UHGV virus genome: UHGV-1366603
Strand: one strand, 5' to 3'
Length of the DNA: 64,000 nt
Source of the DNA: a virus
Part shown: piece after piece, positions 1-64,000 of the stretch
How positions within the stretch are numbered: the first letter of the stretch is position 1
How the letters are laid out: every line of letters starts with the position of its first letter
Position numbers and translations under genes: made by a program
Notes under the pieces: generated by a model
What the model saw: the letters and a program-made list of their open reading frames with translations, nothing else
Databases searched by the model: none
Told to the model about the DNA's origin: nothing

Positions 1-1
1 A

Positions 2-478
2 ATGGAAACCAGCCCGTTCTATCTGCTGCGTAACTCGTCGTATATGAACATGGGTGTCCACCTGACGATTGAGTTGTTCCGTGTGACTGCGCTGATTGCC
101 CAAGCTGCCATTCCGATTCTTCCGGTTATCTCTGTTACGTTCGGCATGATTCTGAACGACCCAGATAACACCATCTACGATCCGCCGCAGGAACGTTTTG
201 AAGCGATGCGCCGTACGCTGGTAGAAGAACTGAATACCATCAAAGACAAAAACACGAAAGCGGCTAACGAGCAACGTAAACGTATTCTGGATGGTATCGC
301 GGTAATTGACCGTATTCTCCTTACGGTTAAAGACAAAGATAACCTGTATCAGTTTATCTGGAAGACGCTGACACCGAAAGGGCGTCGTGACCGTGCTGCG
401 GTGGATTATCAGCGCGCTATCGGGAAGTATATGTCGAATGACCTCCGTATCGCTTCTGCCATGTTTAACGTCGATTAA
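2..478 (+). CDS. hypothetical protein, 5'-truncated at window edge
   Basis: Open frame from window start to stop at 476-478; next gene follows with RBS at 493. Confidence 0.6.
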   Translation: METSPFYLLRNSSYMNMGVHLTIELFRVTALIAQAAIPILPVISVTFGMILNDPDNTIYDPPQERFEAMRRTLVEELNTIKDKNTKAANEQRKRILDGIAVIDRILLTVKDKDNLYQFIWKTLTPKGRRDRAAVDYQRAIGKYMSNDLRIASAMFNVD

Positions 479-492
479 GTAAAGGTAAAACC

Positions 493-936
493 ATGACGCA
501 TAAAGTTTCTCTGAATTCGTTAGTTCTGGATTTTAAACGTGCTAACGAAGGTAAAGGTGTTCAGGCGCAGCGTGCCCTGACTGGCCTGGTTGCATTCTCG
601 CTGGCGTATAATGCTGATATGCCGGACAACGGACCGTATGGTTCTAACGAAGTTTCACAAATCAAACTTCGACCACTGATGAAAAACGTGGTATCCGACG
701 TTAACGAGCTTTACTGCGTTGACTTAGGCACTATTGAAGATCTGACCGTTGCGTTGTTCTGTAACCGTTACGACAGCGCCTGGGGTGGACGTCGTGCAAT
801 TGAAAACTTCTCCGTACGTGAGATTTTCAACGAAGCCTTAGGTGATGACGTTTGGAACACCGTCAACCTGTGGCTGGAACGTTTTGTCGACGCAGTGAAA
901 TTCTACATGGATGAAACGCGAGGCAAATTATCATGA
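493..936 (+). CDS. hypothetical protein
   Basis: 147-aa ORF, AAAGG RBS upstream, stop overlaps next start (ATGA). Confidence 0.7.
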   Translation: MTHKVSLNSLVLDFKRANEGKGVQAQRALTGLVAFSLAYNADMPDNGPYGSNEVSQIKLRPLMKNVVSDVNELYCVDLGTIEDLTVALFCNRYDSAWGGRRAIENFSVREIFNEALGDDVWNTVNLWLERFVDAVKFYMDETRGKLS

Positions 937-2606
937 GCATGGAAATGACAGCAAACATTGCACAGCCGCAATGGAAACTCGACGAACTTCCAACCATTAT
1001 CGAACAGCGAATGGAAGAACGTATCGATTCTGTCAGCCAGCTCAACCTCTACATGCAGCGTAACGAAGCCGATTTGATTTACGGTTCACGTATTATCGCG
1101 CAGATTGAAGCGATTCTTCGTGAAGTTCGTAAAGCGGGTCTAAACCGTGACGTTGCCGTAGCGACGGAATCTTTGCGTCCGGGTACCATTCCGAAAGCGG
1201 TGCAGAGCATCCTGACGTCGAACTACAGCCGTACTCATCAGAAAGAAACCGTCATCGCGCTAGAGTCTTACGCGAACTTCGGTAAGATCAGTCTTATCGT
1301 GATGGTAATGATGGGGATTATGAAAATCCTGAACTGGATTATCAGTAACGCTGTACCGTTTGCAGGGGCTGCTGACGTGGATGGGGACGAGTATCGTGAC
1401 AAACTCTTAGAGAAGATCGATGCGGTTCCTTTCATTGAACGTCTGAAAATCACCGCGCTGAAAGAAGCGTATATGGAGGCGTCAAAAGGACTGAAAGACG
1501 GTGAATTGAATAACCTGGAACTGGCTATTCTGATGGCGGATGAAGTCCTGACGAACATGAACGCAGAAGACCTGTTGAACAAGCTCAGTGCGGCACTGGG
1601 CCGTTCTCCGTTCGTAGGGATGTTTAAAGACTACACGAAACGTCGTCAGAACGAACAGCAGGTTATCCACGATATCCTCGATACGTTGCTGCGTACTAAT
1701 ATCGGTTGTGCGGTATTCAGTCAGCAGGTTTGTGACGAAGTGTACAAAGGTTTACCGGCGGACGTTCGTAAAGCAGGTGTCAACATTCCTAACGAAGCGT
1801 TCTACCGTCAGATGGGAAGAAACCTGGAGAGCTTCTCCGCAGGGTTAAAACGTCTAGAACAGTCGTTAAAAGACCTCAAGATGTATTACTTGTCAGGTGA
1901 CCGCACACTGGGCACAAATCAAGAAAACCGCATTAGTGCAACGGGCATCGTTCAAGCACTGGCGTTGCTTAACGGTGAAATCGAAATGGCGTTAACCGAT
2001 TTTGCATCGTGCCGTGGTGCACCGCTACCAACGATGATGGTGAAATCCGATCGTGGCTTAATCGGCTATTCGTCTCGCGAGTTCGGTAATGGTTTCATCA
2101 TCGCTTCTGCGGGGGTTAACTCGTATTTCGGTTCTGCGGCTAACATGGAAATTATGCGCCAGGAGCTGAGCTTTACCAGCGGTGATTCTCGTGAACTGTT
2201 AGCGTGTCTGATAACGTTAGTCCGTAGCGGGATTACTAAAGGACCAGCCGATACGTCTCTCGACCGCTTCAAAGTGGTGGAGAAACAGATCGAGAAAGTG
2301 GTTAGCCAGTTGAAAGACATGTCTCGCCAATCGCGTTCTGGTATGAACAGCAAAGCTTGGCAGATGATGGAACAAGCGTTCCGTGACGAAGCACAACGTT
2401 CAGAACTGTACGAACTGAACTTTGGTCGTGAACTGACGACGATGACCGTGATGGACCCAGACCGAAACGTGTGGGATTCTGTTGCGTTTACGACGGAACT
2501 GATTAAGTCCTGGACAACTGCCGCCGGTGCGCTGGCGACGATTCTGAAACGGGCTAAGAACAACCCGCTGGTAAAAGGTGGGAAGTTTAATAAACTCGTC
2601 GACTAA
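933..2606 (+). CDS. hypothetical protein (557 aa), probable virion/morphogenesis protein
   Basis: Long ORF translationally coupled to upstream gene; ends at bidirectional terminator. Confidence 0.75.
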   Translation: MSMEMTANIAQPQWKLDELPTIIEQRMEERIDSVSQLNLYMQRNEADLIYGSRIIAQIEAILREVRKAGLNRDVAVATESLRPGTIPKAVQSILTSNYSRTHQKETVIALESYANFGKISLIVMVMMGIMKILNWIISNAVPFAGAADVDGDEYRDKLLEKIDAVPFIERLKITALKEAYMEASKGLKDGELNNLELAILMADEVLTNMNAEDLLNKLSAALGRSPFVGMFKDYTKRRQNEQQVIHDILDTLLRTNIGCAVFSQQVCDEVYKGLPADVRKAGVNIPNEAFYRQMGRNLESFSAGLKRLEQSLKDLKMYYLSGDRTLGTNQENRISATGIVQALALLNGEIEMALTDFASCRGAPLPTMMVKSDRGLIGYSSREFGNGFIIASAGVNSYFGSAANMEIMRQELSFTSGDSRELLACLITLVRSGITKGPADTSLDRFKVVEKQIEKVVSQLKDMSRQSRSGMNSKAWQMMEQAFRDEAQRSELYELNFGRELTTMTVMDPDRNVWDSVAFTTELIKSWTTAAGALATILKRAKNNPLVKGGKFNKLVD

Positions 2607-2613
2607 AAAAAGA

Positions 2614-2656
2614 AGTACCCTACTCCTTTTCGGGAGTAGGGTAGCTTTTTATTTTT
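2614..2656. terminator. bidirectional intrinsic terminator
   Basis: Hairpin TACCCTACTCC/GGAGTAGGGTA flanked by A-run upstream and T-run downstream, between convergent genes. Confidence 0.8.
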
Positions 2657-2657
2657 C

Positions 2658-5612
2658 TTAGTCTGCGGTGGTGTCGTGACGGTTGTAAACGATAACAACA
2701 TCGTCTTTCAGACCGATGTCACCGCTGGCTTCAATATCCAGTTTCTTACCAATCGTTGCGCGTGCAGCTTCGGATACCACAGTAAACAGACGCATGTCTT
2801 TGTCTGGCCCCATCGCATCCAACTCAACGCCGATAATCGACGTGTCAAGCGTTTCGCTGAGCTTATTACCAATCTCTGTTGCCGAGATAGTAAGATGTGA
2901 ACCCAAGTAGTCGTTGATAACTTGAGACGTTTTCTTACGAATCTGCGTTAACAGATCGCTGTTGCTACGGTTAGCCGCTGTGAGGTAATAACGAACGGTA
3001 AACTGGTTTTCAGCCGGTATCGGTGTAACCACCCCGTCTTCGGTACGCGCATCGATATAACCCATCGTGGTGATAGGAACGAAATACCCTTCCGTACGCT
3101 CTAACAACATCGGTTTTAACGTCGGTAGAACCACGGTCACGTAGTTAACGATATTCTCAATAACCGCGTTCAGATAGGATTTCGCAGACGCTGTGGTAGC
3201 GAATTTATAACGTGCGTCGAAGACTGCCATTTCACTACGGAACTTAATAGAACGTGATTTCGCAATCTTAGGATTACCGTACTCGTCTTTTACTAAGTCC
3301 CCTTCGCGGTGCAGGATAATCTGCTGGCCGGTTTCGTCAAGCTTAGGATCGCCTTTACGGTGTTCATAAGTGATTTGTAGCGGTGGTGTACGGCCTGCGT
3401 CGTACGTGTAAACCGGAACCCCATTCTCATCACGTTTCACCACGTCAATTTCCCACGTTGCTAATACGTCTTTGTCGTAATACTCGTAGTTGATGCTGTC
3501 AGTAACAGCACGAGCTTTACGCCAATAGTACGTCATCGCTTTACCCAGTTCGATTTTGAATATCTCGTGGGTAATACCGATAGCGTCACGAGAAGGCGCT
3601 GTGATTAACGTATCCATCTCTACACGTTCGTAGTTCCCAGGGTAATAACCTGTGCAACCGTAGAACAGGTTAAAATCTGTCAACAGAGGAACGGGTGTTT
3701 CCGTTGGGTTACTTCCGTTAATGCGCGTGTTGGTGAGTACCAGTTCGTCGTTACGGTCAACGTCCAGGTTAGTTTCCAGCAAGAACTCCCAAACACGTTC
3801 GCTGCCCTGCTTACCGACTAACGTACCGTTAATGTACGCCAAGGTGTTATCGGAATTACGAGGGCGGAAAGACAGCTGTGCAAAGACTTGGTCATCAGTC
3901 AGTGCCTGGTAAGGTGCTTCTGACTTCGTAACCGTACGCAACACATAACCTGCTTCCGTTTTCTCGATAGTGTAGTCAGCGGTAACGACGCTGAGCTCCG
4001 TCGAGACGTTGGTCGCAATAAAGCGTTTGGAGTTTAATAGCGGTTTATCCAACTGGTAAATACGCACGTCAATCGCTTTGTTGTTAATATCAACAACGTA
4101 ATGGAACGGTGTAAACAAATAACGGTTCGTGTTTGCTGCGTTAATCAGGTCTTCCTTACGCATGGTCTTCGCTAACACCGTCATTTCGGCATCTACAGTC
4201 AGACTGGTATCCGTAAAGCGATACAGCGTATCAGGAAGAATGGTCAGGCGATTACCGTTGACTTTCACTGTCGGAAGATTAACCAGCTCGTTCCAGGAGA
4301 AATAGAACGGGGCAGTAATCGTACCAATCGGTGAACTGACGTTAGCAATTGTCGATTCCAACATCGGTGCTGTCATGAAGTACGTACGACTGGTCACGTA
4401 GTCGTTAGGTTTAGACAACGTGAGACCGTAATCGGAAACCGTAGCTTCAAGCTGCTTTTCTGTCACAGGCAGTTTACGAGCACCTACGGCGTTGTTAACA
4501 ACGCGAGTACGTAAATCGCTGAACGAAAGCTGACTACGACCACCCGACAGCATCTTCCCAGCTTTTGCTGCAAGCTGTTTAATAGAGAACGCTTTAATCG
4601 GGTTGATATAGTTCGCGTCGTACTCTTCGTTTAAATCGCGTAGACTGAAACTATACTCATCAGACGGGTATGCAGAGATGTCCAGCTCCAACGGCCCTAA
4701 GGTCGTATAGACGTCCATCCTGATAGTCCCACTGACGAGATTCTTCGCCATGTAAATAGATGGAATCGTACAACGGATGTTACCGTTACCCACCTGAATC
4801 AATGCTGTTGGTGTGTTCGGGTCGTAAACATCGCGACTGTGGGTGTGCTGAATCTCTACCCACTTGTTGCTACCCGTTGCCTTCATCCAAACACGAACGT
4901 AGAAGAATTTGTTAGTGTAAGCACGGGTCATGACGAAAGTATTGTTACCTTCGACGGTGTTACTTTCTTCTTTCACCGCATACTGCATAACCGGGATATG
5001 AATAGCCAGCAGCTGTGACGACGTTGTGTTAGTGGACGTTAGTTCCCATTCCAGTGCGTTCGTGGAAACTGGTGAAATCGGTGATTGTGTTTCAGTAATC
5101 CACAGTACCTGGAAAGCCGGGTTCTCGTTCGTTCCGTATGGAAGTACACGGATTTCAATTGGATATTGAATAGCAAACGTGTAACCAGAAACCGTAAAGA
5201 CCGTGTCACGTGGGATAACGACTTTACGAACCCCCGCGATTTGCAACGGATACGCTTTCGAGATTAAGCTGTCAACGTCAATTAACAGTAACAGTTCTGT
5301 AGTAGCAGGCTGCGCAAAGACGTCAACGTAATCCACGTCTGACATGTGTCGGAACAGGTCATCGTACGTCTGTGCCATTGACGGGAACGTTTTAGGAATA
5401 GATTCCTGGAGCCCCATCAACGTCGCGTGCCCCATCATTGTTCCCATTTCTGCCAAATAAACGACAGGGTCGGTAGGGTCACGGAGATAAATCTGACCAT
5501 CGGCATCTTCAACATCTTGAAGCTGGTTTAGCAGCATTGTCTGCATCGCCGCAGGGTTGTGTGCGAACAGCAGAAGTTTCTTTGCCAAAGTATCGTAAGT
5601 TGTTGAACTCAT
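2658..5612 (-). CDS. hypothetical large protein (984 aa), probable structural protein
   Basis: Long minus-strand ORF; start overlaps stop of upstream minus gene at 5612. Confidence 0.8.
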   Translation of the reverse strand: MSSTTYDTLAKKLLLFAHNPAAMQTMLLNQLQDVEDADGQIYLRDPTDPVVYLAEMGTMMGHATLMGLQESIPKTFPSMAQTYDDLFRHMSDVDYVDVFAQPATTELLLLIDVDSLISKAYPLQIAGVRKVVIPRDTVFTVSGYTFAIQYPIEIRVLPYGTNENPAFQVLWITETQSPISPVSTNALEWELTSTNTTSSQLLAIHIPVMQYAVKEESNTVEGNNTFVMTRAYTNKFFYVRVWMKATGSNKWVEIQHTHSRDVYDPNTPTALIQVGNGNIRCTIPSIYMAKNLVSGTIRMDVYTTLGPLELDISAYPSDEYSFSLRDLNEEYDANYINPIKAFSIKQLAAKAGKMLSGGRSQLSFSDLRTRVVNNAVGARKLPVTEKQLEATVSDYGLTLSKPNDYVTSRTYFMTAPMLESTIANVSSPIGTITAPFYFSWNELVNLPTVKVNGNRLTILPDTLYRFTDTSLTVDAEMTVLAKTMRKEDLINAANTNRYLFTPFHYVVDINNKAIDVRIYQLDKPLLNSKRFIATNVSTELSVVTADYTIEKTEAGYVLRTVTKSEAPYQALTDDQVFAQLSFRPRNSDNTLAYINGTLVGKQGSERVWEFLLETNLDVDRNDELVLTNTRINGSNPTETPVPLLTDFNLFYGCTGYYPGNYERVEMDTLITAPSRDAIGITHEIFKIELGKAMTYYWRKARAVTDSINYEYYDKDVLATWEIDVVKRDENGVPVYTYDAGRTPPLQITYEHRKGDPKLDETGQQIILHREGDLVKDEYGNPKIAKSRSIKFRSEMAVFDARYKFATTASAKSYLNAVIENIVNYVTVVLPTLKPMLLERTEGYFVPITTMGYIDARTEDGVVTPIPAENQFTVRYYLTAANRSNSDLLTQIRKKTSQVINDYLGSHLTISATEIGNKLSETLDTSIIGVELDAMGPDKDMRLFTVVSEAARATIGKKLDIEASGDIGLKDDVVIVYNRHDTTAD

Positions 5613-6916
5613 CAGTTAGTACCTGCCTCTGTAACAAGACCATTGACGCTGTCAAGTAATCCTGCTTTCTTGAGAATATATTGATAGTCTGCTTGGTAGA
5701 CATACCAGGTAAGCTTGCGCCGTACGGAATCGATATGTGGATAGCCGTAATAGTTAAATAAAGGCAATAACTGTGGCGCGATAGGAACAAGTTGGCTGCT
5801 GGCCATCGGGATAAAATTCCCCGAAGCGACTGAGCCGGGCTGCGGGAGCATATCTGGGTTAAACATCCCAACAGTTTTATTGAACATCTCCATGTAAAGC
5901 GGATCGTTAAACCGTGCCCCGATTGCTTGCCAGTTGATGTTAATCGTCACGTCGTCATTTAACTGCGGCTTTGAGTTATCGACGTTCGCCATTTGACCCG
6001 CGTTATCGTTCATCGGCCAGGCTACACAAATTGTCCAGAAACGGGTAATGTTCCCTAACGCATCGTAACGTAGACCGTAGATACGTGACTGGTAATCAAT
6101 GCGTCGTTGAATGGAGTTGCGCATCTTCGGACGGAACTTACCCATCTTAATACCCGCCATATACTCCAACCACACACCCATCATTCTCATTAACGGGTCA
6201 CCGTAGGGGTTGTTTAGGGACATTGACACAGAGAACGCGTTGTTGATTTCGTGCGTAGAATCAACCATACCCCACTGTTCGCGCATCAAGCCTTCACTGG
6301 CCATCCAGTTATCGACGGACTGATCGGGTGTTCCGCTTAAACTGATCAGCTGCGTACTGAGTATTGGTATGAACGCTTGTAGATTATCGAATCTTACCTG
6401 CGGCATAAACGGAGTACCTAAGCGGTTTCTTCGTATCCCCGTTTTGCTCTCAACAGGTGAGTCCGAAAACCCTAATTCGAAATCAGGGTCGAGAGCAGCA
6501 AGTATCGAATAATCTAAAGAGTCCTTCGGCTGCAATGCCATGTTTGACATTTTACGCGACTTGGCAATGTTGTCGTAGCACAGGTTGAAATCGGGCCGGG
6601 TAATAAATGTTAGACCACCGTATTCTCGGTTGATTGGCGTGGGGTTAGACGCCATCATATGGTTGAACCCCATGTAGGGGTTGGTCAAACGCTGCGCAGC
6701 AAGACCCAAACCTACAGTAAGGCGGATACGATCGTTCCATGCCGTAAGTTCGGTGTTTGCATCGTAAGGTGTTGCCGGATTGTTGTTGCTGAGTCGGTTA
6801 TTAAAATACCCGGCAACAGAAGGCACCGCGTCCGCGTTATTCGGATTGTGGAGAGAATCGTCGTAATCAGTATTCGGGTCATACCCCGGATCGTTCTTAT
6901 CTGTCTCGTCACTCAT
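5612..6916 (-). CDS. hypothetical protein (434 aa)
   Basis: Minus-strand ORF, GGAG RBS in palindrome AACTCCGGAGTT upstream of start at 6916. Confidence 0.75.
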   Translation of the reverse strand: MSDETDKNDPGYDPNTDYDDSLHNPNNADAVPSVAGYFNNRLSNNNPATPYDANTELTAWNDRIRLTVGLGLAAQRLTNPYMGFNHMMASNPTPINREYGGLTFITRPDFNLCYDNIAKSRKMSNMALQPKDSLDYSILAALDPDFELGFSDSPVESKTGIRRNRLGTPFMPQVRFDNLQAFIPILSTQLISLSGTPDQSVDNWMASEGLMREQWGMVDSTHEINNAFSVSMSLNNPYGDPLMRMMGVWLEYMAGIKMGKFRPKMRNSIQRRIDYQSRIYGLRYDALGNITRFWTICVAWPMNDNAGQMANVDNSKPQLNDDVTININWQAIGARFNDPLYMEMFNKTVGMFNPDMLPQPGSVASGNFIPMASSQLVPIAPQLLPLFNYYGYPHIDSVRRKLTWYVYQADYQYILKKAGLLDSVNGLVTEAGTN

Positions 6917-6942
6917 CTTTAACTCCGGAGTTCATTAGGAAA

Positions 6943-8049
6943 ATGTTAGAAAAAACGTTTGAGACAAGCGTTGTCTCTTTCCTCTCCAGACTTCCCATGC
7001 TGTTTCGTTCGCGTGCGGAGTCGATGGAGGAATTTAACTCCGTGCTCTATAATGAGCACATTACCTTAGTCGAACAAAGCCTGCTGGGTTTAGATTACCT
7101 TCCGGGAATTCTGGAGAAAATCCAAGTTTTGCTGGCAGGAAACCAACTTACTGCAATCTCACTGTTAACGGGTGTGCCTGACGTTGATATTATCGGTACG
7201 CTGGATCAAGTAAGCACTCGTCGTAGCGCACTCGATAACGCAGTGCGGAGCGGCTCACGCTTAGCAGCACTGGCAGTCGGCGAATCTTCCCGCCTAGGAT
7301 TACCATCATACGATAAAATCGGCATTGCTGTGGGTGAATGCGCCCGCCGTGTCGCACAGGAATCCAAAGGTTCCGTTACCGGCGGTAAAGCAGACCCGAT
7401 TAAACAACTGTTCGATCAGGAAGGACTGTCTAACGGGAAAATGTTCTCTGTAACGTTTGAACGTGACGGTAATAAAGTCGAACTTCCAATGCGTTTACGT
7501 TTGGACGTTAAGTCCCTTCCGACCGACCAGATTGAAACTCTGATTGCATTCAGCGACCAGACGAAAACGTTCTGGGAACGTTGGCTGCGTGCACGTGTAG
7601 GTGCACTGAGCTACGTTAAAGACATTGCGTTTTGTAACGACCTGGTAGAAGAATACCGTAAGAACCGTTATCGCGATAAGTCAGGCTACTATCGTAAGAT
7701 GATGGAGAAGAAAAACGGTAACTGGCTGTCTGGCTTGCTGACGCTGGCACCGTCTATTAATAACGCTTCTTCTGTCATGGTGGTTTCTCAAGACACTATC
7801 GACGGTCTGACTGCCCAGCTAGGCGGTGAGTTTGACGATTTCAATATTCGTCAGCGTGTCTTTAAAGACACCTTAACCGTCTATTACGTGGTAGTGGATA
7901 CCGCGTGGAACCGCGTTACTATTTATACTCGCGGTCAGAACGGTTCTCAGGAACTTGATAAATCCGATTTCAGCAAAGCGAAGTCCGGTAGCGCCGATGT
8001 GAACAAAATCATTGAAGCGTATCGCTCTGGCGCACAGCCAGTTCTTTAA
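6943..8049 (+). CDS. hypothetical protein (368 aa)
   Basis: ORF diverging from 5612..6916 with 26-bp spacer. Confidence 0.75.
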   Translation: MLEKTFETSVVSFLSRLPMLFRSRAESMEEFNSVLYNEHITLVEQSLLGLDYLPGILEKIQVLLAGNQLTAISLLTGVPDVDIIGTLDQVSTRRSALDNAVRSGSRLAALAVGESSRLGLPSYDKIGIAVGECARRVAQESKGSVTGGKADPIKQLFDQEGLSNGKMFSVTFERDGNKVELPMRLRLDVKSLPTDQIETLIAFSDQTKTFWERWLRARVGALSYVKDIAFCNDLVEEYRKNRYRDKSGYYRKMMEKKNGNWLSGLLTLAPSINNASSVMVVSQDTIDGLTAQLGGEFDDFNIRQRVFKDTLTVYYVVVDTAWNRVTIYTRGQNGSQELDKSDFSKAKSGSADVNKIIEAYRSGAQPVL

Positions 8050-8059
8050 GGGGTAAGGC

Positions 8060-8995
8060 ATGGCATTCCCGAATATGCTCGCTATGTTGTTGCCGAGCTT
8101 TGAAGCAACAAACTTGAAAAATCAGCTTTCGTCCAACTGCGATGCAATTGGCGAACAACTTTTACCACGTTTCCAGTCTTTACAAGAACTGGTAGCGTCG
8201 AAAGAAGGCAAACCGTTTAAATCGAAAACGGTACAAGAAATATCCGATGAAGTGGTTAACTACCTGCGGACTTCCGGTCTGGAAGCCAAAGGTCTCCGCA
8301 ATCCATCGATGTTAGAGTACATCGTTTCCTCGATGGAAAACGTGTTGCAGTTGCGTTCTTTCTTAGACCAATGTATTGCGCGTGACATTGGTAAATCGTT
8401 AGTCACGTCTTCAATGACGTTTAATAAATTAACGGTGCTCAGACTGCTTGACCTGATTGATTTCTTCACAGGTTACAGTGCTACGTTACTTAACTACGTT
8501 ACCGCAGAAGAGATTGCCGCTGTCGAAGGCTCGAATATTGAAGTGAAGGGCATCGGTCCGAATGACCTTCAATACCTCAATACTCGTTCGGTCTCTTACT
8601 GCATCGCCATCCGTGTTTTGGCAACGCCGGTAAATAAACTGAAAGCGGATTATGCCGAAATCCCAGAAGCGATTTTCAACGACGAAACTTACGGTGAGTT
8701 GGTTCAGCAGTTCGGTTCGGGCTCGACTGACCCGCTGGGAATGAGCAGTGTACCGTTCCCGATCTCATTGGTACTTCGCGTTCGTTTGAATATTGCTGAA
8801 AGGCAGATGGATAAATACGACGAGTGCGTAGAAGCAGCGAAAGCTGCGGAGTTGCGTATCCTGCTTTACAAAAAGCAAGTAGCGGAAGGTAAGGGAGATG
8901 CGCACATCGAAAAACTCATCGAGCTAAGTGAAAAGCATCTGTTGGAACTCAAGCATAAGCGTGAGCGTCTTGAGAAGAAATACGGTTTAGTGTAA
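8060..8995 (+). CDS. hypothetical protein (311 aa)
   Basis: ORF with AAGGGG RBS, 10 bp after previous stop. Confidence 0.75.
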   Translation: MAFPNMLAMLLPSFEATNLKNQLSSNCDAIGEQLLPRFQSLQELVASKEGKPFKSKTVQEISDEVVNYLRTSGLEAKGLRNPSMLEYIVSSMENVLQLRSFLDQCIARDIGKSLVTSSMTFNKLTVLRLLDLIDFFTGYSATLLNYVTAEEIAAVEGSNIEVKGIGPNDLQYLNTRSVSYCIAIRVLATPVNKLKADYAEIPEAIFNDETYGELVQQFGSGSTDPLGMSSVPFPISLVLRVRLNIAERQMDKYDECVEAAKAAELRILLYKKQVAEGKGDAHIEKLIELSEKHLLELKHKRERLEKKYGLV

Positions 8996-9012
8996 ACCGT
9001 TAGGAGAGCCTC

Positions 9013-9573
9013 ATGTTTGAGCACGATAGTCCCGATTTTAATGTGGCTGTAGAGCGCATTAAAACCTATATGTCGATTTTATCAAAAAACCCAATCGACA
9101 CACACGATGACGAGCTTATTCACAAAACGCTGGAAGCGTGTGCGGTTGTATTACCGTACTTTCGTCTGTTAGCTGCTGACTCTGTGCAGCAGGTATTATA
9201 TGACGAATATCCGCAGGTCGGATTTACCTTTAATACGTTTTATAACGAAAGCGTAGCCTTCCTGCTTGATGGTAAACGACGCACTGTGACGTTAGGACAG
9301 TGGTCCGTATTGCTGTCGTCGTACATGAATGATGTTCGCAATACGAAGAACGTTGAACAGACGGGCTCATTGGGTGCACGTCTTCTTGCTGCTGCGTTTG
9401 GTCGCCGGGGTACTGTACGTAATATGGGTTCCGCTCACCAGTCTGTTGAGTGTAGCAAACGTCTTTTATCTTATGCAGACCATGAACTGCTGGCACGCTG
9501 GATGACACGCCCGAACGGGTTGTCCGACATGATCTCGTCGTTAGCAGTGTTTTTGAAAATCGCACGTCCCTAA
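9013..9573 (+). CDS. hypothetical protein (186 aa)
   Basis: ORF with TAGGAGAG RBS. Confidence 0.75.
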   Translation: MFEHDSPDFNVAVERIKTYMSILSKNPIDTHDDELIHKTLEACAVVLPYFRLLAADSVQQVLYDEYPQVGFTFNTFYNESVAFLLDGKRRTVTLGQWSVLLSSYMNDVRNTKNVEQTGSLGARLLAAAFGRRGTVRNMGSAHQSVECSKRLLSYADHELLARWMTRPNGLSDMISSLAVFLKIARP

Positions 9574-9604
9574 GGGGGCCCCTCATTCTAGGGGCGTGTA
9601 ATTG

Positions 9605-9616
9605 GGTTATATAACC
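9605..9616. promoter_or_regulatory. perfect 12-bp palindrome GGTTATATAACC upstream of highly expressed paralog gene (candidate promoter/operator)
   Basis: Read directly; sits 17 bp upstream of ATG 9633 between RBS and a GC hairpin. Confidence 0.3.
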
Positions 9617-9632
9617 AAAGGAAATAAACGAA

Positions 9633-10904
9633 ATGGCAAATTTCGCAAAAACTCGCGCCGCTCGTGAATCAATGGAAGCGGCCGATGAAGTAATCGACGG
9701 TATCAGCAACGTTGAACCGGCAGAAGAGAACCTGGACGTCCAGCTTGCGGACGTTGCATCTATCGACGGTCAGCTCGAACAGCTGGAAACCGACGGTGAA
9801 ACCCTGGCTGCCGATACCGAGCGTACTGAAGACGCTATCGAACAGGCGGAAGAAGCCGTTGCTAACGGTGAAGAAATGCCGGAAGAAGCGGTTGCCCTGC
9901 ATGAAGTGGCACAGGAATCCATCGCACGTCGTTGGAACCTGGAGCGTACTAAACTGGCTCGCGAATCCTATCGCCGTGGCCGTGGCATGACTGCTGCTGC
10001 GCAGGAAGGCTGGAAAGAAACCCTGAAAGGTCTTTACGAGCGTTTCATTCAGTTCTGTAAAGAAGTAATTGCGAAGATCAAAGACCTGAAACTGAAATAT
10101 TTCAACGTCGGTAAGACCGCACAGAAACGTGCGAAGAAATATCAGGAAATGATCCGCAAGCTGGGCAAACAAGATAAAGACAACATTTCTGGCGGCTTTA
10201 TCACCAAACTGTCCATCGAAGGTAAATTCGATGCTGCTGGCTCTATTGCCATTGCTAAAGAAGTGACCGCAGGTAAAGCTAAAGGTGCTATCAGTGCACT
10301 GGAAAAACAAGCTGGTGAAGCTGTGACTGCTGTTACCAAAGGTGACGATGACGCATTCAAAGCGATGCGTGGTGATCAGCCGGTTGAACTGTTTGGTAAA
10401 GCAGCGTCTAAACTGCATTCTCTGCCGAACTTTGAAAACGGCGATGCGTCTAAACTGCTGGCTCTGCCGGGCAACGCTTACGTTCAGGCTGGTACTAAAG
10501 AACTGGCTGGCGGCCACAAGTTCACCGCAATTGCGTTCATGAGCACCGGTGACGCTTCTGACGATAAAGAAGTGGCTACTCCGTCTGTTTCCGAAATGGC
10601 TGGCGCGGCATCTGCTCTGGAAGCGATCGGTAAAGGCTTCGAAGCTGTACTGAAAGATTTCCGTGCTTACGATTCTGAAATCGTGAAACTGCAACAGGCT
10701 GCTGAAAAAGCGTCCAACGCGCTGAACAACGAAAAAGACGAAAGTAAGTGGGAAGGACTGCGTAATGCACGTCAGGCCGCTGATCAGTCTGTGAAGAACT
10801 ACCAGACCCTGAACCGTGCCGTTAGCTATGTTGCTAACACCGTTATTAGCGGTCTGAACGGTTACCTGGGTGCTGGTATCGGCGCGTACAAAAAGTCTAA
10901 ATAA
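9633..10904 (+). CDS. abundant acidic-N-terminus protein, paralog A (423 aa); candidate head internal/scaffold-like virion protein
   Basis: Starts MANFAKTRAARESMEA, same as downstream paralog; strongly host-optimised codons (ctg/cgt/ggt/aac); long antisense shadow ORF. Confidence 0.85.
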   Translation: MANFAKTRAARESMEAADEVIDGISNVEPAEENLDVQLADVASIDGQLEQLETDGETLAADTERTEDAIEQAEEAVANGEEMPEEAVALHEVAQESIARRWNLERTKLARESYRRGRGMTAAAQEGWKETLKGLYERFIQFCKEVIAKIKDLKLKYFNVGKTAQKRAKKYQEMIRKLGKQDKDNISGGFITKLSIEGKFDAAGSIAIAKEVTAGKAKGAISALEKQAGEAVTAVTKGDDDAFKAMRGDQPVELFGKAASKLHSLPNFENGDASKLLALPGNAYVQAGTKELAGGHKFTAIAFMSTGDASDDKEVATPSVSEMAGAASALEAIGKGFEAVLKDFRAYDSEIVKLQQAAEKASNALNNEKDESKWEGLRNARQAADQSVKNYQTLNRAVSYVANTVISGLNGYLGAGIGAYKKSK

Positions 10905-10943
10905 TTAGACTTACGCTCGTACAGTTCTTGAAATAAATCAATA

Positions 10944-10962
10944 GGGGAACGACGTGTTCCCC
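10944..10962 (+). other. intergenic hairpin GGGGAAC-GACGTG-TTCCCC between paralogs (weak terminator/processing site)
   Basis: Stem-loop seen in sequence; no strong T-run. Confidence 0.3.
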
Positions 10963-10980
10963 TTAGAGGAAAAGCTTAAA

Positions 10981-12243
10981 ATGGCAAATTTCGCAAAAAC
11001 TCGCGCCGCTCGTGAATCGATGGAAGCTACTGCTACTGTAGTTCCAGACGGCATCGAACTGCCAGCAGAATCTGTTGAAGGTACTCTGGCCGATATCGAA
11101 CATGATACCAAACCGATCGAAGCCCTGGACGCTGACGCTGAACTGCTGGCCGAAGACGGCGACGAAACTGATGCTCAACTGGATGTCCTGGATGAAGCTC
11201 AGGCCGCTGCCGACGGTGAAGGTGCTGGTGAAGACGGCGAAGAGCCGATGGACGCTGAAGAAGATATGCCGGACGACGCAGCGACTGCGCTGGACGTTGC
11301 TCAGGAATCTATCCGTTCTCGTTGGAACTTCGAACACCGTTCTTCCGTTGCACACGAATCCTACGGTTCTCGTAACCGTCGCCAGGTTGCTCGTGAATCC
11401 CTGTGGGAAGACATTAAAGCATTCCTGAAACGTATCTGGGAATGGCTGAAAGAACAAGGCCGTAAGATCAAAGATCGTTGGCTGAAATTCTCCAACCAGG
11501 GTAAATCCATCCAGGCTCGTTCTAAGAAATACGACGATGCTATTCGTAAACTGGGCAAACAGAAGAAAGATGAAATCTCTGGTGGCTTCATCAAGTCTCT
11601 GTCTATCGACGGTAAATTCGTTGGCGACGATCTGTCGCGCCTGAAGAATATCCTGAACCACGTCTCCACCTACTACAGTGGTAACGTTCAGAGCTTCCTG
11701 AACAACGGTACGGATATGGTTGGTAACGTCGTTAAAGGCGATGGTGCTAAAGTTGAGAAACTGAAAGCAGACTTCGCTGCTCTGGCTAAAGAAGACGTTA
11801 GCAAGTTCAAACTTGGTAACATGGCTCTGAAGATGGAGTACGACGAAGAAGGCGGATTTAGCTCCAGCTATGTGGAAGCTGAAAACCGTGCTGAAACCAA
11901 CGTGAAAACTCCGTCTGTTAGCGAACTGGCTAAGACCAATGCCTTCTTCAACGAAGTGGGTAAACAGATCGAGAAGAACGTTCTGGAATATCGTAAGACT
12001 GAACAGGCTCGCGAGAAATTCAGCCAGCAGATTGAGAAGCTGCTGAAAGAAATCGACAGCGTGAAGATCGACGAAAAACCGCAACTGACCGAATCTGTAC
12101 GTACCGCACGTCGTTACATCAACAGCATTAACCAGGCAGTGTCTCTGGGCGAGAAAGTTATTTCCTCTACTCAGAAACATCTGGCTGGCGGTCTGAACGG
12201 CTATATCTCCGCAGGTATCGCTGCTTACGAAAAATCTAAATAA
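10981..12243 (+). CDS. abundant acidic-N-terminus protein, paralog B (420 aa)
   Basis: Start set at MANFAKTRAARESMEA (track ORF begins upstream at 10954); shared N- and C-terminal motifs with paralog A (…GLNGY…AGI.AY.KSK). Confidence 0.85.
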   Translation: MANFAKTRAARESMEATATVVPDGIELPAESVEGTLADIEHDTKPIEALDADAELLAEDGDETDAQLDVLDEAQAAADGEGAGEDGEEPMDAEEDMPDDAATALDVAQESIRSRWNFEHRSSVAHESYGSRNRRQVARESLWEDIKAFLKRIWEWLKEQGRKIKDRWLKFSNQGKSIQARSKKYDDAIRKLGKQKKDEISGGFIKSLSIDGKFVGDDLSRLKNILNHVSTYYSGNVQSFLNNGTDMVGNVVKGDGAKVEKLKADFAALAKEDVSKFKLGNMALKMEYDEEGGFSSSYVEAENRAETNVKTPSVSELAKTNAFFNEVGKQIEKNVLEYRKTEQAREKFSQQIEKLLKEIDSVKIDEKPQLTESVRTARRYINSINQAVSLGEKVISSTQKHLAGGLNGYISAGIAAYEKSK

Positions 12244-12260
12244 TCTCTGATTGTTTAGTA

Positions 12261-12308
12261 GGAGAACCACCCTGTAATGGGGTGGTTCTCCCTTTTCTTT
12301 TTTTTTTC
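12261..12308 (+). terminator. intrinsic terminator
   Basis: GGAGAACCACCC-TGTAAT-GGGGTGGTTCTCC hairpin followed by long T-run. Confidence 0.9.
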
Positions 12309-12322
12309 GCATTAAAAATAAT

Positions 12323-12352
12323 CTCAGATAGATATTACCTTAGTGAGATTAC
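12323..12352 (+). promoter_or_regulatory. promoter-like motif copy 1 (CTCAGATAGATATTACCTTAGTGAGATTAC)
   Basis: 30-mer identical to 47177-47206; lies after terminator and 46 nt upstream of ATG. Confidence 0.55.
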
Positions 12353-12398
12353 GCTGTAATCATTTAACGACCTGTTTATTACGTTTAGGAGAATTATC

Positions 12399-13040
12399 AT
12401 GACACGTTACAATTTAGCCGACTTCTGCGATTGTGCCTTTTCTGTTGAAGGTGACAAACTTGTAATGGCTGCGCCAAACGCAAGAGTTTTATCGTTGTAT
12501 CAAGCCGAAGTTATTGCAATTTCGATTTGGTTGGCAAGGGCTATAGACGGCGGCTGTAAGGACCTTGATAAAGAAGTGTTGAAAGTCGGTCGTCGTGAAT
12601 TTGTGTATAAAGCAGAAATCCAGAACCGTTTACCAAAGACCTTTTTAAGCAGCTTGCTTAAAGATGTCAACACCCCAGTTGTCAGCCGAACATTTGACGG
12701 GGTGAAATATTACTCTTTTGAAGATTCGCACGTTGCTATCTGTGAAGGTGAGAATAAGTTTTTTACGACCGTTATCTACTTTCGTATTGCTGAACCTACG
12801 AAAGAAGAACTGGTTTGCAATACTGCGAACGATGTGGCCGTGATGCGTATGGACGATATCACCAGTGAACTATCTGGATTAAATGACATACCGCGTATTG
12901 TGGAGCGAGTCTTGGAAGGAGACGATTACTTTAAGTTGCTTCCGCTGGTAGCAAGCGAAGAAACAGAACAGGAAAGCGCTTTCATTCAGGTTAACCTTAC
13001 CGCTGCACAGGCGGTGGATCGTTTCTTCGAAGCTTTATAA
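12399..13040 (+). CDS. hypothetical protein (213 aa)
   Basis: ORF with TAGGAGAAT RBS downstream of promoter-like motif. Confidence 0.8.
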   Translation: MTRYNLADFCDCAFSVEGDKLVMAAPNARVLSLYQAEVIAISIWLARAIDGGCKDLDKEVLKVGRREFVYKAEIQNRLPKTFLSSLLKDVNTPVVSRTFDGVKYYSFEDSHVAICEGENKFFTTVIYFRIAEPTKEELVCNTANDVAVMRMDDITSELSGLNDIPRIVERVLEGDDYFKLLPLVASEETEQESAFIQVNLTAAQAVDRFFEAL

Positions 13041-13044
13041 TCAG

Positions 13045-13074
13045 AATGCCCTCCGTAGAGGGCATTATTTTTTC
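13045..13074 (+). terminator. intrinsic terminator
   Basis: AATGCCCTC-CGTA-GAGGGCATT hairpin followed by T-run. Confidence 0.8.
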
Positions 13075-13093
13075 GACCTTTAGGAGAATAGAA

Positions 13094-13645
13094 ATGAACA
13101 AATTTAATATCTTAGACGCTAAAATCGTATCCGAGTCTTCTATTCAGCAAGAAATCTTTCGTGTTCAGTTCGGTGAGAAAGTTCTGAATATTCCGCGCCC
13201 AGTTATGATTGGCTTAGCGATATTCGTTAACAACAGCCATTGCAACGGTTCGGCGTTGTCAGTTCTTGAGTACGGTAACTATCAGTTTTATATTCCAGAA
13301 CATCTCGAGTATAACCGTTTTATTGAACTTAAACCGTTCTATAAGTTCATGCTTGATGCAGGGTATTCGATTCTAACCAAAACGTATATTCGAGACTACT
13401 CGAAGTTAGAATCTTTCTATCGTGCTCGTGGTCTCCGTGTCCCACAACCGTTCGACGGATACCAGACCCGTGTTGTGTTAACTGCACCGCTAACGAAAGA
13501 ATTGGCTTCCTACAAACTGGATATCGAACAAAAACTGCTGCGTGACGACTTACTGAAAATCTATAACCAGTTGTCCGTGGTGCCTTCTTCAACTGTTTCG
13601 AACATTGAACCAGAGTACGGAATAAGACAATACATGGAAGGTTAA
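13094..13645 (+). CDS. hypothetical protein (183 aa)
   Basis: Start moved to ATG after TAGGAGAAT RBS; track start 13046 lies inside the terminator hairpin. Confidence 0.75.
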   Translation: MNKFNILDAKIVSESSIQQEIFRVQFGEKVLNIPRPVMIGLAIFVNNSHCNGSALSVLEYGNYQFYIPEHLEYNRFIELKPFYKFMLDAGYSILTKTYIRDYSKLESFYRARGLRVPQPFDGYQTRVVLTAPLTKELASYKLDIEQKLLRDDLLKIYNQLSVVPSSTVSNIEPEYGIRQYMEG

Positions 13646-13646
13646 G

Positions 13647-13952
13647 ATGAATCCGAGAGCCGACCGAATAGACGTGATACGTTTTGAAGAGTGTGAAACC
13701 GAGTACCAGGTTAAACGTATCGAATTACGTTTAGTTATCCCTAAGCTAAACGAACCTGAGTGGAACGGTGAGCTGATGGTGCCGCTCGCCGAACCAATTA
13801 AAACGGGAGCAGGTGAGATTAATTATCTTCATTTAGAAGCGGCTGGACGAAAAGTAACCGTTTGGCATCTTGCTGACGGTTACAAAACCAGTCAGCTTAC
13901 ACGTAAAGCTTTTATTCGGAAATTAAGAGAGTCGATGGGAGTTGTGAAATGA
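13647..13952 (+). CDS. hypothetical protein (101 aa)
   Basis: ORF starting 1 nt after previous stop; stop overlaps DHFR start. Confidence 0.7.
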   Translation: MNPRADRIDVIRFEECETEYQVKRIELRLVIPKLNEPEWNGELMVPLAEPIKTGAGEINYLHLEAAGRKVTVWHLADGYKTSQLTRKAFIRKLRESMGVVK

Positions 13953-14485
13953 CAGTTACTGTATCTTTGATTGCAGCAGCGGGACTTAATAATGAAATAG
14001 GGAAAGACAATAAACTCCCTTGGCATATTCCCGATGACTTGAAGAACTTCAAAGCACTCACGTCAGGTAAGGTCATCGTGATGGGACGTAAGACGTGGGA
14101 GTCGTTGGGGTATAAACCCTTACCAAACCGTCACCACGTTATCTTAACACGAAAACATGGCGGTGTTCCTGACATCGACGGTGTGTTGAACCTTAAAGGT
14201 GATATGGGGTCGGTTATCGAGTTTCTCAAGAAAGAAGTTGTGGAGAAAGATTACCCGAAAGAAATCTTTATTATTGGTGGCGCAGAGATTTACCAACAGG
14301 CGATGCCTTATGCGGATAAGATTTACTTGTCTCGTGTTGAGGTTAAGGTAGAGGGTGCAGATGCGTTCTTCCCTGAAATCGATCATGACGTGTTTAAATT
14401 GACTTATAACTTAACACACTGCTCGAAACCAGAAAGTGAAATTCCGCGTTGGCATTATCAGATTTGGAAAAGAGATGGAAACTGA
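13949..14485 (+). CDS. folA: dihydrofolate reductase
   Basis: Motifs matching E. coli FolA from memory: SLIAA…G…N.LPWH.P.DL..FK..T.GK..VMGRKTWES.G..PLP.R, IGG..IYQQ…A…YLS.V…VEGD..FP. Confidence 0.9.
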   Translation: MTVTVSLIAAAGLNNEIGKDNKLPWHIPDDLKNFKALTSGKVIVMGRKTWESLGYKPLPNRHHVILTRKHGGVPDIDGVLNLKGDMGSVIEFLKKEVVEKDYPKEIFIIGGAEIYQQAMPYADKIYLSRVEVKVEGADAFFPEIDHDVFKLTYNLTHCSKPESEIPRWHYQIWKRDGN

Positions 14486-14771
14486 GTTTGTAACCTTAGA
14501 AAAACTCTTTTTAGGCAGCGTCGCGAAAAGGAAGATAGCCAGTTTCACTTGGAGCCGTACTCCCGTAAAATACGCGTTTCTACGTCGTTTACACTACGAG
14601 AAAAGCATCAAGCTGGTCTTGGTCGTGTTGTTCGAAAACAAACGCGGATTGTTGATTAATAATCATCGTTTTGCGGCGGAAATCTGGGCGACCACATCTG
14701 GCGGCGAGGAAGCGTCTGTTGGCTTTGCTAACGATGAGGTTATCTTTGAGGGTATACCTTATCTGTTATAG
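14475..14771 (+). CDS. hypothetical protein (98 aa)
   Basis: Start placed at ATG overlapping DHFR stop; track ORF 14436 starts inside DHFR. Confidence 0.5.
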   Translation: METEFVTLEKLFLGSVAKRKIASFTWSRTPVKYAFLRRLHYEKSIKLVLVVLFENKRGLLINNHRFAAEIWATTSGGEEASVGFANDEVIFEGIPYLL

Positions 14772-14784
14772 CACAGATAAACAT

Positions 14785-14820
14785 AAAAGGGGACTTCGGT
14801 TCCCTTTTATTTTTTTTTCA
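14785..14820 (+). terminator. intrinsic terminator (UUCG tetraloop)
   Basis: AAAAGGGGAC-TTCG-GTTCCCTTTT followed by T-run. Confidence 0.8.
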
Positions 14821-14860
14821 TTTCGCGCCTGTGATATGACTATAACGAAGGAACAAGCCA

Positions 14861-16369
14861 ATGCAACAGTATTTTGAAATTCCGTCGTTAGACGCGACCA
14901 TTCGCAAACCAATAATCGATGGCGTTATACAACGTGTACTTAATGAATCAGGTATTGATAAAGCAGCGGTTGTTTTCCTCGATGAATTCAATAGCGCACA
15001 TCAGCCCGATTCCACGTTAGGCGACGGTACAGAAGTTGAGTACAGCTCGCCTGAAAAGGTGTATGTTGAAGTAGAAGAAGAACGCGATGAGTGGGCCAGA
15101 ATCAATCGTCAGGTTGGTCAGCAAGCCGAACCGTACTTCTTTGAAAACTCCGTCGATCAGGTGCGTGCCTGGCCCGTTAGAACGATGTATAACGTAACGG
15201 TAACGTTACGACGTACCAGTGCCTCGCGCGATGAGTTATTGCGCTGGACAAACCGTTTAGACTCGTTAGTGGACATGGGTCGGTATTCGACAATGACCGA
15301 GTCAGAAGCGTTTTATTATATTCCGAAGCCAGCACTGAAACTGTTGAATGCCTGCTATGTTGCCGCAGGAACTCGTGTACCGACGTTTGACGATTTTAAA
15401 GCCTATCTCAAAGCGTACTTTACCCCCGACGTGTTCCGCGCTGCTAACGTTGCCGGTGGTCAGGAATCTATTGCGGTACGCTATGCACCTACTCGCTTAG
15501 AGACTGTATACGACGTTCAGACACCTGCCTGGGATAAAGACGAGAACCACTGGGAAGCCACATTCGTTGTGCGTTTCTCTTATCAGCGTCCTGAAGAGAT
15601 TGTGGTTTCGTATCCGTATATCATCAACCAGACGCCGCTCCCTGATGAATACTGGCCAGAGATAGACCCACCGTGGGTGTCTAACGAAGAATTGGTGTAT
15701 CGTCATCCGCAACAAAAGAATCTCGATTCAACGTGGTGGATTAACGAAACCCGTCAGTATATTCGTTTACCGTATCTACTGTCACCGACAGAACAGTTCC
15801 ACCGTACACATTCCCCGTTAAAAGATAAACTCTTACACGTTTTCGGAACAGACGTTGTATTCGATGAAGACAACATGAGCTCACCGAAAGTGTTATCTGT
15901 GGAGGATTTACCGTACGAGTGGAATCCTGATTTGTTGCCGTATATCGAACACTGTCGTGCAATAGACCCTACCGGACAGACAGGTGTCTTCCGTGTGGAG
16001 TTGTTCGAAGAAGGCCAAATCATCGAACCGCGTTTCTATCATTGGGAAGACAATACCTTCTTTTTGAAAGGTCGTGATTTAAAAGTTAACAAGAGTTACT
16101 ACTTAACTGAATCGGTGATGTTCGACTGGCGAGGGATGAACCTGTGGCCACTCCAGCTTTATCCTAAAGCCGCGAAAGTGTTGATAGAATGGTTATTCCC
16201 GAAATGGGATGTACCGGACTGGTGGTGGGATAAACCCGTATTACCGCCGAGTGTTATCGACGACATTAATAAACTGATTCCTAACGTAGAAGCCCGCGTC
16301 TTGCTGACGGTGCTGAACTCGACCGTGATTACCATGCGAGGGACAGAGAATGCTCAAAGCGAAGCGTGA
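14861..16369 (+). CDS. hypothetical protein (502 aa), probable structural
   Basis: Long ORF, first of five-gene block ending at terminator 20418. Confidence 0.8.
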   Translation: MQQYFEIPSLDATIRKPIIDGVIQRVLNESGIDKAAVVFLDEFNSAHQPDSTLGDGTEVEYSSPEKVYVEVEEERDEWARINRQVGQQAEPYFFENSVDQVRAWPVRTMYNVTVTLRRTSASRDELLRWTNRLDSLVDMGRYSTMTESEAFYYIPKPALKLLNACYVAAGTRVPTFDDFKAYLKAYFTPDVFRAANVAGGQESIAVRYAPTRLETVYDVQTPAWDKDENHWEATFVVRFSYQRPEEIVVSYPYIINQTPLPDEYWPEIDPPWVSNEELVYRHPQQKNLDSTWWINETRQYIRLPYLLSPTEQFHRTHSPLKDKLLHVFGTDVVFDEDNMSSPKVLSVEDLPYEWNPDLLPYIEHCRAIDPTGQTGVFRVELFEEGQIIEPRFYHWEDNTFFLKGRDLKVNKSYYLTESVMFDWRGMNLWPLQLYPKAAKVLIEWLFPKWDVPDWWWDKPVLPPSVIDDINKLIPNVEARVLLTVLNSTVITMRGTENAQSEA

Positions 16370-17720
16370 TAAGCCGTCAACATTTGAACCCGTAGACCGG
16401 CCTATCCCCGAGTTAAATAAACCCCAGGACGGCGTAAAAGAAACCACCAATATCGTTACGCAACCCACCCGTACCACCGTTACTGATTTAGACCGTATTC
16501 CAAAGCAATACCTAATGAAGTATCTGGAAGGGTCAGCGTGGACGGTGGACTTCTTTAACTTCCTGAAAGGAAGAAACGACGCCAAGAAGTTTTTCGATTC
16601 GAAAGTGCTTACACCTGACCAACAGGTGGAGAAAATCATCGGGTTGGAACTGCGTGTAACGACACCGCTCGATCGTAGCCAAGACACCACGAACAAAACG
16701 TTCAGCATGTCAGGCGCTGCAACAATTGCAAACTCGATTATCCCTAACGAGGGTTGCTTTTTCATCGCCCCTATTGGTGATGGTCGTTTTGCGTTGTTTA
16801 ACGTTACCAACGTTGTGCGTATGTCGAATAACAAAGTCGCGACGTACAACATCGAATACACGTTACTTTTCGAAGTTGACCCAGAAACCGCAGAAACGAT
16901 TCGTCGTTGCACCGTACGTGAATACTACTACGTTGCAGAGCGTGCCTGGACAGGCGGTGATACACTTCTCACACCGAAAGAGTACCGCGCGTTCCTGGAA
17001 GTCGTTGACGCGATTGAAGATATTGAACAGACGTATGTGAAACGTTTCTACGACGGTGAAACGGCCACGTTGTTGTTCCCACACGATCGGCACAGTGACG
17101 GTTTGCGTAGCCGTGCTTACTACGACGTGTTCTTAGCGCTGTTTGTGCGCGCGCTGGGGTTACGTACCGTAGGTAAGGATATTCAGATTTATCCACATCC
17201 GCCGATGAACGTGGAGGATATTGAAACGGTGTGGACAGCGCTGCTGCAACAGTCGCCAACGTTCTTAGCAGATTACAAACGTGACAGTTCGGTGTGGCAA
17301 ACGAAAACTTTCCGTACGATGCAACATCGTAACTCGGTAACGTGGTCGCTGATTTCCGACACCCGATTCTTTACGGAAGAGTTAAAGCCAGGTTATGGGA
17401 TGGCGCAACGTTTCCCTGGCCAGTGGCCAGAATGGAAACCGTTTGAACCGGTTGAAGTTGAAAACTATCGTGGGAACGAAGGAGAGTCTATACCGGCCTT
17501 CTTACCGTTATCCTTTAAACCGTATCTGTTGAGCGAGACGTTCTACGACGGTTCTTACAGTTCGTTGTTGGAATACGGCTTGTACTTGTACCTGCATAAA
17601 CGTCCGCTACCGTCGGTAATTGCGTTAAAACTGTTTGAGGAAGTTTATAAGCTCCCGAAAGACGCACAGTTCTATTACATTCCGATGGTGTATCTGCTTT
17701 TAAGATATTCGAGGGATTAA
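16350..17720 (+). CDS. hypothetical protein (456 aa)
   Basis: ORF with GAGGGA RBS, 20-nt overlap with upstream gene. Confidence 0.8.
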   Translation: MLKAKRDKPSTFEPVDRPIPELNKPQDGVKETTNIVTQPTRTTVTDLDRIPKQYLMKYLEGSAWTVDFFNFLKGRNDAKKFFDSKVLTPDQQVEKIIGLELRVTTPLDRSQDTTNKTFSMSGAATIANSIIPNEGCFFIAPIGDGRFALFNVTNVVRMSNNKVATYNIEYTLLFEVDPETAETIRRCTVREYYYVAERAWTGGDTLLTPKEYRAFLEVVDAIEDIEQTYVKRFYDGETATLLFPHDRHSDGLRSRAYYDVFLALFVRALGLRTVGKDIQIYPHPPMNVEDIETVWTALLQQSPTFLADYKRDSSVWQTKTFRTMQHRNSVTWSLISDTRFFTEELKPGYGMAQRFPGQWPEWKPFEPVEVENYRGNEGESIPAFLPLSFKPYLLSETFYDGSYSSLLEYGLYLYLHKRPLPSVIALKLFEEVYKLPKDAQFYYIPMVYLLLRYSRD

Positions 17721-17721
17721 T

Positions 17722-18261
17722 GTGTCAGTGAAACGTAGTGCAGCGTTTATGCTGTTCCATAAGTGGGTAGCATGGCGTGTCCCTGAATGGACAACCATCA
17801 CCCAGTATATGTCGCAAGAACACGGATTGTTCTTGCCGGATGACGAAAAGAAAGCACGAGCGATTTTGTTGAACAAGAAAACGGTGTATATGCGGCCATT
17901 TGAAGTGGCGGTGTATGCTGAGACCGGTGCTGCGTTAGATGTTCATGATCCGAACGACGGTATTATCGTTTACGGGTATATCATGGAACACCTGGCAGAT
18001 TGGTTACATTACATGCAAGAACCTCACCTGACGACGCGTAAAGTGCCGATAGAAGGACTACGTCAGTTCAACGCCTTAGCATGTAAACTCTTTCCTGTTG
18101 CTAACCGTTACGGTTACTTTAAGAAACCGGAAGTGACGATGGCGACGTCGGTACAAGCGTTATTTGGAGAGGTGCGTTTAGAAACGCAGCAACACCGTTT
18201 TAACGATACGATAATGCGACGTATAGAAGCGATTTATCGTAAAAGGGGAGGTATACTGTAA
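17722..18261 (+). CDS. hypothetical protein (179 aa)
   Basis: ORF with apparent GTG start 1 nt after previous stop. Confidence 0.65.
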   Translation: MSVKRSAAFMLFHKWVAWRVPEWTTITQYMSQEHGLFLPDDEKKARAILLNKKTVYMRPFEVAVYAETGAALDVHDPNDGIIVYGYIMEHLADWLHYMQEPHLTTRKVPIEGLRQFNALACKLFPVANRYGYFKKPEVTMATSVQALFGEVRLETQQHRFNDTIMRRIEAIYRKRGGIL

Positions 18262-19580
18262 TGTCGTTTGGTCGGTTACAGAACATAGCAAACGTGCACA
18301 TTGCACAAGCGGCGGGATTACCGGCCATCGAATACGTACCTATCATTACGGTACGTGGTACAGTTATCAGCGTATTTAAAACGTTGTCGATAATCCATGC
18401 CAGTAACTTCGCACAGGACTTAACGACCATCACCCATCTTACCGTGATGATACCGTTGAGCCAACAGCGTGTGTTAACGTCCTCCGCAGACGGGGATTTG
18501 TCCGTGAAGATCTTAATGCGGACGATGAACAAGAAAACCGTTGCGAAACTCGACTATCGGGGTATCGTCGTGAACAACCACGATCCCGATATGGAATCGC
18601 CCACGATGTTCTTAGGTGAGTCTGACCAGAAAGCGTTAGCGGTCGTCACCCTGGAACTGATGGACGAGTCAATGTGGTTCTTACGTTGCCGTCAGGTCGG
18701 TGGGATTTATCACGAGACAGATGGCCTTAGCGTTGTTCGTGCGCTGCTGGCAGATACGTTACCTACCGGTGATGCGCCAGAAGGTCAGTTGGTGGGCGTG
18801 GAATACGAGGAAGAGGAGCAACAACCGTATCGGGATATTTTGATTCCTGACTCGGAAAGTTTCCTGTCTGTGTTCGATTACCTTCAGAATCGTTACGGGG
18901 TTTATAGCCAAGGATTGGGGGTGTTCCTTTACAAACACCGTTGGTATATTTTCCAACCTTGGGACTCTAAGAAGTTTTCATCAGCGAAGAATAAGCTGGT
19001 GATTATAAACCTACCGAAAGAGAAAGCAGCGTATCTGAATAAGACCTGCCACATTGACGGTGATGTGATTTACCTGATTTGTGGGGGTGATGTCCACACC
19101 TTCGAAGATAAAGACTCCTTAGCGCTAAACCAAGGTACCGGTTATCGTGTGGGGTCTATCCGTGCGTTGGATGGTCGTGCGTCCTCGTTCTCGTCAGGCG
19201 ACGTTTCTGCTACAACGTCTGATTCGTTCGTCTCAGCGGCTGACCCGACGCAATATCCAGGCGGCGTAGTTAACGCACCAATTGACCCGAACCAACACTT
19301 CTCGGACACAGATAAACCGCAACGGTCTAAGTTAGCGGCGGCGAAAGGGACGTTAACCGCAACAACCTGGAACGCTTCAACGTATGGCTTACTCCGTCCG
19401 GGGATGGCAGTAAAATACATTTATGCGAATAACTATGGTGTATACACGCGTTACGGAACATTAGTTGCAGAAGTTTTCCAAGGTGCAATTGATGGCGGTT
19501 CAGCGGCTTCACCACGGTTTAATACCATTAGTCAGTTGACGTTGTGGCTGACTAATGAAAATTTTACATCCACAACGTAA
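18261..19580 (+). CDS. hypothetical protein (439 aa)
   Basis: TAATG junction, AGGGGAGG RBS. Confidence 0.8.
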   Translation: MSFGRLQNIANVHIAQAAGLPAIEYVPIITVRGTVISVFKTLSIIHASNFAQDLTTITHLTVMIPLSQQRVLTSSADGDLSVKILMRTMNKKTVAKLDYRGIVVNNHDPDMESPTMFLGESDQKALAVVTLELMDESMWFLRCRQVGGIYHETDGLSVVRALLADTLPTGDAPEGQLVGVEYEEEEQQPYRDILIPDSESFLSVFDYLQNRYGVYSQGLGVFLYKHRWYIFQPWDSKKFSSAKNKLVIINLPKEKAAYLNKTCHIDGDVIYLICGGDVHTFEDKDSLALNQGTGYRVGSIRALDGRASSFSSGDVSATTSDSFVSAADPTQYPGGVVNAPIDPNQHFSDTDKPQRSKLAAAKGTLTATTWNASTYGLLRPGMAVKYIYANNYGVYTRYGTLVAEVFQGAIDGGSAASPRFNTISQLTLWLTNENFTSTT

Positions 19581-19612
19581 GTTATGTCGACAGCAACCTA
19601 AAGGATTTGTTA

Positions 19613-20413
19613 ATGAGCAATTTACTTACTTTCCGCATGTCTGGTCAAACGTTAATGCAGATTGACGAGTACGAAAAAGAACATTTCGCTAAACCGTCCA
19701 AACTGTTAGAACGTTGCTTAAAGGTTATTCCAGGCGGCGAGCATTGTCAGCTAGATTTCGTCATGGCGTCTTCTGCTGACAAAACGGTCTCTGTTATCTA
19801 CACGGTTGACGGAGTACAGGGCCATCGCTTATTACCGATTGAAGAAAAAGGTTCTTTGGGTAATTTGTTGTTCTTGCACGCAATCACGACAGCGGTAGTG
19901 ACGGGTGCACTGGAAGCACAGTACGGTTTCGCGTATTGCTATTTCTACGCACAGAAACTGGCGAATGCGGTAGTTCCAGGGGAGCCGGAAACGTATCCGA
20001 AGTATATCGAACGTTTGCTTCCGACACACTTTGCTGAGTCTGACGACTATGAGTTCAATGCTTTCCGTTTCACGATGATTGGCGAAGCACGCGATCCTGA
20101 AAACACCATCGCGTTACGTGCTGTTGTTCGTTACGCGGTAATTTCGTCTGACAGCGGAATGGCAAGCAACTTCAACGAAGTGTTCCCGGTTATGCAACTA
20201 GGTCCGTATATCACGTTTAACGCGTACGTACCGTTTACTTGTCAGTTAATCGGCCCGCAGGATAACGATTCTATCCTCCCGATTACTGAAGAGAAAGGTC
20301 TGCATATTCGTGACGCCGTAGAAGTCATCAACGATAAACGTTTTACGATCTCATCGAAAAGCGGCATTGCTGATGAAGAACTTGCGGTCGTGAACAAAAT
20401 GCAAGTGATGTAA
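19613..20413 (+). CDS. hypothetical protein (266 aa)
   Basis: Start set at ATG after AAAGGA RBS (track uses TTG at 19607). Confidence 0.75.
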   Translation: MSNLLTFRMSGQTLMQIDEYEKEHFAKPSKLLERCLKVIPGGEHCQLDFVMASSADKTVSVIYTVDGVQGHRLLPIEEKGSLGNLLFLHAITTAVVTGALEAQYGFAYCYFYAQKLANAVVPGEPETYPKYIERLLPTHFAESDDYEFNAFRFTMIGEARDPENTIALRAVVRYAVISSDSGMASNFNEVFPVMQLGPYITFNAYVPFTCQLIGPQDNDSILPITEEKGLHIRDAVEVINDKRFTISSKSGIADEELAVVNKMQVM

Positions 20414-20417
20414 AATT

Positions 20418-20457
20418 ATCCCGTTACCTTTGTGGGTAACGGGATGTCCTTTTATTT
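20418..20457 (+). terminator. intrinsic terminator
   Basis: TCCCGTTACC-TTTGTG-GGTAACGGGA hairpin then T-rich tail. Confidence 0.8.
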
Positions 20458-20577
20458 ACTCGTAAACGCGTCTTAGACGTTGTTTTACACCTTAAGACGA
20501 TTAATGGTGTTTAAAAAATAAAAGGTCGTCAGAATGCGATACAGCGCGTTTTAGAGGGTGTTTTAATTAAAATATTT

Positions 20578-20610
20578 TCAGATATATATTACTTAGGTGA
20601 GAGAATTACG
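20578..20610 (+). promoter_or_regulatory. promoter-like motif (TCAGATATATATTACTTAGGTGAGAGAATTACG)
   Basis: Variant of the 12323/47177 motif, contains TATATTAC and GTGAGA; 39 nt upstream of ATG 20650. Confidence 0.5.
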
Positions 20611-20649
20611 TAATACTCATTTATCGAATACCTAATTAGGAGCTATATC

Positions 20650-20793
20650 ATGATTTCTGTAAAACACAAAAAAGCTATCTTCGCTGTTGTTATCGCTGTT
20701 GTTCTGGGTTGCCTGTACCTGGATATCGACAAAGGCTACGACACTTGCATCGACAACGGTAACTCCGTTGCGCAGTGCACTGGTCGTGGTTAA
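20650..20793 (+). CDS. small single-pass membrane protein (47 aa), highly codon-optimised; missing from ORF track (<60 aa)
   Basis: TAGGAG RBS; MISVKHKKAIFAVVIAVVLGCLYLD… hydrophobic helix; own promoter-like motif and terminator. Confidence 0.7.
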   Translation: MISVKHKKAIFAVVIAVVLGCLYLDIDKGYDTCIDNGNSVAQCTGRG

Positions 20794-20798
20794 TGTAT

Positions 20799-20828
20799 AA
20801 GGCACCTTCGGGTGCCCTTAATTTTTTA
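20799..20828 (+). terminator. intrinsic terminator (UUCG tetraloop)
   Basis: GGCACC-TTCG-GGTGCC followed by T-run. Confidence 0.8.
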
Positions 20829-20847
20829 TCTATTGGAGTATTTTTAA

Positions 20848-21663
20848 ATGAAAACTATCAAAGACTATTTTCCGACCGGCATCAGTAGCGACCATTTCGT
20901 ACCAGCGGATTCGATGGAAATCATCAGTAAGTCCAGTAGCGGTGAGTTTGTTATTTACCTAACTAATGTAGGAGGTAGACCGAGTTTCATTCTCCTCGAG
21001 CCTAAAGAAGTAAGTGTCTGTACGGTTGCTGTAAATGTTTCTTGCAGCCTTAGCTGGTTGAAGTCCAGATTGCTACGCTTGCTCGTGGTTAATACTGACC
21101 CAGTAGTACGCTTAGAGCGATTAAAAGCAATGAATGAAGTTATCCTGGGTTTTCTGCTACATCCTATTTACGGTAACCCTAAAGTCGCAGAAGCAATACA
21201 AAACGTACAGTTGGTGGAGTGGAGTGATATTGACTACGAGCGTGCCTCCGAATTTGTATTACAGGCAGACGACAACACCGGTGTGTTCTCACGAACGTTA
21301 GATAATGTAACGGTAACTGCACGTGTGTTGTTTGGTTTACAGCGCGTAGAGTTTGAATTGAAACACGTCTACGTGAGCAATAAACCGGAGATGGTGGAAA
21401 CGTTGATTCGTGCGTTCGCATACCCGTTAGATGGTGAATGGGAACAGCAGATTAATGATGCGTTAGGAGCCATGCATTTCCTGGCTGAAACGTTAAGGAA
21501 GGATGAGAAATTGAAAGGTCGTGTTTATCCAGAACACGATTTTGTTTGTGAAGAATGTGGAGCACAGTATCAAATCCGTGTTCCTTTAACCGGCCTAACA
21601 TTCCCGCAAGCCAACGTGCAATGTAAGGAATGTGGCCATGTTCAATACGTAGCGATTAAATAA
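20848..21663 (+). CDS. hypothetical protein (271 aa) with C-terminal CxxC…CxxC zinc-ribbon
   Basis: ORF with GGAG RBS; C-terminus CEECGAQYQ…CKECGH. Confidence 0.8.
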   Translation: MKTIKDYFPTGISSDHFVPADSMEIISKSSSGEFVIYLTNVGGRPSFILLEPKEVSVCTVAVNVSCSLSWLKSRLLRLLVVNTDPVVRLERLKAMNEVILGFLLHPIYGNPKVAEAIQNVQLVEWSDIDYERASEFVLQADDNTGVFSRTLDNVTVTARVLFGLQRVEFELKHVYVSNKPEMVETLIRAFAYPLDGEWEQQINDALGAMHFLAETLRKDEKLKGRVYPEHDFVCEECGAQYQIRVPLTGLTFPQANVQCKECGHVQYVAIK

Positions 21664-21668
21664 AAGCA

Positions 21669-21713
21669 ACCCCTAATCCCGAAAAGGATTAGGGGTACAC
21701 TTTATTTATTTTC
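21669..21713 (+). terminator. intrinsic terminator
   Basis: CCCCTAATCC-CGAAAA-GGATTAGGGG then T-rich tail. Confidence 0.8.
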
Positions 21714-21737
21714 GCTCTTAAAAAAGGAAATTGTGTC

Positions 21738-21893
21738 ATGAAGAATGTTAATGCAATGCTTAACCAGTCATTTGTTAACCAACAGCGTTTTCAGGAACGC
21801 TTAGCACAACTTAAAACACAACACAGACCGCCACAACAAAGAGTGGTTAAGAGCAAGTTTGGCGAAATGGTTTTCGAAAGAAAATCTTTCTAA
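21738..21893 (+). CDS. small basic protein (51 aa), bracketed by two terminators; missing from ORF track
   Basis: ATG with AAGGAAA RBS; MKNVNAMLNQSFVNQQRFQERLAQLKTQHRPPQQRVVKSKFGEMVFERKSF. Confidence 0.45.
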   Translation: MKNVNAMLNQSFVNQQRFQERLAQLKTQHRPPQQRVVKSKFGEMVFERKSF

Positions 21894-21903
21894 TAACCGT
21901 TAA

Positions 21904-21930
21904 GGGGGTGTGACAGCACCCCCTTTTTTA
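21904..21930 (+). terminator. intrinsic terminator
   Basis: GGGGGTG-TGACAG-CACCCCC then TTTTTT. Confidence 0.8.
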
Positions 21931-22052
21931 CGCTTTAACTTTTCCAAAGAGAAGTTAAAGCAAGGTACGCTGCCACAACAGCGTACCTTTTACAACACCA
22001 TTACGTTTCCGTAATGGATTTCTTTAATCACCCTACAAAGAGGGCTTATACC

Positions 22053-22226
22053 ATGAACAATGGTTACTACTTTACTGACAAAATGCTTGCAGAACAGTAT
22101 GCAGCAAAAACCAATTTACAGCAACGTATCTACGAGTATAGTCAACTCGGCGTGAATAAACGATTAAAACCATCCACCAACCGTTTCACACAGATAATCA
22201 CTGAAAAAAGGAGCGAACGCTACTAA
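22053..22226 (+). CDS. small hypothetical protein (57 aa; track gives 22014 start)
   Basis: ORF ending before GGGGGTG…CACCCCC hairpin; start uncertain. Confidence 0.4.
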   Translation: MNNGYYFTDKMLAEQYAAKTNLQQRIYEYSQLGVNKRLKPSTNRFTQIITEKRSERY

Positions 22227-22234
22227 CTAATACA

Positions 22235-22254
22235 GGGGGTGCACTACCACCCCC
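22235..22254 (+). other. hairpin GGGGGTG-CACTAC-CACCCCC without T-run (same stem as terminator 21904)
   Basis: Read directly. Confidence 0.5.
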
Positions 22255-22361
22255 TACTTGGTTCAGTAGTTGACTTTCGTTCATAATTATTAGATGTCTT
22301 GTTTTTTTTTTGCTTTTCGGGACGCATAAGGGGTCGTAGGGGGAGCCGAAGCTCCCCAGAC

Positions 22362-23924
22362 TCAAAAGAGTTCGTCTCCCATACCGCCTGTAAAGACGTT
22401 AATCGACGATGCAGTTACTGTTTCTTCTTTATCGCAATCCCAAGGCAGAATGCCAACTTCACGGAAAGGTATTACTGTATAATGGTAAGCTTCTTTAGTA
22501 TCGATAATTGTACGGTGTTTACCACGTTGTACTTCTAAGTAACTATGTCCATTGACAACACGTTTGTTAAAATACATCTCACCGTCAGCTTCGTTATCCA
22601 AGCTGGAGCAGTTATCGTAAAGACCGCGACCTGGTAAGTTCTTGCAGAAACTTGCTGGGTCTAACGCTTTTAATTTTTTGCCTTCTGGTGAGATTTGGTG
22701 TGGTGCTAACAAGAAACCACGGTTACGTACTACCTGGATGTTTCGAGCGATACGATAAATTTCTTTAATGTCGCTACCGGCAATCCCGTTACCGTGACCT
22801 GCTTTACTGATAGTCCCGAAATAGTCTCCGCGAATCCCAGCTACATGATAACCTCGACGCTTTAAGTCCAGTATTAAGTCGTTTAAGTAGTGTATTTTAA
22901 AATCTGAGTTTGTGTGTTTCTGAAAGATGTATTCCCAACCGTTAGCCCGCATTTTACTACAGAGGTAGTCCGACATTTTTGTGTTGTGCAAAGCTTTCTC
23001 TTCGTCGGTAGCGTTTTCAGAAGCAACCATAACCGGTGCTTCACCTTCAAAATGACCGTAGAGCGCTTGGTACGCATACGCCAAGTTAACGTCCAGTTCG
23101 TTCTCTAAACTTAAATCGAGAATAACCGGCTGCAAATCCCCTTTAACGTTTTCCATTACTTTTTCAGGTGTATTGAATACCGGAATACTGATAGACAATA
23201 ACAGACTAAAAAGTGATTTACAGTTAAAAGGCAGTGCAGGCATTAGCCAAAGTTCTTCGGTAATCCCTTTGTTACAACCCAGCATCTGGTTAATGGCTTT
23301 CCATCCGGTACGTAAACCGTTACCCGCCGCTTTCTTACTGATGGAGTCGAACACGTGTACGAACGGTGCACGGTTATCCGTAATAAGTTCGCCTACAAGT
23401 GAGGGAATCTTATTATGAGAGCGTTCACTGAACGTAGAGAGACTATCTCTGAGGTCGTTGAGCGCCGTTTGTAAATCAACGCGCGTTTCGGTTCCGTTCA
23501 GTGCGCCTAACGTACGACCTAATTTTTGTTTCAGTTGTACGCCTTGAATAGCTTGACGTAATTGGAAGTAGTATTGTGCTACTTGACGGTTAAGATGCTC
23601 GATGCGTGCTTCTGGTTCTTCTGGAATATCATCTTCCAGGAATTTGGTAATCGTATCGTATAGAGGACGTATTTGCGTAGTGGCCAATTTCAAACGTTTC
23701 ATGACGTTTGTGTGGTCGTAAGGCATACCGCCGTCTATGATGGATGTGATGATATCCTTGATTTCGACGAGGGCGGCACGTTCGTCACCTTCCTCTACGT
23801 AATCAGGAAGCTTAGCCTCTAACAGCACTTTTCTTATGACCTCATGATCCTTCTCAGGGTCGGTCAACAGACTTTCAGTGTATAGTGTGGCTAATGCGGT
23901 TATCAACATCATTTTGTTATTCAT
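22362..23924 (-). CDS. hypothetical protein (520 aa)
   Basis: Long minus-strand ORF; AAGGA RBS overlapping start of divergent gene 23938. Confidence 0.8.
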   Translation of the reverse strand: MNNKMMLITALATLYTESLLTDPEKDHEVIRKVLLEAKLPDYVEEGDERAALVEIKDIITSIIDGGMPYDHTNVMKRLKLATTQIRPLYDTITKFLEDDIPEEPEARIEHLNRQVAQYYFQLRQAIQGVQLKQKLGRTLGALNGTETRVDLQTALNDLRDSLSTFSERSHNKIPSLVGELITDNRAPFVHVFDSISKKAAGNGLRTGWKAINQMLGCNKGITEELWLMPALPFNCKSLFSLLLSISIPVFNTPEKVMENVKGDLQPVILDLSLENELDVNLAYAYQALYGHFEGEAPVMVASENATDEEKALHNTKMSDYLCSKMRANGWEYIFQKHTNSDFKIHYLNDLILDLKRRGYHVAGIRGDYFGTISKAGHGNGIAGSDIKEIYRIARNIQVVRNRGFLLAPHQISPEGKKLKALDPASFCKNLPGRGLYDNCSSLDNEADGEMYFNKRVVNGHSYLEVQRGKHRTIIDTKEAYHYTVIPFREVGILPWDCDKEETVTASSINVFTGGMGDELF

Positions 23925-23937
23925 GGAGCATCCTTAA

Positions 23938-24462
23938 ATGCAAATTCGTTTTAGTCCACCGTGGGAAGTTCAGCCTAACATAGATAAAGGCGCTGCCGTT
24001 AAAAGTGTAGAATTGCTCCAGGCAGGGTTCTTTAACTGGTTATATGACTGTCCGAATGGTTTCAGTTCTATCATTATACCTGAAGTAAGTCGTTCTGCTA
24101 TTTATAAAGCGTTGATGGCTCCGCCTGTGCTTCCAGGTAAATATTATGATCAGGTGTTACGTCTGGTCGAATCAGGCGAAAAGGTTTCCCTTGACGATTT
24201 ATATGGGGAAACAATTCCTTGTCGCTTACGCTGGGTCTTTACCCAACGTGGTGATACGATTGTGGCGTCATTTGCAGAAGCGAAGTCCGGTTCGGGTTTT
24301 TCTTCGGGTGAAGACCACGCTGCGAAAAAGATGTTCTGCGCAGAACTTTTTAAATATATGCGTACCAAGACTCGCGTCGTGGATGACTGCTTCAGTACCT
24401 CAACGCAGTTTGCCGCTAACGAAGTGCTGACGCAATTATACGCATGTCATTTATCTCATTAA
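23938..24462 (+). CDS. hypothetical protein (174 aa)
   Basis: ORF with GGAG RBS, 13 bp from divergent gene start. Confidence 0.75.
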   Translation: MQIRFSPPWEVQPNIDKGAAVKSVELLQAGFFNWLYDCPNGFSSIIIPEVSRSAIYKALMAPPVLPGKYYDQVLRLVESGEKVSLDDLYGETIPCRLRWVFTQRGDTIVASFAEAKSGSGFSSGEDHAAKKMFCAELFKYMRTKTRVVDDCFSTSTQFAANEVLTQLYACHLSH

Positions 24463-24474
24463 GGTATTAAACAA

Positions 24475-26760
24475 ATGAAAGATACCCGAATCTCTAATTT
24501 AGAGAAACTCGTAGAAGCCGGTACTAGTCTGGCCCAAAACGTCATCGGCAACAACACCGCCAGCGAAATGTGGAATACGATTGTTGCAGGCGAGTCCGTA
24601 CGCAGCAACGCAAAAGTGTTTGGCGCTCTGCGTGACGAAGCATCACAGCACTATGCCAACGCTTTTGGTGGCAAGAAAATGTCTCATGCTGCGACTGTCG
24701 CCTCCGCAATGATTCTGGGCGCAGCTAACCACGGTAAAGACCTGCAAGAACGTGTTGCCCAGGAATACGCTAAGCCGGAATTCCACACCAAGTATAACCT
24801 GGATATTGGTATCCCTGGTGCGCAAGGTGGTGACTGGGGTCGTGAGCGCATGGTTGTTGCTCAGGAATACTACAGCAACAAAGACTACGACAAAAACCTG
24901 GGCCTGACCTGGACCCTGAACGTACGTGCTCTGGAAACTCAGTCCAAGTTTGCTGAAACACTGTTCCCGACCATTACCGTCGACACCAACGATGTTGGTA
25001 TTACCGTACGTACTAAAGTGACTACCGTTTCTCGCGGTATCATGAACGCGCTGCTGAGCAAAGACGTCGTTGAAGATCATCGTCGTCCGCTGCACAACGC
25101 ACTGACTGACCACACCGTTCTCCAGGACGAAGCGATCAACATCGTTCCTTACGTAATGGAAACCGGTGAAAACCAGGAATACTTCGTAAGCGAAGAACTG
25201 GTTCCGAACGAAACCGTTCGCCTGGGTCGTGTACCTCCGTATCCGACTAACTACCTGAGCTTTGCAAACGACACGCTGAACCTGTTCCAGCTGTCTGCGC
25301 ATCCGGGTATCGTTCAGGAAGGTTACGAAGAAACTGATGAAATCGCACCGGGTTGTGCTCTGGGCAGCCTGCTGATTTCTGTACGTAAACCGGCCGAAGA
25401 AGCGAAAGCGGGTAAATTCATCAAACTGCACGTTCGTGACATGCAGTTCGCAACCTTCCAGCGTCCTGCTGAAGGTGACGGCCGTGAACTGGTTCTGCAA
25501 TTCCGTCGTACCGCGTTCTCTCTGAATGCGAAAACCACTGACTGGAAAGGCGACGCTATTCCGGCTCTGCAAGCACTGGGCCAGAACTCCTACACCCTGC
25601 GCTACGTTATCACCATCACCATGTCCCTGTTCACCAGCGGCCAGTTCGGTGGTAAAGTAGACATTTCCGGCCACAAACTGGAAATCGAAGGTCTGTACGA
25701 TGCAACTGGTAACAAAGTTGATACCAAGTCTGGTACCGGTAAAGTTATCCTGGATGGCCTGAAACTTGAACTGATGGGCTGGCGCTTCGATGGTACTCGT
25801 ACCAACGAAAACCGTCGTACCCAGGGTCTTCTGCTTGACCCAATTTGGGAACAGGAAAACTACAAACTGCAATACGGTTCTCCGATTCTGACCAAGTCTC
25901 CGGTTGGTGTTGAATACGACGACACTGAACGTCTGGACGACCTGATCTCTGCGGTGAACATCCGTAACGAACAGCTGGCTATTACTCAGACGCTGTCTTA
26001 CACCGAAGCAGTACGTAACGCAGCCGCTGCGATGATCACTCCGTGGGACAAACCGGCTATCCGTGGTCTGGGCCGTCACTGGGTTGCTCCGTGGTTCAAA
26101 GAGTCTGACTACAAAGTCGATGAAGTTGTTCAGTCTCTGGATACCAAAGAAGCGCTGATCAACGCTCGTCAGGGTCTGTTGCAGCGTATCGGTAGCCAGG
26201 TAACTCAGGCTATCCAGGATTCTCGTTTCATTCCTGCACTGCGCCTGCTGACCGCTGATCCGGACATTCTGCCGAAAGTTATTATCGCAACTGACGAACC
26301 GACTGCATCTATGCTGCTGCTGGTTCAGGGCGACCAACGTCTGCTGGGCGACCGTTATGAATACGAAGTCGTTACCACCAACGATGACCGCTGGCGCATC
26401 TACAACGCAGCTGACGATTCCTGGACTCGTCGTCTGCAATGGTTCCTGAAAGTTCCGACTGCGGACGATGGTTCCTACTGCGTACTGAACTGGGGTAACC
26501 ACTTCTGGTCTCCGATCATGGTTACCAACATCAACATCCAGCGTAACGGTTCTACTTCTAAAGAACTGGCTGTACAGCCGCGTAACGCGCATATCTGCCA
26601 CTGCCCGATCACTGGTCTGATTTGGGTTAAAGGCATCACCAAACTGGTTGAAGAAAAACTGGCTTACAACGTTTCTGTAGAACAGAACGGCCAGAAACAA
26701 ACCGACGGTGGTGTAGCAGGTAATGTTGCTGGCGACGGTAAAGACAAAGCTGGTAAATAA
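24475..26760 (+). CDS. major virion structural protein (761 aa); candidate major capsid protein (alternatively tail sheath)
   Basis: Extreme host-optimised codon usage, strong terminator after it, 685-aa antisense shadow ORF; size matches phiKZ-type major capsid proteins (from memory). Confidence 0.85.
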   Translation: MKDTRISNLEKLVEAGTSLAQNVIGNNTASEMWNTIVAGESVRSNAKVFGALRDEASQHYANAFGGKKMSHAATVASAMILGAANHGKDLQERVAQEYAKPEFHTKYNLDIGIPGAQGGDWGRERMVVAQEYYSNKDYDKNLGLTWTLNVRALETQSKFAETLFPTITVDTNDVGITVRTKVTTVSRGIMNALLSKDVVEDHRRPLHNALTDHTVLQDEAINIVPYVMETGENQEYFVSEELVPNETVRLGRVPPYPTNYLSFANDTLNLFQLSAHPGIVQEGYEETDEIAPGCALGSLLISVRKPAEEAKAGKFIKLHVRDMQFATFQRPAEGDGRELVLQFRRTAFSLNAKTTDWKGDAIPALQALGQNSYTLRYVITITMSLFTSGQFGGKVDISGHKLEIEGLYDATGNKVDTKSGTGKVILDGLKLELMGWRFDGTRTNENRRTQGLLLDPIWEQENYKLQYGSPILTKSPVGVEYDDTERLDDLISAVNIRNEQLAITQTLSYTEAVRNAAAAMITPWDKPAIRGLGRHWVAPWFKESDYKVDEVVQSLDTKEALINARQGLLQRIGSQVTQAIQDSRFIPALRLLTADPDILPKVIIATDEPTASMLLLVQGDQRLLGDRYEYEVVTTNDDRWRIYNAADDSWTRRLQWFLKVPTADDGSYCVLNWGNHFWSPIMVTNINIQRNGSTSKELAVQPRNAHICHCPITGLIWVKGITKLVEEKLAYNVSVEQNGQKQTDGGVAGNVAGDGKDKAGK

Positions 26761-26775
26761 TACCGAATAAAAAGT

Positions 26776-26816
26776 GTCTAAGCCCTTCGGGGCTTAGACC
26801 TTTTATTTTTTTTTTC
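26776..26816 (+). terminator. intrinsic terminator (UUCG tetraloop)
   Basis: GTCTAAGCCC-TTCG-GGGCTTAGAC followed by long T-run. Confidence 0.9.
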
Positions 26817-26831
26817 TTTCTATTATTTTTT

Positions 26832-26856
26832 GGATAGATATTATCAAAGGGAGACT
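26832..26856 (+). promoter_or_regulatory. promoter-like motif (GGATAGATATTATCAAAGGGAGACT)
   Basis: Resembles AGATAGATATTAC core of other copies; after terminator. Confidence 0.4.
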
Positions 26857-26943
26857 GTCAGTTGGTTTAAAGGAGACTTTATGGAAAAATTACAGTTAAA
26901 ACTAAAGATATGTACCATTATTAAAACTTAATCTGGCCCCTAC

Positions 26944-27954
26944 ATGAACCGTCTTGATATTGATGTGGTGCCCAGTATTACTGACCGCTCGTTGTATCAA
27001 AAGTCAGGACTGCAAAAACTCATCACTTTTGAGAATAATACTGGTGTGCCAATTTACGTCACTGAAACCAGTGGCGGTAGCTTTATTTTAACTCCGTCCA
27101 AAAGCCCGGCTGATGAGCATGGGGTTGTTGTTTATGTAACGTATCAATCGTTCGGAAATCTGGTTAACCTGAACGGGTTTGCAGAAGTCTTACCAGAAAA
27201 ACAATTCACTAAATTCTGTGCAGATTTAAAGGAGAAAGGAGAGGTCACACTCCGATACGTGGTTGACGATATCGGTGCTTTATTACGTGGGGACTTGGTT
27301 GTATTGAAGCAGCTAGGATTCGCTTTTTCAATTACACCAGTTCGATTAGAAAGTACGCCACCGAGCGTAAGACCAGGAGGCGAGAGAACTGAATTTACAT
27401 TAGGTGTTATTGTTGTGCAGCGTTACGACGATCCCGAACTATATCGTTGGATTAGATTCTACGGAACGCGCATGGAAGTACAGCCGATACTATCGCGGTA
27501 TTACGAACCGGGTGTGTATATGGTAATCGGAGGAGGAGACAAAGTAGAAGGGAGTAGGATGATTCACTTCGAGTTCGATGACTTACTGTCACCGTTCCGT
27601 GTTTTTAAAGATAAAGAAACAGCCACTGCGTTTCGATGGCAAGAAACGTTACCGGATATTCACGAGATAAAGGAAAAGCTGGAAAGTCAATACAGAGAAA
27701 AATTAGAAAGTTTGGATTCGGCAAAAGACAAACTGGAAATAGAACACAAAAAACAACTACAGAATTTGGCTTTGGAAAAGGAGCGTTTGACTCTAGCGTA
27801 TAAACAACAAGAACTAGAAGCAAAGTCTCGGGCAGAGGCACGAAAAGAATTCTACGAGACTCGTTCTTACATTCGTAAAGATGGGTCAGACCTATTTAAA
27901 TCAGTCCCTGCGTATCTGGCGGCGGGTGTCGCATTTATAGGGATGCTAAAGTAA
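26944..27954 (+). CDS. hypothetical protein (336 aa) with C-terminal coiled-coil and hydrophobic tail
   Basis: ORF; repetitive KEKLESQYREKLESLDSAKDKLEIEHKKQLQNLALEKERL and C-terminal AYLAAGVAFIGML. Confidence 0.75.
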   Translation: MNRLDIDVVPSITDRSLYQKSGLQKLITFENNTGVPIYVTETSGGSFILTPSKSPADEHGVVVYVTYQSFGNLVNLNGFAEVLPEKQFTKFCADLKEKGEVTLRYVVDDIGALLRGDLVVLKQLGFAFSITPVRLESTPPSVRPGGERTEFTLGVIVVQRYDDPELYRWIRFYGTRMEVQPILSRYYEPGVYMVIGGGDKVEGSRMIHFEFDDLLSPFRVFKDKETATAFRWQETLPDIHEIKEKLESQYREKLESLDSAKDKLEIEHKKQLQNLALEKERLTLAYKQQELEAKSRAEARKEFYETRSYIRKDGSDLFKSVPAYLAAGVAFIGMLK

Positions 27955-27964
27955 GGAGCGTGGC

Positions 27965-29740
27965 GTGTTTAAAGATGCAATCAGAAAGCTTAAAGAGGAT
28001 GGCAAAATAGTACCCTTTAACCGAGCGATTGCGGAAGGTGTCGGTTATACACAGGCCAAAGACGGTATACACGAGCGTGTTCAGATTATCTTGAAACGTG
28101 AGCTGGATTATCATCCTGTTGATAATCCGCGTGTTCCTGAAGGGCTGGCTGTATTAGGCGTACGGTTAATGTCACCGTTTGAAACGTTCATCTATAAGCT
28201 GTCTCGTTCTGAGAGCAGCAGAATGGATAGACGTCGTGGCGTGATGTCCATTGCGAATACCGATGCGTATATGGTCATGTCAACATTCCGTATTCCAGGA
28301 GATTCTCGACCGATCTCAAGACCGATTAACTTACCCTTTATCCGTCGTGGCGGTTTAATGAACTATTACGGTACGACGTATCACGTTGCACCGGTTATTC
28401 ACCAGCCAGGTATCTGTCGCGAACACGGTGGGGTATTTGTTAACTTTGACTTTAAACGTAAAGCCTCGTTGAAATTCTGTAAGCAACCTGTCCGTGTGTT
28501 AGTCAACGGTAAAAAAGAGGAGCTATTCTTACCAGGCACCAAAAACCTGTTCAAAGCGAAGAACGCAACACATCCTGATACTGACGAGAAACCGTTAATG
28601 TATTGGTTGTTCGGACGTTACGGATTTAAAGAAGCGATTAAACGCTATACTGGTGTTGATGTAGAAATTTATCCGTCGTTTAAGATCCCAGAACTCGATC
28701 TCAACGAGAAAGTTGTAATCAGTTCCGGTGAATCGAAATATAACCGTTCGATAATGTACGCGGTTGTCGTACCCGCAGAAGCATTGCCGAACGTGGATAA
28801 AGTTGGTTGGGATCAAAACGAGCATTTGTTGCTGGCCGCAATTGCTGCGTTCTTCAAAGCCGCTCACTACTATTGCAGTAAACAATCTATTAAGAACGGT
28901 AACGTCACGCCGCTCCCGCCGCTGTTTACCGCAATTAATGAGTTAGCGATGGAAGACGATATTGCTAACCTGAACTCTGCTCCGATTTGGCGTGAGATTC
29001 TGGGAAGAAGTATCGTAGGACTAAAACCTTCCGATATTGAGTTAGCACACAGTATGGCGAAACACTATACTGAATGCGATCGCTACGTTAACTCAACGTT
29101 CCGTGCAGAACTGAAGATGACCGATCCTGACATTCCAGACGACATGGATATGTTTGATTTCTTCTGGTATGCAACGAAACTGATGGTACGTACCCGGTTG
29201 ACCAAACAGGGTGACATTCCGTCGATGTACGGAAAACGTTTAACCGTGACTGACTACTTACTGTTAGGTGACCGTGGGTTTACACCAACGGTAGCGGCTA
29301 TTCGTTTCCATCTGGGACAAACGGAGAATCGTTCGCCAGAATCCTGCGCGAATATGATTCGTAGCGCACTCAATAAAGAAATTGTCACGAGTCTGGTGTT
29401 GCGTAATATCACCGGTAACGGTGGTGTAAGCTATTTCAACGCATCAACAGAGTCCATGGTACTAGGAGTATCCACACACGCAATCAGTCAAACTGAAACG
29501 GAATCTAAACGTAACAGCAAAGGCGGTAAAACGGTTAACCTTAACGACCGTACGAAACATGCTTCTGCATCGCACCTAGAATGCGGTAACGTTTATTACA
29601 TTCCGAAGTCGTCCCCATTCAAATGGGGTGTCCTTAACCCGTACATGAAAACTAACCGTCAGTTAGTGATGGTCCGTAATCCAAAACTTGACGAGTTAAT
29701 CCAAGCAACCGAAGAAGACATTGCGAAGATTGGCCGTTAA
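27965..29740 (+). CDS. hypothetical protein (591 aa)
   Basis: ORF with AAGGAG RBS and apparent GTG start. Confidence 0.7.
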   Translation: MFKDAIRKLKEDGKIVPFNRAIAEGVGYTQAKDGIHERVQIILKRELDYHPVDNPRVPEGLAVLGVRLMSPFETFIYKLSRSESSRMDRRRGVMSIANTDAYMVMSTFRIPGDSRPISRPINLPFIRRGGLMNYYGTTYHVAPVIHQPGICREHGGVFVNFDFKRKASLKFCKQPVRVLVNGKKEELFLPGTKNLFKAKNATHPDTDEKPLMYWLFGRYGFKEAIKRYTGVDVEIYPSFKIPELDLNEKVVISSGESKYNRSIMYAVVVPAEALPNVDKVGWDQNEHLLLAAIAAFFKAAHYYCSKQSIKNGNVTPLPPLFTAINELAMEDDIANLNSAPIWREILGRSIVGLKPSDIELAHSMAKHYTECDRYVNSTFRAELKMTDPDIPDDMDMFDFFWYATKLMVRTRLTKQGDIPSMYGKRLTVTDYLLLGDRGFTPTVAAIRFHLGQTENRSPESCANMIRSALNKEIVTSLVLRNITGNGGVSYFNASTESMVLGVSTHAISQTETESKRNSKGGKTVNLNDRTKHASASHLECGNVYYIPKSSPFKWGVLNPYMKTNRQLVMVRNPKLDELIQATEEDIAKIGR

Positions 29741-29779
29741 CCACGAAAGACGTATTAAGACCTATTAGGAGAATTAAGA

Positions 29780-31390
29780 ATGGCAAGCTACAGTGAAACT
29801 CGTGAATTTATCTTGAAAGTTTTTATGGCTAAACAGGATCAACTGTTGAACTATCTCGTCGACGCGATGAACGCGAAAGGGATAAAAGAAGATCCGTTTG
29901 TTAATGCAGCCTGCATTGTGGGTAACTGGTATCTGCAAAACCGTCGTCCTATTGACCAAACTAACGTTGCGGTTATCGAAACCTTTAAGGCAACGCTCTA
30001 TAGCCGTCTGTTAGGTTTAGGTCTGACCCCGTTGCAGCCGGACATTCATAGCGCGTTAGAGAAAGCGTTTGTGCTGGCGAATCAGCTTGCAGAAGAAGCC
30101 CGTCGTGCAGGGCAGGGTGGATTTGGTGTACGTACTGAACCGGTTAACTTCGGTATTCAGAATTCGCAGAATGCGCAACCAACTGCACCGATTCAGGGTT
30201 CTTCTGTACCGATGGCCAGCTATACTCCGGCCGGTGTAACAGTGCAACCTGTACAACCCGCTCCGGTATTCGGCGGTACTCCGCAACCTCAACCTCAGCC
30301 GCAAACGCAGCCTGCTATTATTCAGCCGACTGTTCCGCAGGAAGTGATGAATAAAAGCAAGCCTGTGGATATGAATAAGGAAACGATGGATGACATCATT
30401 CAACGTGCTAACCGTCCTCACCATGACATTTTGCGGGTAGAAATTGTGGAAGACTATTTAGATCACGAGCTGAAAGAAAAGATTCAGCAAAACGTTGTTT
30501 CGCCGAAAGAAGCTAACACACGCGTCAAGAATTCTGTGTATGCAGAACATCGTGACTGGGGTGATAAGGTTAGTGAACTGGTTGAAGATAACGACAAACA
30601 ATATTGCTCGTATGACGATGCGGGTATCATGGTGAAAGTCGAAAGCGAATATCGTCTGTATCCGATGGCACAGACTGAAACTTCTGCGGTGTATCTCCAG
30701 GAGTTTTATAGCTCGGTTCGCCAGATTATCGACGATCTCGATACCGTACGTGATATTGACGATATTGAAAAGCTGATGGAGCGTGTTTCTAACGACGTCT
30801 TCAGACTGCGTGACCTTGCACAGCGTCTGTTAATGTACTTCCTCACCAAATCTGATGAGAATGAAACGTATCGTAGCGAATGCTCAGCGTTTACTCGTCG
30901 TTTCATTGCAACATTAACCGTGCTGGTTCACAACGCGATCTCCGTGGCATCTGCTTACGGTAAAGACGTTCCGGGTACGAAATTCGTACAGTTGGAATGC
31001 TGCCTGGATGACATGACCTACTTTAAAGAGACAGTGTATGGTCGTACCATCGGTGAAAACGGCGTGAGCAAGTCTGCGGATTACTTCCGTGAAATGTTCC
31101 TGCTGATTGCGCGTTCTCTGCGTAAGCTGCACATTCGTCTGACCTGCGATAATAAAGCCATTGAACTGTCTCAGGTAACGTACACGATTTCTCTGCAAGC
31201 AGATTATCAATCCGCTAACGATCGTCATATCGTGGAAATCTCATCGTTTGGTAATAGCTTCGAACCGATTGTTTCAATCTACGAAGTCATTAACCAGAAA
31301 GCACCAGAAGCGTTCATTAAACTTAAGACCCCGTCTCACGTTTATTCGCTACTGAGCACCGGTGACGTTACTGCACCAGTTCGTTATTAA
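29780..31390 (+). CDS. hypothetical protein (536 aa) with Pro/Gln-rich linker
   Basis: TAGGAGAAT RBS; PQPQPQPQTQP linker. Confidence 0.8.
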   Translation: MASYSETREFILKVFMAKQDQLLNYLVDAMNAKGIKEDPFVNAACIVGNWYLQNRRPIDQTNVAVIETFKATLYSRLLGLGLTPLQPDIHSALEKAFVLANQLAEEARRAGQGGFGVRTEPVNFGIQNSQNAQPTAPIQGSSVPMASYTPAGVTVQPVQPAPVFGGTPQPQPQPQTQPAIIQPTVPQEVMNKSKPVDMNKETMDDIIQRANRPHHDILRVEIVEDYLDHELKEKIQQNVVSPKEANTRVKNSVYAEHRDWGDKVSELVEDNDKQYCSYDDAGIMVKVESEYRLYPMAQTETSAVYLQEFYSSVRQIIDDLDTVRDIDDIEKLMERVSNDVFRLRDLAQRLLMYFLTKSDENETYRSECSAFTRRFIATLTVLVHNAISVASAYGKDVPGTKFVQLECCLDDMTYFKETVYGRTIGENGVSKSADYFREMFLLIARSLRKLHIRLTCDNKAIELSQVTYTISLQADYQSANDRHIVEISSFGNSFEPIVSIYEVINQKAPEAFIKLKTPSHVYSLLSTGDVTAPVRY

Positions 31391-31400
31391 GTTTGGATTG

Positions 31401-31427
31401 GGGGTGGAAACATCCCCATTTTTAAGG
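31401..31427 (+). terminator. weak intrinsic terminator
   Basis: TGGGG-TGGAAACAT-CCCCA then TTTTT. Confidence 0.4.
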
Positions 31428-31434
31428 AGTGTGT

Positions 31435-31683
31435 ATGGCCGCTTATGTTGATTACAGTAAAGCCAAGATAGAGCTAAACGTAATTGATACCGTAGAGCGT
31501 TTAAAGCAACAACTTTCTTTGGAGTTATATCAACTTCGCGTCCGTATTCACGAGCGTGAACAACTTATTGAGAAACGTCCATTATTTATCGACGAGAAGC
31601 AGGTAAAACTTATCACTGCGGAGTTAGAAGTTATGGCCACAGAGAAACTGTTACTCGAAGAACGTATCGCTGCTATTGGTTAA
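31435..31683 (+). CDS. small coiled-coil protein (82 aa)
   Basis: AAGGAG RBS 5 nt upstream of ATG (track starts at GTG 31429). Confidence 0.7.
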   Translation: MAAYVDYSKAKIELNVIDTVERLKQQLSLELYQLRVRIHEREQLIEKRPLFIDEKQVKLITAELEVMATEKLLLEERIAAIG

Positions 31684-31693
31684 TCACCACACA

Positions 31694-31727
31694 AGGAGAG
31701 CTTCGGCTCTCCTCCTTTATTTTTATT
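31694..31727 (+). terminator. intrinsic terminator (UUCG tetraloop)
   Basis: GGAGAGC-TTCG-GCTCTCC then T-rich tail. Confidence 0.8.
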
Positions 31728-31771
31728 CCCCAATTTATTATAGCCGCCCACTATAGCGAGGGAATGAGGAA

Positions 31772-32071
31772 ATGATTAAATATGTTGTTATTAATGTAAA
31801 CTACGAACGTAGTCCACGTTTTCGCTTCGAATTACCTGAAACCAATGCAACCATGGAGTTTAATCGTTACCTGTTAGAACATTCAAACACCAAAGTCAAT
31901 CACGGTAGATACTGGCTTATCTACTATAATGCCCGTAATGAGTTACTGAAAGCCGTTAAGAAATCAGGTCAGTCAGAACTGTTAGCGAAACTGATGGCGT
32001 TTGATAACGATCCTTTAGCGATAGGAATTATGTTAGACCTTGCTATCAATAAAGACGAGATAGCGTGGTGA
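31772..32071 (+). CDS. hypothetical protein (99 aa)
   Basis: ORF with GAGGA RBS. Confidence 0.7.
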   Translation: MIKYVVINVNYERSPRFRFELPETNATMEFNRYLLEHSNTKVNHGRYWLIYYNARNELLKAVKKSGQSELLAKLMAFDNDPLAIGIMLDLAINKDEIAW

Positions 32072-32077
32072 AAAAAA

Positions 32078-32133
32078 AAGAAAGCTACTCCGACCCCAGA
32101 AGGGTCGGAGTAAGCTCGAATTATTTTTTTTTT
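32078..32133. terminator. bidirectional intrinsic terminator
   Basis: A9 run, CTCCGACCC-CAGAA-GGGTCGGAG hairpin, T11 run, between convergent genes. Confidence 0.85.
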
Positions 32134-32138
32134 GCTAT

Positions 32139-34856
32139 TTAGAGAGTTTCATCGGTGTTTTCGTCTGTACCGGTATCCGTCTCGTCCGTGCCTTCAGTTG
32201 AAACGTCTTCTTCCGTTGTCGTATCGGTTTCTGTCGTTTCATCATCGGTCATGTCCAAGTCTTCATCACCGCCCAGATCGTCACCACCTAAGTCCTCATC
32301 GCCTCCTAAGCCACCGTCATCTTCAGTGCCGCCACCAAAGTCGCTACCACCGCCGAAGTTATTGGCGTCTTCAGGATTCAGATCGGCTGCTTTTGCTAAC
32401 GTCTGAACTTTACCTGTCGCACGTTTTGCTAACTGAATCAGCGTCTTCGATGCCGCTGCAATTTCATCAGAAATCATCTTGACGTTTTCACCACGTTTAT
32501 CTTCATCGTAGATCAAATCAAACAGATCGGTTTCGATGCCCTGATTACGTAGCCAGTTGCGCGCGTAGAAGGTCTTAACCATCGTCTTGAGGTCATCAGG
32601 TGACATTTCAATACCTTCGTTCTGAAGCATATTAGCAATGTCATCCGTGACCACCAGATCTGCAAGTTTCTCGATAAATTCATAGCGTTTATCGAAGAGA
32701 TCAGCTTGAGATGCTGTTGCAGAAGTATCGGGCGGCGGCAAGGTGACCTTCATACCGTTGATAAACTTCGCCATATACTCTGACGTTTGTTTTGTCATCT
32801 CTTCGCTAGTTACATTCGGATTCTGCTCACGGATATACTCAACGATAATACGGATGAGTTCTGCTTGCAGTTTCGGTGAAGCTTGCAGACTGTTTGTAAC
32901 GTAGCGCGTAAGCGGGGTTGAGAGAATTTCCTGTTTCTTCACAATCTGTTGAGTAACCAACAGCGATTTAGAATAAATCTGAGAAGCAAACTCCAGGTTC
33001 TCCGGGGTAAGTACAAGGTCAGGATCAACACACGCGATGTGACATGTACGGCGTAACAGGTTCTCGTCGATTTGTTGATCAGGAACTTTATACTCCGGCG
33101 TGGTATCAGACACAGACACTTTGTGGCTGGCGTAGTAATCGTTACCCGTTACGTTAAAGGCAATCCCCGCATTAGCCCCCATTGACCAGGCGTCGTTGAT
33201 ATCGCCCCACATCGGCAGACGTCGATTGTAGGAGTTAAGGATATCTGATTTAACTTGGTCAACGGTTTTCTGACCGTTTGCATCATCTGGTGACAGCTCA
33301 ATGTCATACTGCATGTGACGTGCCGAGTTCAGTACAGATGAGTTCATCGTTGCGAACAGCAGCGCCATCCTGACAGTAGAGATAATAAAGGAGCGTTCAG
33401 TAATAGAAACCCCGATACCGTCCTCGTTAAAGTCCGTTGCAAAATAGCATAGGTTATTAACCGGAATGTAAACCACCTGAGTATGACGTTTTGCGAGATG
33501 ACGCGCCAACAGAATACGACCGAATGTTTCGGTAATATTCATGCTGATTTCTGCGCCACCTAGTGCCTGACTTAATGCGCGAGCAAATTCGTTTTCAGCG
33601 ATTTCACCACAACGTGCACTTAAACGGTTGGCGATTTCCGGGGTAATACGAGAAGTGTTCCCTAAGCCCAGATTAGAACGGTTAATGATGCTGTCCGTCA
33701 TCCCGTCGTTATTCAGGTAGTTCATAAAGTTCGCATCGCCGTACAGCGAGGAGCGAGCATTGATGAAGTTACCCATGTCATCTACGATGGTCAGATAACC
33801 AATAGGGTTACGAACGTCATCGCCAATTACCAGTGGCAGCGTTGACTCTGCGGGCAGTAAACGTTCGATGTATTCGATTTTGTTATTCTCATCCATTGAG
33901 ATAATAGGAATATCACCGTACGTTTGTGTTTTCGGTGTTGACTTATACGCCTCGTTTAAATCGCCCAAGTTAATGAACCCTTTTTCAGCAGCGTCACGCT
34001 GACGGTCATCGAAAGATTGGTTAGGGTCGAACGGACTGCCACCGTTTGGTGTAGACGGCTTTTCATATGCGGCTTGCTCTAATTGCCCGTACAATCCCGT
34101 ACGTGCGTTCTCATGCGCGATACGACGATACAAATCCGGCAGCATGGTAATGCGTGGGTTATCGGTAATCGTGATTTCCATCTGGAATTTATCCGAGAAC
34201 ATCGAATCATGCTTACCGAAATCGATTTTCAACGTTTGAGGACCAGTAACGGCTCCGTGTAAACGGTTGAGAATTGATTCTACACCAACTCGCTGCCCTT
34301 CTTTCGGCGCATTAATAGGCCCGAGAATACCAAGCTGTTGTTCGAAGAACGCCGTTTGAGAACGACGAACAGATTCAGTAGCGACCTTTGTATTCAGGCC
34401 GAATAATTGGTCGAAGCCGGTATCCGAGATTATCATCACTGGACTTGCGCCTTTGGTTTTTAACGCATCGTAAATCCACTGATATAATTTCTTAGGTAGC
34501 TGACGAATGTTATCGTGATAATCACGGGTCGGTGTCAGTAGCGCGTTACGCAGATCAATGGGGATGTCCGCGATGTTGTCGTAAATCAACGTCGTGTTGA
34601 TTAAGTCTTTTGTTGATAGCAGGCTCGAAGTTGCAATAGTAACGATTGTTTCGAGTTCAGGTAACGCATCAAAGATACGTTCCGCATTTTTGATAGTACG
34701 AATACGTGAACTCGCAATTGCCGTGAGTTCTTGACGTGTTGGCGTAGAACCACCCTCGCTACGCGTACCGCGTTGTTGCTGAGGTGCTGGGCCCGTAGTT
34801 TTACGAAGAATTGCAGCTACGGCGGGGTCGCCCGTTAATTTACTAATATCGTCCAT
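32139..34856 (-). CDS. large protein (905 aa) with Gly/Asp/Glu/Thr-rich acidic C-terminal tail; candidate portal or other head protein
   Basis: Long minus ORF; C-terminus GGGSDFGGGTEDDGGLGGDEDLGGDDLGGDEDL…TDETDTGTDENTDETL; GGAG RBS. Confidence 0.8.
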   Translation of the reverse strand: MDDISKLTGDPAVAAILRKTTGPAPQQQRGTRSEGGSTPTRQELTAIASSRIRTIKNAERIFDALPELETIVTIATSSLLSTKDLINTTLIYDNIADIPIDLRNALLTPTRDYHDNIRQLPKKLYQWIYDALKTKGASPVMIISDTGFDQLFGLNTKVATESVRRSQTAFFEQQLGILGPINAPKEGQRVGVESILNRLHGAVTGPQTLKIDFGKHDSMFSDKFQMEITITDNPRITMLPDLYRRIAHENARTGLYGQLEQAAYEKPSTPNGGSPFDPNQSFDDRQRDAAEKGFINLGDLNEAYKSTPKTQTYGDIPIISMDENNKIEYIERLLPAESTLPLVIGDDVRNPIGYLTIVDDMGNFINARSSLYGDANFMNYLNNDGMTDSIINRSNLGLGNTSRITPEIANRLSARCGEIAENEFARALSQALGGAEISMNITETFGRILLARHLAKRHTQVVYIPVNNLCYFATDFNEDGIGVSITERSFIISTVRMALLFATMNSSVLNSARHMQYDIELSPDDANGQKTVDQVKSDILNSYNRRLPMWGDINDAWSMGANAGIAFNVTGNDYYASHKVSVSDTTPEYKVPDQQIDENLLRRTCHIACVDPDLVLTPENLEFASQIYSKSLLVTQQIVKKQEILSTPLTRYVTNSLQASPKLQAELIRIIVEYIREQNPNVTSEEMTKQTSEYMAKFINGMKVTLPPPDTSATASQADLFDKRYEFIEKLADLVVTDDIANMLQNEGIEMSPDDLKTMVKTFYARNWLRNQGIETDLFDLIYDEDKRGENVKMISDEIAAASKTLIQLAKRATGKVQTLAKAADLNPEDANNFGGGSDFGGGTEDDGGLGGDEDLGGDDLGGDEDLDMTDDETTETDTTTEEDVSTEGTDETDTGTDENTDETL

Positions 34857-34867
34857 TGGGGTCTCCG

Positions 34868-37051
34868 ATGCAGAGATTTAACATATTTCGTGAACAGAAC
34901 ATCGCGTTGGCGAAATCACTGATTATTAAATCAGAATCAATCGCACAACAGATGAATCTGGCAATAACCGAGAACGGCGGTTTCGTTTCCGATAACCGAA
35001 GTACGTGGCGATACTACCTGCATTTAGCAGGACAACGTCACGAATGGGATAAGCCCATTTACATAACGTCGCTCGACACGCAAGAGCAGATAGAATTAAC
35101 GACAGCCAACCTGTCCCGTCATAAAAAGACCTCAAACGTATTTCGTTCGAACGGCGAGTACATTGAGGAGCTGATCAGAACGTATCCTGACTACGCGATT
35201 TATATCCGAGGTGTGTTTAATCCGGTGGATATAAACTACGCCATCCGTGTGGCCGACTGCTCTATCCTCTATTACGACAGTTCATTAGTGGAGTCGCAAG
35301 AGACGTCGCTGATGTCGAGATTGGAAGACAGAATAAGGGCAGCTCATGTTCGCTATATGTCAGAAGGGTGGAAAGTTCACAACGATGCGTTCGTGTTAGC
35401 GTTCTACTGTATTCTGTATCCGCAGCTACCCGGCATTATTGGTTACATCCGTTCTTCTTTACAGCATACCACGGAAACGCATTCGTTTTACGTGACAGAG
35501 TTCTTAGCATCACACCAAGAACTTCACGAGTTTATGCCTTATCTGACCCAGAAACAGAAATTCATTCTGTATCGGAATATTCGTTACTGGGAGCGTAACT
35601 CAGGGAAAGAGGAGATTTTCGACTGGCAGATTGATGCGCTACTGACAGGTTGGGGGATGCCTGCGGTTGGGTATAATGTTGCGCAACAGATACACGAACC
35701 GAAGGATGATGACGATTCCACGTTAACACCGTTACCGATTGGTTATCAGCAATCGCTTAACTATACGGAAAAGGATTCTGGTCGAGACCTTGACATTGTA
35801 ACGACGACGGACATTATCCAGAAGGAAGTCGCGTTAGCGTACAATAACCCGGCGTACGAACCGGAGTATCAGGAAGACTTAGATACCCGTTTAAGTTTAA
35901 CGCAATACCCTAACCTGAAAACCAAACTCATTGAAGTTACAGCAGTCGACCCAGAGGCGATTGAGCGCTTCGAGTATCTGCATAACCTCTTTAACGAATG
36001 GGTACATCTCGTCGCGAAAGGGAAATACAACATTTACCACGAGATTCTTAACCCAACAAACGGGGATACCTTAAAGCTTAGCTCAAAAGAGTTATTGGCG
36101 CTGTTCTTGTACGCGGCGTATAAAGGGTATTCTGACGTTGCGTTAGAAGAGATTCCTGTGTTCAACGTATTCGGGGTGTTAATCAAACGCTGGGTTCCAT
36201 TCGACGAAATGGAACAACATTTAATCCCGAGCTGGGAAAACCGTTTCGATGCGTTGATTAACTATTATACCGATACGCACACAGAAGTCGTCGGAACGAT
36301 TCTCAGTGCTGACGAACTCTACGACACGGTTAATGAAATCATTACCCAGAAACGTCGTCGTTGGCGTTATAGCCAAAACCGTCGGAAGATTCCTGACCGC
36401 GCTGCGGGCTTGATGCTGTTTAACTACCATTATCGTGATTATCGTTGCGATTTAAAACTGAACTACCGTAACTACGATGAGTTCTTTAAAACGTTTGGGT
36501 TAGATTATACGTTGGTTTCTGCGGAGACGTGGCAAGACATTGCTATTGACGCGTTTAACACCGCAACTAACCTCGAAACCCGCGCAACGATTTCACAGTC
36601 TGAGATTCAGCGTGCGATGGTACGACTGATGACGAAGCTGTCATCCTACACCGTACATTTTGCTGCACGAATGGGGTCAGATTCTTACGACGTTATGGAC
36701 CCGCTCTGTCCTATCTTAGGGGATATCCCTATGAGTGGGGAGGGGTCGGTTACCATTATTGAACCCCTCTTAGGCGTACAGCAAGTTACGCGTCACCAGT
36801 ATATGTCCACCGACACTGTGTTACCGGCAGCGCCTGTTATTAAAGAACTGTCGATGCCGCAGCACATCAAACTCAGGATGAACATTTACATGGGCATCCG
36901 AGTGAAAGTAACACAGCAGGTTGTGGTGGATATTAACGAGCCGACTACCGGGGTTGTTAAAGTGAAATCTTCGCTTGACGATTGGACGTTAAACGAACAG
37001 GTGAAAATTAACGATCTGGACGGCTTCACGCTTGACCAGCTACCTAAGTGA
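34868..37051 (+). CDS. hypothetical large protein (727 aa)
   Basis: Start set at ATG 34868 (track uses TTG 34856); diverges 11 bp from 905-aa gene start. Confidence 0.8.
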   Translation: MQRFNIFREQNIALAKSLIIKSESIAQQMNLAITENGGFVSDNRSTWRYYLHLAGQRHEWDKPIYITSLDTQEQIELTTANLSRHKKTSNVFRSNGEYIEELIRTYPDYAIYIRGVFNPVDINYAIRVADCSILYYDSSLVESQETSLMSRLEDRIRAAHVRYMSEGWKVHNDAFVLAFYCILYPQLPGIIGYIRSSLQHTTETHSFYVTEFLASHQELHEFMPYLTQKQKFILYRNIRYWERNSGKEEIFDWQIDALLTGWGMPAVGYNVAQQIHEPKDDDDSTLTPLPIGYQQSLNYTEKDSGRDLDIVTTTDIIQKEVALAYNNPAYEPEYQEDLDTRLSLTQYPNLKTKLIEVTAVDPEAIERFEYLHNLFNEWVHLVAKGKYNIYHEILNPTNGDTLKLSSKELLALFLYAAYKGYSDVALEEIPVFNVFGVLIKRWVPFDEMEQHLIPSWENRFDALINYYTDTHTEVVGTILSADELYDTVNEIITQKRRRWRYSQNRRKIPDRAAGLMLFNYHYRDYRCDLKLNYRNYDEFFKTFGLDYTLVSAETWQDIAIDAFNTATNLETRATISQSEIQRAMVRLMTKLSSYTVHFAARMGSDSYDVMDPLCPILGDIPMSGEGSVTIIEPLLGVQQVTRHQYMSTDTVLPAAPVIKELSMPQHIKLRMNIYMGIRVKVTQQVVVDINEPTTGVVKVKSSLDDWTLNEQVKINDLDGFTLDQLPK

Positions 37052-37058
37052 GAAAACC

Positions 37059-37586
37059 ATGGCATATCGCGTCGACTTAACGAAAACTCCGAAACAAATT
37101 CTGGTAGATCGTATTAACTACGTTTTCGGGGTATCCTATACCACTGATAACATCGATTTTAACGATAAAGGTGTGCAGCCACTGACGAAAGACGAAGCCC
37201 GTCGTTACGGACTGGAATCGAAAGTGGCGGCCGACTTTAAAAACGGTGTTACAGGGAACCAGGAATTCATCTTAACCCGTGTTGACCTGGCAACGTTCTT
37301 AGCTGACGAACCGGTTACAGTACCGAAAGGCGAAGTAACCAGCAGCCAAGAACTGGCAGACTATATCGTTGCCCAGACCGGTATTGATTTGACCAAAGAT
37401 GACATTATGATCGAGCCTATCAGTGAGGAACTCGATTCTTATGATGTTCGCTTAGTCCCGAATCACTTATCTTTTAAAGGAACGATTCCGGTCGTATTTA
37501 CTGACCCCACACCACGCACGTTGGCGTCTCTCGTGACGAAACTTGCGCTGGACGGGTTCCGCCCTGGAGAATTAATCAATGTCTAA
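37059..37586 (+). CDS. hypothetical protein (175 aa)
   Basis: Start set at first ATG (track TTG at 37032 overlaps upstream gene). Confidence 0.65.
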   Translation: MAYRVDLTKTPKQILVDRINYVFGVSYTTDNIDFNDKGVQPLTKDEARRYGLESKVAADFKNGVTGNQEFILTRVDLATFLADEPVTVPKGEVTSSQELADYIVAQTGIDLTKDDIMIEPISEELDSYDVRLVPNHLSFKGTIPVVFTDPTPRTLASLVTKLALDGFRPGELINV

Positions 37587-38466
37587 TGTCAAAGTTTACG
37601 ACGGTAAACTCTCGACGGTAACACTTAATGCGATGCGTCTGGCTACCGCATTAATTACCGGTGCCGATGTGCAATACCCACAGAAGTCCACACTGAATGA
37701 GTTTTATAAGCTCATGCAAACCCCAGTGCCGGACGGTAAAGCACGTCCCCATTTGCAGTACATGGCGATTGGTAACCGTGGCCACATGGTCGACACATCA
37801 GACGTTGTTGCTGATGTTGTTCCTGTAGCTAAAGAACCTATCGCGTCCGGGATGTTTTCACGCGTTCCGTTTGTCCTGCGTACTAAAGACAACGATTTGT
37901 CTGATGAACAGCGTAAGAACTACGCTTTCCGTACTCTGGAAACCATCAACAAACGTGAGTATTGGGCGTACTACTTAAAACGCATTGACATGCGTGCAGT
38001 AAAAACTACCGACTACGACATTAAGCGTGAGAACGGTGTTGAAACTGTAGAAGACTTTGTCTATACGGATACTGAACTGAACCCGGTACCGAAAGTGTTA
38101 CCGGACTACGATTACGACGATGACGGTACCGTTGCAATTCCTGACGGCCGTTATGTGGAATCAGGCGCAGACCTGGTTATTCCGTGGACGGACTTTGACG
38201 TTCAGGAGTACATGAACGTGACCAGCATTATGCGCGGTAGCCCTCGTAGTTCGATTATCTCTGAACTGGCACTGTGCTCTGGTTTAGACCAAGTAACGTC
38301 TGGTGACTCTGCCACAGGTTCGAAGTTCAGCTACACTGAAGCTATCGGTGTACAAGCCCTGTATTACATTTCGATGTTTACTAACCTGGCGCAGACGAAC
38401 GATAAACTGTCACTGACAATCCGTATCGGTCAACCTGCACCGTTCTTCTTAGGGACAGCGAATTAA
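37579..38466 (+). CDS. hypothetical protein (295 aa)
   Basis: GGAGA RBS, 8-nt overlap with upstream gene. Confidence 0.8.
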   Translation: MSNVKVYDGKLSTVTLNAMRLATALITGADVQYPQKSTLNEFYKLMQTPVPDGKARPHLQYMAIGNRGHMVDTSDVVADVVPVAKEPIASGMFSRVPFVLRTKDNDLSDEQRKNYAFRTLETINKREYWAYYLKRIDMRAVKTTDYDIKRENGVETVEDFVYTDTELNPVPKVLPDYDYDDDGTVAIPDGRYVESGADLVIPWTDFDVQEYMNVTSIMRGSPRSSIISELALCSGLDQVTSGDSATGSKFSYTEAIGVQALYYISMFTNLAQTNDKLSLTIRIGQPAPFFLGTAN

Positions 38467-39110
38467 TGTTGATTCCTGAGCCGAGACTTCCCGATAAAAT
38501 GGTCAGGATCGCGGCGATAGACCCCGGTACGAGCCATCTCGGGATGGCGGTGCTGGATTGGGAATATGGCAGCGACCAAGCCGAAGTGGTGTGGGCTGAT
38601 ACCATGCACGTATTAGACCCAACACATCCAAGTGCGTTTGCAGAGTGTGTCGGTAAACGCGACGATCGCTTAGTAAAACTCGAAGCGTGCTACCGTGAGT
38701 TTCTTCGGATTGCGCGTCCGACGTTTGTTGCAACAGAAACGCCGTTTATGCGGCGGGCAAAACTCTCCGCGTATGAGTCTGGCGTAGAGTTACAGCTGAT
38801 GTTAAGACGGGCGTTATGGGACGTGTTTCCAGAGAAAGTCTTACACGGGTTCAATCCGATTATTGTAAAATCATTCGTTGGTGTGGAAGCGAAAGGAACG
38901 GACAAAACAGATATGTTTCGTGCCGTAACGAAGTTGTATCGCGACCACGCGTTGTTTGACATTACAACGTTGGATGAGCACAGTATCGATGCCGTGGCGG
39001 TGGGGAATATCTTTGTCAGGGTAAACCTGTTAAACTTGAATAGTCTCCTACCGCCAAAACAAAAGTCTGCTAAGACAGCAAAACGGCGGAGAAGACGTCG
39101 GAGGAAATAG
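38466..39110 (+). CDS. putative RuvC-like Holliday-junction resolvase/endonuclease with poly-Arg C-terminal tail
   Basis: N-terminal VRIAAIDPGTSHLGMAVLD (RuvC IDPG motif), internal ETPF and DEHSIDAVAVG acidic motifs, C-terminal KRRRRRRRK. Confidence 0.55.
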   Translation: MLIPEPRLPDKMVRIAAIDPGTSHLGMAVLDWEYGSDQAEVVWADTMHVLDPTHPSAFAECVGKRDDRLVKLEACYREFLRIARPTFVATETPFMRRAKLSAYESGVELQLMLRRALWDVFPEKVLHGFNPIIVKSFVGVEAKGTDKTDMFRAVTKLYRDHALFDITTLDEHSIDAVAVGNIFVRVNLLNLNSLLPPKQKSAKTAKRRRRRRRK

Positions 39111-39112
39111 CG

Positions 39113-39691
39113 ATGTCGCAACCAACACAAGACGTGTCAGCCGCAATTCTTGACATTCTTATCCAAGCAGGAAACAGAAAGTTAAGTAAAGAGCAGTCCG
39201 AAGAACTGTCTAAGATTCTCAAAGACAACTTCGGTGACGACGTCTCTGTAGACGTAACGCGGTCGGGTACAAAGATTCTGTCGGAGCTACGCCCAACGCT
39301 TCTTGAGAACATTGGAAAGATGGCGGAAAACTTTCAGCAGCAAGCCACAAACGCTGTAGAGAGTTTAGGTGACGAAGTAAGCAAAGAAACGATGTTGACA
39401 CTGTGGCCAAAACTTGCCGGTGCACAGAAGTTCATTATTGTTCTGCTTGCACTCGCCACTGTGGTCGTGACAGGCTTCTTAGCGTACGACACGCATCAGA
39501 ACTTTCCAAAAGACAGTATGGAAGTGTTATTTGTATCCTTACTTCCGCTGTTCGGATTGGTAGTATTTGCAACGTGGCCAATTAAAACGTTGGCTTACAA
39601 GTCGTTGGAGATTGCTACCAAAGTTGTCGAGAAGAAACTTGAGAAATCAGGTCAGGTCGTCGCGAAGACGGAAACAAAGACAGCGAAATAA
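39113..39691 (+). CDS. membrane protein (192 aa), two predicted TM helices
   Basis: Hydrophobic segments FIIVLLALATVVVTGFLAY and LFVSLLPLFGLVVFATW. Confidence 0.75.
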   Translation: MSQPTQDVSAAILDILIQAGNRKLSKEQSEELSKILKDNFGDDVSVDVTRSGTKILSELRPTLLENIGKMAENFQQQATNAVESLGDEVSKETMLTLWPKLAGAQKFIIVLLALATVVVTGFLAYDTHQNFPKDSMEVLFVSLLPLFGLVVFATWPIKTLAYKSLEIATKVVEKKLEKSGQVVAKTETKTAK

Positions 39692-39693
39692 AA

Positions 39694-39735
39694 CCAACCT
39701 CTACCTTCGGGTAGAGGTTTTCTTCTTTTTATTTT
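39694..39735 (+). terminator. intrinsic terminator (UUCG tetraloop)
   Basis: AACCTCTACC-TTCG-GGTAGAGGTT then T-rich tail. Confidence 0.85.
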
Positions 39736-39743
39736 ACAATTTT

Positions 39744-39760
39744 TGATCATACTGTGAGAC
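39744..39760 (+). promoter_or_regulatory. promoter-like element with GTGAGA half-site (TGATCATACTGTGAGAC)
   Basis: After terminator, upstream of AAGGAGACTT RBS and ATG 39780; shares TGTGAGA with other copies. Confidence 0.35.
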
Positions 39761-39779
39761 TTGAACAAGGAGACTTATC

Positions 39780-40433
39780 ATGGAACCACTACGTTTAATG
39801 ACCAGAACGCTACTGATTCCTATCTGGGAATTGAAGCTTGCCCCATTGCCTGCCTCTAATGGGGAGGTCATTGATTTTATTAAAGACGAAGAATTCGTGT
39901 TGACGGCTTTCCAGGAGACGCTGCATCGTTATTATAATGCAGTGCCTTTATCTGGCGGATTAGATTGCCCTGGTGTAGAAGGGAGTACGTCTGCGTTAAT
40001 TGCAGAGTATTTAGAACAGAAAGGAATCGGGGTTGGGAAAGGTCGGGTTTATGTGGACGTCGATAAACTGAAGAGTTATCAGATTGAGCTGACGTTTCAG
40101 ATAAGAAAATTACTTACTCGCTACGGTCTTTTCTCGATTAACTGTAAGGTTGATGACGTACGGATGTTAGACCACGGTTTTACCACCGCCCTCAAAACTT
40201 GTCGCGGTAAAAGATTCGTACAATTTGCGTGGTGGGTACCAGTATTGCGTGGTGAGAGAAAAACGGTGGAGGGGTTGTACGGCTGGGCGCTATGGAGCGA
40301 AGTTCCAGTAAATAAACTCGATGCGGTTATTCCAAAGCACCGAAACGTTCCGCTTAGCAGTTTATTTACTTCCGGCGAGAACACTACGTGGGCTGAATTC
40401 GTTAATAACGTTATGTCAATTGGGGAACAATGA
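39780..40433 (+). CDS. hypothetical protein (217 aa)
   Basis: AAGGAGAC RBS; first gene of accessory block. Confidence 0.8.
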   Translation: MEPLRLMTRTLLIPIWELKLAPLPASNGEVIDFIKDEEFVLTAFQETLHRYYNAVPLSGGLDCPGVEGSTSALIAEYLEQKGIGVGKGRVYVDVDKLKSYQIELTFQIRKLLTRYGLFSINCKVDDVRMLDHGFTTALKTCRGKRFVQFAWWVPVLRGERKTVEGLYGWALWSEVPVNKLDAVIPKHRNVPLSSLFTSGENTTWAEFVNNVMSIGEQ

Positions 40434-40909
40434 TGCAGCAATTAGATATTACTGAAGACAAAATCTCCGCTAAATTTCCACAATTACGCGAATACATTAA
40501 GGACTTAAACTCGATACGCGAAACACCTGTTCGTATTACGTTAGCGATAGAAGACGATATTACGCACGGTATTGCGATTTGGGAACCGGGCAATCTTATC
40601 TATCTGGTGGTAGCAGAAGGTTCTCGTCGTTTCGGCGTGGGTTCGTTCTTATTGCAGTACGTTCAGTTGAATTCCGATCGTCAAATGGTGACGTGTCGTG
40701 TCCACCCTTCGAACATTGACGGCCTGTGTTTCTTTTCGAAAAAAGGCTACCAGATTGACCGTTGGTATATCGCCAGCGACTCTCGTCGGTATTTTCGTAT
40801 GACGAACGGTAACGTTGTTTCGTCATACGCCCCGCCGGAAGAAGGATATTTGGTGGATTTTATCGAAAACACGCCCATCTTTCTCTCTGTTGCGGATAAA
40901 ATTTATTAA
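40430..40909 (+). CDS. GNAT-family acetyltransferase (159 aa)
   Basis: GNAT motif A-like LVVAEGSRRFGVGSFLL; ATGA coupling to upstream gene. Confidence 0.6.
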   Translation: MMQQLDITEDKISAKFPQLREYIKDLNSIRETPVRITLAIEDDITHGIAIWEPGNLIYLVVAEGSRRFGVGSFLLQYVQLNSDRQMVTCRVHPSNIDGLCFFSKKGYQIDRWYIASDSRRYFRMTNGNVVSSYAPPEEGYLVDFIENTPIFLSVADKIY

Positions 40910-40925
40910 CCGTTGAGAGTCTAAA

Positions 40926-41402
40926 ATGATACGTGTCGAATATGAGACGCGGTGCTTAGAAGACAATCGAGCAAAAGCATTACGTTGTGTTGAAATCGTC
41001 CCCGAACACGAACTGGATATTCAAGCTGGTAAGGTTCGGGGCGTTCCGGTTAAGATCGTACAACATAGCCATTGTTCGCAATATAAAGAGAAAGCTGTCC
41101 CAGTAGTACGTTCCAGTAAACGAGAAGACTTTTCAGAACTCCGTAAGTGTTTTCAACGACACTACCGCCGGAGTAAATGGAAAGTGTTGGTATTAATGTT
41201 AGTCGACGATTTCATTAAAGACCTGGTTTGGGAAGAAGTGCTTAAAGAGCGTGGTTTTCAACCCAAACCGTTCTCGTATCACTGGGAACGTTTCAAAAAG
41301 AAATACCACGAGTCATTGCGTTGGTCTCCGAACACCCGGAATATGATGCCGCGTTTAGAGTCAATGTCTTGGCTTCGTGTTTATCTCGATGAGGTAAACT
41401 GA
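40926..41402 (+). CDS. hypothetical protein (158 aa)
   Basis: ORF; stop overlaps next start. Confidence 0.7.
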   Translation: MIRVEYETRCLEDNRAKALRCVEIVPEHELDIQAGKVRGVPVKIVQHSHCSQYKEKAVPVVRSSKREDFSELRKCFQRHYRRSKWKVLVLMLVDDFIKDLVWEEVLKERGFQPKPFSYHWERFKKKYHESLRWSPNTRNMMPRLESMSWLRVYLDEVN

Positions 41403-41791
41403 TGAAACGTTTTATTACTCCATTTCTAATGTTACTTTCGTTTTCTGTATTAGCGGATTTTAAACCTTACGATATCAGTCGTTACGAACCTGCTGTTCCT
41501 GGCGATAAACCGGTTGTGTTTAAAGCAGACGACCAACCCGTCACTGCGGTTCAAAACGATGAGTTTGCAGTGGTGAATTACGGCAAAACGGACTTATGCC
41601 CTGCGGGTGGATTTTATCTGGTGAACATCAAACGTCGAACTTATCAGTTTGTTGATCCGGGTAGCTGCTCTGCAATGGTTAAGGTGACGTTAGAAACCGT
41701 ACCTTACACGAATAAAAACATTAATATACAACGTTTAACCTTTTATGCGGGTGATGAAATCACAGCACGTTATCCGTTATACGGGTATTAG
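41402..41791 (+). CDS. secreted/periplasmic protein (129 aa) with N-terminal signal peptide
   Basis: MKRFITPFLMLLSFSVLA signal-like N-terminus; two Cys pairs. Confidence 0.7.
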   Translation: MKRFITPFLMLLSFSVLADFKPYDISRYEPAVPGDKPVVFKADDQPVTAVQNDEFAVVNYGKTDLCPAGGFYLVNIKRRTYQFVDPGSCSAMVKVTLETVPYTNKNINIQRLTFYAGDEITARYPLYGY

Positions 41792-41814
41792 TGATTAGCC
41801 CCCACGGAGTTCGT

Positions 41815-42453
41815 ATGTCTTTTGTAATTGATTTCGACGTTGGCCACAGACAGAACTTACTTAATCTCGTTAGTTATTGTAACAGTGACAGTGTACGGAA
41901 AAAGCTTTCGGCTGAAAAGGTAGACGTTACGCTCGTCGGTGCCCCAACACCGGAAGGACGCTATAAGGTAAAGTTAACGAACCGTAACGACATAAACGAT
42001 GCGGTACTGATTACCTACACAAAGCTTCAACTGAACGACTTCCTTGAGATTCCTGCCAAGTATCTGGATTGGTTTGATTTCGAAAACGGTCAACCTAAGA
42101 ACTACGATACGTGGGCAGCTTCCGCTAAAGTCGCTGTAGAGAAAATGTGCCAAGACCGAGGTATGGTGATATCGCGCGCTTGGGACACCGGTTCACAGTG
42201 TCACATTGAGTTTGACGAGTCTATCGAACGCTATGTGGTTGTTTACGAGTGCGACTCTTTTATTTATAGTGCGAGAAACCGATTCATCTTACCTCTACAC
42301 TTAGGGCAGGTGATTAACGACACGACATTAGACGGTCTTGATTACAATAACGAACTGAACAAGAAACCATTGGCGGATTTGGACGGTGAGTTAGAAGTGT
42401 GGATGGGTCAGGCGTTGGTTGAGACAGTCGTCTTAAGCGGCCTGGAAATGTAG
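41815..42453 (+). CDS. hypothetical protein (212 aa; track gives GTG start 41791)
   Basis: ATG preceded by GGAG RBS. Confidence 0.7.
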   Translation: MSFVIDFDVGHRQNLLNLVSYCNSDSVRKKLSAEKVDVTLVGAPTPEGRYKVKLTNRNDINDAVLITYTKLQLNDFLEIPAKYLDWFDFENGQPKNYDTWAASAKVAVEKMCQDRGMVISRAWDTGSQCHIEFDESIERYVVVYECDSFIYSARNRFILPLHLGQVINDTTLDGLDYNNELNKKPLADLDGELEVWMGQALVETVVLSGLEM

Positions 42454-42465
42454 TAGTAACGGTGG

Positions 42466-42506
42466 GTAGAGAGAGCTTTCGGGCTCTCTCTACTTTTCTT
42501 TTTTTT
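42466..42506 (+). terminator. intrinsic terminator
   Basis: GTAGAGAGAGC-TTTCGG-GCTCTCTCTAC followed by T-run. Confidence 0.9.
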
Positions 42507-42535
42507 CATTAACGACGGTCTTTATGGAGGTGACC

Positions 42536-43090
42536 ATGAAAGAATATAAAATCGCGATCATCGGGTCTCGAGAAACACCGGAAGACGTTATGCAGGAAAT
42601 GTTGGAAACGTTACGGGAAGGGTTTCGAATCTTACGAAAGAAAGGCTACACGATTACCACCCGTTCTGGAGGATGTTATAAAGGCCCAGACCAACTTCAG
42701 TTCATGTTAGCACGCACCGAGGACGTTAAGAGCGTTTGTTACCTGCCGGATGAAAAGAAAATGTGGCTAGGGAAAATACACCCTAAAGTAGAGTTCCGTT
42801 ATATCCCACAAGACGTGCAGTACCGAGCAGTTGTTGCTTCACTCCACCCAAACCCAGATAAGCTCTCACCGATTGCCTGGGCGTTACACGGTCGTAATCT
42901 GAATATCATCTCAGGTGACCGTTTAGACGAACCGGTAGACGCAGTGTATTATTTCAGCGACCACGACAAACACGGAAACGCAAAGGGTGGTACTGCGATG
43001 GGTGTAAAATACGCGAAGTCAGTCGACGTTCCTTGTTACTACCATACCGCCGATCGAGATAAGTGGTTGGAAAGTCTTCGTTTATTATGA
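42536..43090 (+). CDS. SLOG/DprA-like Rossmann-fold protein (184 aa)
   Basis: KIAIIGSRE…TITTRSGGCYKGPDQ resembles DprA/Smf and SLOG-family glycine-rich motifs; GGAGGTG RBS. Confidence 0.5.
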   Translation: MKEYKIAIIGSRETPEDVMQEMLETLREGFRILRKKGYTITTRSGGCYKGPDQLQFMLARTEDVKSVCYLPDEKKMWLGKIHPKVEFRYIPQDVQYRAVVASLHPNPDKLSPIAWALHGRNLNIISGDRLDEPVDAVYYFSDHDKHGNAKGGTAMGVKYAKSVDVPCYYHTADRDKWLESLRLL

Positions 43091-43240
43091 ACTTGACTTT
43101 AACCGCTTTACAAAGGGAATCCCGATAAGCGTCGTAGTTGAGTTCAGCGATTCGCCGTGCGATGGGAACAGAAGTTACTGCGTATCCGACAGCAGGGTGA
43201 ACTGGGTAAAAGTAAGATCAAAGCAAACGAGTAAATTATC

Positions 43241-44374
43241 ATGTCAACGTTAGATAGCGACTTAGAAGTGCTTTGTGACGATTACGACCGACTCGTAGCG
43301 TTAGAATCCATTGGAGTAAAAGATAATTATCCGGCTATCGTTGCTATCCGTAAACGTTGGCTTTTGGATGATGTGGTTGTTGCGTCAGAGTCTTCGGCCA
43401 TGATGCACCGCGCACAGTTTTTGTCAGACACGGAACCTGATAAAGGGATAGGCAAAGCGGCTGCGCGACTCACCGGACGTGCTGTTCGTGGCGTCAGTCG
43501 GGTAGCAGGCCGTGCTGCCAGTGCAGGTGCAAAAGCATCAGCGAACTTTGCAGGTAAACATTCCAAACAGCTTGCTTTACGTTTTGTGGACTTTGCTGAG
43601 GCTGCGGGTAAAGAAGTCATTAAGGAATTAAAAGAAGCGACGTCTAAAGCGACGACCTTAGAGCGCAAACTGCAAAAGTTAAATGCACGTCTAAGTTTAA
43701 TCGGTGACAAAGACACCTTAAAACCGGTTGACTGCGACACGGGAAGCTGGACGACCAAAGTTTGTTTAGAAGACAAACCTAATGTAAAAGCGTGTATTGA
43801 GTTCAGTAAGAACCTGAACGCAATGGATGCGATGGTCAACGATTATACCGTTAAAACGCGTACTATTCTCGGTAAGAGTAAGAAAGTTACTGAGAGTGGT
43901 TTGGAGAGAGTAGGTCGGTCAACGAACTGGGCGATTAAACGTAGTGCAGGGTTGTTCGGTATTATCGATCCGTTTAAAACGGTGAAAGCGTATCCGTGGC
44001 CAGGTAACGTGGTGGTCGTTGAACACGACAACGGTAAGATTGAGTGGGCGATTGCCCGTGATGGTGATTTTGGCCACACAATCAAATCTCTGAACTTACA
44101 CGAAATCGGTTCAGCTCTCGAAGCCGTTGAAAAAATTATCCGTGCTTTACGTCAGCGTGGTACGAAGCGTCGTAGTGTTGGTTATACCGGTATTTACGAT
44201 GAAATTCAGCGAATGAAAAAAGAATTGAAATCGTTAGACGGTCGTGAATTACGTGACGCTACCGTTCGGTATAAAAACGCACTGCGTTTAGAAGATGCGT
44301 TTACTACCTCGTTAGTGCGTGTTGCGGAAGGCTTACTGGAATGGTGCAGGTTGTCGCTGATTGAGGTTAAATAA
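43241..44374 (+). CDS. hypothetical protein (377 aa), Ala/Arg-rich N-terminal region
   Basis: ORF; TAATG coupling to downstream GNAT. Confidence 0.75.
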   Translation: MSTLDSDLEVLCDDYDRLVALESIGVKDNYPAIVAIRKRWLLDDVVVASESSAMMHRAQFLSDTEPDKGIGKAAARLTGRAVRGVSRVAGRAASAGAKASANFAGKHSKQLALRFVDFAEAAGKEVIKELKEATSKATTLERKLQKLNARLSLIGDKDTLKPVDCDTGSWTTKVCLEDKPNVKACIEFSKNLNAMDAMVNDYTVKTRTILGKSKKVTESGLERVGRSTNWAIKRSAGLFGIIDPFKTVKAYPWPGNVVVVEHDNGKIEWAIARDGDFGHTIKSLNLHEIGSALEAVEKIIRALRQRGTKRRSVGYTGIYDEIQRMKKELKSLDGRELRDATVRYKNALRLEDAFTTSLVRVAEGLLEWCRLSLIEVK

Positions 44375-44841
44375 TGCGTATCACTATTATTCTCAAACCC
44401 GACAGTAAATACGGAAAGTTATACGGCGACCAGGTACTCAAACTGCACAACATGTTGTTCGCAGAAGAGAAAGTGCGTATTAGTCAGTTAACTGGACGTG
44501 ACACGTTCAACCCCATCGAACGTTTAGAAGAGATTTGGCCTCAAGATTATCTCTGTGCTTGTGCGGTGGGTGACAACGAACAGCTTCTGGGATTTATGAC
44601 GTTCTCATTGGGTTCTTGCTCAAAAGACACGTTTGTTTACATCGGGAATTACTATGTGATTCCTGAAGCACGCTCTCAAGGGGTAGGGCGTGCGCTTATG
44701 GACAAAGTCCGTGAATACGGAAAGTCTAAAGGTTGTGGTTGGATGAGTCTGGATGTGTTAGACAACAACGTTAAAGCTATCTCCTTGTATGAGAAAATGG
44801 GATTCCGTACCGAATGCAGGGAAATGATAAAGGAAATCTAA
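44374..44841 (+). CDS. GNAT-family N-acetyltransferase (155 aa)
   Basis: Classic GNAT motifs YVIPEARSQGVGRALMDKV and AISLYEKMGF. Confidence 0.8.
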   Translation: MRITIILKPDSKYGKLYGDQVLKLHNMLFAEEKVRISQLTGRDTFNPIERLEEIWPQDYLCACAVGDNEQLLGFMTFSLGSCSKDTFVYIGNYYVIPEARSQGVGRALMDKVREYGKSKGCGWMSLDVLDNNVKAISLYEKMGFRTECREMIKEI

Positions 44842-44842
44842 A

Positions 44843-45475
44843 ATGGCTGCAAGATTCGTACCGTTTCATGACGGGTCTAGATATACTTTTGGTGTAGAGC
44901 GTTACGCTGTGGGTTTTCGTCCTGGTTGGAGAGTGGTACGAATCGATAAAGCGTGTTGGTGTTTACCGACCGGCATTTTTGATTACTTTACGCCTGAAGC
45001 TTTAACGCGGTTTGTTTCTCTGGGTTCTCCCACGCAACGTGCTGCGTGGGAAAAGAATATTCGTTGCCGTTATTTGGGTAAAACACGAAACGCGACGGTA
45101 CGCGGTGTTTATCACGTAGGAAGCCGTTGGTTACACGTTGAGCCAACACATCTCCGTTGTGCCGTCACGCCCTTTAACGGTGAATATCGCGGTCAGGTGT
45201 ACACTGGGTTACATTTTGCGTTCCCGGATAACCCTGACCTTAATTATTTTCTGGCTACCCCGAAAGACGTTACATTAGCCACGTTCTATAAATACCTTTT
45301 GTTCTATCCTGCGTACGTCGTTGCAGAATACGAACACAAAGCATTTCCTCTACCTTACGGTAGAGACAGGAGATTAGCAGGATGTTCTATCGAGAACTTC
45401 AGCAATACACCGACGCTCTCCGAAAAGCGACCATTGATGCTCACAACAACCTCAGAGATGTCGTTAGCGTTATAG
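44843..45475 (+). CDS. hypothetical protein (210 aa)
   Basis: ORF beginning 2 nt after GNAT stop; 3' end overlaps next ORF by 94 nt. Confidence 0.6.
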   Translation: MAARFVPFHDGSRYTFGVERYAVGFRPGWRVVRIDKACWCLPTGIFDYFTPEALTRFVSLGSPTQRAAWEKNIRCRYLGKTRNATVRGVYHVGSRWLHVEPTHLRCAVTPFNGEYRGQVYTGLHFAFPDNPDLNYFLATPKDVTLATFYKYLLFYPAYVVAEYEHKAFPLPYGRDRRLAGCSIENFSNTPTLSEKRPLMLTTTSEMSLAL

Positions 45476-45753
45476 AACAGTGTTCGGATGTATTGTATGC
45501 GGAAACGATTGAAACGCCAACCCGCGACGGTGTGAAATCGCTCCAGCTACACGTTTGTAGTAAACACGGCAGTCTGTCGTTAAACTTCCGTGTAGGTTTA
45601 GATTATTACATGGTTCGTAAGAGCTATTTAAGTTGTGACGGTGACCTCTATCCGGTTGTCTGGAACAACGATTATTCTAAGTTTGTTTATCCACTTGAAG
45701 AACACCGACGCACGGTTTATGAATTTGTGAAAGCTGTTCTCGAGGGGTTCTAA
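45382..45753 (+). CDS. hypothetical protein (123 aa)
   Basis: ORF with AGGAG RBS. Confidence 0.6.
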   Translation: MFYRELQQYTDALRKATIDAHNNLRDVVSVIEQCSDVLYAETIETPTRDGVKSLQLHVCSKHGSLSLNFRVGLDYYMVRKSYLSCDGDLYPVVWNNDYSKFVYPLEEHRRTVYEFVKAVLEGF

Positions 45754-45766
45754 AGAGGGTATTGTG

Positions 45767-46372
45767 ATGTCAGAGATGATTCTCGACTCATTACTGCTGA
45801 TTACGGTGGCGTATATCAACAAAACCGGTAAGCTACCAAAGCGTGGGGTGACGATTGAACGGGAGGGGTTTAAGCACCGCTACCCGTTAACGAAAGTTCT
45901 CGATTTGGCAGCGCGGTTAGCGAAGATGCGTAGACCGACGTCAGACGCAGCACCGAAGTACGTCTTAGTGGTACTCCAACGTGCGATTTCTGAAGTCCGT
46001 CGTGCGCGTCGTCGTGCCTCGTTTCGCTTTTATCCAAACTCTACGCAACAGGTTGTGGGGGTCTATAACGAAATGGTTGTTGATTTACGTGCCGAACGCT
46101 GTAACGTTACAGGACTTGCGTATAACCGCCTCAAACGCATTCTGGACGACTCAGACGCGTTTACCACACCGCAAGAAGGTCAAGCGGCTTTAGCGCTTCT
46201 ACGAGGCGCTGAGCTCGTTATTGTGGACACCGCAGTACAGGCCGCAAGAATGCAGCACTATCTTGCTAAGCAAGGGTTAGTTTTACTGTGTGTACCGTCT
46301 GCACAGACTGCTAATCTTACCGCACCGGAAACGTCAGAAGTGTGGAGTGGTCCGATTGTTGACCATCAATAA
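45767..46372 (+). CDS. hypothetical protein (201 aa)
   Basis: ATG after AGAGGG RBS (track GTG 45764). Confidence 0.7.
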   Translation: MSEMILDSLLLITVAYINKTGKLPKRGVTIEREGFKHRYPLTKVLDLAARLAKMRRPTSDAAPKYVLVVLQRAISEVRRARRRASFRFYPNSTQQVVGVYNEMVVDLRAERCNVTGLAYNRLKRILDDSDAFTTPQEGQAALALLRGAELVIVDTAVQAARMQHYLAKQGLVLLCVPSAQTANLTAPETSEVWSGPIVDHQ

Positions 46373-46379
46373 AACCTTA

Positions 46380-46416
46380 CCCCTACCTATCGGTAGGGGC
46401 GGGTTTCTTTTTTATC
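46380..46416 (+). terminator. intrinsic terminator
   Basis: CCCCTACC-TATCG-GGTAGGGG then T-run. Confidence 0.85.
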
Positions 46417-46510
46417 CTAAAATTTATTACAACCAATAGCTATTATGTGAACGCCGGTATGGAATAAAGAAGTATCGGTTTAAATTTTTGTGCGTAAAGG
46501 TAAAACGATA

Positions 46511-47134
46511 ATGCTTAAGACAGTGTCTATTGATGGCCCTGACTTTTCTGGGAAATCGACGTTGTGCAAAATGGTAAAAGGTATGCTGGAATCTGCGGGG
46601 TTAAAGGTCTGCATCCGTAATCACCCTACGACGGAGACCGAAGCGGGTATCCGCGCACGCAGTTTAGTCATTCAGTCCGCAGCAAAAGCAAAAATTGCCG
46701 AAGCGATGTGCGACGATTTCCTCCACACGTTAGACCATGTTGTTGACGATTACGATGTTGTTATTTTCGACAGGTTCTGTCCCTCTACAGTCGTTTACCA
46801 GGGTGTCGACGGTAAAGACGAAGTTTTCCGACGTAAGCTAACGCGTCATTTCCACGCACCAGATTTGTACGTTTGGACAGATGTGGATTACGACGGCGCA
46901 GTAGCACGCTTTAAGAAACGGGTAGAAGAACAAGGTAAGAATTGGGACGATGAGGTTCTTACCGTTAAGTATTTAAAAGACAACCAAAGTTGGGAAGCGT
47001 TACGTGACCACTACCGCTTCGCCCACCACATTCTCACTGAAGGCGGTTGTCTACACCATTTATTACCCGTGAAGCAAGACGACGATTACCGGTTAAAAGC
47101 GGCTGAAATCGTTGCTTGTATTTTAGAGAATTAA
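46511..47134 (+). CDS. tmk: thymidylate (dNMP) kinase-like P-loop kinase
   Basis: P-loop GPDFSGKST and DRF.PSTVVYQG matching E. coli Tmk DRH.LSTQAYQG (from memory); start set at ATG 46511 (track GTG 46490). Confidence 0.75.
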   Translation: MLKTVSIDGPDFSGKSTLCKMVKGMLESAGLKVCIRNHPTTETEAGIRARSLVIQSAAKAKIAEAMCDDFLHTLDHVVDDYDVVIFDRFCPSTVVYQGVDGKDEVFRRKLTRHFHAPDLYVWTDVDYDGAVARFKKRVEEQGKNWDDEVLTVKYLKDNQSWEALRDHYRFAHHILTEGGCLHHLLPVKQDDDYRLKAAEIVACILEN

Positions 47135-47141
47135 TCACATA

Positions 47142-47176
47142 CCCCTACCTTCGGGTAGGGGGTTATTTAATTTTTT
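47142..47176 (+). terminator. intrinsic terminator (UUCG tetraloop)
   Basis: CCCCTACC-TTCG-GGTAGGGG then T-run; same stem as terminator 46380. Confidence 0.85.
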
Positions 47177-47206
47177 CTCAGATAGATATTACCTTAGTGA
47201 GATTAC
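47177..47206 (+). promoter_or_regulatory. promoter-like motif copy 2 (CTCAGATAGATATTACCTTAGTGAGATTAC)
   Basis: Identical 30-mer to 12323-12352; same 46-nt spacing to ATG and similar leader. Confidence 0.55.
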
Positions 47207-47252
47207 ACAATAACCTCTTTACGACTTGTTCTACAGATTAGGATTAATTACC

Positions 47253-47612
47253 ATGACTTATAATCACAACTCTATTGTTTTAGCAAAACGTAAATTCGGT
47301 CTTCATCTTTCTTACGTGATTCGTCATTTGACAGCGAAAGACATTACACAGCGTGAACTTGCCCAGCTTGCGAAAGTTTCACAATCGGTTATTTCATCTA
47401 TTAAGAACGATCGTAGCGAACGCCTGAGTCTACCGATAATGATGAAGGTTGCTGATGCAGTTCGTCTGAAATACCAGATTACGTTTAATTCCATTAAAGG
47501 GCGTTGCTCAGTAACGGTTCACGTAGAGTCTGCGTTGGACTACGTTGCAAATACGTCCCTTAAACGTACCGCGAAGAATATTCGTTTTGTTACTAACAGC
47601 GCAACACACTAA
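47253..47612 (+). CDS. helix-turn-helix (XRE/Cro-like) DNA-binding protein (119 aa)
   Basis: HTH-like segment ITQRELAQLAKVSQSVISSIKN; ATG after TTAGGA RBS (track TTG 47226). Confidence 0.6.
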   Translation: MTYNHNSIVLAKRKFGLHLSYVIRHLTAKDITQRELAQLAKVSQSVISSIKNDRSERLSLPIMMKVADAVRLKYQITFNSIKGRCSVTVHVESALDYVANTSLKRTAKNIRFVTNSATH

Positions 47613-47633
47613 CCAACCTAAAGGAGTAATATC

Positions 47634-48317
47634 ATGGCACCGAGAACTAAGAAAACCGAAGTTAAAGAAACTGTAGAAAAGCCGACTGATAATAAGGAAG
47701 CGGAAGTTAAGCAGACTGGGCCTAACAAGAAACTTGTGCTTATGTCACCCGCCACAGAAATACACGGGGATAAAATCTTAAGTTACACTCCGCGCGCGAG
47801 TTTAACGATCGATATTTACCATTACCCGGTATTCGACCTGTACACGCTTGTCTGTCGACTCGACGATGAGATACTGGCAGTCGTTCCAGGTATCCACAAA
47901 GAAAAACTGCTTACGGGTTCAGTCATTAGCGAGATTTTCCTGCGCTTGATGTTTAAATCAGACGATAAGATGATCAGCCAGATTGCTAGTAAATTGACTG
48001 ACTTCTTTGTTGAGGCTTCAACGTGGTTAGGCTTTCACCCAACGGCTTATTTCGTTTTCGACACCAAAATGTTGTATGCTGAAATGGGCGATAGCGTTAA
48101 ATATCCTATCTTGCTTAATGAAGAAGTCGTTCCTTTTTCCCTTACCAGTCCTAACAAACATCTTCGCTTTCATCCGGCGTTAGAAAGCCTGATTGAATAC
48201 AATCGGTTGGAAAAATATTACGCTTATCATCGCATGTTCTTTGAACTTCTGCGTGATAAATTAAGAGGCAAAGTTCCAGATTCTAGTGCAGCATTCACTA
48301 GTTCTAAGCTTTGGTAG
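47634..48317 (+). CDS. hypothetical protein (227 aa)
   Basis: ORF with AAGGAG RBS. Confidence 0.75.
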   Translation: MAPRTKKTEVKETVEKPTDNKEAEVKQTGPNKKLVLMSPATEIHGDKILSYTPRASLTIDIYHYPVFDLYTLVCRLDDEILAVVPGIHKEKLLTGSVISEIFLRLMFKSDDKMISQIASKLTDFFVEASTWLGFHPTAYFVFDTKMLYAEMGDSVKYPILLNEEVVPFSLTSPNKHLRFHPALESLIEYNRLEKYYAYHRMFFELLRDKLRGKVPDSSAAFTSSKLW

Positions 48318-48330
48318 TTTGTAACAAACA

Positions 48331-48358
48331 GGGAGCTTCGGCTCCCTTTTTCTTTTTA
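48331..48358 (+). terminator. intrinsic terminator (UUCG tetraloop)
   Basis: GGGAGC-TTCG-GCTCCC followed by T-run. Confidence 0.85.
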
Positions 48359-48403
48359 CAACTTTTTCTTTTGTTGTGAGGAAAGCCGATAAGGAGTATT
48401 AAA

Positions 48404-49390
48404 ATGGTATATCGTAAAACGATAGAAAGAACCTCTTCTGATTTAACCGTAGGACGCTTAACCCGTAGAGATATTCGCAATCCTCAACTTCAGGCATGTT
48501 TAACGGGCCCTAACGGTGCGGTGATTCGTGAAGCACTGTGCAATACTGAGCTGAATACGTTCTCTTTACAAAAAGGAAAAACAATCCAAGGGTTTATCAT
48601 CACAAAACACATTTACGGTGATCCAACGTTACACTGCTTGTATATGCATGAAATTGTACCTGGGTGTTTGAACAAACTGAGCCTTCTATTGGTACTTGAC
48701 TATACTGGGTTTACGTACCTTAACCGAATTGCCAGGGGCGTGGAAGAAATCGCTGAGCTTAACGATTTAGGGTTTAGACATACCCACACAGCATATCGTT
48801 TAGGTACGCGTAAGCTACTGGATGTCACTTTACCGACGAACGTGAAGAACGTCTCCGGCGACTTCTATAAAGACTTAACCAGAGCACAACGTGAACAGCT
48901 CATGACGTTGTTTGGCACTAGCGTCGTTGAAAACATCAATGCTGACCCTGTAACGCGTTCTCGACAAATAATGCCGCAAGTTGAAACATTGGTGGAATTA
49001 GCGCGGCACGTCAATCACTACACTTACGTTTGGATGGACGGTAATGACGTTGTGGGTGTGGTGCAAGTTAAATCACGCAATCTTAGCGAGTGCGAACTAA
49101 AAGCCATTGCGGTAAGTGAATCACACCGGGGCCGTGGGATTGGGCGTGCGTTGTTGTACCGTGCTTTACAGATTGCTTCGACAACAGCAGCACCGTTAGA
49201 AATAGGCTGTTACAATAACAACCCAGCATTTAGACACCTGGCTGTAGATTTGTTTAAATTCCGTCCCTACGAGTACGAATTTGTTTTAGTGCGCGACGAC
49301 GATGTCGTCAGTTGGGAGCGTCGGAAAAACCGCGTCGAGTTAGTGTTAGGCGACGAAATGTCATCGTTACAAGGCGGAATTAATGCATAA
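48404..49390 (+). CDS. GNAT-domain protein (328 aa), C-terminal acetyltransferase domain, possibly tandem GNAT
   Basis: C-terminal AIAVSESHRGRGIGRALLYRALQ GNAT motif; AAGGAG RBS. Confidence 0.65.
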   Translation: MVYRKTIERTSSDLTVGRLTRRDIRNPQLQACLTGPNGAVIREALCNTELNTFSLQKGKTIQGFIITKHIYGDPTLHCLYMHEIVPGCLNKLSLLLVLDYTGFTYLNRIARGVEEIAELNDLGFRHTHTAYRLGTRKLLDVTLPTNVKNVSGDFYKDLTRAQREQLMTLFGTSVVENINADPVTRSRQIMPQVETLVELARHVNHYTYVWMDGNDVVGVVQVKSRNLSECELKAIAVSESHRGRGIGRALLYRALQIASTTAAPLEIGCYNNNPAFRHLAVDLFKFRPYEYEFVLVRDDDVVSWERRKNRVELVLGDEMSSLQGGINA

Positions 49391-50198
49391 ACCAATTATA
49401 AAGTGGATGGGTGGTAAATCACGGATTATCGACACCTTACTACAAGTCTTACCTGAACGTACAACATTCGTTGAACCGTTTGTTGGTGCAGGGTCGGTGT
49501 TTTTGAACACACGTTATAAACGTTACATTCTTGCTGACTCTAACCCCGATTTAATACAGTTGCTGAATGTGGCGAAAGACCAACCTGAAGAACTTATCTT
49601 AAAGTCGAAACCACTATTCGAAGACGGTAACGATTGTATTAAGTATATGGAACGCCGTGAGTTGTTTAATCGCGAAACGGATATGGCTCCGTTAGACCGG
49701 GCAGCAATGTTTCTGTACTTAATGCGTCACGGTTTTAACGGGATGTGTCGTTACAACGGCAGCGGGGGTTTTAACGTTCCGTTTGGTCGCTATCCTAACG
49801 GTGTGTATTACCCGTTAGACGAGATTCGTGGTTGGGCTAAACGTTGTCAAGAACCGGAATACTTAGAAATTGTTTGTGAAGATTTCCGAACAGTTTTAGA
49901 GCGTACACCGGAAGAGAGTGTGATTTACGCAGACCCGCCTTATATACCGCTCTCAGAGACCGCTAAACACGCCCAATACCATCGGAAGGAGTTTTCCCAG
50001 GCTGACCATCGAGAACTCGCCAGAGCGCTGTTTAAGCAGGTTGAGAGGGGGAATAGCGTTGTGTTGTCCAATGCAGATACGTTACTAACGCGTGAGATTT
50101 ATTACGGGTTCGAATGGCGTTCTGTGGAAGTAGGGCGATACATGGGTGCGTCAGGTGCTGCCCGTAAAACGGTAACGGAATTGTTAGGAGTGCTCTAA
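49383..50198 (+). CDS. dam: DNA adenine methyltransferase (Dam, GATC N6-adenine MTase)
   Basis: IKWMGGKSR, VEPFVGAGSVFLNT, YILADSNPDLI, FNGMCRYNG.GGFNVPFGRY, DPPYIPLS, all matching E. coli Dam from memory. Confidence 0.9.
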   Translation: MHKPIIKWMGGKSRIIDTLLQVLPERTTFVEPFVGAGSVFLNTRYKRYILADSNPDLIQLLNVAKDQPEELILKSKPLFEDGNDCIKYMERRELFNRETDMAPLDRAAMFLYLMRHGFNGMCRYNGSGGFNVPFGRYPNGVYYPLDEIRGWAKRCQEPEYLEIVCEDFRTVLERTPEESVIYADPPYIPLSETAKHAQYHRKEFSQADHRELARALFKQVERGNSVVLSNADTLLTREIYYGFEWRSVEVGRYMGASGAARKTVTELLGVL

Positions 50199-50971
50199 TG
50201 CGTATAGTGGATATCCACGATTATCGTAATGACCATTTAGCGATTGGTGTCGATGGGAAAATGGTTTCGTTAACCCGCGTACGCAAAGGGTTAATGGAAA
50301 AGGAGATCATTCGGGAGTCCGAAGACCCTACCTTTATCATCCTTTCGAACACTAATCAGTTACAGGGCATCTTTTCAGGGCGTGCTGACGGTAAGATTTT
50401 CTATATGTCCGCAATCGTTGTGTTTGCGAAGAAGAACATTAACTTCGCCCAACTCAAACGTTTGTTAAACGTGAAGATGTTTGATGTCACCTACCCTGCT
50501 AATGACCTAAAACGTCGTGATCAGTTAATGACGTTTTTAGGTATGCAACCAACGTCTATCGATTACGACCTTACGATTACTGAGAAGCCGGAAGTGCGCA
50601 CTGACTTACCTGACGTAGACGATGTTGAATCCTTAACGTTAGAAGAGACGTTTACGATTCCTAAGGTTGTTAATGTCAACCTGGACACGCATTGTTTAGG
50701 GTTGTTAGCCGTAGGTGCAGCAGAAGGGTTGTGTTGTCGTAAAGACGGTAAGGTTGAAGGTATCTTAGTCTATTCGAAAATCAACGAAAAGACGTTTGCC
50801 ACTGAAGGCTTTTTCTATAACGATTGCACTTACGGAAACGCACTACTAACCACGTATTTCCGTATTGCTTATCTGAAAGGCGCAACTGTACGCCTCACGT
50901 TTCCATACACAGCCCCACCGTCTATGGGTGGAGTTGAGGTAGAACCATTAACCGGCCACTTTATCTTTTAA
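50198..50971 (+). CDS. hypothetical protein (257 aa)
   Basis: TAATG coupling to Dam. Confidence 0.75.
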   Translation: MRIVDIHDYRNDHLAIGVDGKMVSLTRVRKGLMEKEIIRESEDPTFIILSNTNQLQGIFSGRADGKIFYMSAIVVFAKKNINFAQLKRLLNVKMFDVTYPANDLKRRDQLMTFLGMQPTSIDYDLTITEKPEVRTDLPDVDDVESLTLEETFTIPKVVNVNLDTHCLGLLAVGAAEGLCCRKDGKVEGILVYSKINEKTFATEGFFYNDCTYGNALLTTYFRIAYLKGATVRLTFPYTAPPSMGGVEVEPLTGHFIF

Positions 50972-50980
50972 GGATGATGA

Positions 50981-51208
50981 ATGGAAATCAAACGTATTGT
51001 AACCAAAAACAAACAGATTGTTTACGTCGCAGGCGATAACGAATTCTCGGCGGTAATCAACAGCGAAAATGCGCTCATTATCGGTTATCCGGGTAAAGTT
51101 ATTACGCGCAGTCACCAACGTGTGATTGACAAACTTATCGCAAAAGCGAAAGCGCGTGACGGTGTTGGTTCAGTACAAACCCACACGGGGTTAACGCTGG
51201 CCCTCTAG
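50981..51208 (+). CDS. hypothetical protein (75 aa)
   Basis: ORF with AAGGA RBS. Confidence 0.6.
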   Translation: MEIKRIVTKNKQIVYVAGDNEFSAVINSENALIIGYPGKVITRSHQRVIDKLIAKAKARDGVGSVQTHTGLTLAL

Positions 51209-51247
51209 TCAGCAGGTAATATGACCTCTTAACTGGAGACTTTAATA

Positions 51248-51754
51248 ATGAGTGAGACTCTGGATTTTAATCAGCTCGAACAACACGATTTCGACCTCGG
51301 TGTTCGTGATATCGATGCTGATCATGAAACACGTTGTAAAGAGCTGTTTAACCGTTACGGTCAGCTCATCACCGGTGCCTCTGACGACACCGAATTCAGT
51401 TTAGATGAGTTTGAAAAAGTTCTGTCGTGTTTTATCACTGACTGTCTGGCGAAGAAAGCGTTGCTGGTCGAACTGAACTTAGACTCCGTCGAACCTACTG
51501 ATGCTCACGCCGTGTTGAAAGAGTCCATTATCCCAACTGATGAGATTATGGACACGGTAGCCGGTATTCGCGGTACGTTTGAAACTGCCGTAGAAGAATA
51601 CACGGAACAGCTTCGTGAATCAGGACTGACGTTGTGTGCGCCAGCAGGTGAGCCATTACCGTCCGACGAAGAAACTGAAGAAGCGCGTAGTCGCTTAGCG
51701 CGTTATGTTATTACGTCTATCTTGGTAGATGATCGCGAAGAGAATCTGCTATAA
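51248..51754 (+). CDS. strongly acidic protein (168 aa), candidate DNA mimic
   Basis: GGAGACTT RBS; very high Asp/Glu content. Confidence 0.7.
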   Translation: MSETLDFNQLEQHDFDLGVRDIDADHETRCKELFNRYGQLITGASDDTEFSLDEFEKVLSCFITDCLAKKALLVELNLDSVEPTDAHAVLKESIIPTDEIMDTVAGIRGTFETAVEEYTEQLRESGLTLCAPAGEPLPSDEETEEARSRLARYVITSILVDDREENLL

Positions 51755-51757
51755 GCT

Positions 51758-51797
51758 GCCCCTCTCTCCGTTTGGAGAGAGGGTGTATTTATTTTTA
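51758..51797 (+). terminator. intrinsic terminator
   Basis: GCCCCTCTCTCC-GTTT-GGAGAGAGGG then T-rich tail. Confidence 0.85.
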
Positions 51798-51852
51798 CGC
51801 GTATAGCCGTAGTTATGCACAAGTAAACAAAATTAATTGAGGAAACAATCTG

Positions 51853-52170
51853 ATGTGGTTAAGTGCTATTCACCGTGATTTGCCAAAACGTGACGTGTCG
51901 TTTACTGTTGAGGACGCACCGATTGAGGTAGGCGTCGCTAAATTCGAAAGAATCGAAGAAGGGCAGTTTGTTGTAATGGATGGCAACGACAACGAATTTA
52001 TGTTGTATCATCCAGAAGTGGATACCTCTGAAATTTGTGACGGTGTTCTTTTGTTGTCCTGGCAAAACCAAGAAACTAAAGAATGGATGTGGTGTGTTGC
52101 TAAACCGACAAATGAAGCTGGAACCGCATACGTGTTTGGGGAAATTTATGTCGAACCCGAGCCACACTAA
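51853..52170 (+). CDS. hypothetical protein (105 aa)
   Basis: ORF with GAGGA RBS. Confidence 0.7.
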   Translation: MWLSAIHRDLPKRDVSFTVEDAPIEVGVAKFERIEEGQFVVMDGNDNEFMLYHPEVDTSEICDGVLLLSWQNQETKEWMWCVAKPTNEAGTAYVFGEIYVEPEPH

Positions 52171-52217
52171 TTTCGATATAGCTTCAGCATTGTGTTGTTA
52201 ATGGTCTAAAAAATTTA

Positions 52218-52248
52218 AGATATATTTCATCTATGTGAGAATTCTCAC
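52218..52248 (+). promoter_or_regulatory. promoter-like element with perfect 14-bp palindrome GTGAGAATTCTCAC (52235-52248)
   Basis: AGATATAT… then TGTGAGAATTCTCAC; 24 nt upstream of ATG 52272. Confidence 0.45.
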
Positions 52249-52271
52249 TTAACTAAATGGAGTAATCTAAA

Positions 52272-52541
52272 ATGGCTAAGATTTACATTGTTGAGAAACG
52301 TGCGGGTAATGTTCTTTCCTATTACGAAGAAGGTAAACCTGAAAAAGTTAAAACACTCAAACTCGACGGGTATGAAGTGAAGAGTTTACGCAAAGGTGTG
52401 AAGATTACCTTTAAAGGTTTGGCTCGCGTAAATAACTTACACATTGTTAAGGCCGATGGTACGATGGCTGCGTTAGCGCCTGTCAGTGCTGCGAAAACGA
52501 CAGCCGGTCGTGGCTGCTACGGTAGCAGTCGTAAGATTTAA
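52272..52541 (+). CDS. small basic protein (89 aa), monocistronic unit
   Basis: TGGAG RBS; promoter-like element before and terminator after. Confidence 0.7.
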   Translation: MAKIYIVEKRAGNVLSYYEEGKPEKVKTLKLDGYEVKSLRKGVKITFKGLARVNNLHIVKADGTMAALAPVSAAKTTAGRGCYGSSRKI

Positions 52542-52546
52542 GCAGT

Positions 52547-52588
52547 GCCCCTCTCTCCTAACGGAGAGAGGGTACTTTTATTTTTCTT
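52547..52588 (+). terminator. intrinsic terminator
   Basis: GCCCCTCTCTCC-TAAC-GGAGAGAGGG then T-rich tail; stem identical to terminator 51758. Confidence 0.85.
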
Positions 52589-52599
52589 CGAGGTGCGTG

Positions 52600-53088
52600 A
52601 TGACAACGGTATTAGTAACAAAGGATTACATTTTAGCTGACCGACTTGTGGACTATGCTGGCACAGTTAAAGAATTGCCCAAACTACATAAACACAAAAA
52701 CAAGTTTGTTTTCTACACTGGGGAACGTGTACTGGACACCGAGTTTTGGAAAATATCAATGACCGCTGTTATAGAAAAATATTTAGACGTGGATAAACGC
52801 AAGGAAGTTGAGCCTTTGCTTGTGGATTTTTTCGAAAAAGAGCGAATATTCGATCAGATTGTCATTTTTACGGCTAGAAAAACTCATTGGCTCACATTAG
52901 TAGCAGGTAAGTTTGAAGATCTTGTAATAAATGAAAATGCGGTTTGGGCAACGGGTTCTGGTGGAGGTTTTGCACGGGCTGCTTGGGCGACAGGAATATC
53001 AGAAAAGAAAATTATGCCGTTGGTAGGTTCTATTGATCCGTCTAGCTCGACCACCTATGACTTGTTTTACAGGAAGAGTTTACGATGA
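52600..53088 (+). CDS. HslV/proteasome-beta-like Ntn-hydrolase peptidase candidate (162 aa)
   Basis: Start set at ATG after GAGGTG RBS (track ORF 52486 runs through the terminator); N-terminus MTT…; ENAVWATGSGGGFARAAWATG resembles HslV [21 protein letters not shown]. Confidence 0.5.
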   Translation: MTTVLVTKDYILADRLVDYAGTVKELPKLHKHKNKFVFYTGERVLDTEFWKISMTAVIEKYLDVDKRKEVEPLLVDFFEKERIFDQIVIFTARKTHWLTLVAGKFEDLVINENAVWATGSGGGFARAAWATGISEKKIMPLVGSIDPSSSTTYDLFYRKSLR

Positions 53089-53606
53089 AAATAAATGCGG
53101 TTTTAATTGGCGATGAAATATTCGTGAATACAAAAACACAATATTTGTGTTACGAAGGTATTACTGTAATAGATGAGTATTACGGTAAATACGGTTGGTG
53201 GATTCCATCCCCTAATTCTTTACGATTAGAAGAAGCTTTAACTGCTGAAGAGAACAAACTGGATGATGAATGGACTTATATTAGCTCTGTAATTGATGTT
53301 AGCGGACGAATTAAAGACGTCTACTGGGCTAAAGGTATAGGGTGGCGTGTTACGCTACATCAAGCCACACCGGTAAGATTGTTGTACGACCACACTGACA
53401 CTTCGGAGTTAGCGTTTACCATTGAGACGCTCTCGGTGCGTAAAGATTTAGATAACGTAGGTAAAGGGAAGTGGTCGATTGAACGTATAGAGGAAATTCT
53501 CAGTCACTTTAAAGCCAACAACCAATTTAAACGTTGGTGTACGCTACCTGAGTTAGTAGAAGAGTTGAAAAAGCGGGATTGCAAGCCGCTACCTTTTAAT
53601 CCGTAA
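53085..53606 (+). CDS. hypothetical protein (173 aa), translationally coupled to HslV-like gene
   Basis: ATGA overlap. Confidence 0.7.
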   Translation: MKINAVLIGDEIFVNTKTQYLCYEGITVIDEYYGKYGWWIPSPNSLRLEEALTAEENKLDDEWTYISSVIDVSGRIKDVYWAKGIGWRVTLHQATPVRLLYDHTDTSELAFTIETLSVRKDLDNVGKGKWSIERIEEILSHFKANNQFKRWCTLPELVEELKKRDCKPLPFNP

Positions 53607-53650
53607 CTTTTTACGAATGCAGCTATTTTAATGATTAGGAGAATATAGAG

Positions 53651-54046
53651 ATGACAGCAATACTAGGTGTAATGGCAAGAAAAGCCGACATCGTTGAAAC
53701 GTTTATTGAACAATACAACAACTCGCCGTATACGCGTTTTAGATTACATAAACCGAAGAATAGTACAGAATGGGTTCGTTGGTTCAGGATTTGGGATAAA
53801 ACAATAAGTAAAATTGATCCGTTATTTAGAATAACGGTTGAACCAGCTTATTGGATTGTAATGGAAATTTCGCTATTACGTATTATCGAAAAACGTCCGA
53901 TTGACACTATGACGATGTTTGGGAAAGATACGTATAAAATGTTGACCAACGGTTTTGTGGGTAATGGGGAACACACGTTGTATCAAGCGATGCTGGAAAT
54001 GTGTTTGTTCGATTTAGTTACTTACGAATTGGGGATTTCAAAATGA
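53651..54046 (+). CDS. hypothetical protein (131 aa)
   Basis: TAGGAGAAT RBS. Confidence 0.7.
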   Translation: MTAILGVMARKADIVETFIEQYNNSPYTRFRLHKPKNSTEWVRWFRIWDKTISKIDPLFRITVEPAYWIVMEISLLRIIEKRPIDTMTMFGKDTYKMLTNGFVGNGEHTLYQAMLEMCLFDLVTYELGISK

Positions 54047-54507
54047 ATTGCTTCGAATCTAAAGAAATTGTTGAGTTGTTTAAGCAGCGTGAGAAAACAA
54101 CATTCCGTGACCTGTACGATTCCGATTACCGTCCTCTGTTTGCGGTATTGTTGAAACTGGATAAAGAACCCGAAATCGCACTAGCAGAGGTTCAGCATCA
54201 TCACATCAGTTTCGTGTTAACTGAAAACAAGGAACGTTGGGTAGATGACATACTGGGTCGTATTGCGCTTTTGGAAACACCGCATCGTTGGGAAGTGGTT
54301 ATTCAGAAATCACTCTTCCCGCGTGAAGACATTTTCAACAACTATCGTCCGAAACAGTATTACAACCACGACGGGTCGCCAAAACGTGCTTTCCTGGCAC
54401 CACAACACTTCGTAACCTACGTAACGTTGCGTTACAAAGACACCGTGGTGCCGTTTGACACCTACCTGGAAATGCGTGAGATAATCTTAGGGAAGAATCC
54501 GTCATGA
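54043..54507 (+). CDS. hypothetical protein (154 aa)
   Basis: ATG overlapping previous stop (ATGA); track ORF 54001 over-extends. Confidence 0.65.
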   Translation: MNCFESKEIVELFKQREKTTFRDLYDSDYRPLFAVLLKLDKEPEIALAEVQHHHISFVLTENKERWVDDILGRIALLETPHRWEVVIQKSLFPREDIFNNYRPKQYYNHDGSPKRAFLAPQHFVTYVTLRYKDTVVPFDTYLEMREIILGKNPS

Positions 54508-54986
54508 TTCAATTTTCTGTTGACTCAGAAAGACTGGCGTCATTTAAAGAGCGTGCTCAGACTGCAATCAAAAACGGTTACATTGAGAAAGGTGTTCGTG
54601 ATACTTGTAAACTAATCAACGGCCATCCGCACCTGGCGACAATGTGGAGCTGTGAAGGTCACGGTATGTATTCTAAATCGCCGGGAAACTTGCATATTGT
54701 TTTTGCAACAGATGGTATCGGAAGCCAGCTTCCAATGCAGATTATGTCCGAACTTGCAAAAAGCGATCTGCCCAATTTCTGGAATCTTAGTTTGTGTCGT
54801 CTTTATATACCGGACGCATACACGGATTTGGTATATCTTGAACCTGACTATGGGTTAAACACCGACGACACGTCTTACTGGTCTTGGAAAATCGGATACA
54901 TGTGCTTGATTAATCGTCCGGCATTAATTGAGGCACGACAGGCTCTTTATAAAGCATTTCACACAGTATTAGTTGAGAATAAATAA
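54504..54986 (+). CDS. hypothetical protein (160 aa)
   Basis: ATGA coupling. Confidence 0.7.
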   Translation: MIQFSVDSERLASFKERAQTAIKNGYIEKGVRDTCKLINGHPHLATMWSCEGHGMYSKSPGNLHIVFATDGIGSQLPMQIMSELAKSDLPNFWNLSLCRLYIPDAYTDLVYLEPDYGLNTDDTSYWSWKIGYMCLINRPALIEARQALYKAFHTVLVENK

Positions 54987-55678
54987 TGGCTACCAAACAA
55001 AAGAAACCTCGTAACAAAAAGTATAACCCGAAAGCAGCTGCTAACCGTACTGCACACACCATTGCTGAAAATGCGTTAAACCGCATTACTTTCGTCGGTA
55101 GCTCAATTCGTCCTATCGGTCCGTACGCAGGTCGTGGTTTCCAGTTTACAACGTCGCCGCGTATGCGCATGGCAGCGACCGATATGTTAATCGGTGGTCT
55201 GTTTGACGAACCACGTAACTGGAAGTTATGGGTTGCGCATCTGTACGAAACGGATAATGGTGTACAGGCAGAAACCGTCGTGGCCACGCTTGACGATTAC
55301 ACGTTAAGTGATTTCTGTCAACACGGCGACAAAATCATCAAGTCGCTACGTGAGACAGAAGAAAACTACTTCGGTTACGCTTTCGTTGCTGCGCCTAACG
55401 AACGCTATGATTTCGACCAGGGAGAAGAACGTTTACTGGAAAACTTCATGCATTCTGGACTGTTAGACAAATCCTTACACTTACCTGAAGAAGAACTGAT
55501 GGTTTCGCGTAAGGATATGGTAACGTTGCTGTTAGCCGACCGTGGTCGTTTTGATATCACCGAGCCGCATGTGCGTAAAGTACAGAAACTCGTGGATAAA
55601 GTAGACGAAACTGACCTGGACACTAATGAAGTCGCAACACGTATTCAAAGTGTAGTAAACCAGATTGAGGATTACTAA
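54986..55678 (+). CDS. hypothetical protein (230 aa), basic N-terminus
   Basis: TAATG coupling. Confidence 0.75.
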   Translation: MATKQKKPRNKKYNPKAAANRTAHTIAENALNRITFVGSSIRPIGPYAGRGFQFTTSPRMRMAATDMLIGGLFDEPRNWKLWVAHLYETDNGVQAETVVATLDDYTLSDFCQHGDKIIKSLRETEENYFGYAFVAAPNERYDFDQGEERLLENFMHSGLLDKSLHLPEEELMVSRKDMVTLLLADRGRFDITEPHVRKVQKLVDKVDETDLDTNEVATRIQSVVNQIEDY

Positions 55679-55680
55679 AC

Positions 55681-56211
55681 GTGATAGCACGACTTGTGAG
55701 TTGGTTTAAGCAATGTCGTGCAAAGGCGGTCGAATGGCCGCCTATTACGCATGACGAGAAAGTGGCTCTTTTTTTGAGATATAACAAAGACTTGAAGAGA
55801 TTAGGTGGATTAATGCGCTTAACGGAACGTCAGGTTTTTGCTAAGATTTCGAGCAGCGAGTTGCGTAAAGAAGTAATTCCACACCTATCCTTTTTAGGGC
55901 AGGTTTATGCAATTACGACAGAGGAATTTTTATCAACCCAAGGTAGCGAACGGCCACATATTCGGTTTTCCGTCGTAGGTGAACCTGATACGGTAGGTGA
56001 AATCGATTTTAAGATGCTGTATCGCAGAATAAAAGATGATGGGTTTATACATGTTAAACGATTATCAGAAACTTCTGTGGTGATTTATCATCGCACTGAT
56101 CAGGATTTGTTAGGGTGCGTTATAAGGCTAACAAATTTACGTAGTTTTTACGTTGATTTACTTACAGACTTTTATCCGGAACCTTGGTGTTTTATAGATG
56201 AAAATAAATGA
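55681..56211 (+). CDS. hypothetical protein (176 aa)
   Basis: Apparent GTG start after GAGGA RBS. Confidence 0.6.
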   Translation: MIARLVSWFKQCRAKAVEWPPITHDEKVALFLRYNKDLKRLGGLMRLTERQVFAKISSSELRKEVIPHLSFLGQVYAITTEEFLSTQGSERPHIRFSVVGEPDTVGEIDFKMLYRRIKDDGFIHVKRLSETSVVIYHRTDQDLLGCVIRLTNLRSFYVDLLTDFYPEPWCFIDENK

Positions 56212-56410
56212 CGGATATATCATTTCAGCAATCGTTTCAACTGCGTTGATTGTAGCGATGTTGATGTTCTACGTTAAGACGTCTGACGAATCACGTAGAG
56301 ACTCCCTTTATCGTGAATGTATGTCAGGCACTACTGTAGATAATCCACGCTACGCTGAATTAGTAATGGCGTGTACGGAATACGCTAATCGAATGGGAGG
56401 AGGGAAATGA
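56198..56410 (+). CDS. small membrane-anchored protein (70 aa), paralog of next gene
   Basis: N-terminal hydrophobic helix; LYREC…AELVMAC motif shared with 56407 gene. Confidence 0.6.
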   Translation: MKINDGYIISAIVSTALIVAMLMFYVKTSDESRRDSLYRECMSGTTVDNPRYAELVMACTEYANRMGGGK

Positions 56411-56604
56411 AAATTTGGTTGCCGATTCTAGTTTTTATCGTTATTGCAGGGGCACTCGCAAGTGCTGAGTTAGATAGCCGTACTTTAGAAACGAAACGTG
56501 AATTGTACCAGGACTGTATAAAGGATTACACACCGGGTACAGAGCTTCATGCACAGGCTGTAAAAAGCTGTGCGTTGATGGCTGAATCGCAGACTCGCTC
56601 CTAA
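56407..56604 (+). CDS. small signal-peptide/membrane-anchored protein (65 aa), paralog of previous gene
   Basis: GGAGGG RBS; MKIWLPILVFIVIAGALASA; LYQDC…AQAVKSC motif. Confidence 0.65.
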   Translation: MKIWLPILVFIVIAGALASAELDSRTLETKRELYQDCIKDYTPGTELHAQAVKSCALMAESQTRS

Positions 56605-56978
56605 TGCGTATCTGGACGCTACAACTCGCTAAGTGGCGGTTAGCTAAGCAGAAAGGATTTCACGCAGTGGATATCACTGTGAAGTCAGGTCGAAAGGAAC
56701 TCGCCCCCGACTGGGATTTCCTAATGGCGTATAAATCTTCTGCCAAGGACGCTGCCGCTGAACGTGAGTACACGATAAAGTATTTGTACAAACTCGAACG
56801 ACTGTTAGATACTGATGCCGAAGTTTTAGTGTCATTACTCAGACACGATGACTTGGTTTTGATGTGTTACTGTCCCGTAGGTAAGTTTTGTCATCGTCAC
56901 CTACTGGCGAACAAACTTCAAGAAGTAGGAATGATGTTCGGTATCGACGTTGCGTTGTGTGGAGAATTAACCGAATGA
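56604..56978 (+). CDS. DUF488-like protein (124 aa)
   Basis: LVLMCYCPVGKFCHRHLLA resembles the conserved C.C…CHR motif of DUF488/YeaO-type proteins (from memory). Confidence 0.5.
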   Translation: MRIWTLQLAKWRLAKQKGFHAVDITVKSGRKELAPDWDFLMAYKSSAKDAAAEREYTIKYLYKLERLLDTDAEVLVSLLRHDDLVLMCYCPVGKFCHRHLLANKLQEVGMMFGIDVALCGELTE

Positions 56979-57039
56979 AAAATTTTATCAAAACCTTCCG
57001 AAAATCACCAATCGTTCTTGATTTTTAGGTACAGAATAG

Positions 57040-57088
57040 TCTCCTACCGCCCGATTCTATGGGCGGTAGGTGTTTTATTTTTTTTTGA
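57040..57088 (+). terminator. intrinsic terminator
   Basis: CCTACCGCCC-GATTCTAT-GGGCGGTAGG followed by T-run. Confidence 0.9.
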
Positions 57089-57102
57089 TCTTGGAGGGTT
57101 AA

Positions 57103-57666
57103 GTGGCCACATCTTACGTACCTGATTTGAGTCTGACCTCAGCAGAGCTAGTGGTCGCTTTAATCAATCATGATAACGGGTTACAGCTTACGCTAAACGA
57201 AATACGTATTAGTGGAACTGTAACAAACCCATCCCCAACAACTTCGCGTCGTAACACTATCACTGAAATCAGTAAAATCAGAAAACCGGATGGTGCGTCT
57301 GTTGTGGTTTATTACGACAGACTCGACGCAGATGAAGTATTAACGTATGAACCCATTCTGATTTCGTTAGACGGTACTGAAGACAACGTTCGTGACATTC
57401 TTAGTGTTGTAAATGAATTCTGCGGAACGAACTTACAACCCGAGGATTTACGTGCTTCAGATATCACTTTAGGTAACGATCCCATTTCCGTTAACGTTGC
57501 TGACGATTCTCCTGCCTGGATGAATGCGTTTATGGTGACGTTATTTGATAAAACCGAACGTGCGTTAGCGAACGAAGAAGATGAAATCTTCTGCATCGGT
57601 GACGATAGCGTTCTTACATTCGAGGTTACAGATGGCGACAGCACTGAAGAAGACGAGACTCCATGA
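57103..57666 (+). CDS. hypothetical acidic protein (187 aa), first gene of tail fibre module
   Basis: Apparent GTG start after GGAGGG RBS. Confidence 0.65.
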   Translation: MATSYVPDLSLTSAELVVALINHDNGLQLTLNEIRISGTVTNPSPTTSRRNTITEISKIRKPDGASVVVYYDRLDADEVLTYEPILISLDGTEDNVRDILSVVNEFCGTNLQPEDLRASDITLGNDPISVNVADDSPAWMNAFMVTLFDKTERALANEEDEIFCIGDDSVLTFEVTDGDSTEEDETP

Positions 57667-58093
57667 GCTCGAAAGCTACGCAGGCACACCGCAGGGTGGG
57701 GTACTGCTGTATAGCAAAGACAATAAAGAATATAAAATTGATGTTGATAAGTTAGCCCCGGTTGCGACAGTCACAACGGTTAACGGTGCGAATAATGCAG
57801 CCACGCTGGATTTCAATACCAGCACTGACATTATTCTGGTGTTAAACGATCCCACCACTACAGTGAAGTTCGCAGCCCTTACCAACGTTGCGGAAAATAC
57901 CCGTTTCGAAGTAATGCTAACGTTTAAGCAAGGAACGGGGGCGAATAAAGTAACCTGGCCTGAAAACGTTAAGTGGCCTCACGGTGCACAACCGGTTTTA
58001 TCCTACGCGGCAAATGCGGAGGACACTCTGTCGCTTTATACCCTTGATGGGGGTGCCACCTGGAAAGGTTCTCTTCTTGCAGCGGGTTACTAA
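57632..58093 (+). CDS. tail fibre N-terminal anchor-domain protein (153 aa)
   Basis: Start set at MATALKKTRLHELESYAGTPQGGVLLYSKDNKEYKIDV, which parallels the N-terminus of the 61177 fibre; GAGG RBS. Confidence 0.6.
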   Translation: MATALKKTRLHELESYAGTPQGGVLLYSKDNKEYKIDVDKLAPVATVTTVNGANNAATLDFNTSTDIILVLNDPTTTVKFAALTNVAENTRFEVMLTFKQGTGANKVTWPENVKWPHGAQPVLSYAANAEDTLSLYTLDGGATWKGSLLAAGY

Positions 58094-61000
58094 ATGAGAA
58101 AACATTTTCAGCGTCACGCGATTAGCTACGCGTTATCGTTAGCTTACGGACACCAATCCTTCGTTACCCGGAATACGGGAACGACTCACGACGCGCACAA
58201 CGAACACTATATTCAAAACGAAGAAGGTGTTCTGTCGAATAACCGTCATTTCATTGCTGACACTATGGCGGAATACCAACCGAACGGGGACGCGACGACC
58301 GAGGGTCAGTCGTTACACGTTATTGGTTACTGCCACATGTATATCGCAACGAAAGACGAAAGATGGTTAGATGCGGCGAAACACGCCTGGGATGCGTACA
58401 ACACGTACTTCTACGTCGGACAACCTATTCCGACCACACCCCAGCGTCGGATTTGTAACTGGTTGGTAAACGGGAAAGAACCGGTATTAGCACATTACCC
58501 AATACACCCTACAGAACCTACCCAAGGTGGGTATAAAAGCGTCCCTGTAAGGTTTACAAACGGACAGTGTAAAATACCGCATGGTGCACCGTTCTGGGGA
58601 GAGTATTTGGATACCTTTACGTTTGCGCATCGTGGTCACCCTGCCTGGGAAGCCATTAACGCAGACGTACAGATTATTAAGGAAGACAAAGAAGGGTCAA
58701 TTAATTGGGAAGACGTTTTAACTCACGTTATTACCAATCCTGATAAACCCTACGAGGCCAAAGCCTGGGTTGATTGGCCTACGTTATTAAACAACGCTAC
58801 AGGGTACACCCCGCTTTGGGGTGGCAGTGCAACAAAAGCCCCTAAACACGACGTTGACTGGATAATTGCCTGGACAGGTAACAAAATCCAGGATAGTGAG
58901 ATTATTGAGACAGGATTAGCAGACGCTGATAAAGGTACCGTACAGTTAAAAGACACGCAGTTAAACGGTGTCTATTTGATTAACTACGCGGTAAAACTGC
59001 CTGTCGAACACGGGGGTTACGAGTTTAAACGTAACGAACCGTGGCACAACCGTCCAGTTCACACGCCGTTCTTAGGATCGAAAAACCAATACGGTAACGC
59101 CGCTGATGCTGAACTGTGGTTTATTGACGCCTGTTATTTGCTGTGGCGAATCACGGGTGAAGAGAAATACAAACAAGCATTAGACTGTGCTTTCTACACA
59201 GCACACGAGTACACGTATATTGATGCGGTAGATAAATTCTTCCGTCGTTCTACCGCTGCGGAAACACCGTTTACGGATGGTATTTCGTACGACTTCAATT
59301 ACCCGGACACCGTAAGTGCTACCTACGGCCGTGATGAGAATGGGGATATTACCATCCATGTGCCTGAAGCGGCACAACACTTTATGGAGCAGAAAGCGGT
59401 TCGATTCAGGATTAACAAAGACTCCAAACTACGTGTCACGTACGGCGGGGTTTGTAAGAACGGTGATCCTGTCTACTGTAAAGCAATGGTAAACATTAAC
59501 CCTGTGAAAGCCGACACCGAGGAAGTAAACTGGTACGGCTTAACCTTACCTCAGTCTACGGTAAATACCGTTAAGCAGTACGATATTGACTTAGGCCAAC
59601 TTGCCCGTATCACCACCCCAGAAGGAGAAGACTACCTGATAGCCGACGCCCGTGCGTGTTCGGACTATGGTGGTTGTACGTGGGAAGAACGTTTTGAGAA
59701 CAGCATTTACGACGGTCGCGCGGGTACCGTTATAGAAGCTGAATTTCCTGATGACGGTGCCGGGTTTATTATCGGGTTCTGGTTAACCGCTGAAGAGAAG
59801 GTAAAACCGGTTTCTATTGTCTACCGTGCGGACGCAGATTTTAACCTGCGTTTAGTCGACAGTGATAACTGGCGTTGGTGGTGGATGTTACCCAACACAA
59901 ACAACGAATGGCGTCAGGTAACGTTGAATCCGGATGATGCCACACTTTCCGGTTATCAGCCAGACCACACAGACGACGACCCTAAACCGGCAGCACCGAA
60001 TTTCGATAAGGTGGATCAGGTCACGATTCTCCCTGACTCTACGGTTGACCATGCACATTTTGCCTACTATTGTGTTAACGATGTTCCACCGCTCTTTAAT
60101 AAAGACGACGGTTATATTCTCACCTTCCGTATTGGGTTACGCGGCGGTGGAGAGTATGATGCGAAGGTCGGCGACTGTACGATCAAAGATTACCGATTGG
60201 ATTCGTTAGCGTATTGTCCGGGTACGATACCGTTCTCGAACAACTATTCAGAAGGTTCAGAACAGTTAGGTGCCTGGCACGGGATGCCTTATCCGGGTTA
60301 TCAGTATCCGTTTATGTACACTATCCACAAAGACGACCGGTATAAGCTGTGGTTAGATAACCAGATTCAATTCTTGTACGATTCGCAGTTGGCTTACCAA
60401 CGGCAACTCGGTGAATTAGGGCCCGGTTGTGCAGCGTATATCTGGAACCGTTGGGACAACTACAGCTACGGAGAAGCAGATACCTGGACAACGTTCCATT
60501 GGGGCGACGACCATCCGTGGGCAGGGTATCAACCTCGTGCGTTTCATGCTGCGTGTCGGTGCTGGTACGAACTGAAACTAAGAGGTAAAGAGATTCCTGA
60601 GGCGTTAACAAGCTATATTGAAAACTGGGTGAATTGGCTAGGTGGGTTTGTGGATCGGTTTAACGGACACACCCCTAACGAGTTCCCTACAGCACCTGAT
60701 AAACCCGTTTGGGTGGAAGATGACTTCACCGCACATATGTGTGCGTTGTGGTTAGCAGGCTGTTGTTGGGCATTACTCGCTGGTGCAACTAATCCGAACT
60801 ACGATAAGGTAGTTAATGCGGCAATTAAGGAGTTAGGTGAAGGGTTTACGATTACCTCAATTCCGAATAAGCCGATTAACGGGGCGTGGTCTCCAGCCGC
60901 TCGAGAGTCTTCCGATAACGGAATGGCTTTTGGGTTCTACAGTGGGGAAGCGTTCCGTGCGTTAGGTCTCTACGTTACTTACAAAACCTACGGAGCCAAC

Positions 61001-61099
61001 GCTAATATTTATCGTGACTTAGCGATTGCTGACCACAGTCAAGCGGTCTTAGACGTTACGTTAACGATAGAAGACGATGCATTAAAACCAGAGCAATAA
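58094..61099 (+). CDS. large tail spike/fibre-associated protein (1001 aa), possible polysaccharide-degrading domain
   Basis: ORF starting directly after anchor-domain gene; large aromatic-rich protein next to tail fibre. Confidence 0.75.
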   Translation: MRKHFQRHAISYALSLAYGHQSFVTRNTGTTHDAHNEHYIQNEEGVLSNNRHFIADTMAEYQPNGDATTEGQSLHVIGYCHMYIATKDERWLDAAKHAWDAYNTYFYVGQPIPTTPQRRICNWLVNGKEPVLAHYPIHPTEPTQGGYKSVPVRFTNGQCKIPHGAPFWGEYLDTFTFAHRGHPAWEAINADVQIIKEDKEGSINWEDVLTHVITNPDKPYEAKAWVDWPTLLNNATGYTPLWGGSATKAPKHDVDWIIAWTGNKIQDSEIIETGLADADKGTVQLKDTQLNGVYLINYAVKLPVEHGGYEFKRNEPWHNRPVHTPFLGSKNQYGNAADAELWFIDACYLLWRITGEEKYKQALDCAFYTAHEYTYIDAVDKFFRRSTAAETPFTDGISYDFNYPDTVSATYGRDENGDITIHVPEAAQHFMEQKAVRFRINKDSKLRVTYGGVCKNGDPVYCKAMVNINPVKADTEEVNWYGLTLPQSTVNTVKQYDIDLGQLARITTPEGEDYLIADARACSDYGGCTWEERFENSIYDGRAGTVIEAEFPDDGAGFIIGFWLTAEEKVKPVSIVYRADADFNLRLVDSDNWRWWWMLPNTNNEWRQVTLNPDDATLSGYQPDHTDDDPKPAAPNFDKVDQVTILPDSTVDHAHFAYYCVNDVPPLFNKDDGYILTFRIGLRGGGEYDAKVGDCTIKDYRLDSLAYCPGTIPFSNNYSEGSEQLGAWHGMPYPGYQYPFMYTIHKDDRYKLWLDNQIQFLYDSQLAYQRQLGELGPGCAAYIWNRWDNYSYGEADTWTTFHWGDDHPWAGYQPRAFHAACRCWYELKLRGKEIPEALTSYIENWVNWLGGFVDRFNGHTPNEFPTAPDKPVWVEDDFTAHMCALWLAGCCWALLAGATNPNYDKVVNAAIKELGEGFTITSIPNKPINGAWSPAARESSDNGMAFGFYSGEAFRALGLYVTYKTYGANANIYRDLAIADHSQAVLDVTLTIEDDALKPEQ

Positions 61100-61121
61100 T
61101 AACCCGCTTATAAAAAATATT

Positions 61122-61150
61122 GGGGGGGGGTAAGCTACTCCCCCGATCTT
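61122..61150 (+). other. G9 homopolymer tract plus weak hairpin (possible weak terminator)
   Basis: TGGGGGGGGG TAAGCTACT CCCCC then GATCTTT. Confidence 0.3.
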
Positions 61151-61176
61151 TAGCTCCCGATAGAGAACTTAATATC

Positions 61177-64000
61177 ATGGCGAAAGCGGTAAAGAAAATA
61201 CGATTGCATAATCTTAGGCCGTATACCGGTGATATCGGTGAAGGCGTTTTACTTTTCTCCAAGGATGAGAAAGATTATAAGTTACCAGTCCGTGAGGTTA
61301 TTGCAGATATTGACACCGTACGTAATGCGGTGGCTGATGCACAAACAGCAGCAGCGCAATCACAAGAAGCTGCAACTCAGGCTACACAAGCAAAGAATTT
61401 AGCAGAAACAGCAAAACAACAAACTGACACCGTTGCGGCTACGGTTGCTCAACAAGCACAAACCGTAACAGAAAAAGCAACGGAAGTCGGTACAAAACAC
61501 ACTGAAGTGTTAGCCGCGAAAACGGCGGTAGATACCCAGGTTGTGTCCGTTAATGAGAAAGCGCAAGCGGTAGCGGCAAGTGAGGCCAACGTCACGCAAG
61601 CAGAGACTACTGTTACGAAGAAAGCAGAAGCCGTTGCGACACAAGCCGGTCAAGTTGAACAGTCTCTTACGGCAGTTAACGAAGCTGTCGCGTCGGTAGA
61701 GTCGTCAAAAGCCTCTGTAGAAGCTACAGCAACGCAAGTTACCTCGGACAAAGAAACCGCAGAGAATGCGGCAACCCGTTCTGAGGCAGCCGCTAAGCGA
61801 GCAGAAGAAATTGTTGCACAAGGTACTGTTGATGCAACAACGTCCAGTAAAGGTATCGTTAAACTTAATAATACCTTAACCAGTGACTCGGTTACTGAAG
61901 CTGCTACTCCGTCAACGGTTAAGCAGTTAAATGATGATTTGCAGTTAAAAGCAAACCGTCACAACCCAACCTTTACCGGTACGGTAAAAGCACCAACCCC
62001 TGCTGCGGATTCTAACGACACGAGTGTCTCAACGACTGCATGGGTACGACAAGCGATTGCTGAATTAGTGGACTCTTCTCCCGAGACGTTAGATACGTTA
62101 TCAGAAATTGCAGCCGCGTTAGGAAACGATCCTAACTTTGCGACAACGATAACGAATCAGCTCGCGGGTAAACAGCCGTTAAGTCCGTTACTGACAGCGA
62201 TTGCCGCAGTCACCACCGCTGCAAACAAACTCCCTTACTTTACCGGTAGTAATCAGGTAGGGTTAGCGGATTTCACCTCGACCGCACGCGATTTATTAGC
62301 AAAAGGGTCGACGGCCGATATCATTAGCTTCCTGGGTTTGAAAACTACCGTCGATAAAGCTGCGGGGGCGATGCAGCGCAATTCTAATGGTGCAGATATT
62401 CCTGACAAAGCCACCTTCGCGAAGAATATTGGATTGTCAGCAGAGACGTATCTGAAGTTTAATGGGGAGATGGCAGTAGATGCAGATATCAACACCTTCG
62501 GCCCAGTCGAAGCGTTTATGGGTGTTTGGTCTAAAGCCACGTCTACGAATGCAACAATTGCAAAGAACTTCCCGGAAGATGATGCAGTTGGTTACTTAGA
62601 AGTATTCAAAGCAGGTAACTACAGCGGAAGTCAACGTTTTACCATACGTAACGGTAACGTCTATACTCGTCGTTTAACAGGAACCTGGAACGGTACTAAC
62701 GGCCCTTGGTCACCCTGGAGAATGACAACCACCGCGAACCGTCCGCTCTCTACCACTATTGACCTTAACACCTTAGGTGGTGTTGAACACATGGGTCAGT
62801 GGCGTAACTCCAGTTCTTCTCTTGCGACGTTCGATCGTCATTATCCCGAAGAAGGTGGTAATGCTCAAGGTGTGTTAGAAGTAATGGAAGGTGGTCTCTA
62901 CGGACGTATGCAACGTTACACCACTCGTCGTGGTACGATGTATATCCGTGGGTTGACTGCGACTTGGGATGCGTCTAATCCGCAGTGGGAAGACTGGATT
63001 CAAGTTGGGTATCAGGTAGACGGTGCCTACTATAAGGGTAGCTTTAATAACTTAACTAAACCCGGTCGTTTTAGTGTTACCGGTGAGGCTACTGACGGAC
63101 CGTTAACAGGGCCTTCTGGTGAAACTTTGTTAGGTGTCTGTGAAGTCACCCTGCGCTTAGACGGTGTAGGTGTCGAACAAAATTACACCACTTACGGTAC
63201 AGGTGCTATTTATAAAGGTCGTAAGTTCCATCGTATCCGTACGGGGAATGTCTGGAGCGAGTGGCGTGAAGTTTATACGTCTAGTTCATTAGCGATGCTT
63301 TTAGGAATCGGTGGAGTTGCAGCTAAGGTCGATCCGTTGGACTGGCAAACCTACGACTTCGTTCCTGGACAGATGTTAACGACACCGTTGAACACCATGA
63401 AAAACATTCCTGCGGGAATGGATTGGGGTGTGATCAACGGTAACTTAGTTAACATCCTTGTAGGTCCGTCTGACGACACTGGTACCGGCCGCAGTATGCT
63501 GGTTTGGCGTAGCACGGTGTCTACTGCCAACTATCGCTTCTTTGCGGTACGTATCGCCGGTGAGAAGGGTAGTCGTACGATTACACCACGCCAGATGCCT
63601 GTATTGAACGCAGCGCACACCTGGGCAGAGAAACAGACCTTTGCAAAAGGGTTAGCAGGTGAGTTAACAGGCAATGCTTCAACCGCCACTAAATTAAAGA
63701 CGGCACGTAGAATTGGTGGGGTCGCCTTCGACGGTAGCGGCGATGTTAACCTCCCAGGTGTTAACCAACAAGGTAATCAAAACACCACGGGTAACGCCGC
63801 GACAGCCACTAAACTTCAAACTGCCAGAAATATTAACGGTGTGAGATTCGATGGTTCTGCTGACATCAATATCAACACCCTGGTGGGTCGTGGTCGGGTT
63901 ACCGCTCTAACCGGTTCAAACAAAGGTACACCTGGTATTCAAATGTACGAAGTTTACAATAACGGTTATCCAACCGCTTATGGTAACTTACTGCATTTGG
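61177..64000 (+). CDS. tail fibre protein, 3'-truncated at window edge
   Basis: Not in ORF track (no stop in window); Ala/Thr/Gln-rich coiled-coil, SSKGIVKLNN…ATPSTVKQLND and NPTFTGTVKAPTPAADSNDTSVSTTAWVRQAI tail-fibre motifs, two tail-fibre repeats near 63673-63870. Confidence 0.85.
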   Translation, partial: MAKAVKKIRLHNLRPYTGDIGEGVLLFSKDEKDYKLPVREVIADIDTVRNAVADAQTAAAQSQEAATQATQAKNLAETAKQQTDTVAATVAQQAQTVTEKATEVGTKHTEVLAAKTAVDTQVVSVNEKAQAVAASEANVTQAETTVTKKAEAVATQAGQVEQSLTAVNEAVASVESSKASVEATATQVTSDKETAENAATRSEAAAKRAEEIVAQGTVDATTSSKGIVKLNNTLTSDSVTEAATPSTVKQLNDDLQLKANRHNPTFTGTVKAPTPAADSNDTSVSTTAWVRQAIAELVDSSPETLDTLSEIAAALGNDPNFATTITNQLAGKQPLSPLLTAIAAVTTAANKLPYFTGSNQVGLADFTSTARDLLAKGSTADIISFLGLKTTVDKAAGAMQRNSNGADIPDKATFAKNIGLSAETYLKFNGEMAVDADINTFGPVEAFMGVWSKATSTNATIAKNFPEDDAVGYLEVFKAGNYSGSQRFTIRNGNVYTRRLTGTWNGTNGPWSPWRMTTTANRPLSTTIDLNTLGGVEHMGQWRNSSSSLATFDRHYPEEGGNAQGVLEVMEGGLYGRMQRYTTRRGTMYIRGLTATWDASNPQWEDWIQVGYQVDGAYYKGSFNNLTKPGRFSVTGEATDGPLTGPSGETLLGVCEVTLRLDGVGVEQNYTTYGTGAIYKGRKFHRIRTGNVWSEWREVYTSSSLAMLLGIGGVAAKVDPLDWQTYDFVPGQMLTTPLNTMKNIPAGMDWGVINGNLVNILVGPSDDTGTGRSMLVWRSTVSTANYRFFAVRIAGEKGSRTITPRQMPVLNAAHTWAEKQTFAKGLAGELTGNASTATKLKTARRIGGVAFDGSGDVNLPGVNQQGNQNTTGNAATATKLQTARNINGVRFDGSADININTLVGRGRVTALTGSNKGTPGIQMYEVYNNGYPTAYGNLLHL
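63673..63870 (+). repeat. two tandem phage tail-fibre repeats (protein level)
   Basis: NASTATKLKTARRIGGVAFDGSGDVNL and NAATATKLQTARNINGVRFDGSADINI. Confidence 0.7.

Follow-up and report, generated by a model that had tools for sequence, protein, structure and literature searches.

Host-preferred codons in the head and tail genes of phages have been described before; they are independent of GC3, and Lucks et al. 2008 (PMC2266997) interpret them as a sign that selection favours efficient translation. For the phages related to phiKZ, the virion of SPN3US offers a reference. Mass spectrometry showed that gp75, gp53 and gp54 are its top three proteins, with SC/M values of 22.6, 21.0 and 20.2 and 9.5 for the next one, where SC/M reports virion stoichiometry and not the rate of synthesis (Ali et al. 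2017, PMC5694885). The first of them, gp75, forms a T=27 shell of 1,560 copies and is cleaved at ATE-130 by the prohead protease (PMC5694885). The other two belong to paralog family A (pfam12699), are high-copy head ejection proteins with more than 600 copies each, and both start with MANFVKSKLARESVE (PMC5694885). Open reading frames (ORFs) in the antisense frame -1 are also a known phenomenon, attributable to codon bias according to Mir et al. 2012 (PMC3454372) and, as cited there, to Merino et al. 1994 and Silke 1997. What can codon usage tell about a phage that has not been cultivated? Which genes carry the bias? Are the long ORFs opposite to them genes at all? The DNA analysed here (the window) is a stretch of 64,000 nucleotides of virus genome UHGV-1366603, originating from a human gut metagenome, and represents an uncultivated SPN3US/Asesino-like jumbo phage related to phiKZ. 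A search of a phage collection found no close relatives, megablast similarity being near nil beyond the conserved head genes. The major capsid protein (MCP) gene shares about 80% nucleotide identity with that of SPN3US, and the rest of the window has scant detectable DNA similarity to this phage. The A-rich stretch at 61.1-64 kb, which looks ORF-free, is actually a large tail-fibre gene running past the end of the window.

The original prediction had singled out four genes as extremely host-optimised, and all the sense and antisense ORFs that it listed are found where it placed them. The MCP gene (24475..26760, + strand) encodes a 761-aa protein of the phiKZ gp120/SPN3US gp75 type. It matches Pfam PF25620 (PhiKZ_MCP) over profile positions 2-634 of 635 (E=1.3e-207, 691 bits for a cut-off of 27) and PHROG 3231, major head protein (E=6.7e-279); a sequence search of the PDB returns major capsid chains (E=2e-49) and phiKZ gp120 (8y6v, E=3e-34). 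Amino acid identity with SPN3US gp75 is 77%, and this orthology suggests a T=27 shell and processing of the protein by a prohead protease in this phage too. Two tandem paralogs encode internal head proteins. IP1 (9633..10904, + strand; 423 aa) matches Pfam PF12699 (phiKZ_IP) over its full length (E=6.6e-74, 249.9 bits, cut-off 27), falls in PHROG 2497 and is the orthologue of SPN3US gp53 (70% aa identity). IP2 (10981..12243, + strand; 420 aa), the orthologue of gp54 (58% aa identity), is likewise matched full-length by PF12699 (E=3.9e-59, 201.2 bits, cut-off 27). The start of IP2 needs correction: the mechanical ORF begins at GTG 10954, but ATG 10981 gives a 420-aa product with an IP1-like N-terminus, and public gene calls use the same product. 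The two paralogs have the N-terminus MANFAKTRAARESMEA in common, with 46 of the first 48 nucleotides identical. Given their orthology with gp53 and gp54, both are probably packaged in high copy and ejected here as well. The fourth gene (20650..20793, + strand) encodes a putative membrane protein of 47 amino acids and is the orthologue of SPN3US gp66 and Asesino gp84; the protein matches PHROG 8574 (E=3.4e-23). Each biased unit ends in a strong terminator-like hairpin on the + strand, located directly 3' of the MCP gene (26776..26799, bidirectional, 10-bp stem), of IP2 (12261..12291, 14-bp stem followed by a T-run) and of the 47-aa gene (20801..20816). Together with a hairpin at 20417-20446, the last one flanks the 47-aa gene and makes it a monocistronic unit.

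The codon adaptation index (CAI), a concept said to go back to Sharp and Li in 1987, gives the bias a size. With weights taken from 30 ribosomal-protein, EF-Tu and EF-G genes of E. coli K-12 (4,894 codons), E. coli serving as proxy for a presumed host, the four genes reach 0.75-0.92, against a mean of 0.376 for the 62 others (sd 0.068, maximum 0.528; z = 5.5-8.0). The individual values are 0.765 for the MCP gene (Nc 33), 0.751 for IP1, 0.756 for IP2 and 0.915, the window maximum, for the 47-aa gene. When the same proteins are redrawn with synonymous codons from bulk usage, the observed CAI is reached in 0 of 1,000-5,000 draws (z = 7-25; 0/5000 for the 47-aa gene). An unsupervised PCA of RSCU also puts MCP, IP1 and IP2 at the extreme of axis 1, which holds 25% of the variance and correlates with CAI at r=0.94. 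The bias forms a 5' ramp in the MCP gene, where CAI rises from 0.39 in codons 2-30 to 0.61 in codons 31-100 and 0.81 in the remainder. Most other genes were predicted to use TTA, ACG and CGA freely. This is right for TTA and ACG, which supply 31% of the Leu codons and 36% of the Thr codons in the other genes, whereas CGA accounts for only 8% of Arg. The predicted dichotomy is also overstated in its strict form. The four genes are true outliers, but five further genes of the window have a CAI of 0.50-0.53 and the complete SPN3US genome shows a CAI continuum; the codon pattern is a gradient.

Could this codon usage be a legacy of foreign origin or of base composition, that is, of a recent horizontal transfer out of a host-like genome or of a local GC island? 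GC content is mildly raised at 25-26 kb (0.516 vs ~0.46), and CAI correlates with GC3, if weakly (r=0.38). However, the biased genes have a GC3 of 0.48-0.54, within the range of the others (0.33-0.59), and numerous preferred codons have T or A in third position (GGT, CGT, GCT, GTT, TCT, ACT, GAA, AAA), so the bias is not driven by GC3. An acquisition from elsewhere also fits badly with the nature of the genes: MCP, IP1 and IP2 are core head genes of the phiKZ lineage, in synteny with Asesino and SPN3US. The same three orthologues have the highest CAI values of the Asesino region (0.75, 0.73 and 0.70), and in the whole SPN3US genome the gp75/gp53/gp54 trio ranks 1st, 2nd and 4th (0.77, 0.74 and 0.70). 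These orthologues are biased across dS values of 0.6-1.3, which means that the bias has been kept up and is no relic of a transfer. Host-like DNA as such would not reach 0.75 either, the CAI of low-expression E. coli genes being 0.22-0.53. A foreign or compositional origin is thus very improbable.

Whose codons are these? The synonymous fractions of the four genes correlate with those of E. coli ribosomal-protein and elongation-factor genes at r=0.981, compared with 0.743 for the bulk phage genes, and the most-used codon is common to both sets for 17 of 18 amino acids, in line with the predicted host optimisation. Set against the ribosomal-protein operons of ~78 Gammaproteobacteria, the phage codons agree best with those of the Enterobacteriaceae, and E. 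coli has the highest likelihood. The host is thus probably a member of the Enterobacteriaceae, similar to Escherichia, Citrobacter or Salmonella. Phage tRNAs and structured RNAs were considered as a cause of the bias and dropped, as searches of the window returned no tRNAs and no Rfam matches. Stronger Shine-Dalgarno sequences were ruled out as a feature of the biased genes, since the matches of the four are no better than the genome-wide distribution.

The most heavily translated genes of a phage would be those most exposed to translational selection. In this case the demand would be considerable, with ~1,560 copies of MCP per T=27 head and more than 600 copies of each internal head protein; such a high copy demand for MCP and the IPs would therefore shift synonymous sites towards the codons read fastest by abundant host tRNAs. 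The target would be the codon set of enterobacterial ribosomal-protein and elongation-factor genes, while the remaining genes would drift to the AT-richer mutational equilibrium of the phage, with codons such as TTA, ACG, ATT and GGG. Translational selection of this kind very probably produced the bias, with the antisense ORFs as its by-product. The link with abundance is visible in the data. The orthologues of MCP, IP1 and IP2 are the most abundant proteins of the SPN3US virion, as expected from the prediction that the bias flags the most highly expressed proteins, and CAI in the window correlates with the SC/M of the SPN3US orthologues (Spearman rho=0.82, p=4e-7, n=25). The correlation of SPN3US's own CAI with SC/M is 0.78 for 22 proteins and 0.42 for 86 (p=6e-5). 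Genes with a virion orthologue have a mean CAI of 0.452, compared with 0.356 for the others (p=3e-4). It seems reasonable to assume that expression levels in this phage mirror those of SPN3US, and the roles of the head proteins suggest that the biased genes are late genes. High CAI is not limited to virion proteins, as SPN3US gp22 has a CAI of 0.724 and is outside the virion list. Searches of Pfam, PHROGs and the PDB sequences returned no function for gp22, which we suspect to be a candidate for the nuclear-shell protein.

Selection could also act on something other than the amount of protein, such as the accuracy of translation or co-translational folding of large proteins critical to assembly, mRNA stability, or freedom from reliance on tRNAs that become depleted or are cleaved in late infection. 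The biased genes do encode long assembly proteins and avoid TTA and ACG, on whose decoders the bulk genes lean, and sequence data alone cannot separate these forms of selection from abundance. Nevertheless, the graded relation between CAI and virion copy number survives the removal of the top three proteins (rho=0.74), large low-copy proteins are unoptimised (CAI 0.44 for the portal, 0.39 for a 1001-aa tail-associated protein and 0.39 for the tail fibre), and the strongest bias sits in a 47-aa peptide, which is hard to reconcile with folding. Selection for a property other than amount has, in our judgement, only a slim chance of being the main cause, and selection for efficient translation of abundant proteins remains the preferred explanation.

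What about the long ORFs on the opposite strand? Three of them cover most of the large biased genes: 24643..26700 (- strand, 685 aa, TTG start) opposite MCP, 9669..10694 (- strand, 341 aa) opposite IP1 and 10963..12312 (- strand, 449 aa) opposite IP2, the latter exceeding the real gene in length. Coordinate arithmetic shows that all three are codon-aligned (frame -1) with the sense genes. In this frame an antisense stop requires a TTA, CTA or TCA codon in the sense gene, and these three codons make up 3 of the 1,647 codons of the sense genes, compared with ~4.5% in other genes. The observed and expected counts are 2 vs 32 for MCP, 1 vs 15 for IP1 and 0 vs 17 for IP2, the last expectation being computed with the 10954 start; the two in MCP lie close to its 5' end, at codon indices 8 and 56 when the ATG is counted as 0. 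Frame -1 is open over nearly the whole of each gene because these non-preferred Leu and Ser codons have been purged. The open antisense runs are 704, 410 and 425 codons long (MCP, IP1 and IP2), and recoding the same proteins with bulk usage gives runs with means of 78-87 and a maximum of 252, the observed lengths being reached in 0/2000 cases.

The alternative is that at least the 685-aa ORF is a real overlapping gene, and that the avoidance of TTA, CTA and TCA serves partly to keep such genes open. Frames of this length are extraordinary in a genome of 46% GC, the one opposite MCP is wholly open in Asesino (770/770 codons) and SPN3US (767/767) too, and some antisense ORFs have been argued to be functional (PMC7457138, PMC8850804). 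Codons forming shadow stops are depleted 17-fold, somewhat above the ~8-fold depletion of rare codons unable to form antisense stops. Yet the fact that rare codons without any effect on the antisense frame are depleted too means that the purge is general and not specific to antisense stops. Conservation also speaks against coding. In comparisons with Asesino and SPN3US, dN/dS of the antisense frames is 1.16-1.56 (MCP 1.42-1.56, IP1 1.38-1.39, IP2 1.16-1.19) and that of the sense frames 0.22-0.32; the antisense 'proteins' are merely 41-59% identical, compared with 63-79% for the sense proteins. In SPN3US the antisense frames of the internal proteins are broken, with 237 of 426 codons open for gp53 and 282 of 420 for gp54. 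Scored as genes, the antisense ORFs have a CAI of 0.35-0.41 (0.387 for 24643-26700). The ORF at 10963-12312 would have to start past the IP2 terminator hairpin, and none of the antisense ORFs is called by public gene callers in public contigs. Finally, codon bias is known to account for open frames in just this register, frame -1 (PMC3454372). The overlapping-gene reading is close to refuted and can be considered extremely improbable; the antisense ORFs, as originally proposed, are artefacts, best read as shadows of the codon bias.

The 47-aa gene offers the most unexpected candidate. Its product starts with a basic N-terminus, contains a single hydrophobic helix and carries a C-x9-C...TGRG tail at the C-terminus, and a strong Shine-Dalgarno sequence (TAGGAG) lies upstream of the gene. 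It also has a shadow, an artefactual 57-aa ORF (20632..20805, - strand) which spans the entire gene with a CAI of 0.386 vs 0.915 for the sense frame. The orthologues are less biased (CAI 0.667 for SPN3US gp66 and 0.541 for Asesino gp84), and gp66 is absent from the 86 detected virion proteins of SPN3US (PMC5694885). Tentatively, and with somewhat less than even confidence, its product may rank among those that SPN3US-like jumbo phages translate most heavily. It would then be an abundant peptide that has gone unrecognised, spanning the membrane once by a transmembrane helix between the basic N-terminus and the conserved C-x9-C...TGRG tail, and it would be invisible to virion proteomics. The family appears to be confined to Erwinia and Salmonella jumbo phages. 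One can only guess at a role of the peptide, for instance in the timing of lysis, in superinfection exclusion or in reshaping membranes around the early infection vesicle. A lipoprotein reading was rejected, the lipobox-like site VLGC not being kept in the orthologues. The sequence TCATTTATC, of which the window has exactly two copies, each lying 20-25 nt before a start codon (that of MCP and that of the 47-aa gene), was considered as a common promoter motif and counted as a coincidence: at MCP it sits within the conserved end of the preceding gene, and at the 47-aa gene it is missing in Asesino and SPN3US.

This kind of bias and the shadow ORFs are already well known, indeed textbook matter, and current understanding is unchanged. 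The practical consequences are nonetheless worth stating. Annotation that naively takes the longest ORF would be misled by the shadow ORFs, of which one exceeds the true gene in length, and they are not to be listed as genes. Codon adaptation by itself singles out the high-copy virion proteins in a jumbo phage that has not been cultivated and ranks the others like the mass spectrometry of a cultured relative, which makes CAI usable as a cheap predictor of abundance for metagenomic phages. The optimised genes also bear the imprint of the host's optimal codons, pointing to an Enterobacteriaceae host for a jumbo phage of the human gut without close relatives in culture.

How does the locus compare with what has been described? 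Compared with the phages of Lucks et al. 2008 (PMC2266997), this is an uncultivated jumbo phage related to phiKZ in which the contrast is unusually sharp: three genes are at the level of host ribosomal-protein genes, and the packaged internal (ejection) proteins share the strongest bias with the capsid shell. SPN3US is a close parallel. Its gp75, gp53 and gp54 genes are orthologous to and syntenic with those of the window and have the same codon bias, and the N-terminal propeptide start of the paralogs is identical; the antisense frames of its internal proteins are interrupted, unlike those of the window phage. The antisense ORFs resemble known frame -1 shadow ORFs (PMC3454372) in being codon-aligned and explained by the scarcity of TTA, CTA and TCA, and there is no essential difference from them except that the lengths are extreme (704 codons in a genome of 46% GC, and one ORF that outsizes its parent gene). 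The translated antisense genes of Pseudomonas aeruginosa (PMC8850804; reviewed in PMC7457138) are likewise long ORFs lying antisense within annotated genes. Those bacterial cases rest on translation and purifying selection, whereas the frames of the window have dN/dS above 1 and lie in the frame opened by codon bias.

How far does the codon usage of a few genes depart from that of their neighbours? The original prediction singled out four genes as carrying extreme bias, and a per-gene codon adaptation index (CAI) with E. coli weights places these clearly above the other genes. They encode the major capsid protein (MCP, 24475-26760; Pfam PF25620, E=1e-207; PHROG 3231; PDB capsid chains including phiKZ gp120), a tandem pair of phiKZ-type internal head proteins (PF12699), namely IP1 (9633-10904, SPN3US gp53 orthologue) and IP2 (10954-12243, SPN3US gp54 orthologue), and a 47-aa protein (20650-20793; PHROG 8574). 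Genes for ribosomal proteins, EF-Tu and EF-G of E. coli K-12 (30 genes, 4,894 codons) supplied the weights, the phage's own host being only inferred; on the ln w scale these weights correlate with the Sharp-Li table at 0.97. In the corrected gene set, CAI is 0.915 for the 47-aa gene, 0.765 for MCP, 0.756 for IP2 and 0.751 for IP1, against a mean of 0.376 (sd 0.068, maximum 0.528) for 62 other genes ≥80 aa long; poorly expressed E. coli gsp and chiA genes score 0.22-0.53 on the same weights. With the protein sequence kept fixed and synonymous codons redrawn from bulk usage, none of the draws attained the observed CAI (long genes 0/1000, 47-aa gene 0/5000; z = 7-25). PCA of RSCU values, which needs no reference set, leaves MCP, IP1 and IP2 alone at the extreme of axis 1, which correlates with CAI at 0.94. 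In the four genes CTG and TTA make up 90% and 1% of Leu codons (23% and 31% in other genes), ACG 4% of Thr (36%) and CGT 78% of Arg (58%), while GGG and ATA are at 0% for their amino acids (19% and 11%). The other genes were said to use TTA, ACG and CGA freely, which is true of the first two, but CGA provides just 8% of their Arg codons. The MCP gene starts with a ramp (24475-24780), CAI rising from 0.39 in codons 2-30 to 0.61 in codons 31-100 and 0.81 thereafter.

The preferred codons are of host type, as had been claimed: the four genes and the E. coli ribosomal-protein and elongation-factor set correlate in their synonymous codon fractions at r=0.981 (0.743 for bulk phage genes), and the top codon is the same for 17 of 18 amino acids. 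To compare candidate hosts, the biased set was also scored against the S10/spc ribosomal-protein operon fetched from 80 genomes. The closest fit is to Enterobacteriaceae: E. coli has the highest likelihood, and Salmonella, Citrobacter, Kosakonia, Atlantibacter and Raoultella are essentially tied with it (r=0.97-0.98). Next come most Erwiniaceae, Pectobacteriaceae and Yersiniaceae (0.90-0.97), then Providencia, Proteus and Xenorhabdus (0.73-0.84), and last Pasteurellaceae, Orbaceae and insect endosymbionts (0.24-0.66). Taken with the gut origin of the phage, this supports an E. coli-like host, the codon fit not separating genera, and the codon usage of optimised genes offers a usable host prediction (Enterobacteriaceae).

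Where does the phage itself belong? The region around the biased genes has ~80% nucleotide identity to, and syntenic gene order with, Erwinia phages Asesino and phiEaH2 and Salmonella phage SPN3US, and identical proteins are encoded on ~221-223 kb contigs from human gut metagenomic data (ERR636350/PRJEB7369), and also on one JGI metagenome contig and one contig in an NCBI assembly. We therefore assign the window to a jumbo phage that is uncultivated, SPN3US-like and related to phiKZ. This human gut phage has no close cultured relative, and megablast against deposited phages gave almost no similarity away from the conserved head genes. Could the biased codons have arrived by horizontal transfer, or have a compositional origin? 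This is very improbable: synteny speaks against it, and the bias persists across dS of 0.6-1.3. The genes are not a compositional island, since their GC3 is unremarkable (0.48-0.54) and T or A is the third base of many preferred codons.

Is the bias related to the amount of protein? In SPN3US virions, mass spectrometry ranks gp75, gp53 and gp54 first, second and third, with abundance values (SC/M) of 22.6, 21.0 and 20.2, the next protein having 9.5; the head contains 1,560 MCP copies and an estimated >600 copies of each IP (PMC5694885). In the full SPN3US genome, reassembled from five pieces, CAI is highest for gp75 (0.771), gp53 (0.743), gp22 (0.724) and gp54 (0.705), followed by gp252, the tail tube gp255, gp29 and gp141; the MCP, IP1 and IP2 orthologues also lead in the Asesino region. 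SPN3US CAI follows SC/M with a Spearman coefficient of 0.78 for the 22 proteins in Table 1 of PMC5694885 and 0.42 (p=6e-5) over the full set of 86 virion proteins, where Pearson's coefficient with log SC/M is 0.63. In 25 genes of the window, CAI rises with the SC/M of the SPN3US orthologues (rho=0.82, p=4e-7; 0.74, p=8e-5, without the top three), and mean CAI is 0.452 in genes that have a virion orthologue and 0.356 in those that do not (p=3e-4). The proposed dichotomy is thus an overstatement: the four genes stand far above the rest, but as the top of a graded relationship and not as one side of a strict two-class split. That the bias flags the most highly expressed late proteins agrees with the rank of the MCP, IP1 and IP2 orthologues in virions, but high CAI is not exclusive to virion or late proteins, because gp22 is absent from the SPN3US virion list. 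This 617-aa protein (JN641803.1, 15768-17621; PHROG 8316), third in CAI there, has no Pfam or PDB sequence match and is possibly the abundant protein of the nuclear shell or some other intracellular protein expressed at a very high level; the orthologue in this phage falls outside the window. We infer that this phage expresses its genes as SPN3US does, that MCP, IP1 and IP2 are late and that the 47-aa product is abundant, although its SPN3US orthologue (gp66) is undetected in virions and its orthologues are less biased (CAI 0.667 in SPN3US, 0.541 in Asesino). Selection for accuracy, folding or tRNA independence instead of amount, not fully separable from abundance, is an unlikely source of the bias; it is a poor fit, given that large proteins of low copy number lack optimisation and a 47-aa peptide has the most.

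What, then, are the long antisense ORFs opposite MCP (24643-26700), IP1 (9669-10694) and IP2 (10963-12312), all on the (-) strand? By coordinate arithmetic their codons line up with the sense codons (frame -1), and a stop needs a sense TTA, CTA or TCA. MCP has two of these codons, IP1 one and IP2 none, whereas bulk usage predicts ~32, ~15 and ~17 (IP2 counted from 10954), and those left are close to the gene starts (codons 8 and 56 of MCP counted from ATG, codon 12 of IP1, all 0-based). The open runs of 704, 410 and 425 codons shrink after bulk-usage recoding to means of 78-87 (maximum 252; 0/2000 reach the observed length). Rare codons unable to make antisense stops (AGA, AGG, CGA, CGG, ATA, GGA, GGG, CCC, TCG, ACA, ACG, TTG, CTC, CTT and AGT) are also depleted, ~8-fold, and the purge is therefore general and not aimed at the antisense frame. 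That these ORFs are real genes is hardly credible, the least probable of the alternatives weighed: against Asesino and SPN3US, sense dN/dS is 0.22-0.32, with changes concentrated at third positions, and antisense dN/dS is 1.16-1.56, and the IP antisense frames are broken in SPN3US (237/426 and 282/420 codons). Treated as genes they have a CAI of 0.35-0.41, and public gene calls of the source contigs contain none of them. ORF 10963-12312 exceeds its parent gene in length and would initiate past the terminator hairpin of the sense gene. Their dismissal as artefacts was correct. We are highly confident in translational selection as the best explanation; acting on the genes translated most heavily, it would produce the codon bias and, as its arithmetical by-product, the antisense ORFs. 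Smaller shadow ORFs of the same kind are the essentially open frames -1 at 2-478 (+), the C-terminal part of an SPN3US gp45 head-protein orthologue (CAI 0.528) without TTA, CTA or TCA, and at 51853-52170 (+), a 105-aa gene (CAI 0.43) with a 102-aa antisense ORF (51859-52167); in this short gene the open frame is possibly due to chance.

The surroundings of the biased genes have features of their own. Strong terminator-like hairpins immediately follow IP2 (12261-12291), the 47-aa gene (20801-20816) and MCP (26776-26799), and another precedes the 47-aa gene (20417-20446). The intergenic stretch upstream of IP1 (9560-9632) hardly differs between the window, Asesino and SPN3US; its GC-rich hairpin (CCCTAAGGGGGCCCC...TAGGGGCG) followed by TGTAATTGGGTTATATAACC makes it a terminator/promoter-like conserved element ahead of the highly expressed pair. 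The true IP2 start is ATG 10981, giving a 420-aa product, as in public gene calls, and an N-terminus shared with IP1 (MANFAKTRAARESMEA). These first 16 codons (9633-9680 and 10981-11028) are identical at 46/48 nt, synonymous sites included, and the next 24 at 23/72 nt only, a pattern suggestive of gene conversion or of a constraint at the RNA or translation level, in addition to the propeptide or capsid-targeting role proposed for SPN3US gp53/gp54. The 47-aa protein has a basic N-terminus, a single hydrophobic helix and a conserved C-terminal C-x9-C...TGRG, and from its sequence looks like an N-in single-pass membrane peptide; its VLGC lipobox-like site is not conserved among its orthologues. 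These are annotated in SPN3US (gp66), Asesino (gp84) and ~12 further Erwinia and Salmonella jumbo phages, and the family appears confined to such SPN3US-like phages.

At the window end, the region 61120-64000 is A-rich (AT skew 0.24) and looks ORF-free because its gene runs past the window end and so is not listed as an ORF. It holds a large gene (+) for a tail fibre, at least 960 codons long (PHROG tail-fibre families, Pfam Phage_fiber_2; CAI 0.39); in SPN3US the corresponding place after gp124 is taken up by a series of small genes (gp125-137). As for the main finding, host-preferred codons in phage head and tail genes are already documented (PMC2266997), frame -1 shadow ORFs are a textbook effect (Merino 1994 and Silke 1997, as cited in PMC3454372) and the abundance of the SPN3US orthologues is already published; the finding is correct and ordinary.

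Follow-up and report, generated by a model that had tools for sequence, protein, structure and literature searches.

A probable jumbo-phage portal protein with a polyanionic C-terminal tail

A long open reading frame on the minus strand of a 64,000-nucleotide stretch of the virus genome UHGV-1366603 (the whole analysed stretch is hereafter called the window) raises two questions: what its 905-amino-acid product is, and what the strongly acidic C-terminus of that product might do. The preliminary description of the locus had pointed to a large portal protein of a jumbo phage, with an ejection protein as the alternative. Portals are 12-subunit rings at the single special vertex of the capsid, where they nucleate prohead assembly; the terminase motor docks to the ring, DNA passes in and out through its channel, and the neck adaptor attaches to it. 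According to the comparisons of sequence and predicted structure described below, the product is very probably the portal of an undescribed SPN3US/Asesino-like jumbo phage, one of the nucleus-forming Chimalliviridae related to phiKZ. Taken by itself the gene is unremarkable, and its portal type is already known.

Gene, product and portal identity

The 905-codon minus-strand frame with an acidic, Gly/Asp-containing low-complexity C-terminus was recovered exactly where it had been described, and the following gene signals and protein regions were assigned.

32139..34856, minus strand: portal protein gene, 905 aa plus stop, with ATG start and TAA stop
34863..34866, minus strand: Shine-Dalgarno sequence GGAG, 6 nt 5′ of the ATG at 34856, read from the sequence
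32085..32113, minus strand: intrinsic-terminator-like hairpin of 13 pairs with a T-run on the 3′ and an A-run on the 5′ side, from a terminator scan and the sequence
34110..34856, minus strand: N-terminal region, aa 1–249, 27.7 kDa, pI 7.9, aligned to the 254-aa propeptide of SPN3US gp81
32382..34109, minus strand: predicted mature portal body, aa 250–825, with wing, stem, clip and crown helices
32142..32381, minus strand: polyanionic, predicted disordered C-terminal tail, aa 826–905, 8.2 kDa, from composition, shuffles and pLDDT

The computed mass of the precursor is 100.1 kDa, with a pI of 4.6. The terminator-like hairpin lies 26 nt 3′ of the portal stop codon and probably ends transcription of the portal gene as well as of the convergent plus-strand ORF 31772..32071. 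Two plus-strand ORFs over the tail-coding DNA, 32132..32482 and 32155..32406, were rejected as genes by inspection; they translate to Ser/Pro/His/Arg-rich low complexity, i.e. the antisense of GAx, GGx and ACx codons.

The proposal of a large jumbo-phage portal was borne out by homology over the length of the protein. The PHROG 3004 profile (“virion structural protein, head and packaging”) matched aa 2–902 with an E-value of 0, and phmmer queries against PDB sequences returned PHIKZ129 (9xpe_M, 12 chains, E-value 1e-42), the Goslar “Portal Protein gp36” (11ed_J, E-value 1e-28) and 36za_o8 (12 chains, E-value 3e-23). SPN3US gp81 was 73% identical over aa 1–834. The cryo-EM atlas of phiKZ presents gp129 as the dodecameric portal (PMC13250141), Goslar gp36 is the portal in a C12 map (bioRxiv 10.64898/2026.04.21.720040), and mass spectrometry of SPN3US virions detected gp81, which is taken as the 12-copy portal (PMC5694885, PMC10052503). 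By analogy with these homologs the 905-aa protein would likewise form a dodecamer, and its presence in virions is expected from that of the 73% identical SPN3US gp81. Gene order was the same as in SPN3US gp75–gp82: the major head protein gene (PHROG 3231) was located at 24475..26760, 5.4 kb from the portal gene, and the divergent PHROG 3222 gene adjoining the latter corresponds to the SPN3US “virion structural protein 9” gene beside gp81.

Fold comparison with portal structures, suggested in the preliminary description as a check, was carried out and found the portal fold in the 905-aa protein. The predicted model was of moderate quality (mean pLDDT 62, pTM 0.53), and its large rmsd to the phiKZ portal is explained by the model being a monomer. 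The Pfam scan at E-values up to 1 returned no portal family for the 905-aa protein, only two sub-threshold unrelated matches, and the tie to the Pfam portal families (Phage_portal/HK97-type, T4 gp20-type, SPP1 gp6-type and P22-type) is at the level of fold; the identification was therefore taken from PHROGs, PDB sequences and fold comparison.

It is scarcely credible that the product is some other sizeable constituent of the head, for instance a protein of the inner body or of the ejection machinery, whose acidic tail is coincidental: many ortholog records do give no more than “virion structural protein” or “hypothetical protein”, and internal head proteins within the window carry acidic stretches too, but the protein is homologous over its full length to two portals whose in situ structures are 12-mers and shares 73% identity with SPN3US gp81, and the earlier ejection-protein alternative was left without support. 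For annotation purposes, the ORF can be named as a portal protein with predicted maturation sites, a more specific label than most public orthologs carry.

Predicted proteolytic maturation

Two A-x-E motifs in the N-terminal part of the protein were aligned with sites mapped in SPN3US gp81.

34374..34382, minus strand: A-T-E motif, aa 159–161, predicted internal propeptide cleavage site, the same as SPN3US ATE-161
34110..34118, minus strand: A-H-E motif, aa 247–249, predicted maturation cleavage site, aligned with SPN3US AQE-254

For SPN3US ATE-161 a semi-tryptic peptide was detected (PMC5694885). In the protein studied here the motif is positioned within a low-pLDDT loop (aa 156–162), and its E161 was at least 90% conserved in the 46 homologs and invariant in a four-way alignment with phiKZ and Goslar. 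The A-H-E motif is directly followed by a low-confidence linker (aa 251–282), and both A247 and E249 were invariant in all 46 aligned homologs; in the four-way alignment AHE-249 was not conserved in phiKZ or Goslar. The chain predicted to remain after cleavage, aa 250–905, has a mass of 72.4 kDa, and for SPN3US gp81 a 101-kDa precursor and a mature form of 72.3 kDa were reported (PMC5694885, PMC10052503). By analogy with SPN3US gp81, the prohead protease would thus cut the 100-kDa precursor after the Glu residues of ATE-161 and AHE-249, and a 72.4-kDa chain with its C-terminus kept would result.

The prohead protease is accordingly predicted to detach aa 1–249 from the mature chain. The N-terminal piece may nevertheless remain bound in the wing and not leave the particle, since the equivalent region of Goslar gp36 was built into the virion wing from residue 5 (bioRxiv 10.64898/2026.04.21.720040), SPN3US virions still give many “propeptide” peptides, and AHE-249 has no conserved equivalent in phiKZ or Goslar. 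Helices within this region, at aa 41–150, were modelled confidently.

A-x-E motifs were under-represented in the mature body, with 91 observed against 137.7 expected, a difference that is overstated as related sequences were counted as independent. For the tails the corresponding count was 18 against 25.9 ± 4.5, which is a hint only, given without phylogenetic correction. As a separate observation, the major head protein encoded in the window has AQE at aa 129–131, which matches the 130-aa propeptide of SPN3US gp75.

The polyanionic tail and its possible roles

Within the last 80 residues (aa 826–905) 31 Asp/Glu, 16 Gly and 15 Thr residues and no Lys or Arg were counted, giving a net charge of −31. 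A Gly/Asp-rich half at approximately aa 835–867 (GGGSDFGGGTEDDGGLGGDEDLGGDDLGGDEDL) is followed by a Thr/Glu/Asp-rich half at aa 868–905, and Shannon entropy was 2.3–2.8 bits in the tail vs 3.2–4.0 bits in the remaining protein. The most acidic 80-aa window of the protein had a net charge of −32 (14.7 ± 2.0 and at most 25 when the protein was shuffled 2000 times), which places the tail about 8 sd beyond composition-matched shuffles; none of the 61 ORFs in the 64 kb that reach 150 aa or more has a more acidic 80-aa window. The tail was predicted to be disordered, with pLDDT of 25–32 and no predicted secondary structure. GGxDxD-type degenerate repeats and Thr/Glu/Asp runs had been described for this region; the Gly/Asp-rich stretch and the Thr/Glu/Asp-rich run to residue 905 were recovered, whereas the repeats were not, since the GG spacing is irregular and Tandem Repeats Finder (positions 32100–32500, minimum score 30) returned no DNA tandem repeat. 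The tail is a compositional bias and not a true repeat array.

The general remark about acidic disordered tails of portals proved true of the gp129/gp81-type family. All 46 close homologs had a tail of 77–108 aa with 23–52 Asp/Glu and 0–3 Lys/Arg, and 134 of the 141 distant representatives had a net charge of −10 or lower in the last 60 aa, although the profile behind the latter survey included the tail columns and could slightly favour acid-tailed matches. The 141 are full-length representatives less than 50% identical to one another, from a family with 1257 clusters at 50% identity. Sequence was kept far less than composition: where bodies were 74–78% identical the tails shared 30–42% identity with many indels, and many family members had Glu/Thr/Ser-rich tails with few Gly. 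An acidic, K/R-poor tail was also found in phiKZ gp129 and Goslar gp36. A literature search on acidic C-terminal tails of portals returned nothing on this feature, as the matches concerned other proteins (T4 gp14 and the P7-1 tail tube, for example); the use of an acidic, K/R-poor tail after the crown as a family criterion is proposed here and is not a published one.

The Goslar gp36 model extends to residue 923 of 969, with the crown topping the ring and the last 46 residues invisible (bioRxiv 10.64898/2026.04.21.720040). As the crown is at the top of the ring and residues past 923 are unmodelled, the tail of the present protein would, by analogy, project from the crown into the capsid interior. 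The tail would be retained in virions, as presumably in SPN3US; lacking Lys and Arg, it is not detectable by tryptic mass spectrometry. With twelve such tails, some 370 fixed negative charges would surround the inner end of the channel, where they ought to influence packaging, headful sensing or the order in which the large ejection-protein cargo of these phages leaves.

We tentatively prefer a role as a brush that acts both electrostatically and entropically at the inner channel mouth; it would push packaged DNA off the crown and keep the mouth clear. Such a brush would also add to the DNA-pressure signal used by portals in headful sensing; in T4, the conformational switch of the portal is driven by DNA pressure on crown and wing (PMC12929629).

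Ranking next after the brush, and to be regarded as possible but rather doubtful, is a role in assembly and not in the filled head. The tail would then serve as a flexible polyanionic handle to which basic stretches of ejection proteins, internal head proteins or the scaffold bind, so that the internal protein mass would start to form at the portal or these proteins would be placed to exit first. In heads of the SPN3US type the ejection proteins amount to more than 40 MDa. The SPN3US authors presume a part for the portal in anchoring them, but their speculation concerned the N-terminal propeptide (PMC5694885). Retention of composition without sequence fits fuzzy electrostatic binding, and two PHROG 2497 internal head protein paralogs are encoded in the window (9633..12243), one of which has a stretch of net charge +12 in its mature part (aa 155–214). 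However, a search of the ORFs in the window brought up no conspicuous partner of strongly basic character: the top matches were spurious overlapping or antisense ORFs, and this +12 stretch was the sole real candidate. Moreover, the N-terminal regions of the internal head proteins are themselves very acidic and would repel the tail before cleavage, and the tail appears to outlast maturation (no C-terminal processing of gp81 has been reported), a persistence that a role restricted to assembly does not need.

A broader proposition, to which we assign a rather low probability, is that the tail constitutes an unstudied functional organ of the Chimalliviridae-type portal, in which charge and length but not sequence have been kept across more than 130 clusters less than 50% identical. 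Were this so, twelve 80-residue DNA-like polyanions could lie in or plug the channel of the empty prohead until displaced by incoming DNA, could set the headful signal, or could tether basic ejection proteins so that these exit first. The Goslar portal channel is unusually wide, approximately 60–74 Å. Nearly all sampled family members have an approximately 80-residue Lys/Arg-free tail, which tryptic mass spectrometry would miss and the Goslar model leaves out. An amber-mutant genetic system exists for SPN3US, in which the role of the tail is testable.

Very unlikely, by comparison with the brush, is that the tail is a divalent-cation module, either as an RTX-like GGxGxD beta-roll or as a generic Ca2+/Mg2+ counter-ion sink near the portal. 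Poly-Asp/Glu segments generally bind divalent cations, Asp made up 29% of the pooled tails, and there is a superficial RTX likeness with one loose GGxGxD match (GGLGGD). Strict RTX nonapeptides, however, numbered 0 in the tail and 0–1 in each of the 46 homologs, the irregular GG spacing had no 9-residue period and no DNA tandem repeat beneath it, no beta structure was predicted at the pLDDT of 25–32, and the many Gly-poor, Glu/Thr/Ser-rich tails of the family do not fit such a motif. In Pfam, at E-values up to 1, no HemolysinCabind match and nothing above noise was obtained. Identity of the tail as an RTX domain is hence largely refuted by the negative motif and periodicity searches and the lack of a Pfam match.

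Functionless low-complexity drift, for instance by replication slippage and tolerated in a disordered segment, is more improbable still. Mean pairwise identity of 28% in the tail vs 54% in the body, and the richness in indels, are what drift would leave, but no slippage-type DNA repeat was found, tail identity exceeded the chance level of 15.5% that tail composition would give, and tail length (77–108 aa), near-absence of Lys/Arg and negative charge were kept throughout the close homologs, with acidity extending to 134 of the 141 distant ones. Neutral change would not keep Lys and Arg out so consistently.

Comparison with known portals

The closest characterised counterpart is SPN3US gp81 (Seoulvirus), which has a similar length (913 aa vs 905 aa here), a shared gene order, both mapped A-x-E motifs in register, matching masses (101 and 72.3 kDa vs 100.1 and 72.4 kDa), and an acidic, K/R-free tail of similar length. 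The sequence of the tail is largely different, in line with the 30–42% identity and the indels of relatives in this identity range, and at the maturation site P2 is occupied by His here and by Gln in SPN3US gp81. The genome DNA was approximately 73% identical to that of the closest described relatives, the Erwinia phages phiEaH2, Stratton and Asesino, which indicates a different phage species or genus.

phiKZ gp129 (PDB 9XPE) is homologous over most of its length but only about 22% identical. It too has a C-terminal tail rich in Gly, Asp and Glu, and 633 of its 896 residues were modelled. At the position of AHE-249 the alignment has a gap, and such a site is missing from gp129; the specificity of the phiKZ protease is looser, S/A/G-x-E (PMC5694885). 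Goslar gp36 (PDB 11ED) follows the same plan, with a wing including the N-terminal region, a stem, a clip and a C-terminal crown, and its acidic Thr/Glu/Asp tail is the part left unmodelled past residue 923 of 969. It is, however, about 22% identical, longer (969 aa), has an insertion before the crown, and has no A-x-E at the equivalent of aa 247–249. Its N-terminal region is present in the virion structure, unlike the model of a removed propeptide in SPN3US.

According to the phiKZ authors, gp129 has conserved regions in common with T4 gp20 (PMC13250141). The latter is 525 aa long, so that the 905-aa protein is nearly twice its size, and undergoes no proteolytic processing (PMC5694885). Compared with T4 gp20 and the general portal fold, the gp129/gp81-type family has two additions of its own, namely an N-terminal extension of approximately 250 aa and a polyanionic tail of 80 aa.

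Portal homology and genomic context

The 905-aa product of the minus-strand ORF 32139..34856 (ATG start, 905 codons, TAA stop) was covered in its entirety by phrog_3004, annotated as "virion structural protein, head and packaging" (E=0), while Pfam gave no match and thus no Pfam portal family by sequence. In a search of solved-structure sequences, the protein matched PHIKZ129 of phage phiKZ (9XPE, 12 chains; E 1e-42), "Portal Protein gp36" of phage Goslar (11ED; E 1e-28) and a 12-chain "virion structural protein" (36ZA; E 3e-23). In the phiKZ structural atlas gp129 is the dodecameric portal, which has conserved regions in common with T4 gp20, with wing and barrel as the main differences (PMC13250141), and the Goslar portal gp36 is composed of wing, stem, clip and crown domains (bioRxiv 10.64898/2026.04.21.720040). 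By tblastn against phage genomes, 256 records were matched, jumbo phages without exception, the nearest being the Erwinia phages Asesino, Stratton and phiEaH2 (75%) and Salmonella phage SPN3US (72.6%). On the protein level, identity to SPN3US gp81 was 73% across aa 1-834 (BLASTP); gp81 has been seen in virions by mass spectrometry, where it serves as a 12-copy stoichiometric standard, and is called the portal (PMC5694885, PMC10052503).

The preliminary description had likened the protein to the large portals of jumbo phages, and both the homology to solved 12-chain portals and the identity to gp81 bear this out; the comparison of fold and portal structures that it had proposed likewise came out in favour of a portal. 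By sequence, fold and synteny the protein is a member of the phiKZ/SPN3US portal family, and its identity as a portal is practically certain, with its function assigned because of homology. Portals nucleate the prohead, dock the terminase, form the DNA conduit and attach the neck; ChmB, a portal-binding protein, is to our knowledge not found outside Pseudomonas phages. In related nucleus-forming phages, the portal is also located at the nuclear shell, and its binding to ChmB serves capsid docking (PMC10643120).

The genes and signals around the portal gene are as follows.

22362..23924 (-), DnaB-like helicase, PHROG 3213
24475..26760 (+), major head protein, 761 aa, PHROG 3231
27965..29740 (+), 'polymerase', PHROG 2943
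32113-32085, terminator-like hairpin of 13 bp, G+C-rich, with T-run, 26 nt 3' of the portal stop (terminator scan)
6 nt 5' of the portal ATG (-), ribosome-binding site GGAG (read from the sequence)
Adjoining the portal gene (+), divergent gene of 727-731 aa, PHROG 3222, matching the SPN3US "virion structural protein 9" gene
38466..39110 (+), RuvC-like resolvase, PHROG 159

The order of head genes was the same as in SPN3US: the major head protein gene is followed by four plus-strand genes, the portal gene (-) and the PHROG 3222 gene, which is divergent to it. Genes for replication and transcription, namely those of the DnaB-like helicase, the 'polymerase' and the RuvC-like resolvase, are mixed in among the head genes with no separate module, as in SPN3US. 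Within 34854..34870, the portal ATG (34856, -) and the ATG of the PHROG 3222 gene (34868, +, taken from calls on public contigs) are separated by a gap of 11 nt, so that promoters and 5' leaders must lie inside each other's coding sequence; an alternative TTG start of the PHROG 3222 gene at 34856 would give a 1-nt overlap with the portal start. No convincing sigma-70-type promoter was found (3 matches vs 5.6 expected). At the other end, the hairpin lies in 32071..32138 between the convergent portal gene and plus-strand ORF 31772..32071; with an A-run flanking it on one side and a T-run on the opposite side, it resembles an intrinsic terminator that would work in both directions. Antisense to the DNA encoding the C-terminal tail are two low-complexity, Ser/Pro/His/Arg-rich plus-strand ORFs, 32132..32482 (116 aa) and 32155..32406 (83 aa), which are almost certainly artefacts of reading GAx/GGx/ACx codons backwards.

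The DNA of the window was about 73% identical to the closest described relatives, so that its phage is a member of the SPN3US/Asesino group not described before. The host is probably an enterobacterium. The exact 905-aa protein was encoded on six contigs from public sequencing runs (e.g. ERR636350, SRR8820147), four of which are of the 0.2-1 Mb class; the phage is thus already in public raw data and absent from the annotated phage collection. A partial protein 97% identical to the portal is deposited under Escherichia coli. In Salmonella phages SPFM1, 6, 7, 8, 9, 12 and 20, 'hypothetical proteins' of 512-828 aa match the portal with high bit scores at a BLASTP coverage of just 2-12%, one of them matching the portal profile in 31 separate stretches, and these records look like portal genes with many frameshifts from sequencing or assembly errors.

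Predicted protease sites and the N-terminal region

The SPN3US prohead protease gp245 cuts after the Glu of A-x-E, removing the first 254 residues of gp81 at AQE-254 with an extra cut at E-161, which reduces the protein from 101 to 72.3 kDa (PMC5694885, PMC10052503). In the BLASTP alignment, ATE-161 was identical to the SPN3US site, and AHE-249 was aligned with AQE-254. A247 and E249 were invariant and E161 at least 90% conserved in 46 aligned homologs of 42-91% identity. Both sites fall in low-confidence segments of the structure model (aa 156-162 and 251-282), which are presumably exposed. The precursor has a computed mass of 100.1 kDa and the chain of aa 250-905 one of 72.4 kDa, and by analogy we infer that the portal would be matured by A-x-E proteolysis. 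The major head protein carries AQE at aa 129-131, fitting the 130-residue N-terminal propeptide of SPN3US gp75, which suggests that the same protease system is active in this phage.

A-x-E was in excess in the N-terminal region (108 observed vs 61.6 expected), essentially owing to the two conserved sites, in deficit in the mature body (91 vs 137.7) and weakly so in the tail (18 vs 25.9), these statistics being overstated because the sequences are related. With that reservation, the pattern is what would be expected of a chain enduring a protease-filled prohead.

The A-x-E maturation site at aa 249 does not vary within the SPN3US-like clade, whereas the aligned phiKZ and Goslar portals are without it. 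According to SPN3US mass spectrometry, residues 1-254 form a propeptide that is removed, whereas Goslar cryo-EM retains the N-terminal region, with residues 5-519 modelled as part of the mature portal's wing (bioRxiv 10.64898/2026.04.21.720040); many "propeptide" peptides are still present in SPN3US virions (PMC5694885, PMC10052503). Either processing may be limited to the SPN3US-like clade, or the N-terminal fragment may remain attached after cleavage, in which case aa 1-249 (34110..34856) would be nicked yet retained.

The acidic C-terminal tail

The tail, aa 826-905, contained 31 Asp/Glu, 16 Gly, 15 Thr and 0 Lys/Arg (net charge -31), with a local sequence entropy of 2.3-2.8 bits vs 3.2-4.0 bits in the rest of the protein. 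The most acidic 80-residue stretch of the portal had a net charge of -32, in comparison to a magnitude of 14.7 +/- 2.0 (max 25) in the shuffled protein (n=2000), and was the most acidic when all ORFs of 150 aa or longer (61 in the window) were compared. The minus-strand 905-aa protein with a low-complexity acidic C-terminus was accordingly described correctly at the outset, ORF boundaries included, and the C-terminal sequence quoted then was located at aa 835-867. Its GGxDxD degenerate repeats hold as compositional bias and fail as true repeats, since Tandem Repeats Finder detected no DNA tandem repeats in the tail-coding region and the GG pairs are irregularly spaced.

In the structure model, aa 824-905 were without secondary structure (pLDDT 25-32). 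The Goslar crown (aa 778-923) tops the ring, the last 46 residues of gp36 being an unmodelled acidic tail (bioRxiv 10.64898/2026.04.21.720040), and in phiKZ gp129 633 of 896 residues are modelled. By analogy, the tail would be a disordered crown extension reaching into the capsid interior, where 12 subunits at -31 would amount to about -370 charges.

In all 46 close homologs the tail was 77-108 aa long, with a content of 23-52 acidic residues and 0-3 basic ones. Tail identity was 92.5% to a 93%-identical relative; at body identities of 74-78% it was 30-42% with many indels, chance for the tail composition being 15.5%. When a profile was searched against 1.84 billion representative proteins, 1257 clusters of the family were found. 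Among the matches listed, 134 of 141 full-length representatives, mutually <50% identical, had a net charge of -10 or below in their last 60 aa (mean 22.7 D/E and 2.1 K/R), and in 129 the most acidic stretch was at the C-terminus; in the few exceptions additional C-terminal sequence followed the acidic stretch. Charge and length are kept while sequence diverges, which argues for selection on these properties and not on the sequence itself.

No experimental information on the portal tail was found in the literature searched, and each specific mechanism is less likely than not. Our tentative preference is for an electrostatic and entropic brush at the inner channel mouth, which would repel packaged DNA and add to the pressure signal on crown and wing; in T4, pressure on crown and wing drives the portal headful switch (PMC12929629). 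Ranked next, and rather unlikely, is a role in assembly, in which the tail would recruit internal or ejection proteins by their basic regions. Cation binding is improbable, and an RTX-type module was rejected on the missing Pfam match, the absence of a strict nonapeptide from the tail and the GG spacing. Neutral drift comes last and is highly improbable, as Lys/Arg are excluded across the family.

Second only to the portal tail in acidity in the window were the N-termini of two adjacent paralogs.

9633..10904 (+), internal head protein, PHROG 2497, net -26 at aa 12-91
10954..12243 (+), internal head protein, PHROG 2497, net -30 at aa 29-108

These probably correspond to gp53 and gp54, abundant ejection proteins of SPN3US, the N-terminal propeptides of which (125-137 aa) are cut off by the prohead protease. 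Among prohead-stage proteins of such phages, acidic disordered segments may be general.

Comparison with known portals

The description as a whole, in which the protease sites of the portal are conserved and its disordered acidic tail is internal, is very likely correct. The family-wide polyanionic tail is the sole point that goes past routine annotation. To the portals of T4, SPP1, HK97 and P22 the protein is related at the fold level only; it is orthologous to a portal already characterised, and what is new is its occurrence in an uncharacterised phage.

Follow-up and report, generated by a model that had tools for sequence, protein, structure and literature searches.

A probable RuvC-type resolvase gene of an SPN3US-like jumbo phage encodes a protein with a conserved basic C-terminal tail

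We analysed a 64,000-nucleotide stretch of the virus genome UHGV-1366603 (hereafter the window) and found that one of its genes encodes a protein which, judging from its sequence and its predicted structure, has an RNase H-like, RuvC-type fold and an intact active site. The gene is a homolog of phiKZ gp140, Chimalliviridae core gene cg40, and the protein is of a known kind; the only part of it that appears to be undescribed is a strongly basic C-terminal tail. We consider it likely that the protein is a structure-specific endonuclease of the RuvC family, the cg40 Holliday-junction resolvase, which would debranch DNA before packaging and use the tail as a DNA tether. We infer both this function and the role of the tail from the evidence that follows.

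Results and Discussion

Homology and distribution of the gene

The window is collinear with the genomes of Asesino and SPN3US, and its source is an SPN3US-like nucleus-forming jumbo phage (Chimalliviridae). Asesino has been shown experimentally to form a nucleus (PMC11724907). Orthologs of the RuvC-like protein are SPN3US gp85 (82% identity; we deduced this gene number from the order of the genes and the masses of their proteins), Asesino gp101, PhiPA3 gp159 (35% identity, E 5e-25), phiKZ gp140, 201phi2-1 gp225, and EL gp108. The PhiPA3 gp159 record is annotated as similar to phiKZ gp140, 201phi2-1 gp225, and EL gp108, and these four proteins and SPN3US gp85 share with the window protein the same D, E, and DEHxxD residues and the same gene place. 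The supplement of Prichard et al. 2023 gives cg40 as phiKZ gp140 and labels it 'hypothetical', and the main text is silent on gp140.

The family has 717 representatives at E <= 1e-10, and the 182 phage records in which we found it are essentially all jumbo phages of the phiKZ, SPN3US, or EL kind. RuvC-like resolvases without a coupled RuvB-like ATPase have been noted in nearly all group 1 jumbo phages, and among jumbo phages the endo VII-like and RuvC-like resolvases are nearly complementary in their distribution (Iyer et al. 2021, PMC7824862). In the literature that we searched, we found no biochemical or genetic work on any jumbo-phage member of the family; the matches to gp140 concerned the numbering of other phages.

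The reading frame and its neighbors

The features of the locus are collected in Table 1. A sequence-only reading of this DNA had described the gene as coding for a RuvC-like nuclease with a poly-arginine tail, coupled to the preceding gene through TAATG and lying inside a block of large structural-like genes. The motifs that it quoted are all in the 214-aa protein: VRIAAIDPGTSHLGMAVLD is residues 13-31, ETPF is 91-94, and DEHSIDAVAVG is 170-180. The protein ends with KTAKRRRRRRRK, in which the final residues KRRRRRRRK contain the run of seven arginines. The TAA of the upstream frame does overlap the ATG, suggesting translational coupling to the upstream virion-protein gene, and the same TAATG overlap is annotated in the SPN3US and Asesino records. 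The start codon at 38466 is supported because the N-terminal MLIPEPRxPD is conserved in homologs. An antisense ORF of 146 aa (38690..39130) covers the 3' half of the gene, and we dismissed it as a mechanical ORF whose 'RRLLRR' mirrors the arginine codons.

Table 1. Positions of the RuvC-like gene, its motifs, and neighboring features in the window
Feature	Position	Strand	Remarks
Upstream gene, homolog of virion protein SPN3US gp84 / phiKZ gp139 (DUF7208, cg39)	37579..38466	+	conserved synteny with the RuvC-like gene
TAATG stop/start overlap with upstream virion-protein gene	38464..38468	+	upstream TAA 38464-38466, ATG 38466-38468
CDS, RuvC-like Holliday junction resolvase, 214 aa, 24.4 kDa	38466..39110	+	ATG to TAG
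N-terminal extension MLIPEPRLPDK (residues 1-11), before strand beta-1	38466..38498	+	conserved; modelled with high confidence
D19 codon, predicted first catalytic carboxylate	38520..38522	+	aligns with T. thermophilus RuvC D7 (IDPG motif)
ETPF motif, E91 as predicted second catalytic carboxylate	38736..38747	+	E91 aligns with first E of T. thermophilus VEEQF
K135 codon, invariant	38868..38870	+	aligns with Lys of bacterial RuvC 'QVKQ' segment
DEHSID motif, H172/D175 as predicted third/fourth catalytic positions	38973..38990	+	align with the H..D in 'nnHAADALA' from D. radiodurans RuvC
Hydrophobic linker LLNLNSLLPP (residues 188-197), after last helix	39027..39056	+	conserved; specific to the tail-bearing clade
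Basic C-terminal tail KQKSAKTAKRRRRRRRK (residues 198-214)	39057..39107	+	predicted disordered
GGAGG Shine-Dalgarno-like sequence for downstream gene (ATG 39113)	39100..39104	+	read from sequence; 8 nt before ATG, within last tail Arg codons
Downstream gene, 192 aa, phrog_8722, two hydrophobic stretches	39113..39691	+	last gene before terminator-like hairpin
Terminator-like hairpin, 10-bp stem, T-rich tails	39696..39719	.	reads on both strands

The RuvC-like gene has a fixed place directly after the gp139-type (cg39) virion gene. In the window, the upstream ORF matches PhiPA3 gp158 (35% identity, E 3e-46), and the pair of genes matches PhiPA3 gp158-gp159, which are annotated as similar to phiKZ gp139-gp140. 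Taken together, the upstream neighbors are homologs of SPN3US virion proteins, from gp81 (portal) to gp84, and the description of a structural block holds on this 5' side. On the 3' side lie small genes that are non-structural. No similarity was seen between the downstream gene and the one in the same position in PhiPA3, an 'Rz-like spanin'. The terminator-like hairpin behind it is the probable 3' end of a transcription unit spanning 34856..39691. A scan for sigma-70 promoters gave only background levels, and there are no tRNAs in the window. We also noted that the last arginine codons of the tail double as the downstream Shine-Dalgarno sequence, so a constraint on the DNA may shape part of the tail composition.

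The virion proteome of SPN3US comprises 86 proteins, and gp81, gp82, gp83, and gp84 are present among them while gp85, under its inferred number, is not. Although absence from a proteome is negative evidence, because of it we take the RuvC-like protein to be a non-structural enzyme in a structural operon. The same result bears on whether the protein could be a component of the virion that is packaged with the genome, its poly-arginine tail neutralising or condensing the DNA in the head or the nuclease being ejected into the host. DNA-associated core proteins typically have basic tails, and the gene lies directly 3' of four virion-protein genes and appears to be translationally coupled to one of them. 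Nevertheless, gp85 is missing from a proteome in which the low-copy portal and protease were detected, the catalytic residues are invariant, as expected of an enzyme, and the phiKZ-type orthologs have no tail. We rejected a virion or DNA-condensing role on the SPN3US virion proteome, and we regard a packaged component of this kind as very improbable.

Fold and active site

The comparisons support the reading of the gene as a RuvC-like nuclease. The protein matches the PHROGs family phrog_159, "RuvC-like Holliday junction resolvase", with an E-value of 9e-39. Structure prediction, which the sequence-only reading had proposed as a check, gave an AlphaFold2 monomer model (pLDDT 87.8, pTM 0.85) of topology bbb-a-b-a-b-a, with strands and helices at E12-20, E24-33, E40-48, H57-83, E87-91, H100-120, and E126-129, followed by further helices. 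An RNase H-like core with RuvC topology, that is, a three-stranded antiparallel start followed by alternating helices and strands, is present in this model; the lack of any RNase H-like fold in a prediction was what the sequence-only reading had named as its refutation. When the model was compared with the PDB using Foldseek, ranks 1-12 were all bacterial RuvC (E 2e-10 to 4e-8, TM 0.69-0.81 on target). A likeness to the RuvC/YqgF type had been proposed, and the RuvC part of that proposal stands; RuvX/YqgF is a clearly weaker match (E 5e-5, TM 0.43-0.44 on query). We set aside RuvX/YqgF, terminase-nuclease, and IscB/TnpB-type RuvC domains as assignments, the structural matches in Foldseek being much weaker than those to RuvC. 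The best structural matches in BFVD are phage proteins named 'Holliday junction resolvase'.

By sequence, the similarity of the window protein to cellular RuvC is weak. In a Pfam search at E <= 10, the window protein alone matched nothing but the unrelated DUF7943 (E 0.24), and RuvC (PF02075) was below threshold. PF02075 was matched by 7/41 close homologs, with a best E-value of 1.8e-7, and a profile built from the 41 homologs found RuvC structures in the PDB, that of T. thermophilus at E 1.5e-4 and that of D. radiodurans at E 5e-4. The assignment to RuvC is based on the profile matches, the structural model, and residue conservation.

In the alignment of the 41 homologs, D19, E91, F94, K135, D170, E171, H172, and D175 are invariant. 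In HMMER alignments with RuvC of T. thermophilus and D. radiodurans, D19, E91, H172, and D175 fall on the catalytic, metal-binding D, E, H, and D. These four residues are D7, E70, H143, and D146 in the Thermus enzyme; the E. coli enzyme has D7, E66, D138, and D141. The acidic motifs singled out in the sequence-only reading correspond to the invariant catalytic positions D19, E91, and H172/D175, the last two within DEHSID, which is invariant in the clade and nearly invariant among the best 150 representatives of the family. Three positions after E91 comes the invariant aromatic F94, where RuvC has its wedge phenylalanine, with 'ETPF' aligning with 'EEQF' of T. thermophilus; in E. coli RuvC the wedge aromatic three positions after the catalytic glutamate is F69.

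We compared the protein with the bacterial RuvC structures from T. thermophilus (4ep4, 4ld0, 6s16), D. radiodurans (7w8d, 7xhj), P. aeruginosa (6lw3), and E. coli (1hjr). The fold is the same, and the window protein has the His-containing version of the catalytic tetrad found in Thermus and Deinococcus, plus the aromatic residue and the lysine. The two differ in that they are only about 20% identical, and the window protein has 11 extra residues at its N-terminus (the MLIPEPRLPDK that bacterial RuvC lacks), an insertion at about 49-56, a C-terminal extension, and an acidic core with a pI of 5.9.

Bacterial RuvC works with RuvAB, and this coupling is a feature of the cellular system rather than of viral RuvC-like enzymes. 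The RuvC of jumbo phages is found without RuvA/RuvB partners (Iyer et al. 2021, PMC7824862). The resolvases of Lactococcus phage bIL67 (4ktw), fowlpox (6p7b), and canarypox (5e6f, A22-type) are stand-alone viral enzymes with a RuvC fold and no RuvAB, although as structural matches in Foldseek they are weaker than bacterial RuvC (E 6e-5 to 7e-4, 8-12% identity). In poxviruses, packaging requires that the resolvase first resolve the junctions in the concatemers. To our knowledge, neither the bIL67 nor the poxvirus resolvases have a poly-basic tail. T4 endonuclease VII (gp49) and T7 endonuclease I (gp3) debranch replicating and recombining DNA for packaging; they are functional analogues only, with unrelated folds and no homology to the window protein.

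An active RuvC-fold nuclease could also have a different main job, such as degrading host DNA, attacking the DNA of co-infecting phages, or processing stalled forks or flaps. The RuvC fold serves many nucleases that act on other substrates, with IscB/IsrB and terminase nuclease domains matched in Foldseek at E about 3e-4 to 1e-3, and the missing RuvA/RuvB partner (Iyer et al. 2021, PMC7824862) is in keeping with such a job. We consider this unlikely, given that the best matches are true resolvases (bacterial RuvC, then poxvirus, chloroplast MOC1, and lactococcal phage), that the wedge aromatic F94 is invariant, and that the protein has one domain and the size of a resolvase. Moreover, every member of the family has the gene, always in a late structural operon, which suits housekeeping maturation more than conflict.

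The basic C-terminal tail

The phiKZ-type protein and most members of the family end right after the last helix, whereas the clade of the window protein adds about 24 residues with a net charge of about +12. In the window protein this extension (residues 191-214) has a net charge of +12 and a low pLDDT of about 52-57 in the AlphaFold2 model, and it raises the pI from 5.9 for the catalytic core to 9.6. The tail is absent in 128/157 family sequences compared (about 80%), including the phiKZ and PhiPA3 orthologs. Because most family members lack it, the tail is not essential for catalysis. It is carried by all 26 terminals of the SPN3US-like clade, with about five scattered recurrences elsewhere, in a neighbor-joining tree that is indicative only, and it has apparently been gained more than once. 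The median charge of the core is -5 in tail-bearing and -2 in tail-less proteins, a small effect from a statistic that ignores kinship.

Across the 41 homologs, down to 39% identity, the net charge of the tail stays between +9 and +15 even as the tail varies in sequence and length; pairwise identity is 35% in the tail versus 58% in the core. This bears on whether the arginine run might be a by-product of a constraint on the DNA, for instance slippage or the need for a purine-rich ribosome-binding site in front of the downstream gene, with no function in the protein. The GGAGG that lies 8 nt before the downstream ATG, inside the last arginine codons, is what would favor such an origin. Yet the basic region is 15-26 residues long, far beyond what a ribosome-binding site needs, the arginine and lysine codons are mixed, and it is the charge that is kept. 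The seven arginines are encoded by CGG CGG AGA AGA CGT CGG AGG, and because these codons are mixed, the run is not a simple nucleotide repeat. We judge a functionless by-product to be highly unlikely.

A tail of this composition in a nucleus-forming phage brings to mind a targeting or retention signal, in which the K/R tail, alone or together with the LLNLNSLLPP linker, would act as an NLS-like signal for import into the phage nucleus or dock the protein to the acidic chimallin shell, the portal, or the terminase, and so bring the resolvase to the site of packaging. The resolvase must reach DNA within the shell, the shell is described as negatively charged, a conserved hydrophobic linker stands before the tail, and the character of the tail is conserved across the whole clade and seems to have been gained more than once. 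On the other hand, according to reviews of the experimental work, import into the phage nucleus uses surface patches of folded cargo and no terminal signals (PMC13282480, PMC12908238), and the phiKZ and PhiPA3 orthologs, together with the rest of the 128/157 tail-less sequences, do without it. Among the other window ORFs of at least 60 aa, none has a comparable basic end (at most 7/12 K/R, versus 10/12 here), including the ORFs labelled by PHROGs as polymerase and DnaB-like helicase, whose products are expected to be nuclear. On this ground we discarded a general nuclear-targeting tail, and we regard a targeting or retention signal as improbable.

We consider it quite improbable that the linker and the poly-K/R tail together are a linear signal, for localisation or coupling, that recruits the resolvase to the phage nucleus or to a packaging vertex docked on the nuclear shell. 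If true, it would be the first terminal NLS-like or docking peptide in a system where import is thought to need only recognition of folded surfaces, and the apparent repeated gain of the tail in separate branches would be convergent evolution of such a signal.

Proposed function

The reading that we prefer is that of a debranching resolvase with a DNA tether. The enzyme would act as a homodimer, as RuvC does, but without RuvAB, and would be produced late, together with the structural genes. Its substrates would be the four-way junctions and other branched DNA that recombination-dependent replication produces, and cutting them would leave unbranched concatemers for packaging. The C-terminal extension of about 24 residues, with the LLNLNSLLPP linker followed by the presumably disordered K/R tail, is a trait of the SPN3US-like clade, and the tail is most likely a non-specific electrostatic tether to DNA. 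By raising the pI of an acidic core, the tail should increase the affinity for DNA or the residence time on it. Both functions suggested in the sequence-only reading, a packaging-associated resolvase and a nucleic-acid-binding tail, would fit the gene order, the lack of gp85 among the SPN3US virion proteins, and a tail whose charge is conserved.

Conclusions

As annotation, the result is routine: a 'hypothetical protein' of an uncultured and very widespread SPN3US-like jumbo phage can be named as the core RuvC-type resolvase of its family. For the biology of these phages, branched replication DNA must be cleared inside the protein-bounded phage nucleus before the capsids docked on the shell are filled, and the cg40 enzyme is the obvious candidate for this task. 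For testing cg40, a working amber-mutant system is available in SPN3US. In the basic tail, nature offers a clean experiment, with a whole clade that has it, phiKZ-type orthologs that do not, and apparently more than one gain, and it could reveal how an acidic RuvC core acquires DNA affinity or localisation.

Identification of a RuvC-like resolvase

The 214-aa protein of the resolvase gene was assigned to the PHROGs family phrog_159, "RuvC-like Holliday junction resolvase", with an E-value of 9e-39. A Pfam search with this protein alone found no family; the Pfam RuvC family (PF02075) was matched by 7 of 41 close homologs (best E-value 1.8e-7), and a profile of the 41 homologs matched the RuvC structures of T. 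thermophilus (E-value 1.5e-4) and D. radiodurans (5e-4) in the PDB. An AlphaFold2 model, for which the alignment of the 41 homologs was the input, was confident (mean pLDDT 87.8, pTM 0.85) and had the strand and helix order of an RNase H-like fold. In a Foldseek search of the PDB, ranks 1-12 were all bacterial RuvC (E-values 2e-10 to 4e-8, target-normalised TM-scores 0.69-0.81), and RuvX/YqgF, the poxvirus, chloroplast, and lactococcal-phage resolvases, and the terminase and IscB nuclease domains were well below them. When predicted viral structures were searched, the top matches came from jumbo phages and other phages and carried the name Holliday junction resolvase or RuvC.

Residues D19, E91, F94, K135, D170, E171, H172, and D175 are invariant across the 41 aligned homologs, and HMMER alignments pair several of them with RuvC residues (see table). 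The RuvC tetrad contains a His in Thermus and Deinococcus, and the tetrad of the window protein is this His-containing version, with the active site intact. We think it very probable that the protein is an active RuvC-family nuclease. The sequence-only reading had proposed a RuvC-like nuclease based on an N-terminal motif, which we found at residues 13-31 (VRIAAIDPGTSHLGMAVLD), and on the acidic motifs ETPF (residues 91-94) and DEHSIDAVAVG (170-180), and the C-terminus is as it quoted (KTAKRRRRRRRK). That proposal, which called for an RNase H-like fold such as the model has, is supported by the phrog_159 match, the RuvC-type fold, and the invariant residues that align with RuvC. As far as computation reaches, the analysis also supports the fuller reading, in which the nuclease is plausibly associated with packaging and its tail would bind nucleic acid.

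Features of the resolvase gene, its product, and the surrounding region
Feature	Position	Strand	Description
Resolvase gene	38466..39110	+	Real ORF; ATG start, TAG stop, 214 aa
Acidic-to-neutral core	38466..39035		RuvC-like domain
Upstream ORF	37579..38466	+	TAA stop at 38464-38466
Downstream gene	39113..39691		192 aa, phrog_8722 of unknown function, two hydrophobic stretches
Terminator-like hairpin	39696-39719	both	10-bp stem, T-rich runs either side
Portal homolog	32139..34856	-	905 aa
gp82 homolog	TTG at 34856	+	731 aa
DprA-like ORF	42524..43090		188 aa
Antisense ORF	24643..26700	-	685 aa; opposite major head protein gene
Antisense ORF	10963..12312	-	449 aa; opposite ORF 10954..12243
Antisense ORF	9669..10694	-	341 aa; opposite ORF 9633..10904 (internal head protein gene)
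D19	residue 19		Pairs with Asp of RuvC "IDPG" motif (HMMER alignment)
E91	residue 91		Pairs with catalytic Glu of "VEEQF" / "IEDQ" (HMMER alignment)
F94	residue 94		Pairs with RuvC aromatic three positions after catalytic Glu (HMMER alignment)
H172, D175	residues 172, 175		Pair with H..D of D. radiodurans "nnHAADALA" (HMMER alignment)

A core gene of nucleus-forming jumbo phages

A search of cultured-phage DNA gave a sole match, to Erwinia phage Asesino (60% of a 3.5-kb query covered, at 72.8% identity), and the window is collinear in gene order with Asesino and Salmonella phage SPN3US. By PHROGs and Pfam, the window has phiKZ-type genes for the major head protein, internal head proteins (phiKZ_IP family), a DnaB-like helicase, and an ORF labelled "polymerase" by PHROGs, along with a homolog of the SPN3US portal, gp81. 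Asesino is a member of the Chimalliviridae, and its formation of a nucleus was shown by experiment (PMC11724907). Given these phiKZ-type genes, the collinearity, and nucleus formation in Asesino, the window belongs to a nucleus-forming jumbo phage of the SPN3US-like kind. A public assembly collection has the identical 214-aa protein in 1464 blocks, where the contigs are 212-228 kb long, and an NCBI assembly of Salmonella Agona has a 99%-identical copy on a contig of 54 kb. Because the protein is found in so many blocks but the best cultured match is so distant, this phage is very widespread in sequence data, uncultured, and without a close cultured relative.

Homologs were found by tblastn in 182 phage records, which, among the matches listed and in the organism tally, are from jumbo phages of Erwinia, Pseudomonas, Vibrio, Salmonella, Serratia, Klebsiella, Ralstonia, and others. 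An exhaustive profile search found 1151 cluster representatives at a threshold of E<=1e-3, of which 717 also passed E<=1e-10, and the motif LDEH[SA]xDA is near-universal among the best 150 family representatives. PhiPA3 gp159, whose record reads "similar to" phiKZ gp140, 201phi2-1 gp225, and EL gp108, is 35% identical to the window protein (E-value 5e-25), and the upstream gene is 35% identical to PhiPA3 gp158, the counterpart of phiKZ gp139 (E-value 3e-46), so the two genes are syntenic across the family. phiKZ gp140 is core gene cg40, listed as "hypothetical" beside cg39, which is gp139 (Prichard et al. 2023, supplement), and a RuvC-like resolvase with no RuvB partner has been described in nearly all "group 1" jumbo phages (Iyer et al. 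2021, PMC7824862); this kind of protein was thus already known. The window protein belongs to this Chimalliviridae core RuvC-like resolvase, which is universal in the family and is still labelled "hypothetical" in many records, including those of SPN3US and Asesino.

Iyer et al. (2021, PMC7824862) also state that RusA displaces RuvC in the phiKZ-like Pseudomonas phages. In PhiPA3 gp159 (L003:3992-4555, in the PhiPA3 locus), the D, E, and DEHxxD residues are intact, and judging from this homolog these phages seem to keep a RuvC-like gene, contrary to that statement. We also noted NCBI proteins from Salmonella phages SPFM1, 7, 8, 9, and 20 (P0056-P0060), labelled "hypothetical", that resemble permuted, scrambled pieces of the resolvase; in P0057, 9 separate stretches match the family profile and the termini bear internal motifs. 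These are probably annotation or assembly artefacts of those records.

A probable non-structural gene in a structural cluster

The resolvase gene appears to be translationally coupled to the structural gene cluster, and the TAATG overlap reported by the sequence-only reading is present, with the resolvase ATG starting on the last base of the upstream stop. The SPN3US virion proteome includes gp82 (84.4 kDa), gp83 (20 kDa), and gp84 (32.9 kDa), which are matched by order and size by window ORFs of 731, 184, and 295 aa. The next SPN3US gene, gp85 by the inferred numbering, encodes a protein that is 82% identical to the window protein and absent from that virion proteome of 86 proteins. Given that the low-copy portal and protease were both detected there, we infer that the resolvase is a non-structural gene inside the structural cluster. 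A role in the virion or in condensing DNA, which a basic protein from this cluster might have, is contradicted by the same proteome.

The strong terminator-like hairpin follows the downstream gene and separates the cluster containing the resolvase from the next genes, suggesting a single transcription unit from ~34856 to 39691, in which the resolvase would be co-expressed late with the structural genes. In PhiPA3, the position of the downstream gene is taken by gp160, which carries the annotation "Rz-like spanin" and has no sequence similarity to the downstream gene.

Other features of this region were noted. The DprA-like ORF, 3.4 kb downstream of the resolvase, is 58% identical to an SPN3US "DprA-like DNA recombination-mediator protein" and has no Pfam match at E<=0.01; either the region has another gene related to recombination, in addition to the resolvase, or the annotation may be weak. 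The portal and gp82 homologs start back-to-back with essentially no intergenic space, so any divergent promoters would lie inside coding sequence; the TTG start of the latter, in the stretch 34856..34870, is probably too early, with the ATG five codons in likelier. The long antisense ORFs are probably an effect of codon composition and not genes.

The basic C-terminal tail

The last helix, which ends near residue 188, is followed by a conserved hydrophobic segment, LLNLNSLLPP, and then the K/R-rich end. The pLDDT falls from 83 in residues 191-200 to 52-57 in residues 201-214, which predicts a disordered basic part. Among the 41 homologs, down to 39% identity, the tail has 15-26 residues, 52-71% K+R, and a net charge of +9 to +15, and pairwise identity is 35% in the tail versus 58% in the core; in this comparison the charge is kept and the sequence is not. 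Of all ORFs of 60 aa or more in the 64-kb window, none but this one has so basic an end. The run of 7 Arg uses four different codons (CGG CGG AGA AGA CGT CGG AGG), so it is a feature of the protein rather than a repeat at the nucleotide level. The last Arg codons also hold a GGAGG, placed 8 nt before the ATG of the downstream gene, and part of the sequence is thus doubly constrained. This constraint is too short to explain 15-26 basic-region residues, and a by-product of the DNA would leave both the tail's length and its conserved charge unexplained.

PhiPA3 gp159 ends directly after the last helix, as do most of the best 150 family representatives. In a rough neighbor-joining tree of the core domain, the tail is present in 26/26 terminals of the clade of the window protein and at about five scattered places elsewhere. 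This suggests one old, maintained gain plus independent gains, in a tree too weak to serve as proof. The core of the window protein is acidic, with a net charge of -4 and a pI of 5.9, and with the tail the pI of the whole protein rises to 9.6. The median net charge of the core is -5 in tail-bearing versus -2 in tail-less members (Mann-Whitney p = 5e-4, uncorrected for relatedness). An acidic-to-neutral core is seen across the jumbo-phage RuvC-like family and is unusual for an enzyme that cuts DNA.

The most interesting alternative is that the tail is an NLS-like or docking signal for the phage nucleus, but most orthologs have no tail, nor do other window ORFs expected to be nuclear, and experiments summarised in two reviews did not find terminal import signals in such phages (PMC13282480, PMC12908238). 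The simplest reading is that the disordered tail would be a non-specific electrostatic DNA anchor for the acidic core, and for such a tether we consider the case evenly balanced.

Proposed role in packaging

Like RuvC, the protein would dimerise, and it would act without RuvAB, cutting the branches of replicating phage DNA, Holliday junctions among them, to debranch concatemers before or during packaging. We consider this role in packaging fairly likely. Debranching for packaging is carried out by endonuclease VII in T4, endonuclease I in T7, and the A22 resolvase in poxviruses, and the proposed role parallels theirs. The nuclease may instead act on host DNA, on competitor DNA, or in fork processing, although its nearest relatives are all junction resolvases. 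If it does debranch concatemers, then in a nucleus-forming phage this would have to occur within the chimallin shell. In the literature searched, the clade-specific basic tail is apparently undescribed, and we regard it as a modest variant of the resolvase and not a new system.
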